Shown here: piece by piece, positions 1 through 24,402 of the stretch
Layout: the number at the start of each line of letters is the position of its first letter
Position numbering within the stretch: position 1 is the first letter of the stretch
IMG/VR virus record: IMGVR_UViG_3300012942_000130
Location: 1 to 24,402 of that record
DNA length: 24,402 nt
Source of the DNA: a virus
Taxonomy: Duplodnaviria; Caudoviricetes
Strand: one strand, 5' to 3'
Position numbers and translations under genes: made by a program
Notes under the pieces: model-generated
Database searches by the model: none
Seen by the model: only the letters and a program-made list of their open reading frames with translations
Told to the model about the DNA's origin: nothing

Positions 1-1602
1 CAGACGTTCGAGGGCGGCAAGGCGTACACGCGTGACGCCAAGGGGGAGCTCTTCCAGCTGGCCGTGGTCAACATGGTCGGCCAGGACGCGTTCTACGAGT
101 CCGGTGAGGGCCGTGACAACCGCTACGTGAACCTGATCCACCAGCTCGCGGTCGCCGACCCGGCCTGGACCTTCAGCCTGCTCAAGTGGCTGCGTGGCCC
201 CGAGGGCAACCTCCGCACGGCCAGCCTGGTGGGGGCAGCCGAGTTCGTGCGAGCCCGCCTGGACGCCATGAGCGTGGGCGACCTCGTGCCGGACGACGTC
301 AAGGCGTCCCAGGAGGGCGGTGGCTGGAACCGTCGGGTCATCGAGGCCGTCCTGCAGCGTGCCGACGAGCCGGGTGAGATGCTCGGCTACTGGGTCAACC
401 GGTACGGCCGCAAGCTGCCGAAGCCCGTCAAGCGAGGCGTGGCGGACGCCGCCAAGCGCCTGTACACGCAGCGTGGCTACCTGCGCTACGACTCTGACTC
501 GAAGGGCTTCCGCTTCGCGGACGTCCTCGAGCTGGTCCACGCGCAGGACTCCGGCCCCGAGCAGGACGCGCTGTACCGCTACGCGGTGGACGACCGTCAT
601 GACCACGCGGGTGAGGTCCCCGAGCTGCTCCACATGGTGCGCGCTCGTCGGACCATCAACACCATGTCGGCGAACGACCGACACAAGCTGGCGCGTCTGG
701 CGGTGCGTCACGGCCTCGACGGCAACCTGTACAAGGCCGCCATGGCCGGCCAGTGGGAGTGGCTGCACAGCTCCCTGGGTGACACCAAGGACGTCCGCAG
801 CCCGGTCTCCAAGGCCGATCAGTGGCGTCTCGTGCTGCCGCAGCTCGGCATCTTCGCGCTGGCGCGTAACCTCCGCAACCTGGAGGAGGCGGGCCTCGGC
901 TACGCGGAGATCGACGCGATCAACGCGCGTCTCATGGACGCGGACGAGATCGCGAAGAGCCGGATGTTCCCGTTCCGGTGGTGGCAGGCCTACCAGGCTG
1001 TCAACGGCAACAGCTTCAAGAGTGGCCTGGAGCGCGCGTTCGCGCACTCCATGGGCAACATCCCGAAGCTGCCCGGCAAGAGCCTGGTCCTGGTGGACAC
1101 CAGCGCGTCGATGACGAGTGGCATCTTCGCGCAGAAGTCGAGCATGAGCCCCGTTCAGGCGGCGGCCGTGTTCGGCGTGGCGCTGGCGACCGCGAACCCC
1201 GGCAACGTCCACCTGGTGGGCTTCGCCAGCGGGGAGTTCCAGCACGACATGAAGGGCGGCGCCACGGCGCTCCAGGAGGTCGAGCGGTTCGTCAGCCAGG
1301 TCGGCCGCGTCGGTCACGGCACCGACATCCACGGGGCGGTGCGCCGGACCTTCAAGAAGGGCTACCACGACCGCGTGTTCATCATCTCGGACATGCAGAC
1401 CATGGGTGGCTACGACTCGAACCACACGCAGAACCTCCCCGTGCCGGTCTACGGCTTCAACCTCGGTGGCTACAGCCAGACGATGATGAAGGTCGGCGAG
1501 AACGGCAAGCATGAGTTCGGTGGCCTGACCGACTCGACTTTCAAGCAGGTGCCACTCCTTGAGCGGGGAGAGTCGACGGGCTGGCCTTGGGAGGTCATGT
1601 AA
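1..1602 (+). CDS. Ro60/TROVE-domain ribonucleoprotein with C-terminal vWA domain (5'-truncated by window edge)
   Basis: Frame is open from base 1 (QTFEGGKAYTRDAKGELFQLAVVNMVGQDAFYE), the typical TROVE N-terminus. Also RADEPGEML, ALARNLRNL, SRMFPFRW; vWA MIDAS motif LVLVDTSASM, GTD and IISDMQ. Confidence 0.93.
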   Translation, partial: QTFEGGKAYTRDAKGELFQLAVVNMVGQDAFYESGEGRDNRYVNLIHQLAVADPAWTFSLLKWLRGPEGNLRTASLVGAAEFVRARLDAMSVGDLVPDDVKASQEGGGWNRRVIEAVLQRADEPGEMLGYWVNRYGRKLPKPVKRGVADAAKRLYTQRGYLRYDSDSKGFRFADVLELVHAQDSGPEQDALYRYAVDDRHDHAGEVPELLHMVRARRTINTMSANDRHKLARLAVRHGLDGNLYKAAMAGQWEWLHSSLGDTKDVRSPVSKADQWRLVLPQLGIFALARNLRNLEEAGLGYAEIDAINARLMDADEIAKSRMFPFRWWQAYQAVNGNSFKSGLERAFAHSMGNIPKLPGKSLVLVDTSASMTSGIFAQKSSMSPVQAAAVFGVALATANPGNVHLVGFASGEFQHDMKGGATALQEVERFVSQVGRVGHGTDIHGAVRRTFKKGYHDRVFIISDMQTMGGYDSNHTQNLPVPVYGFNLGGYSQTMMKVGENGKHEFGGLTDSTFKQVPLLERGESTGWPWEVM

Positions 1603-1617
1603 GATAGGTTTGCCTTT

Positions 1618-2367
1618 ATGGGCAAGCCTCGTAAGCAGTGGCGTCTCCCTCTCGACGAAGTGCTTCGGCGCTATGGCGAGGGGGAGTCGTCCGTGATACT
1701 CGCGCAAGAGTGCGGACTCGGCAACGTTCGACCAATTCTTCAAGCCGTGCGTGATGCTGGCATGGAGGTTCGATCTCCGTACTCAGGACTTCATCCAAGG
1801 AAGCGAGATCCAAAGAAGCGAGAGACGCGAACGTGCGAGCGAGATGGCTGCGAGAACACGTTCGACGTCTACGTGTCGAGTGAGCGAAAGTACTGCACAT
1901 CAGAGTGCCGATTTGCTGATCCTCAACTGCGAGACAGGATCAGTGAGTCGAACACCACTCACAAGCTGTCAGATCTCAATGAGTCGCGCATGACAGCCAC
2001 GTGTTCGATCTGTGGACCTAAGATGAAGATCGTTAAGGGTTCACGTGCTCGATCCGACGGAAGGCCACGCTACAGTTGCTGGCTTGCCGGTAAGGCGTGG
2101 CACTGGGAGAAGCATTACGGTGTGACGGCTGTCTACGTGGCACTGCTCTTGAACGAGCAGGATGGCAAGTGCGGTATCTGCGCGAAGAAGCTTGACGAGT
2201 CGTTCTGCGTGGATCATGATCACGACACCGGCAGGGTACGTGGGCTGCTTTGCCACAACTGCAACAAGGGTCTAGGGCTCTTGGGCGACACTGTGGATTC
2301 AGTTGAAGCAGCGTTGAAGTACCTGAAGGTTGGCGCTGGACAAGACGCCTCCCCGACGATACTGTAG
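1618..2367 (+). CDS. Endonuclease VII-like (His-Me finger) HNH endonuclease with N-terminal Cys-rich/DNA-binding region; probable free-standing homing endonuclease
   Basis: C-terminal QDGKCGIC...VDHDHDTGRVRGLLCHNCNKGLG is the EndoVII signature. Extra Cys pairs upstream; codon usage visibly more A/T-rich than neighbours. Confidence 0.88.
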   Translation: MGKPRKQWRLPLDEVLRRYGEGESSVILAQECGLGNVRPILQAVRDAGMEVRSPYSGLHPRKRDPKKRETRTCERDGCENTFDVYVSSERKYCTSECRFADPQLRDRISESNTTHKLSDLNESRMTATCSICGPKMKIVKGSRARSDGRPRYSCWLAGKAWHWEKHYGVTAVYVALLLNEQDGKCGICAKKLDESFCVDHDHDTGRVRGLLCHNCNKGLGLLGDTVDSVEAALKYLKVGAGQDASPTIL

Positions 2368-2385
2368 TCTCGTCGGGGAGGCGTC
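2337..2385 (+). promoter_or_regulatory. sigma70/HrdB-like promoter overlapping a 16-bp inverted repeat
   Basis: TGGACA(2337)-17 nt-TACTGT(2360); perfect IR GACGCCTCCCCGACGA 2344-2359 / 2370-2385 with the -10 in the loop. Confidence 0.6.
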
Positions 2386-2414
2386 CTCCTCGTCAGGAAG
2401 AGGAAGAGAACCAA

Positions 2415-2543
2415 GTGGTGACCCTCATCACCGATGCCTTCATGGATCTCGTCTACGTGATCGACGTCACCGGTACCATCGCCGTTGCCACGTGGGTTAT
2501 CGTGGTCCTGGCCATGCCCAACGCGGAACGGAACAGCGAGTGA
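2415..2543 (+). CDS. small membrane protein (42 aa)
   Basis: GTG start after a purine-rich tract; MVTLITDAFMDLVYVIDVTGTIAVATWVIVVLAMPNAERNSE has one hydrophobic stretch. Confidence 0.5.
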   Translation: MVTLITDAFMDLVYVIDVTGTIAVATWVIVVLAMPNAERNSE

Positions 2544-2663
2544 GCGTGTGGGACACCTCACCTGAGGCGCTTCAGCGTCTCCAGGACGCGCTGCGTGAAC
2601 ACGCACGCAACCTGGTGGAGCCTGACTTCAGCCAGGCTCTGGATCGGATGGAAGGGGAACGTG

Positions 2664-2885
2664 ATGGCCGAGACCGTCACGAAGGACGGCCAGGTGACCT
2701 GGCTGAAGTGGAAGTACGCGATGCCGAAGGACAAGGGCCGCTACAAGGGTGGCACCTCCACGGGCGGCAAGCCGGCGGTGAAGCGGAAGAAGGTCGGCGG
2801 TGGACCTGGCCCGATCGAGCACGTGAAGGTGATCGGGGCTGACGGCCACATCCGCTGGGAGACCCGTCCGCGAGCCAAGCGGTGA
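2664..2885 (+). CDS. small basic hypothetical protein (73 aa)
   Basis: ATG after GAAGGGGA RBS; high-GC3 codons; GTGA overlap with the next gene. Confidence 0.65.
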   Translation: MAETVTKDGQVTWLKWKYAMPKDKGRYKGGTSTGGKPAVKRKKVGGGPGPIEHVKVIGADGHIRWETRPRAKR

Positions 2886-3127
2886 GGCGCTTCAAGGTCT
2901 ACCGCCCCAACCCGCCTGAGCACTACCGCGAGGGTGGGTTCGCCAACGCGCCCGACGAGGTGCAGTTCGAGGGCGTGGAGTTCAGCGACGGCACGGTCGC
3001 GGTGCGATGGATGACTGAGCGTCGCTCCACCTCGCTGTGGGCGAGCCTGGAGGACCTCATGGCCGTCCACGGTCACCCTGAGTACGGCACGCTGGTCAAC
3101 TGGCTGGACGAGCCGAGCGAGAGCTGA
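2882..3127 (+). CDS. hypothetical phage protein (81 aa)
   Basis: Coupled start, strong GC3 bias, globular-looking sequence (EGVEFSDGTVAVRW...HGH). Confidence 0.75.
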   Translation: MRRFKVYRPNPPEHYREGGFANAPDEVQFEGVEFSDGTVAVRWMTERRSTSLWASLEDLMAVHGHPEYGTLVNWLDEPSES

Positions 3128-3133
3128 TACGGT
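3105..3133 (+). promoter_or_regulatory. promoter of the shared consensus
   Basis: TGGACG-17 nt-TACGGT with TGA extended -10. Confidence 0.6.
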
Positions 3134-3216
3134 ATTACCAGACGGGCGGGGAACAGGATCAAACGGACTGGGGGCCTCGCCCGTCCAACCGACCGACTAC
3201 GGAAGGAACAGGAACG

Positions 3217-3444
3217 ATGGGACTCACTCGGGTACGCGCTGGTGACCACGTGATCGGCGTGGGACGGTCGCCGCAGACCGGTAAGAACATCAACGGCCAG
3301 CATGGTGACGTGACCGAGGTCCGCGACCACTTCGGTGAGGACCTCGTGGCGGTCACCTGGAAGAACGGCGACAGGGACTCCGTCCGCCAGGAGAACGTCA
3401 GCGGCACCGGCATGTGCCGCGGTCGCAAGGGCTGCCAGGGCTGA
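3217..3444 (+). CDS. hypothetical protein (75 aa, beta-rich, possibly SH3-like)
   Basis: RBS AGGAAC before ATG; GC3 bias. Confidence 0.65.
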   Translation: MGLTRVRAGDHVIGVGRSPQTGKNINGQHGDVTEVRDHFGEDLVAVTWKNGDRDSVRQENVSGTGMCRGRKGCQG

Positions 3445-3490
3445 TCACCCTCGTTCGATCACCGGCCGCGTCACCGGCGCGGCCGGCCAG

Positions 3491-3568
3491 TCTCTCATGG
3501 TGCAACTGGAAGCGCGCTGGGCGGGTCGCTCCCGTCTGGAGACGCCGGTTCGAGGCCGGCTGAGAGAG
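3491..3568 (+). ncRNA. tRNA-like RNA with extended anticodon arm and no canonical anticodon loop
   Basis: Acceptor TCTCTCA/TGAGAGA (7 bp), TG, D arm GTGC-AACTGGAA-GCGC, 9-bp arm CTGGGCGGG-TCGCT-CCCGTCTGG, T arm GCCGG-TTCGAGG-CCGGC, discriminator G. Lies between ORFs. Confidence 0.75.
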
Positions 3569-3595
3569 CTCAAGCACGAGAGAACGGAGATAACC

Positions 3596-3925
3596 GTGGC
3601 AGAGACGCCACCGCGCATCCCGACGACCATCGGTATCGTCATGCGCGTCGAGTCGCCGAAGCCGACCCTGGCTGACCTGGAGCGCGCTCGTGACCGCGAG
3701 GAGCGCAACCTCGACGCGCGGCAGGCTGAGCGAGCCGACGCGTTGCGACGCGTGGAGTCGCTCGACCGTCAGATCGCCAACGTGCGCTCCTCCATCGACG
3801 ACCTCAACGAGCGCATCGAGGCCTGCTCCGCGATCGAGCGTGTGGAGTTCCTCGAGAGTGAGGTGCAGCGCCTCAAGAGCGAGGTCTCCGAGCTGCGCAA
3901 TCCGCGTGGCCGGGAGTGCTGGTAG
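3596..3925 (+). CDS. coiled-coil hypothetical protein (109 aa)
   Basis: GTG after GGAG RBS; heptad-like E/R/L-rich sequence. The longer 3335 start would run through the upstream gene and the tRNA-like RNA. Confidence 0.7.
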   Translation: MAETPPRIPTTIGIVMRVESPKPTLADLERARDREERNLDARQAERADALRRVESLDRQIANVRSSIDDLNERIEACSAIERVEFLESEVQRLKSEVSELRNPRGRECW

Positions 3926-3928
3926 AAA

Positions 3929-3962
3929 CCGGTTGGACGTTTGAGTCTCCAACTGGTACTGT
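3929..3962 (+). promoter_or_regulatory. promoter for the 244-aa gene/ncRNA unit, overlapping an inverted repeat
   Basis: TGGACG(3934)-17 nt-TACTGT(3957); IR CCGGTTGGA 3929-3937 / TCCAACTGG 3948-3956. Confidence 0.62.
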
Positions 3963-4025
3963 TTCACCCATCAGGCAAGCACAGCAAGCCTCAAGCTTAG
4001 GAACGAACGAGGGAAGGAGGGTGAA

Positions 4026-4760
4026 GTGACCACCCAGTTGAACCAGATCGTGGCGGTTGAGAAGGGCCTCAAGAGCCGAGTCAACGCCGACGTCACCAAG
4101 CTCTACCACCAGCTTCAGAAGCCCGCGCTGTACGGCGGCTTCAGCAAGGTCTACACGCCGAAGGACGACGAGGGCGAGGTCTTCCCGCCTGAGCGTCAGG
4201 TGGTCCAGGCCAGGGTCGAGGATGACCTCGACTCCGTGGCGAAGGCGCTGACCCAGCTGCTGGACGCCACCCTGACCAAGGACGTCGCCAACACCAAGGC
4301 GTCGGGTACCGTCCGCGTGGACGGTCAGGAACTGGTCACCGCTCCGGTGCCCTTCCTGCTGACACTGGAGAAGCAGCTGATCGACTTCCGCACGGTCGTG
4401 TCGAAGCTGCCCGTCCTGGACGCCGCGGACACCTGGAACTTCGACCACGCGTCGAGCTTCTACCGCACCGACCCGGCGCGGACCGGCAAGACCCGCAAGG
4501 TGCCGAAGGTCCTCGTCAAGGCCCAGGCCACGGAGCGTCACCCCGCGCAGACCGAGGTCTACATGGAGGACGTGACCATCGGCCACTGGGACACCACCAA
4601 GCTCTCGGGTGCGGTGACGACCCAGCGTCGGACGGACCTCCTGGACCGCATCAACGTCCTCATCGACGCCGTCAAGCACGCCGTCGAGGAGGCCAACCGT
4701 GCAACGGTGGAGCAGCTGAAGGTCGGCGAAGCCGTCTTCGACTACCTGCTGGAGCACTGA
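4026..4760 (+). CDS. conserved hypothetical protein (244 aa; from memory resembles DUF7873, unverified), candidate RNA-binding partner of the downstream ncRNA
   Basis: Strong RBS AAGGAGG; high GC3. Motifs LNQIVAVEKG, Y.PKDDEGE..PPE, TKD.AN, LL.LEKQL, ATERHPAQ, K.AVEEAN match a widespread bacterial/phage family as I recall it. Confidence 0.85.
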   Translation: MTTQLNQIVAVEKGLKSRVNADVTKLYHQLQKPALYGGFSKVYTPKDDEGEVFPPERQVVQARVEDDLDSVAKALTQLLDATLTKDVANTKASGTVRVDGQELVTAPVPFLLTLEKQLIDFRTVVSKLPVLDAADTWNFDHASSFYRTDPARTGKTRKVPKVLVKAQATERHPAQTEVYMEDVTIGHWDTTKLSGAVTTQRRTDLLDRINVLIDAVKHAVEEANRATVEQLKVGEAVFDYLLEH

Positions 4761-5289
4761 CGAGCCGCCACCCGCGCGGCTCCGCCGGCCTCCGTCATCC
4801 CCCCGACGTCGAGGCTGGCGTCCCACTCGAGAGCCGCGCGGGTGGCAACACCCACAGACTCCCGCCAGGCTGACCAGAGGCGTCAGACCCGGTGGGTTCC
4901 GGTTGAGCGACCGGGTGCCCGCAAGGGCAAAGCTGAAGCTCAGGCTTAAGCTCAGCTCTTACCGTGACAGTGGAGGTTCGAGGCCTCCCCCGAGCACCAC
5001 ATGCTCGGGTAGCCCAAGAGGTAGAGGCAGCGGTGAGCGTCAAGCTCAAGTTCTCGCTCCAGCTTGAAGCACGACGGTGATCCCGTGATCGACGATGCTG
5101 GATCCATCACCGCGAGATGGGGGTTCGAGTCCCTCCTGGACCACTACGAGGTTCAGTGGCCGTAACGGCAACGGCGCATGGTGTTAAGCTAAGACCAGCA
5201 GCGACAGTGCACGGGTGAGATACCGTACATTGGATCTTGAAAATCCTACAACCTAGGATGGCCCCCTCAAGGTGAGGAGGGGGTCATCC
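4761..5289 (+). ncRNA. large structured ncRNA with two circularly permuted tRNA-like modules and AAGCUN repeats (boundaries approximate)
   Basis: No credible ORF. 16-bp stem 4767-4782/4831-4846; GNRA hairpin TGCCC-GCAA-GGGCA 4916-4929; permuted modules at about 4958-5037 and 5108-5183; long stem 5074-5226; closing hairpin 5256-5289. Confidence 0.8.
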
Positions 5290-5293
5290 GCCA

Positions 5294-5366
5294 GGACTCA
5301 TAGCTCAGTTGGTAGAGCAGGGGGCTCTTAACCCTCGTGTCGCAGGTTCAAGTCCTGCTGAGTCCA
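5294..5366 (+). tRNA. tRNA-Lys(CUU)
   Basis: GGACTCA/TGAGTCC acceptor, loop CT-CTT-AA, T arm GCAGG-TTCAAGT-CCTGC; CCA not encoded. Confidence 0.93.
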
Positions 5367-5482
5367 CGGTATGCATGCTGGCGTCCTAGGCACCGTCCAG
5401 CACACCCGTGCCGATCACGCACGAAGCTCCGGAGTATGCGCATACGTTGATGGAGTGGACAGCGCCTCTCGCCGGCACGTTA

Positions 5483-5555
5483 GGACCCATAGCTCAATGG
5501 ATAGAGCGCCGCACTACGGATGCGGAGGTTGCAGGTTCGAGTCCTGCTGGGTTCA
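5483..5555 (+). tRNA. tRNA-Arg(ACG)
   Basis: GGACCCA/TGGGTTC, anticodon arm CCGCA-CT-ACG-GA-TGCGG, canonical D and T arms. Confidence 0.93.
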
Positions 5556-5559
5556 CTGA

Positions 5560-5632
5560 GGGTCCGTAGCTCCAACGGTAGAGCAGCTGCCTTGCACGCA
5601 GACGGTTGCAGGTTCGAATCCTGTCGGATCCA
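5560..5632 (+). tRNA. tRNA-Ala(UGC)
   Basis: GGGTCCG/CGGATCC with G3:U70, loop CT-TGC-AC, A73. Confidence 0.92.
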
Positions 5633-5644
5633 CGCGGTACACGA

Positions 5645-5742
5645 GGGCGCGTAACTCAACAGGCATGCTGAGGGGTGGCCACCCCGAGGCTACACGCCGT
5701 GGTAGAGGCTAGCGGTTGCGGGTTCGAATCCCGTCGCGTCCA
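5645..5742 (+). ncRNA. tRNA-like RNA, Ala-type acceptor, anticodon arm replaced by small hairpins
   Basis: GGGCGCG/CGCGTCC (G3:U70), A73, T arm GCGGG-TTCGAAT-CCCGT; interior GGGGT-GGCC-ACCCC and CTAC...GTAG hairpins; 98 nt. Confidence 0.75.
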
Positions 5743-5773
5743 CGATGACACCATGATACGATGATGGTGTCAT

Positions 5774-5856
5774 GGAGGGTAGCGCTCAACGGTGGGCAAG
5801 CGGCCTTGAAAGCCGTGCCAGGTGCAAGCCTGGGGGTTCGATTCCTCTACCCTCCT
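5774..5856 (+). tRNA. tRNA-Ser(UGA)
   Basis: GGAGGGT/ACCCTCC, GCGGC-CT-TGA-AA-GCCGT, long variable arm CCAGG-TGCAAG-CCTGG. Confidence 0.88.
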
Positions 5857-5875
5857 CTCCACAATTGAACACTGA

Positions 5876-5959
5876 GGAAGAGTGGCCGAGCGGCTCAAGG
5901 CACGTCACTGCTAATGACGCGGGGTAACACCCACGCAGGTTCGAATCCTGTCTCTTCCG
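5876..5959 (+). tRNA. tRNA-Ser(GCU)
   Basis: GGAAGAG/CTCTTCC, CGTCA-CT-GCT-AA-TGACG, long variable arm, G73. Confidence 0.92.
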
Positions 5960-5961
5960 CC

Positions 5962-6035
5962 CCGGCGGTAGCTCAGCTGGTTAGAGCGTCGCGCTGATAA
6001 CGCGGAGGTCGCGGGTTCAAGTCCCGCTCGTCGGA
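5962..6035 (+). tRNA. tRNA-Ile(GAU)
   Basis: CCGGCGG/TCGTCGG, TCGCG-CT-GAT-AA-CGCGG, canonical D/T arms. Confidence 0.9.
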
Positions 6036-6051
6036 CGTCACAACTGAACAT

Positions 6052-6236
6052 GGGCGTGTAGCTCAAACGGCAGAGCGGCCCGAAAAACGGTGGGGTGGCG
6101 TGCCAGGAAGTGTTGCGGATGCACCGGGACCGGGCCCGTGGGCGAAAATCCACGGGTTGGGGAACCTTAACCCCCGGCAGGGAAGCGCGTTTCCAGAGCC
6201 TGGCTCAAGGTACGGGTTCGAACCCCGTCACGTCCA
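6052..6236 (+). ncRNA. tRNA-like RNA, Ala-type acceptor, with ~130-nt multi-hairpin domain in place of the anticodon arm
   Basis: GGGCGTG/CACGTCC (G3:U70), A73, canonical D arm GCTC-AAACGGCA-GAGC, T arm ACGGG-TTCGAAC-CCCGT; inserted hairpins CCCGTGG/CCACGGG, GGGG/CCCC, CGGTG/CACCG. Confidence 0.8.
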
Positions 6237-6240
6237 CGAT

Positions 6241-6317
6241 GCCGGTGTAGCTTCAACTGGTAGAGCGCTCGCCTCGTAAGCGAGTGGTTGCAGGTTCGAG
6301 TCCTGTCACCGGCTCCA
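6241..6317 (+). tRNA. tRNA-Thr(CGU)
   Basis: GCCGGTG/CACCGGC, CTCGC-CT-CGT-AA-GCGAG, encoded CCA at 6315-6317. Confidence 0.93.
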
Positions 6318-6332
6318 CAACTTCATACACGA

Positions 6333-6413
6333 GGATGGACTGAGCACGCGGCGAGCTCACCTGGCTGTAAACCAGACGTTTCGACTGTGGCGGTTCGACT
6401 CCGTCTCCATCCA
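6333..6413 (+). tRNA. tRNA-Tyr(GUA)
   Basis: GGATGGA/TCCATCC, loop CT-GTA-AA, variable arm, T arm GGCGG-TTCGACT-CCGTC, A73. Confidence 0.85.
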
Positions 6414-6423
6414 CGCAACGCAA

Positions 6424-6511
6424 GGATGAGGTCGCGCGAAGGCCAAGCGCAGGGGTGCGGTAAGCATCTCGCCCAACCAGGGCGGTGAAGGTTCGAATCC
6501 TTCCTCATCCA
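6424..6511 (+). ncRNA. atypical Tyr-like tRNA (over-long anticodon stem, no U33)
   Basis: GGATGAG/CTCATCC, D arm GCGC/GCGC, arm GGGGTGC-GGTAA-GCATCTC, variable arm GCCC/GGGC, T arm GAAGG-TTCGAAT-CCTTC. Confidence 0.7.
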
Positions 6512-6513
6512 CG

Positions 6514-6763
6514 GCCGGTACCTGCGGAAACCCTTACTCCGCCTGGGTACGGGGAGGCCAACTCCGGTGACCCGCGTTGCGGCGCTCCCGGTGCAAGATC
6601 CCCGTACGCTCGTAGTAGGCGAGCCCGGCACTCTCGGGAGGAAACGGCAGTAAGACGGTTCGAGTCCGTCGTTGGCAGGGCCTAGGCAGTGGCCGAATGG
6701 GTGGCGCAGTTGTGAAGACGAGTGATTGCCACCGCTGGGCGGGTTCGACTCCCGCCCCTCCCA
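6514..6763 (+). ncRNA. structured RNA with two T-arm hairpins and tRNA-like 3' end (fold uncertain)
   Basis: T arms GACGG-TTCGAGT-CCGTC 6654-6670 and GCGGG-TTCGACT-CCCGC 6739-6755 followed by CCCTCCCA; stems GTACGGGGA/TCCCCGTAC and GGTGGCG/TGCCACC. Confidence 0.55.
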
Positions 6764-6789
6764 CTCAGCGCAACCAGGAAGGATGAGAC

Positions 6790-7233
6790 GTGGAAGAGAT
6801 CGTGGATGAGCGGGCCGAACTGCCCGCGTTCCTGTACGGCCAGCTGTTGCGGGAGCGAGCGCTGCTGCACCGCCTGGCCGCCAAGCACTTCAAGGACCCG
6901 AAGAGCGCCGTCGACGTCTCGATGGAGCCCGGTGACCGTCCCAACCGCTGGGAGATGGTGTTCCGTGGCACGAGTGCCAAGGGCAACAACTTCAAGGTGA
7001 CGTTGGAACTCTACAAGCGGGGTCGCAGCCGGTGGCTGATGGGCATGCCGCGAGTCTTCACGGACGGTGTCGAGAACACCGACTTCGAGGGTGACCTCGA
7101 GGACGCCCTCGCGGCTGCTCTCGGGGGCTCGGGCGGTCCGGTTGGGGAGACCCAGGGTACACCGGCCGTCGACCCGCGAGGCGCCCGCTCAAACGCCGTC
7201 GAGACCCGTCGCGCGACGGTCATCCGGAACTAG
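6790..7233 (+). CDS. hypothetical protein (147 aa)
   Basis: GTG after AAGGA RBS; GC3 bias. Confidence 0.75.
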   Translation: MEEIVDERAELPAFLYGQLLRERALLHRLAAKHFKDPKSAVDVSMEPGDRPNRWEMVFRGTSAKGNNFKVTLELYKRGRSRWLMGMPRVFTDGVENTDFEGDLEDALAAALGGSGGPVGETQGTPAVDPRGARSNAVETRRATVIRN

Positions 7234-7240
7234 GAGGGGC

Positions 7241-7666
7241 ATGAACCGTCCGAGTCACGTCTACAAGTGGCAGAGTCACATCGGACGTGGGAACTGGCGT
7301 TGGCGTCTGCCATGTTGGCTGCGCTGGGAGATGCCGTGGGAGTACCTCAGTCGCGTCTGGCGGCATGAGAGGGAGCGAGTCAACCACGGCTACTCCTGGT
7401 GGGACTGGATCAGCTTCGACACCTACGTCTGCGGTGTCATCGCTGACGCGTGTCGAGACTTCCGCCTGAAGGGGATGGGCTATCCCAGCGGCATGACTGA
7501 GGAGGAGTGGCACGCGGTTCTCCTCAGGATCGAGGAGCCGCTGCGCTGGTGGGCCGAGGACAAGTTCGACAACGACCTCGACCACAAGGCTGAGGCGGCC
7601 AAGTACGAGGAGGCCAAAGCGGCCATGGCTCTGTTCGCGGAGCACCTGGGCTCCATGTGGGACTGA
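7241..7666 (+). CDS. hypothetical Trp-rich phage protein (141 aa)
   Basis: ATG after AGGAGG; ends ...ALFAEHLGSMWD. The track's 7067 start overlaps the previous gene. Confidence 0.75.
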   Translation: MNRPSHVYKWQSHIGRGNWRWRLPCWLRWEMPWEYLSRVWRHERERVNHGYSWWDWISFDTYVCGVIADACRDFRLKGMGYPSGMTEEEWHAVLLRIEEPLRWWAEDKFDNDLDHKAEAAKYEEAKAAMALFAEHLGSMWD

Positions 7667-7727
7667 GGGCGTAGAGCCTGTTTACAACGCCCTCTTCGTC
7701 TGATACGCTGATCTCGTCAGCAGGAAG
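7665..7727 (+). promoter_or_regulatory. promoter with -35 in an inverted-repeat loop
   Basis: TTTACA(7681)-17 nt-TACGCT(7704), TGA extension; IR GAGGGCGT 7665-7672 / ACGCCCTC 7687-7694; CTGATACGCTGATCTCG shared with 9632-9648. Confidence 0.65.
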
Positions 7728-7751
7728 CGAACAGGAAGCGACGTATCCGAG

Positions 7752-8867
7752 ATGAAGAACATCGAGAGGGTGATGCTCTCGCCGGCTGTGACGCGCAGCC
7801 GAGTCGAGACACCGTACGTGGTGGTGATCATCCCGGCGCACAACGAGGCTGAGCACATCACCGAAGCCGTCAACGCGCTGTGGGGACAGACTCGTCGTCC
7901 GGACGCGATCATCGTGTCGGCGGACAACTGCACCGATGACACCATCTCACTCGCTGAGGCGGCGGGAGCCGACGTCTTCATCACCGAGGGCAACAGCCAC
8001 AAGCGCGCTGGTGCCGTCAACCAGCCTCTTCAGTGGCTGTTGCCGCATCTTAAGGATCATGACATCGTTGCCATGGTCGACGCCGACACGAAGCTCGATC
8101 CCGGCTTCCTGGAGAACGCGGAGCGACTTCTCAAGCGTCGATACCACGCGGTGGGGCCCACGTTCGACGTGGAGCCCACGTGGAGCATCGTCACTCAGCT
8201 TCAGAACAACGAGTACGCTCGCTACTCTCGTATCACTGAGCGTCGCGGTGGCAAGACTCTCAACCTGTCGGGTGCGGCGCAGACCCTGAGGGTTGAGGTC
8301 ATCCGCGCCGTGGTAGCGGCTCGTGTACGCGGTGACCTTCCGGGTGAGGACGCCATGTACAATACCGACGCGATCAGCGAGGACATGGAGCTCACGATCG
8401 CGGTGAAGACGCTTGGCTTCAAGACCACCGCGTCGTCCAGGTGTCGATGTGTCACTGACATGATGCCGACGGTCAAGGACCTGTGGGTGCAGCGCATTCG
8501 GTGGATCCAGGGCGGCATGGTGGAGCTTCGTCGCTACGGCTACACCAGGGTCACGAAGCCGATGATCCTCAGGCAGTACGTCACCGCGTTCAACGTCGTC
8601 TTCACCTTGGCCTGGATCAGCTACTCGATCTACCTCACCACGATCCTCGGGTGGCACCGGTTTGACTACACCAGCCAGCCCATCTGGGGACTCATCACCC
8701 TGTTCTTCGCCGCCGAGCGTGCCTTCACGGCTCGGAAGGCGGGATGGCGCGGATCACTCGTGGCCGCGCTCTTGGTCCCCGAACTGCTCTATGAGCTGTT
8801 TCGGCAGACCGTCTTCGTTACCTCACTGGTGCGGCACATTCGTCGCACTGAGATTCGTTGGGCGTAA
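7752..8867 (+). CDS. processive family-2 glycosyltransferase (PgaC/hyaluronan/cellulose-synthase-like), membrane-anchored
   Basis: IIPAHNE, DNCTDDT, VDADT (DxD), SEDME and QRIRW (QxxRW) motifs, then C-terminal hydrophobic helices. Confidence 0.9.
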   Translation: MKNIERVMLSPAVTRSRVETPYVVVIIPAHNEAEHITEAVNALWGQTRRPDAIIVSADNCTDDTISLAEAAGADVFITEGNSHKRAGAVNQPLQWLLPHLKDHDIVAMVDADTKLDPGFLENAERLLKRRYHAVGPTFDVEPTWSIVTQLQNNEYARYSRITERRGGKTLNLSGAAQTLRVEVIRAVVAARVRGDLPGEDAMYNTDAISEDMELTIAVKTLGFKTTASSRCRCVTDMMPTVKDLWVQRIRWIQGGMVELRRYGYTRVTKPMILRQYVTAFNVVFTLAWISYSIYLTTILGWHRFDYTSQPIWGLITLFFAAERAFTARKAGWRGSLVAALLVPELLYELFRQTVFVTSLVRHIRRTEIRWA

Positions 8868-8884
8868 GCTCGAAGGGAGTCATC

Positions 8885-9049
8885 ATGTACGGTACGGTTA
8901 CCGGCGGCGCGGCCGCTGCTGGCGGTGGAGCGGCACTCGCTGCGACGGGAACCGGAGGCGTGATCGGCATCGCGTTGACCGCGGTCGTCGTTCTCGCCGC
9001 TGGCTGGGCGCTGTACAACCTGGTGCCGCGGTTCCGCCGCGGTCGCTGA
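8885..9049 (+). CDS. tiny protein consisting mostly of an LAxTG-type sorting signal (54 aa)
   Basis: RBS AAGGGAG; ...AALAATG + hydrophobic helix + RFRRGR tail. Confidence 0.65.
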   Translation: MYGTVTGGAAAAGGGAALAATGTGGVIGIALTAVVVLAAGWALYNLVPRFRRGR

Positions 9050-9067
9050 CGTCAACCATCGACGACA

Positions 9068-9096
9068 GACGCCCCGCAACACAGTTGCGGGGCGTC
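9068..9096 (+). terminator. GC-rich hairpin, probable terminator
   Basis: Perfect 13-bp IR GACGCCCCGCAAC-ACA-GTTGCGGGGCGTC right after the GT2/peptide pair; no U-tract. Confidence 0.55.
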
Positions 9097-9101
9097 AAGG
9101 T

Positions 9102-9635
9102 ATGGAGATCAACGTGAAGCCGCTGCTGTTCCTGGACGTCGACGGCGTCCTGAACCCCGACTCGGTCAGCTCGGGACGGCGGCCTGAGGGATACCTGACG
9201 CATCGCATGCGCCCCTCAGGCTGGACGAACCCCAGGGTCAAGCCCCTCAGGGTCTGGCTCAACCCGAAGCACGGGGAGAAGCTGCTCTCGCTGCCCGTGG
9301 AACTCGTCTGGGGCACCACCTGGGAGCACGAGGCCAACGAGTGGATCGCGCCGCACGTCGGTCTGCCACAGCTGCCGTTCGTCAGGTTCGACAGTGGCAC
9401 CGCTGGCCCCGGCATCCACTGGAAGACGCGGGACCTCGCCACCTATGCCGCCGGCCGGCCGTTCGCGTGGCTCGACGACGAGCTGCACGTTGAGCGCGAT
9501 GGTGACTGGCTGACGGCGAACGGGGTGGCGAACTTCCTGCTCGTGCTCGTTGCCCCGTTCCAGGGGCTTATGGATGGCCACCTGGACAAGGTGCGAGAGT
9601 GGGCTCTGTCACTGGACGACGGTCAACGCAGCTGA
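9102..9635 (+). CDS. HAD-superfamily phosphatase, Swiss-army-knife RNA-repair (HAD_SAK) type
   Basis: LLFLDVDGVLNP, WGTTWEHEAN, WK, FAWLDDE motifs. Confidence 0.8.
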   Translation: MEINVKPLLFLDVDGVLNPDSVSSGRRPEGYLTHRMRPSGWTNPRVKPLRVWLNPKHGEKLLSLPVELVWGTTWEHEANEWIAPHVGLPQLPFVRFDSGTAGPGIHWKTRDLATYAAGRPFAWLDDELHVERDGDWLTANGVANFLLVLVAPFQGLMDGHLDKVREWALSLDDGQRS

Positions 9636-9660
9636 TACGCTGATCTCGACAGTCAGGAAG
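9613..9660 (+). promoter_or_regulatory. promoter of the shared consensus
   Basis: TGGACG-17 nt-TACGCT, followed by GATCTCGACAGTCAGGAAG, nearly identical to 7700-7727. Confidence 0.65.
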
Positions 9661-9681
9661 TGAACGGAGGGAGCTCTCATC

Positions 9682-10197
9682 GTGGTAAGGCTGAGGTTCG
9701 GCGGGGACGATGCGCGGTTCAAGCGCATCTGCCGCCCCTTCGTCCCGGGGATCATGAGCAAGGTTGAGGGCATGCGTGACCCTGAGTTCTCGCGACCTCA
9801 GGTGTCTCGACTGCGTGAGTCGATCAGTGCCGACCTGCGTAAGCTCGGTGACATGGCGATTCCCACGGTGCGACCACCGTTCATCAGCGTCGCCGCCGCG
9901 GCTAGAGCCACAGCTATCGGCGTCAACCTGAAGGGTGAGACGTGGCACACTCAGACGCGGTTTGACCCCGGGCGCAAGGTCTTTCACTACGAGCACCTGA
10001 TGCCTCTCGCTGAGATCATCAAGCTTCTCACGGTGGCTGGCGATGAGCGAGTGGTTCTCCAGGTTCTGTGCGACAACCTGAGCGTCGCCTGGATCACCAA
10101 GGAAGAGGACTCCAGGCTGACGAAGATGGGCTATCGCAGCAACCGACCCGATCCGATGCGTGCTTATACCGCTGCGAAGATCGAGCTTCAGCGGTGA
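9682..10197 (+). CDS. hypothetical protein, possible His-Me/HNH-like nuclease remnant
   Basis: 171 aa; YEHLMP ... ITKEEDSRL ... pattern is reminiscent of an EH..P beta-beta-alpha motif (weak). Confidence 0.6.
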   Translation: MVRLRFGGDDARFKRICRPFVPGIMSKVEGMRDPEFSRPQVSRLRESISADLRKLGDMAIPTVRPPFISVAAAARATAIGVNLKGETWHTQTRFDPGRKVFHYEHLMPLAEIIKLLTVAGDERVVLQVLCDNLSVAWITKEEDSRLTKMGYRSNRPDPMRAYTAAKIELQR

Positions 10198-10201
10198 ATG
10201 C

Positions 10202-10249
10202 TGTACGAGAGCTGATTCAACTGATAGGGTGATATCACCGGTCAGGAAG
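10202..10249 (+). promoter_or_regulatory. promoter of the shared consensus
   Basis: TGTACG-17 nt-TAGGGT with TGA extension, then TCAGGAAG. Confidence 0.55.
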
Positions 10250-10301
10250 CGAGGGAGGAAGCGAGATCATGACCTTAACACCCCGTCCGAAGGGCATCAC
10301 C

Positions 10302-10748
10302 ATGACGGAAGCTCACGTCTACGACGTGCAGGGCACGCTGATCGACGTCAGCTCGGCGCGATACCTGGTCGAGTGCGCGAAGCCGGACTTCGACGCCTTC
10401 CACGTCGCGACCGGCGACTGCCCGCCCAACCAGGACATCGTCGACGAGACGAAGCGGAGTCACATCGCTCAGAAGGTTGTCATCGTGATGACCGGCATGA
10501 ACGAGAAGTTCCGCCCACTCGTCGTCGCATGGCTGCAGCGCCACGAGGTGCCCTTCGATCTGCTCATGATGCGCCCCAACCGGGACTTCCGCAAGGACTT
10601 CATCGTCAAGGCGGAGATGCTGCGAGAGGCGCGCCTGCGGGGCTTCGTCGTCACACACGCGTGGGACGACAACCCGCAGATCGTGGATCTGTGGAAGCGC
10701 GAGAACATCCCCGTGACCGTGGTTCCGGGGTGGACAGGAACGAAGTGA
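10302..10748 (+). CDS. stand-alone PNKP (T4 PseT-like) 3'-phosphatase-type HAD domain
   Basis: VYDVQGTL, VMTG, LMMRP..DFRKDFIVK, WDDNP motifs. Start could be 10269. Confidence 0.8.
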   Translation: MTEAHVYDVQGTLIDVSSARYLVECAKPDFDAFHVATGDCPPNQDIVDETKRSHIAQKVVIVMTGMNEKFRPLVVAWLQRHEVPFDLLMMRPNRDFRKDFIVKAEMLREARLRGFVVTHAWDDNPQIVDLWKRENIPVTVVPGWTGTK

Positions 10749-11095
10749 AGACAGTCTCCTACGAGACCGCTCGGGAGAGGGCGGCACGCGGTGCCGCCCT
10801 CCTCGACGACCGCAGCCCCAACTGGTGGCGGCAGCTCTACCCCGAGAGCGTCATCATGGTCTACGAGACCACGTGCGTGCTCGGTTCTCTCAACCCCGAT
10901 GTGGGCTACCAGGGAATGCTGGACCAGCTCAACCTTGCCGACAACGGTCTCGACGAGCCCGACACCGCGGTCTGGTACGGCTTCGACGTCGCCAACGACG
11001 AGGTCGGAGACGGCAGCTTCGAGTCGTACAGTCGTCTCACCGACGTCTGGCGCAACCTCATCGCCAGGCGCCTGATCGAGGCCGGGTTGCGGTGA
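10745..11095 (+). CDS. hypothetical phage protein (116 aa)
   Basis: GTGA-coupled to the previous gene; RAARGAALLD...CVLG...YGF. Confidence 0.7.
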   Translation: MKTVSYETARERAARGAALLDDRSPNWWRQLYPESVIMVYETTCVLGSLNPDVGYQGMLDQLNLADNGLDEPDTAVWYGFDVANDEVGDGSFESYSRLTDVWRNLIARRLIEAGLR

Positions 11096-11175
11096 GCGTC
11101 GTCTGTGGCACGTGCCGCAAGACGATATACATCAACGTCAAGAAGTGCCCGTTCTGCAACGGGCCACTTCACTGA
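11092..11175 (+). CDS. 27-aa zinc-ribbon micro-protein
   Basis: GTGA-coupled; VSVVCGTCRKTIYINVKKCPFCNGPLH has two CxxC. Confidence 0.55.
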   Translation: MSVVCGTCRKTIYINVKKCPFCNGPLH

Positions 11176-11192
11176 AAGCAGGAGGAAGCGAC

Positions 11193-11420
11193 ATGCAGCG
11201 TCGTGAGACGATCATCCGACGGGTCGAGTTCGACGTCCCGGTCACCCAGGGCTTCGGTGCCACCCACGTGGAGCTCAACAAGGCGGTTCAGGCCGCTGCG
11301 GCTGAGTACTGGCAGGCGACGGGCACTGCGCAGGGCGGTCCGCTGCCCGACGACGCCATCCGCCTGACCTCGACCGACGGCCTCATCACGGTCTTCTTCG
11401 AGCTGGAGAAGCGTCAGTAA
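11193..11420 (+). CDS. hypothetical protein (75 aa)
   Basis: AGGAGG RBS; TAATG coupling to the next gene. Confidence 0.7.
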   Translation: MQRRETIIRRVEFDVPVTQGFGATHVELNKAVQAAAAEYWQATGTAQGGPLPDDAIRLTSTDGLITVFFELEKRQ

Positions 11421-11656
11421 TGGCCCTCGTCGCCGTTCAGATGGTCCAGTGCGACGGATGTCGTGGTATGCTGATGGATATCAGCGGTGACGACACCGAG
11501 ACGATCACCACGGACATCAACAAGGCGACCATCTTCCGCACACCTCAGGCCGCTGCCACCCGCGCCAACATGCGCGGGTGGCGGATCTGGACGAGCTGGC
11601 GGGAAGACGGTTCGGAGTACGTGAGCCGCGTTGACTGTCCGAAGGACCGCACGTAG
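11420..11656 (+). CDS. hypothetical protein, probable Zn-binding (78 aa)
   Basis: CDGC near N-terminus, CP near C-terminus; coupled start. Confidence 0.7.
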   Translation: MALVAVQMVQCDGCRGMLMDISGDDTETITTDINKATIFRTPQAAATRANMRGWRIWTSWREDGSEYVSRVDCPKDRT

Positions 11657-11674
11657 CGCACTAGGAGACGACGC

Positions 11675-12055
11675 ATGGACGCTGCCGAGCTCATCGAGCT
11701 GGACAACAAGATCAAGGCACGTGGGGAGACCCTCGGCCGCCTGGTACTGAAGCGGGTCAGCTTCACCATCCGCCAGCACCTGGACGAGGCGCGTACCGTG
11801 CGTCTGCTCAAGGACGACGACGGCACCTTCACCCTGGAGCGGGTGGCCGGTCCGTCGAGCAAGGTCCTCTACCGCTTCGCGAACGACAAGAACGCGGTGG
11901 AGCCGGCGACGGTGTTCGACACCGACGCGCAGGCGATCATCGACGACCTGGTCACCTACGCCCGGGTGGGCGGCGCTCGTCTGCACGAGGTCGAGGCCTC
12001 GAAGGCCGCCGGTGACGCGACCGTCTACTCGGTGCACCTCCGTACCGACGTCTGA
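11675..12055 (+). CDS. hypothetical protein (126 aa)
   Basis: AGGAG RBS, GC3 bias. Confidence 0.75.
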   Translation: MDAAELIELDNKIKARGETLGRLVLKRVSFTIRQHLDEARTVRLLKDDDGTFTLERVAGPSSKVLYRFANDKNAVEPATVFDTDAQAIIDDLVTYARVGGARLHEVEASKAAGDATVYSVHLRTDV

Positions 12056-12067
12056 CGGTCAACGGCT

Positions 12068-12112
12068 CGCAGCCGGCGAGGAGTGTACTCCTCGCCGGCT
12101 GCGTGATATAGT
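12068..12112 (+). promoter_or_regulatory. 17-bp palindrome (terminator/operator) overlapping a promoter
   Basis: CGCAGCCGGCGAGGAGT-GT-ACTCCTCGCCGGCTGCG; TGTACT(12084)-17 nt-TATAGT(12107) with TGA extension. Confidence 0.65.
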
Positions 12113-12153
12113 AGCCTCATCGCGTTGAAGCAGTTCAGGAAGAGAAGAGGAAC

Positions 12154-12273
12154 ATGTGGCGCGTGCGCCTCCGAAGGGAAGTGATCATGATGCGGTACAT
12201 CTGCATGGGCCTCAGCTTCTGGCTGACCCTGATAGCCATGCAGCCTCACCTGACTACCTACACGATGAGATAA
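12154..12273 (+). CDS. small membrane peptide (39 aa)
   Basis: GAGGA RBS; MWRVRLRREVIMMRYICMGLSFWLTLIAMQPHLTTYTMR. Confidence 0.4.
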   Translation: MWRVRLRREVIMMRYICMGLSFWLTLIAMQPHLTTYTMR

Positions 12274-12285
12274 GGAAGCCCCACC

Positions 12286-12504
12286 GTGCCTGACCACGAG
12301 CAGCTCGGCATCTTGTGCCTTCTCGGGCTGCTGGCCGTTCTCTACTTCGTGACCCTCGGTATCAGGTACTCCCTGGAGTACTGGTACATGATCGTCACCA
12401 CCGTCATGGGCATCGTCGCCCTCAAGATCTGGTGGCGGCGACGGCATCCTCTCAGCTACGACGACGATGAGGGCTACGAGCTGGAGCCTGTCCCCCAGGA
12501 GTGA
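12286..12504 (+). CDS. two-TM membrane protein (72 aa)
   Basis: Two hydrophobic helices, WWRRR, acidic tail. Confidence 0.65.
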   Translation: MPDHEQLGILCLLGLLAVLYFVTLGIRYSLEYWYMIVTTVMGIVALKIWWRRRHPLSYDDDEGYELEPVPQE

Positions 12505-12505
12505 T

Positions 12506-13171
12506 ATGGCGTATAATCCAGACGTGATCTCTGAACTCGGCGTTGCGCGTGGCAGGCTACAGACCGCCTGCGAGCGATCCTGGCGACTCAGTCAGGCGCT
12601 CGAGGCACTCGTCCCGCATCGCAGCGTCGTTCGAGAAGAGGTCACCGCTCGGACTCGCGTCACCGCAGCGCCGCCCTGGCACGCCAGGGCGGCTTTGCTC
12701 GTTATGGACCTGCACGCCATGACGCGAGAGCACGAGAAAGCCTTCGTCATCCTGGTCAGTGGACGGGTCAAGGAACGTGGGGGAAGTGACCGCAACACGG
12801 AGCTGTCCCTCAACTCACTTCCCAAGCTGGCTGAGGCGCTCACCGACGGTCAGGTGTGGCACGCGGTCTTCACCCTGGAGCAGTGGATCCATCAGGCGGA
12901 GGAGACGATCGGCCTCGTGGAGCCACTTCGTCACATCCCCACGCATCCCGGCGAGGAAGAGCCTCGTTGCCCCTGGTGCGGCTACCTCACGCTTCGCTGG
13001 CGTCTCGCCACCGCGCGCATTCACTGCGTCAACCCAGGGTGCGCGGTGGACCGCTACCATGACCGTCGGCCGTCCGGCTACCTCGAGATGGATCTCGAGA
13101 GCGGGACAGCTGAGATCCTCTGGGACGACGAGCTCCCCGAGAAGCGAAGGGATGAAGACGATGACGCTTAA
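12506..13171 (+). CDS. hypothetical protein with C-terminal zinc finger (221 aa)
   Basis: ATG after AGGAG; CPWC...CVNPGC; sits just upstream of the packaging genes. Confidence 0.7.
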   Translation: MAYNPDVISELGVARGRLQTACERSWRLSQALEALVPHRSVVREEVTARTRVTAAPPWHARAALLVMDLHAMTREHEKAFVILVSGRVKERGGSDRNTELSLNSLPKLAEALTDGQVWHAVFTLEQWIHQAEETIGLVEPLRHIPTHPGEEEPRCPWCGYLTLRWRLATARIHCVNPGCAVDRYHDRRPSGYLEMDLESGTAEILWDDELPEKRRDEDDDA

Positions 13172-13382
13172 GACCACCTATGGGGTTCTCTGGCTGCTCT
13201 GGCTTGCCTCCTTCCTGGCCATCGAGCTCACCGCGCTCTGGACGGGTCACCCGGAGTTCACCCTCTCAGAGTGGGTGTGGCGGCTGGAGAAGCTGGGACG
13301 CGTGTGGTCGTTCGCTCGCTACTTCGTCGCCGCGTTCCTGCTGTGGCTCTTCTTCCACCTGGTGTTCGGGTGGTGGCGATGA
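13161..13382 (+). CDS. small membrane protein (73 aa)
   Basis: Trp-rich hydrophobic helices; TLSEWVW motif; ATGA overlap with the next gene. Confidence 0.65.
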   Translation: MTLKTTYGVLWLLWLASFLAIELTALWTGHPEFTLSEWVWRLEKLGRVWSFARYFVAAFLLWLFFHLVFGWWR

Positions 13383-13651
13383 GGGGTTGGTCCTCGGATG
13401 GACTTCCCACCGTTGGGGACGACCCCACGTTGTGGACAGTGAGTGATGCCGCTCGTCTCCTGGGTCCACCGCAGCTCTCGCCGGCGAAGGTGCGTGAGCT
13501 GGTCCAACTGTTCAGCCTGAAGTACGACATGCGGCCCCAAGGGAAGCGTCGAGTGACCGCGAGAGGGCGCGGGGGCCGGCATGCTAGGGTCTATAAAGCC
13601 GACTCCCTGATCAGGGCCTACGATGACCTCGTGGGCCGTCTGGGTCGGTAA
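13379..13651 (+). CDS. putative HTH DNA-binding protein (90 aa)
   Basis: WTVSDAARLLG...KVRELV, basic wing GRGGRHARVY. Confidence 0.6.
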   Translation: MRGWSSDGLPTVGDDPTLWTVSDAARLLGPPQLSPAKVRELVQLFSLKYDMRPQGKRRVTARGRGGRHARVYKADSLIRAYDDLVGRLGR

Positions 13652-13685
13652 GATCATTTTACTGAGTGATTACCTTTACCGGGTT

Positions 13686-13720
13686 CTCGCTGTGAAGTTT
13701 TGGGATATAATCACGGCGAG
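13686..13720 (+). promoter_or_regulatory. candidate promoter for the packaging operon
   Basis: Perfect TATAAT 13706-13711 enclosed by IR CTCGCTGTGA/TCACGGCGAG; no clear -35. Confidence 0.45.
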
Positions 13721-13770
13721 GGGTGAGGTGTCACCGCAGGTTCGGAACCCGTTTCGAGAGGTGGGACCAG

Positions 13771-14376
13771 ATGCCAACGTGGGGTGAAGAGGCGGAAGCC
13801 GCTCGTCAGCTCAACCAGCCTGACGGCGACGGTGAGTACCTGCTCGCCGTGCCTGACCCGTCCAAGGGCTTCAAGTCACGTGGACGGTGGCGGGACGCTG
13901 AGGCCGCGCGTCTCAAGGCAACCGGCATGACGCTGGAGCAGATCGCCGCAGAGCTGGGCCTCGACAAGCCCAACCCGGAGAACGGCCCCACCAGGGTTGC
14001 CGCCGCGATCAAGCGGGCGATGGGTGAGATGGCTCGGTTCGCCAACGACGAGATGCGGATGATGGAGCTCCGCAGCCTCGACGAGCTCGAGTGGATCGCC
14101 TGGCAGACCCTGAAGAAGAGCCACGTGGTGGTCAGTCAGGGACGCGTCGTCATCCACGACGAGACCGGTGTTCCCGTGGAGGACGACCGCTTCGTCCTGG
14201 AGACCATCGACCGCATCCTGAAGCTCAAGGAGCGTCGCGCCAAGCTCATGGGCCTGGACGCCCCGATCCGTCGCGAGGTCATCACGATGGACTCCATCGA
14301 GAACGAGATCAAGAAGCTCGAGTCGGAGCTTCAGGCTAGCCACGGCAGCCAGGGTCTCACCGACATGCTGGGGTAA
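13771..14376 (+). CDS. terS: terminase small subunit (HTH)
   Basis: G.TLEQIAAELG HTH; IDRILKLKERRAKLMGLDAP; directly upstream of TerL. Confidence 0.75.
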   Translation: MPTWGEEAEAARQLNQPDGDGEYLLAVPDPSKGFKSRGRWRDAEAARLKATGMTLEQIAAELGLDKPNPENGPTRVAAAIKRAMGEMARFANDEMRMMELRSLDELEWIAWQTLKKSHVVVSQGRVVIHDETGVPVEDDRFVLETIDRILKLKERRAKLMGLDAPIRREVITMDSIENEIKKLESELQASHGSQGLTDMLG

Positions 14377-14385
14377 GATCCAGCC

Positions 14386-15984
14386 ATGCCCACCCTGGAA
14401 GAGCTCAAGCTTCAGCGTCTGCAGTACCTTCAGGAGCTGCAGTCGAAGGCCGCTGGCCTCAAGAAGGGCGTGGAGCAATACCTCCACAACCCGGTCGGCT
14501 TCATGCATGACTGCGTGGACTGGGGTGATGAGGGCGGCCTGACCTTCTACCAGGAGGACATCATGGCCCTCCTGGAGGAGAAGCGGCGCATCTCCGTCCG
14601 TGGTCCCCACGGCCTCGGCAAGTCCGCCGTCTCCGCCCTCACGGTGCTGTGGTTTGCCGTAACGCGAGACGCGGCCGGCGTCGACTGGAAGGTCGTCACG
14701 ACCGCAGGCGCCTGGCGGCAGCTCATCAACTACCTGTGGCCGGAGATCCGCAAGTGGTCGATGAAGCTGCGGTGGGACAAGATCCGTGGCCACCCGTTCA
14801 CCGGCTCTGAGCTGCTGAACCTGCAGCTTCGGCTCAAGCACGGCAACGCCTTCGCCGCTGCAGCTTCGAACCCTCAGCTCATCGAGGGTGCCCACGCTGA
14901 CTCGCTGCTCTTCGTCTACGACGAGTCGAAGGCCATCTTCGCCGGCACGTTCGACGCCTGTGAGGGTGCCTTCTCCGGCACCGGTGAGTCGTACGTCATG
15001 GCACTCTCCACGCCTGGTCCGCCGCAGGGTCGCTTCTACGACATCCAGTCGAGGAAGCCCGGCTACGAGGACTGGGCGGTCAAGCACGTCACGCTCGATG
15101 AGGCCATGCGGGCCAACCGCATCTCACCGGAGTGGGCCGAGCAGCGCAAGCTTCAGTGGGGCGAACACAGCGCCCTCTATCAGAACCGCGTCCTTGGTCA
15201 GTTCTACGCCGGTGAGGAAGACTCAGTCGTCCCGCTCAGTTGGGTGGAGGCGGCCAACGAGCGCTGGCACGAGTGGCAGCTCAACGGCAAGGTGGACCCG
15301 GGCGCGCCACACACCCTGGGTGTCGACGTCGCCCGCAGTGGCAACGACAAGACCTGCTTCGCCATCCGGTGGGGTCACGTCATCACCGAGATCCGTGACT
15401 ACACCCACAACGACACCATGGTCACCACGGGTCGTGTCCAGGGCATCCTGGAGAACGACCCGTCGATGACCGCCATCGTCGACGTCGTCGGCGTCGGTGG
15501 TGGTGTGGTTGACCGTCTGCGGGAGATGGGCGCCAAGGTGCAGCCCTTCACCGCGTCCGCTCGCAGCCGCAACCGCGACAAGACCGGTGAGCTCGGCTTC
15601 CTCAACACTAGGGCCGCCGCCTGGTGGAACCTGCGAGAGCTGCTCGACCCGTCAGCGGGCTCCATCATCGCGCTGCCGCCAGACGACGACCTCCTGGGTG
15701 ATCTTACGGCGCCCAAGGCCGCTGAGCCTCAGTCAGGTGGTAAGCTGAAGATCGAGTCGAAGGACGAGATCAAGAAGCGGATCGGTCGCTCCACCGACCG
15801 TGCAGACGCCGTCGTCCAGGCGTTCTGGACGGAGATGGGCAACTGGCACGACGCCTACGGCACCGCTCGATGCGACAACTGCGAGCGAGCCTTCCTGACA
15901 AAGGTGGACGGCGTCGTTCGCGACAAGTGTCCGCATTGTGGCTTCCTCGTTCTCGACGGTGACATCGACGAGGAGATCGAGTGA
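14386..15984 (+). CDS. terL: terminase large subunit
   Basis: Walker A GPHGLGKS, Walker B VYDES, coupling motif ALSTP, nuclease GVDVARSGND and STDRADA; C-terminal CDNC...CPHC. Confidence 0.95.
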   Translation: MPTLEELKLQRLQYLQELQSKAAGLKKGVEQYLHNPVGFMHDCVDWGDEGGLTFYQEDIMALLEEKRRISVRGPHGLGKSAVSALTVLWFAVTRDAAGVDWKVVTTAGAWRQLINYLWPEIRKWSMKLRWDKIRGHPFTGSELLNLQLRLKHGNAFAAAASNPQLIEGAHADSLLFVYDESKAIFAGTFDACEGAFSGTGESYVMALSTPGPPQGRFYDIQSRKPGYEDWAVKHVTLDEAMRANRISPEWAEQRKLQWGEHSALYQNRVLGQFYAGEEDSVVPLSWVEAANERWHEWQLNGKVDPGAPHTLGVDVARSGNDKTCFAIRWGHVITEIRDYTHNDTMVTTGRVQGILENDPSMTAIVDVVGVGGGVVDRLREMGAKVQPFTASARSRNRDKTGELGFLNTRAAAWWNLRELLDPSAGSIIALPPDDDLLGDLTAPKAAEPQSGGKLKIESKDEIKKRIGRSTDRADAVVQAFWTEMGNWHDAYGTARCDNCERAFLTKVDGVVRDKCPHCGFLVLDGDIDEEIE

Positions 15985-16163
15985 ACACTTACAGTGTCAT
16001 CTACGTGTCGGTCAACGCGGACATCACCGTGACTGTCACCGCCAAGGAGTTCCTCTTCGAGGGCGGCTCAGTCGTCTTCGTGGACGACACCGGTCAGGCG
16101 GTCCTGTCCGTGCCCACCACGCGTCAGCCGGTCATCACGCGCACCGCGGTTGGTAGCGCGTGA
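15981..16163 (+). CDS. hypothetical protein (60 aa)
   Basis: GTGA-coupled, AGGAG RBS. Confidence 0.6.
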   Translation: MNTYSVIYVSVNADITVTVTAKEFLFEGGSVVFVDDTGQAVLSVPTTRQPVITRTAVGSA

Positions 16164-16339
16164 ACGACAAGATCTTCCACGGTACCCCTCGTCCGCTGCC
16201 TCGCGTCCTCTTCTGCCACGTGCCTGCGCACTGGTGCGGCCGTCACTGGACGGCGAACACCGCGGAGCAGTACGACGAGGCGGTCAAGGCTCGCGTCAAC
16301 CATGAGCAGCTCTGCTCGGGAGCGCGAGGCGTCGCGTGA
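16160..16339 (+). CDS. hypothetical protein (59 aa, Cys/His)
   Basis: GTGA-coupled at both ends; fills the gap exactly. Confidence 0.55.
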   Translation: MNDKIFHGTPRPLPRVLFCHVPAHWCGRHWTANTAEQYDEAVKARVNHEQLCSGARGVA

Positions 16340-16590
16340 ACGACCTCAGCGACGATGAGCGGGACGCCGCGCGCTCGATCTTTGAGGGCCAGGTGGAGGG
16401 CAAGAGTGCCTGTCACTTCTGTGCTGGCATCCACGCCACGGTCGCCGGCCTGGAGCCGCATCGTCAGCCGTGTCCCCGCATCCATCGGATCGAGCGTCAT
16501 ACCGACGGTACCGTCCTGGTCCTGGAGTTCTGGCCACCTGGCCACTGGGAAGACAACGTGATCTTCCCGCACGACGTCTACGACGAGTAG
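16336..16590 (+). CDS. hypothetical protein (84 aa, CHFC...H...C)
   Basis: Coupled start, GC3 bias. Confidence 0.65.
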   Translation: MNDLSDDERDAARSIFEGQVEGKSACHFCAGIHATVAGLEPHRQPCPRIHRIERHTDGTVLVLEFWPPGHWEDNVIFPHDVYDE

Positions 16591-16604
16591 GAGGCGCTGC
16601 GGCG

Positions 16605-16973
16605 ATGCTGTTGCCGAACAACTACACGGTCGTCGCCGCAGCCGACTCTCAGTGGTCGCTGACGTTCACGATCCAGAACGACGATGGAACCATCGCCGAT
16701 CTCACGAACAAGACCTTCGAGTTCGTGGTGCGCAACCGACTGAATCGAGTCGGTGTGGTGCTCTTCTCCGTCAACGACACCGTGTCAACCGCGTACGGCA
16801 CCATCACGGTAGACGTGATGACCGCCACGGTTCAGGTCATCCTGACGCCAACCGCAACCGGCTCGATCCCTGAGGGTGGCGGCCCATACACGCTTTGGAT
16901 GGACCCGAACTTGTCAGACGCCACCGCGCTCGTCGCGGGCACGTTCTACGCCAACCCCGTCGCCGCGGCCTGA
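16605..16973 (+). CDS. beta-sandwich virion-associated protein (BppU N-terminal-like, inferred)
   Basis: AGGAGG RBS; alternating beta pattern, DLT motif; precedes the fibre gene. Confidence 0.6.
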   Translation: MLLPNNYTVVAAADSQWSLTFTIQNDDGTIADLTNKTFEFVVRNRLNRVGVVLFSVNDTVSTAYGTITVDVMTATVQVILTPTATGSIPEGGGPYTLWMDPNLSDATALVAGTFYANPVAAA

Positions 16974-16982
16974 GGAGGAACA

Positions 16983-19900
16983 GTGGTCAACGTCGTCATC
17001 AGCACCGCTGGCACCTCCGGGCCGCGTGGCAACAGCCTGCTCAGTGGCGTGGGTGCGCCATCGAACTCACTCGGGTTCGACGGTGACTGGTACCTCAACA
17101 CGCTGAACGTCAACGAGATCTTCGGGCCGAAGGCCGCCGGCGTCTGGCCGGCGCCGGTGCCGTTCGGCAGCACCGTCACGAACAACTTCACCGCCACAAC
17201 CGACCCGTCCGTCAACGACGACAGCTCACAGGGCTACTCAGTCGGTTCAGCGTGGGTGAACACGGTCACCAACGTCTACTTCATCAGCAGCAACGTCGAC
17301 GTCGCCAGTGCCATCTGGACCCCCGTACTGCCCGTCGGCACCACCGCTGGAACCGTCGCCGCGGGTGATGACTCTCGAATCACCGGCGCGATTCAGACTG
17401 GCGCGACTGCCGGCGGTGACCTGGGCGGCACACTCCCCAACCCGCAGGTCGTGGCCACGCACCTGAGCGCGCCTCTGCCGCTCGGCCAGGGTGGCACGGG
17501 CAGTACCACGCAGAACTTCGTGGACCTGACGACCAACCAGAACGTGGGCGGTGCCAAGACCTTCACCGATCGATTGCTGGTGAGCAACCCACCCGTCGGT
17601 GCAGATGATGTGGTCAATCTCGGTTTCGTTCAGGGTCTCTCTGCCGGCATCGTGATTCATCAGGAGGTCGCGGCAGCCACGCTCACCGCGCTTCCAGCCA
17701 ACACCTACTTCAACGGCGCAAGTGGCGTGGGTGCGACACTCACCGCCAACGCGCCTGGTGTCCTCGTCATCGACGACTACACCGTGCTGCTGGGTGACCG
17801 TCTGTGGGTCAAGAACGAGGTAGCACCAGCCAACAACGGCATCTACACGGTGACCACCCTGGGCACCGTCTCGGTGCCGTACGTGCTGACTCGTGCCACT
17901 GACATGGATGAGCCGTCTGAGATTCCCGGCGCTGGTGCCCTGGTGGACAACGGCACCGTCAACAAGGGCAGTGGCTTCACCGTCTTCGGCACCGGTCCGT
18001 GGACCATCGGCACAACCGCGATCAACATCACGCAGTTCTCCTCACCCGGCTTCGTCAACGTCGGCATCGGCCTGCGACAGGTCGGCAACACGATCAGCCT
18101 CGAGACGCCGGTCGATCCGTCCAACCTGCCTGAGGCGACGTCAGCCACGTACGGTGTTGTGCAGCTGAACACCGACCTGAGCGGCACAGCCACGAACCCG
18201 CAGGTTGTTGCCACGCACTTGACGGCGCCACTGCCGTTGACCCAGGGTGGTCTTGACGCCTCAACCGCCGCTGGTGGCCGTACCACACTCGGTCTCGGTA
18301 CCTCATCCACTGAGGATGTCTCCACCTCAGCGGCTGACTTTCAGCCACTCGGCATTCAGTCTCCCGGCTCAACCGGCAGGGTTGCGGATGCCGGCCATGT
18401 TCATCCCACCGACGGCGTCGTACTGATGACTGACGCCGCGGGCACCGTGGTTAGTGAGACCAGTTACGGTCAGTCGACCGTGGTGGGCGTCAGCACCAAC
18501 TACGCTCGTCAGGACCACTCACACGGCTCACCCGCGTTGACGAGCACTCCTCCCGCCACCACGGAGGGCATCGGGCAGGCGGCGGCGGTTGGTACCGCAA
18601 CTGACCCGGCCAGGGCTGACCACGTTCACCCCCTGGCTGCGGCCGGCACCCCGACCACGTCAGCGGTTGGTGACAGTCCATCCACCGGTAACGCCACCAC
18701 GTTCGCAGCCTCAAACCACGTTCACGGCCGTGAGGCGTTCGGATCGGTCACCCCGCTGTCCGCGTTCGGAACCTCAGCCAGTAACGGCACTGCCACCACG
18801 GTATCGCACTCCGATCACTCACACGGTGCACCGGCGCTTCCGTCGGCCACTACGGGTGCTCAGGGCGTCGTGCAGCTTGCTGGCGACCTGGGTGGCACCG
18901 CCGCCTCACCAAGTGTTCTCAAGGTCAACGGCACGAGCGTGCCAACGACGCCTACCACTGGTCAGGTGCTAACGGCCACGAGTGGAACGAGTGCCACCTG
19001 GCAGAGCCCCACCGCTGCTGGTCCAGCGGGTGGTGACCTCAGTGGCACCTACCCGAACCCAACGGTGGTCAAGGTCAACGGCACGCCAGTCACGGGAACG
19101 CCGACGTTCGGACAGGCGATCCGTGCCACGAGTCCGACCGCAGCGTCGTGGGGTTTCCTGCCGAACTTCATCAGCACCGGTCTGTCAACCGGTGGTGTGA
19201 TGACGCAGAACGGCAGCCTCGCCAACGCGTTCGACATCACGGCGGCTGTCGGCTACATCGCGGACTACACCACTAGTCCAACGGCGCCCACGGTGGTTCA
19301 GGTCAACATCGCGGGTCAGACGGTCACTCTGAGTGGCGCTCAGACCACTCGAGTCGTCAACTACTGGTACGCCGACAGCACTGGAACGATTCAGGCACAG
19401 GCCACGCCACTGACGTCGGTACAGAAGCGGCAGAACATCAACCTGGGCATCACCTGGTCTGTCACGGGCACCGGCAACCTGTACGAGATCATGTCCAATG
19501 GCATCATCCAGAACCAGCCTGGACCGAGTCGAGCCGGCATCATGCAGGCTCTTGGCGTGTTCTCCACGTCTGGAACCGGTGGCAATGTCATCACGCCCAA
19601 CGGCGCCAACCTGAGCATCAACAAGTCAGCTGGCAACCTGTTCGGTCCGGCCATCGGGTACTTCGCCACCGGCGCCAACAACCCAGATCAGATTGCCTCA
19701 CCTGCTGAGACGGTGGCGACGGTTCGCTACGTCACGCAGTTGGGCAACTCAGAGTCGGCGACACGCACCACCATCGACGTCGGCAACTACGACGTGGGTG
19801 GCGTGGTCACCGCGGTTCCAGGCGGTGGCGCCAACTCCACCATTCAGCGTGTGTTCGTGTTGCCCTCCGGGGTGGCGGGCGCTCAGCTGATCGTGCAGTA

Positions 19901-20090
19901 CGGCACGGTGGTCTACTCCAGCTTGGCCAACGCGGTGGCAGCCATCGGCTTGGAGGCGTTCACCCCGTGTCCAGACCTCAGCAACCACGCGGCGTTCCTC
20001 TGCTACATGGCGGTTGAGAAGGGTGCCACCCAGCTCAACAACGCTGGTCAGGCAACCTTCCGCACCGCGTCACGCTTCGCCAACCCGTAA
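16983..20090 (+). CDS. fibre-like virion structural protein (1035 aa)
   Basis: G/T/S/A-rich; N-terminal G.GAPS...G.DGDWYL; repeated GDL(G/S)GT..(N/S)P and HxH repeats. Confidence 0.8.
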   Translation: MVNVVISTAGTSGPRGNSLLSGVGAPSNSLGFDGDWYLNTLNVNEIFGPKAAGVWPAPVPFGSTVTNNFTATTDPSVNDDSSQGYSVGSAWVNTVTNVYFISSNVDVASAIWTPVLPVGTTAGTVAAGDDSRITGAIQTGATAGGDLGGTLPNPQVVATHLSAPLPLGQGGTGSTTQNFVDLTTNQNVGGAKTFTDRLLVSNPPVGADDVVNLGFVQGLSAGIVIHQEVAAATLTALPANTYFNGASGVGATLTANAPGVLVIDDYTVLLGDRLWVKNEVAPANNGIYTVTTLGTVSVPYVLTRATDMDEPSEIPGAGALVDNGTVNKGSGFTVFGTGPWTIGTTAINITQFSSPGFVNVGIGLRQVGNTISLETPVDPSNLPEATSATYGVVQLNTDLSGTATNPQVVATHLTAPLPLTQGGLDASTAAGGRTTLGLGTSSTEDVSTSAADFQPLGIQSPGSTGRVADAGHVHPTDGVVLMTDAAGTVVSETSYGQSTVVGVSTNYARQDHSHGSPALTSTPPATTEGIGQAAAVGTATDPARADHVHPLAAAGTPTTSAVGDSPSTGNATTFAASNHVHGREAFGSVTPLSAFGTSASNGTATTVSHSDHSHGAPALPSATTGAQGVVQLAGDLGGTAASPSVLKVNGTSVPTTPTTGQVLTATSGTSATWQSPTAAGPAGGDLSGTYPNPTVVKVNGTPVTGTPTFGQAIRATSPTAASWGFLPNFISTGLSTGGVMTQNGSLANAFDITAAVGYIADYTTSPTAPTVVQVNIAGQTVTLSGAQTTRVVNYWYADSTGTIQAQATPLTSVQKRQNINLGITWSVTGTGNLYEIMSNGIIQNQPGPSRAGIMQALGVFSTSGTGGNVITPNGANLSINKSAGNLFGPAIGYFATGANNPDQIASPAETVATVRYVTQLGNSESATRTTIDVGNYDVGGVVTAVPGGGANSTIQRVFVLPSGVAGAQLIVQYGTVVYSSLANAVAAIGLEAFTPCPDLSNHAAFLCYMAVEKGATQLNNAGQATFRTASRFANP

Positions 20091-20102
20091 CCGAGGAGCA
20101 AC

Positions 20103-20465
20103 GTGAGCACTTCCACCGTCACGGGGTCGGGTGTCCTGACCACGTTGATGATCAGCAGTGGAACCAACCTGGTTGTTCCACAGTTTCAGTACGTGTCTCT
20201 GCTTCAGAGCACGGATGTCACGATAACCGCTTCCGGTACCACGGTGCTTCTTCTAGGACGCGTGGAAACCACCAACGACGCGCAGTGCTCCGTTGAGGTG
20301 AGCGTCGACGGCACGAACGTCTACACCGATGGTGCGGGCCTGCAGATCATCCTCAAGCTTCCGTTGACCGCGGGATCTCACACCGTGGTGTTTAGGGCGT
20401 TCGGCCTGGCCAACGACATTACCGCTGAGGTATTCGGGCTGACTGCGATCGACCTGGGCCTGTAG
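20103..20465 (+). CDS. beta-rich structural protein (120 aa)
   Basis: GAGGAG RBS; LTAGSHTV Ig-like motif. Confidence 0.65.
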   Translation: MSTSTVTGSGVLTTLMISSGTNLVVPQFQYVSLLQSTDVTITASGTTVLLLGRVETTNDAQCSVEVSVDGTNVYTDGAGLQIILKLPLTAGSHTVVFRAFGLANDITAEVFGLTAIDLGL

Positions 20466-20527
20466 AGAACCATCCGAGGTTGAGACGTAACGTTGCCACC
20501 GCAACGTGTTAAGATCTGCAGAAGGAG

Positions 20528-23500
20528 GTGACCGTGGCGTCTCGCGGATCCATCATCAGCAGTGCCAAGCACATCCCGGGCGGTGCCCGGCCAACGGCTG
20601 CGCCACAGGGCAGCGGTCCCAACTTCGGCGCGGTCTCACCACTCGCTCGACAGCTGGACACCGGCGGTCCTCAGGGCGGTGACTGGACTCGTGCCTACGG
20701 TGGCTTCCTTCCCCGACCGTCCAGTGACTTCACCGAGGGCGCGTTCGGACCGTTCAGTCCGATCCTCCCGGTACCCGTTGACGCGCCCCCACCGGGCGCT
20801 GAGCGGGCTGAACCGCGCCGGGAGGAGTACCGGGTTGGCTGGAACCTCCCGGTGGGTCAGCCGGGCACAGAGGGCATCAAGCTCGCCGACTTCGGTACCC
20901 TGCGTACCCTGGCCGACCTCTACTCGGTGGCACGCGCGTGCATCCAGCTTCGCAAGGCGGAGATCCGTGGCCTGGAGTGGGACATCATGCCCACTCATGA
21001 TGCCGCCAAGTCGATGCGCAACGATCACGCGGCGATGAAGGACTTCGGTGAGCGTCGCGCCAAGGCGATCAAGTTCTTCCGTCGCCCCGACCCCGACTAC
21101 TTCTCGTGGAACTCGTGGATCGACGCGGTTCTCGAGGAGGTCTTCGTCTACGACGCCCTGTCCATCCTGATCCGGCCGAAGTGGCTCAAGGGACGCGGCA
21201 AGGGCCTTCTCGGCAGTGACCTGGACAGTCTGAACCTCATCAGCGGCCCGACCATCCGGCCGCTGTATGACATCAACGGCTCGTACCCACGGCCACCTGC
21301 ACCCGCGTACCAGCAGTACCTCTACGGCGTGCCGCGCTCCGACCTCATGACGATGATCACGGAACGTGACATCGAGGAGGCCGGGCTCAGCGGTGCTGAG
21401 CTGAAGTCCTTCCGTGGTGACCAGCTGCTGTACCTGCCGATGACCCCGCGGCGGTGGACGCCATACGGCTTCCCGCCCATCGAGCGCGCGCTCATCCCGG
21501 TGATGTCCGGCCTTCAGAAGCAGGCGTACCAGCTGGACTACTTCCGCGAGGGCACCGTCCCCGCGGTCTTCGTCTCACCTGGCGGCAGCAACCAGAACAT
21601 GACGCCGAACCAGATCCGCGAGCTGCAGGACGCACTCAACGCCATCGCTGGTGACCCAGCGTGGAAGCACAAGATCATCGTGCTGCCCGCCGACTCGAAC
21701 GTCATGCCGCAGAAGCAGGCGCAGATCGCCGACCAGTTCGACGAGATCGTCATGAACCAGGTCTGCATGGCCTTCGACGTGCAGCCGATGGAACTCGGCA
21801 TCATGCCGAAGGTCTCCACCAGCGTCTCGCCCGGCGCGGCCAACCAGATGTCCAAGGCCACGCAGGACATTCACGAGCGCAAGGCCACCAAGCCGATGCT
21901 CACCTTCCTGGCCGACATCATGACCAGCGTTCTGCGCGAGGTCGCCGGCCAGGACGACATGAAGTTCGTCTTCGAGGGCCTCACTGAGGAAGAGGACGAG
22001 GCGGTGGCAACCGAGCTGCTGGTCAAGCAGATCGGTGCTGGTCTTCGCTCCATCGATGAGGGGCGCGAGAAGCTCAACCTGCAGCCCTGGGGCCTCCCCG
22101 AGACCTCCGACCCCGGCTGGTCCACCCCGAACGGCTGGGTGCCACTCGTGGAGGCCACCGAGGCGCGTCTCACCGACGCCGTGGCTGGACCACTCATGGA
22201 CCTGCCGGAGGGCGCCCCACGAGCCACTCAGATGCTCACGGGTGCCCCACCACAGGGCATGCCACCCACGGAGCAGGCGATCGGCTACGTGCCACCAGCC
22301 GCACCGGGCGCCACCAAGCCTGGCAAGACGCCGCCATCCGCTGGCGTCGCACCGTCAGCCAGCGCCGCCGGCATGAAGCCACGGGTCAACCCGATCATGT
22401 CGGGCCGTCCGCGTGCCATGGCGAGTGGTCAGGGTGCCGGTGCGAGCGCGTCGCCTGGTCACACCGCGGCCACCGCGTCCGGTGGCCGCAAGCCGGTGGC
22501 GGCCGGCAAGGCGAAGGCGATCGACTCTGAGCTTGACGCCCTGGCTCGCCATGTTCGCAAGGGTCGCGACATCTCCAGCTGGTCACCGCGTCACGTCACC
22601 TGGCCATTCCTGGCGGAGATCGCCCGTGAGGCGATCGAGGTGGACATCGACACCGCGATCAACGTCGTCAAGGCGTCGCGTCGCGTCGACCTCAACGGTC
22701 AGGTCACGTACGTGGTCGAGGACCCATCGACCCAGGTGCCGATGTACAACGCGGCTGGCGCCGGTGGTCGAGTCTTCCCGGCTCACGACGTGGACGACAC
22801 CGAGGTACCGACCCAGGACGTCCAGGCCGGCCGCATGCCCGCGTACAGCCGTCCCACCGAGGTCCCGGGTGGCACACCCGGGATCAGCGCAGGCGGGGAG
22901 CCACCTCGATGGGCGCCGCCTGAGGGCACGTCGAGCGGCAACACGTTCAGCGGCACCACCTACTCAGAGCCGCCCAACGGCGGCAACGACGCGGCGATGC
23001 CTGACCGTCGAGGCCGACAGCCCAGTCAGGGTGGCGGCCCACGTGGCCCACAGCAGGATGTCTGGCCGCGAGCGATCGGTGGCCCGGGTGGCGGCCGTCA
23101 CCAGGCCGGCGTCGACAGTCCACCCGGCACGGTGAAGGGCGTCGTGGGTGGCGCTCCCGCCGCTGAGGTTCACGCGGTCATGGCGCGGAACTTTCCACCA
23201 GACGCCATCGAGTGGGTCAACGACGCGCAGTGGACGATGGAGCTCGTGCCGCTTCACGACGTCGACTTCGACAGCGAGGACAGCTGGGCCGCTCATCACC
23301 AGGAGGACCGCGTTCACCACTTCGCTCAGCAGATCGAGAGTGGAGAGAGCGTCAAGCCCGCGATCATGGTGCGAGTCCCCGGTAAGCACCGGCTGCGCAT
23401 CGTGGATGGCCACCACCGCACCCTGGCCTATCGCCTGCTCGGCAAGCCGGTACGCGCCTTCGTCGGTGCCGTTCCGGAGGGCGATGACCGGTGGATGGAG

Positions 23501-24013
23501 ACTCACAGCTCTCAGCTGCACCAGGGCAGCGATCCGGCCAACAAGGGCAAGAAGGCGACTGACATCGTCGCCGCTGGAGTTGCTCTCGTTGCCGGTGACA
23601 CTGGTCGGGTGTTGATGCTGCAGCGCGCCATTGAGAAGAACGGCAAGGCATCCGGCAAGTGGGAGCTTCCCGGAGGCAAGCTCGACCCCGGTGAAACTCC
23701 ACTCGAAGCGGCCAAGCGTGAGTGGTCGGAAGAGGTTGGTTGTGCGTTCCCAGAGAACGTGGAGCTGGCCGGTGCCTGGACCACGCCTGATGGCGTCTAC
23801 CGTGGCTTCGTCTTCGAGATCGCGCATGAGGCCGACATCGACATCTTCGATGGACGTGACGAGGTGGAAAACCCAGATGACCCCGATGGCGAGAAGCCGG
23901 AGGCGGTCGCCTGGTGGGACCTGAAGCTGCTGCGAGGCAACCCTGCGGTTCGCAAGGAGCTCCTGGCGAACTTGGACCTGATGCTCAACGCGATGGGACG
24001 CCACGGTGGCTAA
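20528..24013 (+). CDS. portal protein fused to low-complexity linker, ParB-like domain and Nudix hydrolase
   Basis: Portal: PYGFPPIERA, YFREGTVPA, VCMAFDVQPMELG, SIDEGREKLNL.P. ParB-like: IVDGHHR. Nudix box GGKLDPGETPLEAAKREWSEEVG. Confidence 0.88.
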   Translation: MTVASRGSIISSAKHIPGGARPTAAPQGSGPNFGAVSPLARQLDTGGPQGGDWTRAYGGFLPRPSSDFTEGAFGPFSPILPVPVDAPPPGAERAEPRREEYRVGWNLPVGQPGTEGIKLADFGTLRTLADLYSVARACIQLRKAEIRGLEWDIMPTHDAAKSMRNDHAAMKDFGERRAKAIKFFRRPDPDYFSWNSWIDAVLEEVFVYDALSILIRPKWLKGRGKGLLGSDLDSLNLISGPTIRPLYDINGSYPRPPAPAYQQYLYGVPRSDLMTMITERDIEEAGLSGAELKSFRGDQLLYLPMTPRRWTPYGFPPIERALIPVMSGLQKQAYQLDYFREGTVPAVFVSPGGSNQNMTPNQIRELQDALNAIAGDPAWKHKIIVLPADSNVMPQKQAQIADQFDEIVMNQVCMAFDVQPMELGIMPKVSTSVSPGAANQMSKATQDIHERKATKPMLTFLADIMTSVLREVAGQDDMKFVFEGLTEEEDEAVATELLVKQIGAGLRSIDEGREKLNLQPWGLPETSDPGWSTPNGWVPLVEATEARLTDAVAGPLMDLPEGAPRATQMLTGAPPQGMPPTEQAIGYVPPAAPGATKPGKTPPSAGVAPSASAAGMKPRVNPIMSGRPRAMASGQGAGASASPGHTAATASGGRKPVAAGKAKAIDSELDALARHVRKGRDISSWSPRHVTWPFLAEIAREAIEVDIDTAINVVKASRRVDLNGQVTYVVEDPSTQVPMYNAAGAGGRVFPAHDVDDTEVPTQDVQAGRMPAYSRPTEVPGGTPGISAGGEPPRWAPPEGTSSGNTFSGTTYSEPPNGGNDAAMPDRRGRQPSQGGGPRGPQQDVWPRAIGGPGGGRHQAGVDSPPGTVKGVVGGAPAAEVHAVMARNFPPDAIEWVNDAQWTMELVPLHDVDFDSEDSWAAHHQEDRVHHFAQQIESGESVKPAIMVRVPGKHRLRIVDGHHRTLAYRLLGKPVRAFVGAVPEGDDRWMETHSSQLHQGSDPANKGKKATDIVAAGVALVAGDTGRVLMLQRAIEKNGKASGKWELPGGKLDPGETPLEAAKREWSEEVGCAFPENVELAGAWTTPDGVYRGFVFEIAHEADIDIFDGRDEVENPDDPDGEKPEAVAWWDLKLLRGNPAVRKELLANLDLMLNAMGRHGG

Positions 24014-24239
24014 GGACCGCAAGAACCAGCGGGAGCGAGCGGCCGAAACCGCCCGGCTTCTCGCGAAGGTGGCAAGCGCTCTCAATGAGTGCCACCAGGC
24101 TGGACTGAAGGTGAAGCTCAAGTACGGCTCCGTGTGCACCAGGGAGGGTTACGTGCTGGCCGTCGATGACGGTTGGGTGGCTCGTACCCTGGTGTACACC
24201 GAGTTCGAACCTGCCAGTGATGACCCGGACGACGAGTGA
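24006..24239 (+). CDS. hypothetical protein (77 aa)
   Basis: Overlaps the portal stop; acidic tail. Confidence 0.6.
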   Translation: MAKDRKNQRERAAETARLLAKVASALNECHQAGLKVKLKYGSVCTREGYVLAVDDGWVARTLVYTEFEPASDDPDDE

Positions 24240-24255
24240 CCTCGAGTGTGATACT

Positions 24256-24402
24256 ATGTGCCTAAGTTGCGGTTGCCACTTGCCAACCAACACCCACTCG
24301 GATCCTCGCCACTTCACCCTGGCAGATCTCAAGGCGGCGGCGGACGCGGCGGGTATCTCGCCGGTGGAGGCTACCAACAACATCGTGGACACGGTCAGCG
24401 AC
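24256..24402 (+). CDS. hypothetical protein, 3'-truncated (MCLSCGC...)
   Basis: Open to window end; possibly leaderless, since no RBS is visible. Confidence 0.5.
   Translation, partial: MCLSCGCHLPTNTHSDPRHFTLADLKAAADAAGISPVEATNNIVDTVSD

Follow-up and report, generated by a model that had tools for sequence, protein, structure and literature searches.

Conserved six-base repeats in a tRNA-like RNA encoded beside DUF7873 genes of phages and bacteria

Short repeats on both sides of a phage gene raise the question of which molecule reads them. The window, meaning the whole stretch of 24,402 bases analysed here (a linear virus record, 23% complete), carries a DUF7873 gene (PF25283; 4026–4760, 244 aa, Pfam E 2e-89) with repeats in its leader and in the DNA that follows it. 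The original prediction was that hexamers of the form AAGCUN punctuate a noncoding RNA and recur in the leader, as single-stranded sites for an oligomeric RNA-binding protein. The letters at 3973–3998, 4930–4958, 5042–5070 and 5185–5196 are exactly as given there, and the repeats are confirmed as real, conserved and located at these coordinates. The features of the gene, its leader and the RNA described below are all on the plus strand, as is the Ro60 gene. Elsewhere in the window (20528–24013), the portal protein is joined to a lengthy low-complexity stretch with a NUDIX domain at the C terminus.

Homologous loci were fetched by protein alignment, taking the best 80 of 563 confirmed genomic and the best 80 of 204 confirmed viral loci; owing to this best-80 selection Streptomyces dominates the genomic loci, and the viral contigs include near-duplicates. 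A single-protein query had no match among genome contigs, whereas the alignment query did find loci. A nucleotide profile located the RNA no more than 1.2 kb after the DUF7873 gene in 158 of 161 loci, window included, with 94 of these 158 having seeded the profile. It had no match in L095, L097 and L150, in the last of which the tracts are visible by eye. The association was also examined in reverse: the pattern of the second repeat tract, used alone, gave 140 hits, 25 of them chance matches and 115 RNA copies. DUF7873 lay directly upstream of 105 of the 106 testable copies and one had no such gene within 1.8 kb; in the other nine, the upstream DNA was too short for the test. No other widely common neighbour family was found, the largest ORF cluster being present in 27 of 160 loci, all bacterial. 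The arrangement does vary, as in a Microcoleus phage (L194), where the RNA lies 1.8 kb downstream (+1810) with another ORF between, and in a Ktedonobacterales genome (L009), which has two RNA copies (+899 and +1468 past the stop codon).

The cassette of gene and RNA is real and conserved. DUF7873 comprises 2,331 protein clusters (50% identity) at E 1e-10 or better, spread over Actinomycetota, Chloroflexota, Cyanobacteria and phages, and cultured carriers include Arthrobacter phage Racecar, Rhodococcus phage NiceHouse, Gordonia phage Ronaldo and Pseudanabaena phage Pam2. Rfam yielded no family for the RNA at gathering level, and no description of DUF7873 or the RNA was found in a literature search that covered few subscription journals and had bioRxiv supplements and candidate-RNA tables outside its scope. 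The RNA–protein cassette is apparently undescribed.

Alignment of 117 full-length RNAs, reduced to 79 by dereplication (effective number about 52), revealed what is conserved in the repeats. AAGCUN proved to be the window phage's own spelling; the conserved unit is A-R-N-Y-U-N. Among 553 pooled units from the 79 RNAs, 81% fit ARNYUN and 90% ANNNUN, compared with 21% for RRGCUN and 16% for AAGCUN. At nearly all units, 90–100% of the RNAs have A at position 1 and U at position 5, the exception among these near-fixed bases being the A at 4948 (75%), while positions 3 and 6 are loose. Conservation in homologous loci, on which the original prediction had been staked, holds down to about 29% protein identity among phages. 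The full RNA profile strongly matches five of eight cultured phages with 29–46% protein identity; a Vibrio phage (K479) has the tract AAACTA-AAACTC-AAACTA-A, and looser A...U-N-A runs can be read by eye in Klebsiella and Ralstonia phages.

The density of RRGCT, proposed at the outset as a test, would be a misleading measure and was rejected. The pentamer AAGCT is enriched window-wide (62 occurrences vs 21 expected), probably from Lys–Leu codon pairs, so that only the periodic arrangement of the repeats is informative. The two-unit pattern ARNYTNARNYTNA has nine matches in the window vs 0.6 expected, a number reached in none of 100 shuffles; six lie in 4930–5052 and one in the leader at 3987–3999. 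In four-unit scoring, the best value in the window (28.3) is at 4930 and the best outside the RNA is 15.1.

Three tracts are conserved. Tract 1 (4930–4954) consists of four ARNYUN units plus A; across the 79 homologs its A positions are conserved at 99/99/95/75/99% and its U positions at 100/95/90/92%, and its length is 25 nt in 57 homologs and 26 nt in another 15. Tract 2 (5040–5068) comprises two units, a 7-nt helix strand UCGCUCC and one further unit plus A (A 97/99/97/96%, U 96/99/96%; span 26 nt in 70 of 79). Tract 3 (5184–5192) reads U-N-A-R-N-Y-U-N-A in an internal loop of the second structural module (U 81, A 85, U 99, A 99%). Upstream of tract 1, variable 5′ hairpins fill the interval from the stop codon (4767–4925; 16-bp inverted repeat 4767–4782/4831–4846), with an extra unit AGACTC at 4856–4861; 25 of 79 homologs have an ARNYTCC unit at the same place.

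Between and around the tracts the RNA is structured. Helix P0 pairs 4924–4928 (consensus GAGCG) with 5055–5059 (consensus CGCUC), shows covariation at 4927:5056 (z 8.4 for the helix vs column shuffles) and closes a loop that holds tract 1 and the first part of tract 2. Because P0 joins the bases before tract 1 to UCGCUCC, these two tracts are opposed in a large loop, with module 1 as its cap. This module (4956–5039) is a circularly permuted tRNA-like domain that runs from a T arm through a 7-bp acceptor stem with ACCA loop to a D arm. Its stems covary, all seven acceptor pairs are present in 67 of 79 RNAs, and NCCA is found in 36. Module 1 is absent from 24 loci, where it is mostly swapped for a plain hairpin and tract 1 is retained; it is dispensable in some lineages. 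In L140 and L142, some 80–170 nt past the stop codon, a whole tRNA-like gene is apparently inserted in the module 1 acceptor loop, and in L086 the insert in this loop is a long hairpin.

Together with its closing stems, module 2 extends over 5082–5217, framed by helices 5082–5087/5212–5217 and 5095–5103/5193–5202 (z 17.5 and 23.4), and holds a second permuted tRNA-like domain at about 5110–5180. Its acceptor pairs are complete (7/7) in 76 of 79 RNAs, NCCA is found in 27 of 79 acceptor loops, and its Levitt pair is A-U in 69 and G-C in 10. The T and acceptor stems of both modules are supported by covariation, as are the D stem and Levitt pair of module 2 and the two long closing helices. The RNA ends in a terminal hairpin (5256–5289; 13-bp inverted repeat). 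In 50 of 79 RNAs, a CUUAAAC box is followed within 170 nt by a GGMUAY word, which mostly sits in the final hairpin's loop (e.g. L035:5144–5175); the loop in the window (5269–5276) differs from this pattern. Contigs from RNA sequencing runs of two studies cover gene and RNA in one organism that is about 92% identical to L035. In three of four runs (X10, X14 and X15, not X11), short contigs over module 2 (L035:4999–5089) reach depths of 12,000–25,000, the long contigs having depths of 300–2,400. These deep contigs may be a stable processed piece, a hint only that does not count as evidence, as contig depth cannot rank gene parts.

A motif common to the gene's leader and the adjoining RNA makes the gene's own product the simplest reader, although a host protein could take this part instead. 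We consider it probable, if well short of certain, that DUF7873, likely as an oligomer, docks at periodic sites on an RNA scaffold that mimics tRNA, and that in phages it also feeds back through the leader. The leader copy, AGCCTC-AAGCTT-A at 3987–3999 (two units plus A), is a predicted operator that ends 15 nt before the Shine–Dalgarno sequence and 27 nt before the start codon, and is one of five plus-strand two-unit matches in the window. It fits the conserved unit; the further leader copies proposed within 3973–3998 (AGGC, AAGCAC and AGC) do not. A possible promoter of the DUF7873 gene (3933–3962; weak −35, extended −10 TG-G-TACTGT, start near 3970) was recognised by eye here and in the closest relative, L084, in which the leader copy is degraded; a strict sigma-70 scan for a promoter of the gene found none.

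A strict leader motif was defined as two units, or U-N-A flanking one unit, 6–60 nt before the start codon; the start codons came from an automatic assignment that is wrong in a few cases. This motif is present in 28 of 69 distinct phage leaders vs 6 of 216 leaders that belong to other ORFs of these loci, and dinucleotide shuffles of the phage leaders gave a mean of 5.2 and a maximum of 12 in 300. It lies 10–24 nt from the start in 26 of 37 cases and is missing in 41 of the 69 phage leaders. Bacterial leaders showed no enrichment (3 of 76 vs 1.8 shuffled), and the motif was found in 2 of 20 leadered genes of the RNA-first, mostly bacterial metagenome set. In a broader scored test of 100-nt leaders from all loci, 18 of 149 reached p 0.05 or less, tract 1 windows as positive control doing so in 69 of 79. 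A TANNNT box 5–8 nt before the start occurs in 51 of 80 bacterial vs 5 of 81 viral rows, and these 51 bacterial genes look leaderless. The translational autoregulation originally predicted would fit the phage leaders, in which the motif is enriched, but not the bacterial ones. As the enrichment is seen in phages only, leader feedback would be a phage-side feature, and autoregulation is not the universal purpose of the RNA.

These data also bear on another possible function, in which the RNA would act purely as a sponge in the manner of CsrB and titrate DUF7873 off its mRNA targets, its own leader included. Such a role would account for the many sites per RNA (mean 8.6 ANNNTNA vs 4.0 shuffled) and for the leader copies in phages, and it is consistent with a TANNNT box that 47 of 79 loci (a raw count with no chance baseline) carry in the interval from stop codon to tract 1. 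However, a sponge has no need of a pair of tRNA folds in which a Levitt pair covaries and the acceptor stems are 7 bp long; the leader motif is lacking in bacterial copies, and four-unit scoring of the 24-kb window revealed no further array that is convincing. We therefore consider a pure sponge doubtful. CsrA binds GGA hairpin loops on the sponge RNAs CsrB and CsrC. The likeness is that one motif is common to a multi-site RNA and to sites in mRNA leaders; the DUF7873 RNA differs in that its sites form contiguous periodic tracts rather than GGA hairpin loops, that RNA and protein are united in one cassette, and that the RNA bears tRNA folds. No match to a Csr family was found for the protein (PF25283 only) or, in Rfam, for the RNA.

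The closest structural parallel is YrlA, the partner of Ro60/Rsr (RF02553; Chen et al. 2014, PMC4201824). Both RNAs have the permuted order T arm, acceptor stem, D arm with tertiary pairs (Levitt 15:48) that covary, a closing stem where tRNA has its anticodon arm, and a 7-bp acceptor stem often followed by CCA, and both are found in bacteria and phages. The DUF7873 RNA differs in its partner gene, which for YrlA is Ro60, in having two modules within one RNA of about 300–400 nt, and in its periodic ARNYUN tracts. It might nevertheless be a divergent Y RNA that is bound by Ro60 through the module 2 helix of AUCGA and UUAA, with DUF7873 tethered through the tracts as effector. The module order and weak full-length YrlA matches speak for this, as do a relaxed RNCGA at the module 2 strand in 55 of 79 RNAs (first base G in 4) and a Ro60 gene in the window phage itself (64–1602; Pfam TROVE and VWA_2), which we treat as a context gene only. 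TROVE is also present in 5 of 7 DUF7873 genomes vs 12 of 301 sampled Actinomycetota (the 12 include the unpublished genome G053); all seven genomes are 7–10 Mb in size and so probably related rather than independent, and the co-occurrence probably arises through this relatedness.

Several observations argue against a Y RNA. The Ro60-binding motif GNCGAAN0-1G is found in none of 79 RNAs at the module 2 5′ strand, and the strand opposite AUCGA (consensus UUAAACG) is degenerate in the window phage, which carries Ro60. YrlA genes lie within some 4 kb of Ro60, on the same strand. With one Ro60 query and flanks of up to 4 kb, some shorter, Ro60 was found near the RNA in the window and in 3 of 160 other loci; one query likewise found it in 5 of 16 diverse host genomes. 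Matches to RF02553 remain at 23–29 bits (23.7 for module 1 and 23.5 for module 2 in the window; 28.8 in L165), below the gathering score of 69 bits, whereas Ro60 loci have better YrlA matches of their own (50.7 and 38.6 bits), located 81–137 nt from Ro60 in two Streptomyces rows. With the motif absent, Ro60 rarely nearby and separate YrlA copies at Ro60 loci, the RNA has tRNA mimicry in common with YrlA without belonging to that family, and a Ro60-bound Y RNA is an unlikely identity for it. Beside one Streptomyces Ro60 gene, L164:2838–2902 and 2581–2688 are YrlA-like (28.6 and 50.7 bits, below the Rfam cut-off). Between Ro60 and DUF7873 in the window, ARAGORN calls a tRNA-Ala(cgc) at 3491–3569 that has no Rfam call; this tRNA-like element could be a candidate Y-like RNA of the window phage. 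The passages on phage Ro60 with Y-like RNAs in PMC12135203 and PMC12282133 concern a different system from the DUF7873 RNA.

The repeats could instead be RNA structure in their own right, with units that pair mutually as an irregular helix or switch and involve no sequence-specific protein. The units are palindromic by class (ARNYU; CUGA with UCAG), the segment 4920–4965 of the window folds at −17.2 kcal/mol (z −2.5), and RNAalifold draws a short helix between tracts 1 and 2 (4931–4936 with 5046–5052). Among 24 antiparallel tract–tract registers there is also a weak excess at 4936:5061 (z 4.7), against 17–23 for control stems by column shuffles, which ignore relatedness; true stems range from z 8 to 23. 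Yet variable positions of the RNAalifold helix do not covary (z 1.0), median tract energies across homologs are −4.8 and −2.2 kcal/mol (median z −1.0 and 0.1), and pairing leaves the isolated leader copies unexplained. We thus regard self-pairing tracts as quite improbable. Hairpins from the self-complementary AGCT, raised in the original prediction as a further possibility, do form when the window phage's sequence is folded but are no conserved feature across homologs. The proposal of single-stranded sites fares better on covariation, which the tracts lack, than on energy models, which leave them only 34–56% unpaired. Single-strandedness is thus deduced from evolution and not from folding energies.

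A two-piece permuted tmRNA has its T arm and CCA ahead of the 5′ acceptor strand and a single-stranded region, and the DUF7873 RNA resembles it in module order; it differs in having an intact D stem, no G3-U70 pair for alanine identity and no conserved tag frame. That the tracts template an alternating polar–hydrophobic peptide (KLKLRLKL-like), read in the manner of tmRNA after module cleavage and charging, is suggested by this module order, by the NCCA acceptor loops and by a unit of ARN plus YUN with free third positions (Lys/Arg/Asn/Ser, then Leu/Phe), but is hardly credible given that tract arginines would be AGR 181 times and CGN once (71 vs 988 in adjacent genes) and serines AGY 53 times and never TCN (160 vs 647), that 7-nt units and the 15 tract 1 copies longer by one base break the frame, that frame, start and stop distance are not conserved, with stops scattered in all three frames, and that G3-U70 occurs in 1 of 79 RNAs per module. 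Codon use and frame breaks together exclude ordinary coding; the constraint is on the bases.

The AlphaFold2 model of DUF7873 (mean pLDDT 92) is elongated, with long helices and a long β-hairpin at 151–190; K41, Y43, K116, W137, K155, K158, H172, W188 and R208, basic and aromatic residues, are conserved as a class in 96–100% of 267 sequences, which favours periodic docking. The net charge is near −3 and fold searches found no recognised RNA-binding fold, both of which count against it. Foldseek against the PDB and a viral library gave no clear fold match, a sequence search of solved structures was negative, NCBIfam held no family, and the Atlas returned only unnamed clusters (0.80). A four-copy complex prediction scored 0.24 (mark 0.42; controls not folded) and is used on neither side. 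The sole full-length fold match in a wide search was 3KDQ (Z 7.9, rmsd 7.6, 147/152 residues); the same kind of search with the N-terminal half gave generic helical bundles, 3KDQ not being among the matches listed.

TRAP, a ring protein, reads (G/U)AG repeats in trp leaders, as triplets with 2-nt spacers. The DUF7873 RNA is alike in having short fixed bases at a fixed period, a predicted oligomeric reader and leader copies near the ribosome-binding site. It is distinguished by a period of six with a fixed U-N-A, and by the location of most sites in a separate structured RNA. The pooled A-R-N-Y-U-N units do not follow the TRAP triplet spacing, and no TRAP family or fold was listed for DUF7873 in family, sequence and fold searches.

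In the mechanism that we propose, DUF7873 would read the fixed A and U of the tracts, and its subunits would assemble as an oligomer along single-stranded tracts 1–3, one per six bases. The resulting particle would expose either a single tRNA elbow or two; their 7-bp acceptor stems could be substrates for processing by RNase P and CCA enzyme, as happens with M. smegmatis YrlA. In that case the RNA would be a structural partner balanced with the protein rather than only a sponge, and in phages, surplus DUF7873 is predicted to bind the leader beside the Shine–Dalgarno sequence and repress its own translation. The weakest step is function: most likely a role in tRNA or RNA-damage conflicts, as a protected decoy or as a scaffold for tRNA-targeting or repair enzymes. 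This suggestion comes from context. ARAGORN calls tRNA genes in 45 of 80 phage loci and in 16 of 80 bacterial ones, some of which may be modules of the RNA, and an RtcB-like ORF was recognised by eye in four viral loci. In the window, a tRNA cluster starts at 5294, directly after the terminal hairpin of the RNA, and two HAD phosphatases of RNA-repair type (Pfam HAD_SAK_2 and HAD_PNKP; 9102–9635 and 10269–10748) are encoded near the Ro60 gene and this cluster. A passage in PMC7824862 describes TROVE as an RNA-repair platform in jumbo phages. The cluster also holds tRNA-like elements with enlarged or odd anticodon arms (5645–5742, 6051–6238, 6424–6512 and 6640–6780), the first two with Rfam scores of 31 and 19 bits.

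The protein in 3KDQ is DIP1984/DUF6847 (NF038048, PF20935), whose genes are likewise followed by a conserved RNA-like stretch with T-arm and repeats; these repeats are of GCAC type and not ARNYUN, and profile comparisons between DUF7873 and DIP1984 were not significant. The stretch is seen at L177:1955–2200, L180:1970–2220, L181, L178 and L179, and L183 and L184 have similar repeats; the spacing is 7 nt in L177 and 5–7 nt in the others. The downstream alignment took in L182 (G222), but no conclusion drawn here rests on the unpublished genomes G222 and G257, and Rfam found nothing at the DIP1984 loci. Possibly this is a second repeat-bearing RNA–protein cassette. A bolder idea, which we offer only tentatively, is a new class of self-assembling RNPs: a protein polymer with a six-base period, tracts that act as a size ruler, tRNA mimics with CCA ends that can be cleaved and would serve in phage–host conflicts over tRNA as a decoy or as a platform for repair, and DIP1984 with its GCAC-repeat RNAs as a second branch.

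What is added here is the ARNYUN code, the reverse association of RNA with gene, the loss of module 1 in some loci, arguments that exclude both coding and pairing, and a leader signal limited to phages. If periodic docking is correct, DUF7873, a family of unknown function, would gain a precise RNA target, and a YrlA-type tRNA mimic would be working without Ro60. The purpose of tRNA modules would become testable in a two-part cassette from which evolution has already deleted one module, and a compact protein that reads a six-base repeat code and brings its own feedback site could serve as a useful RNA tool.
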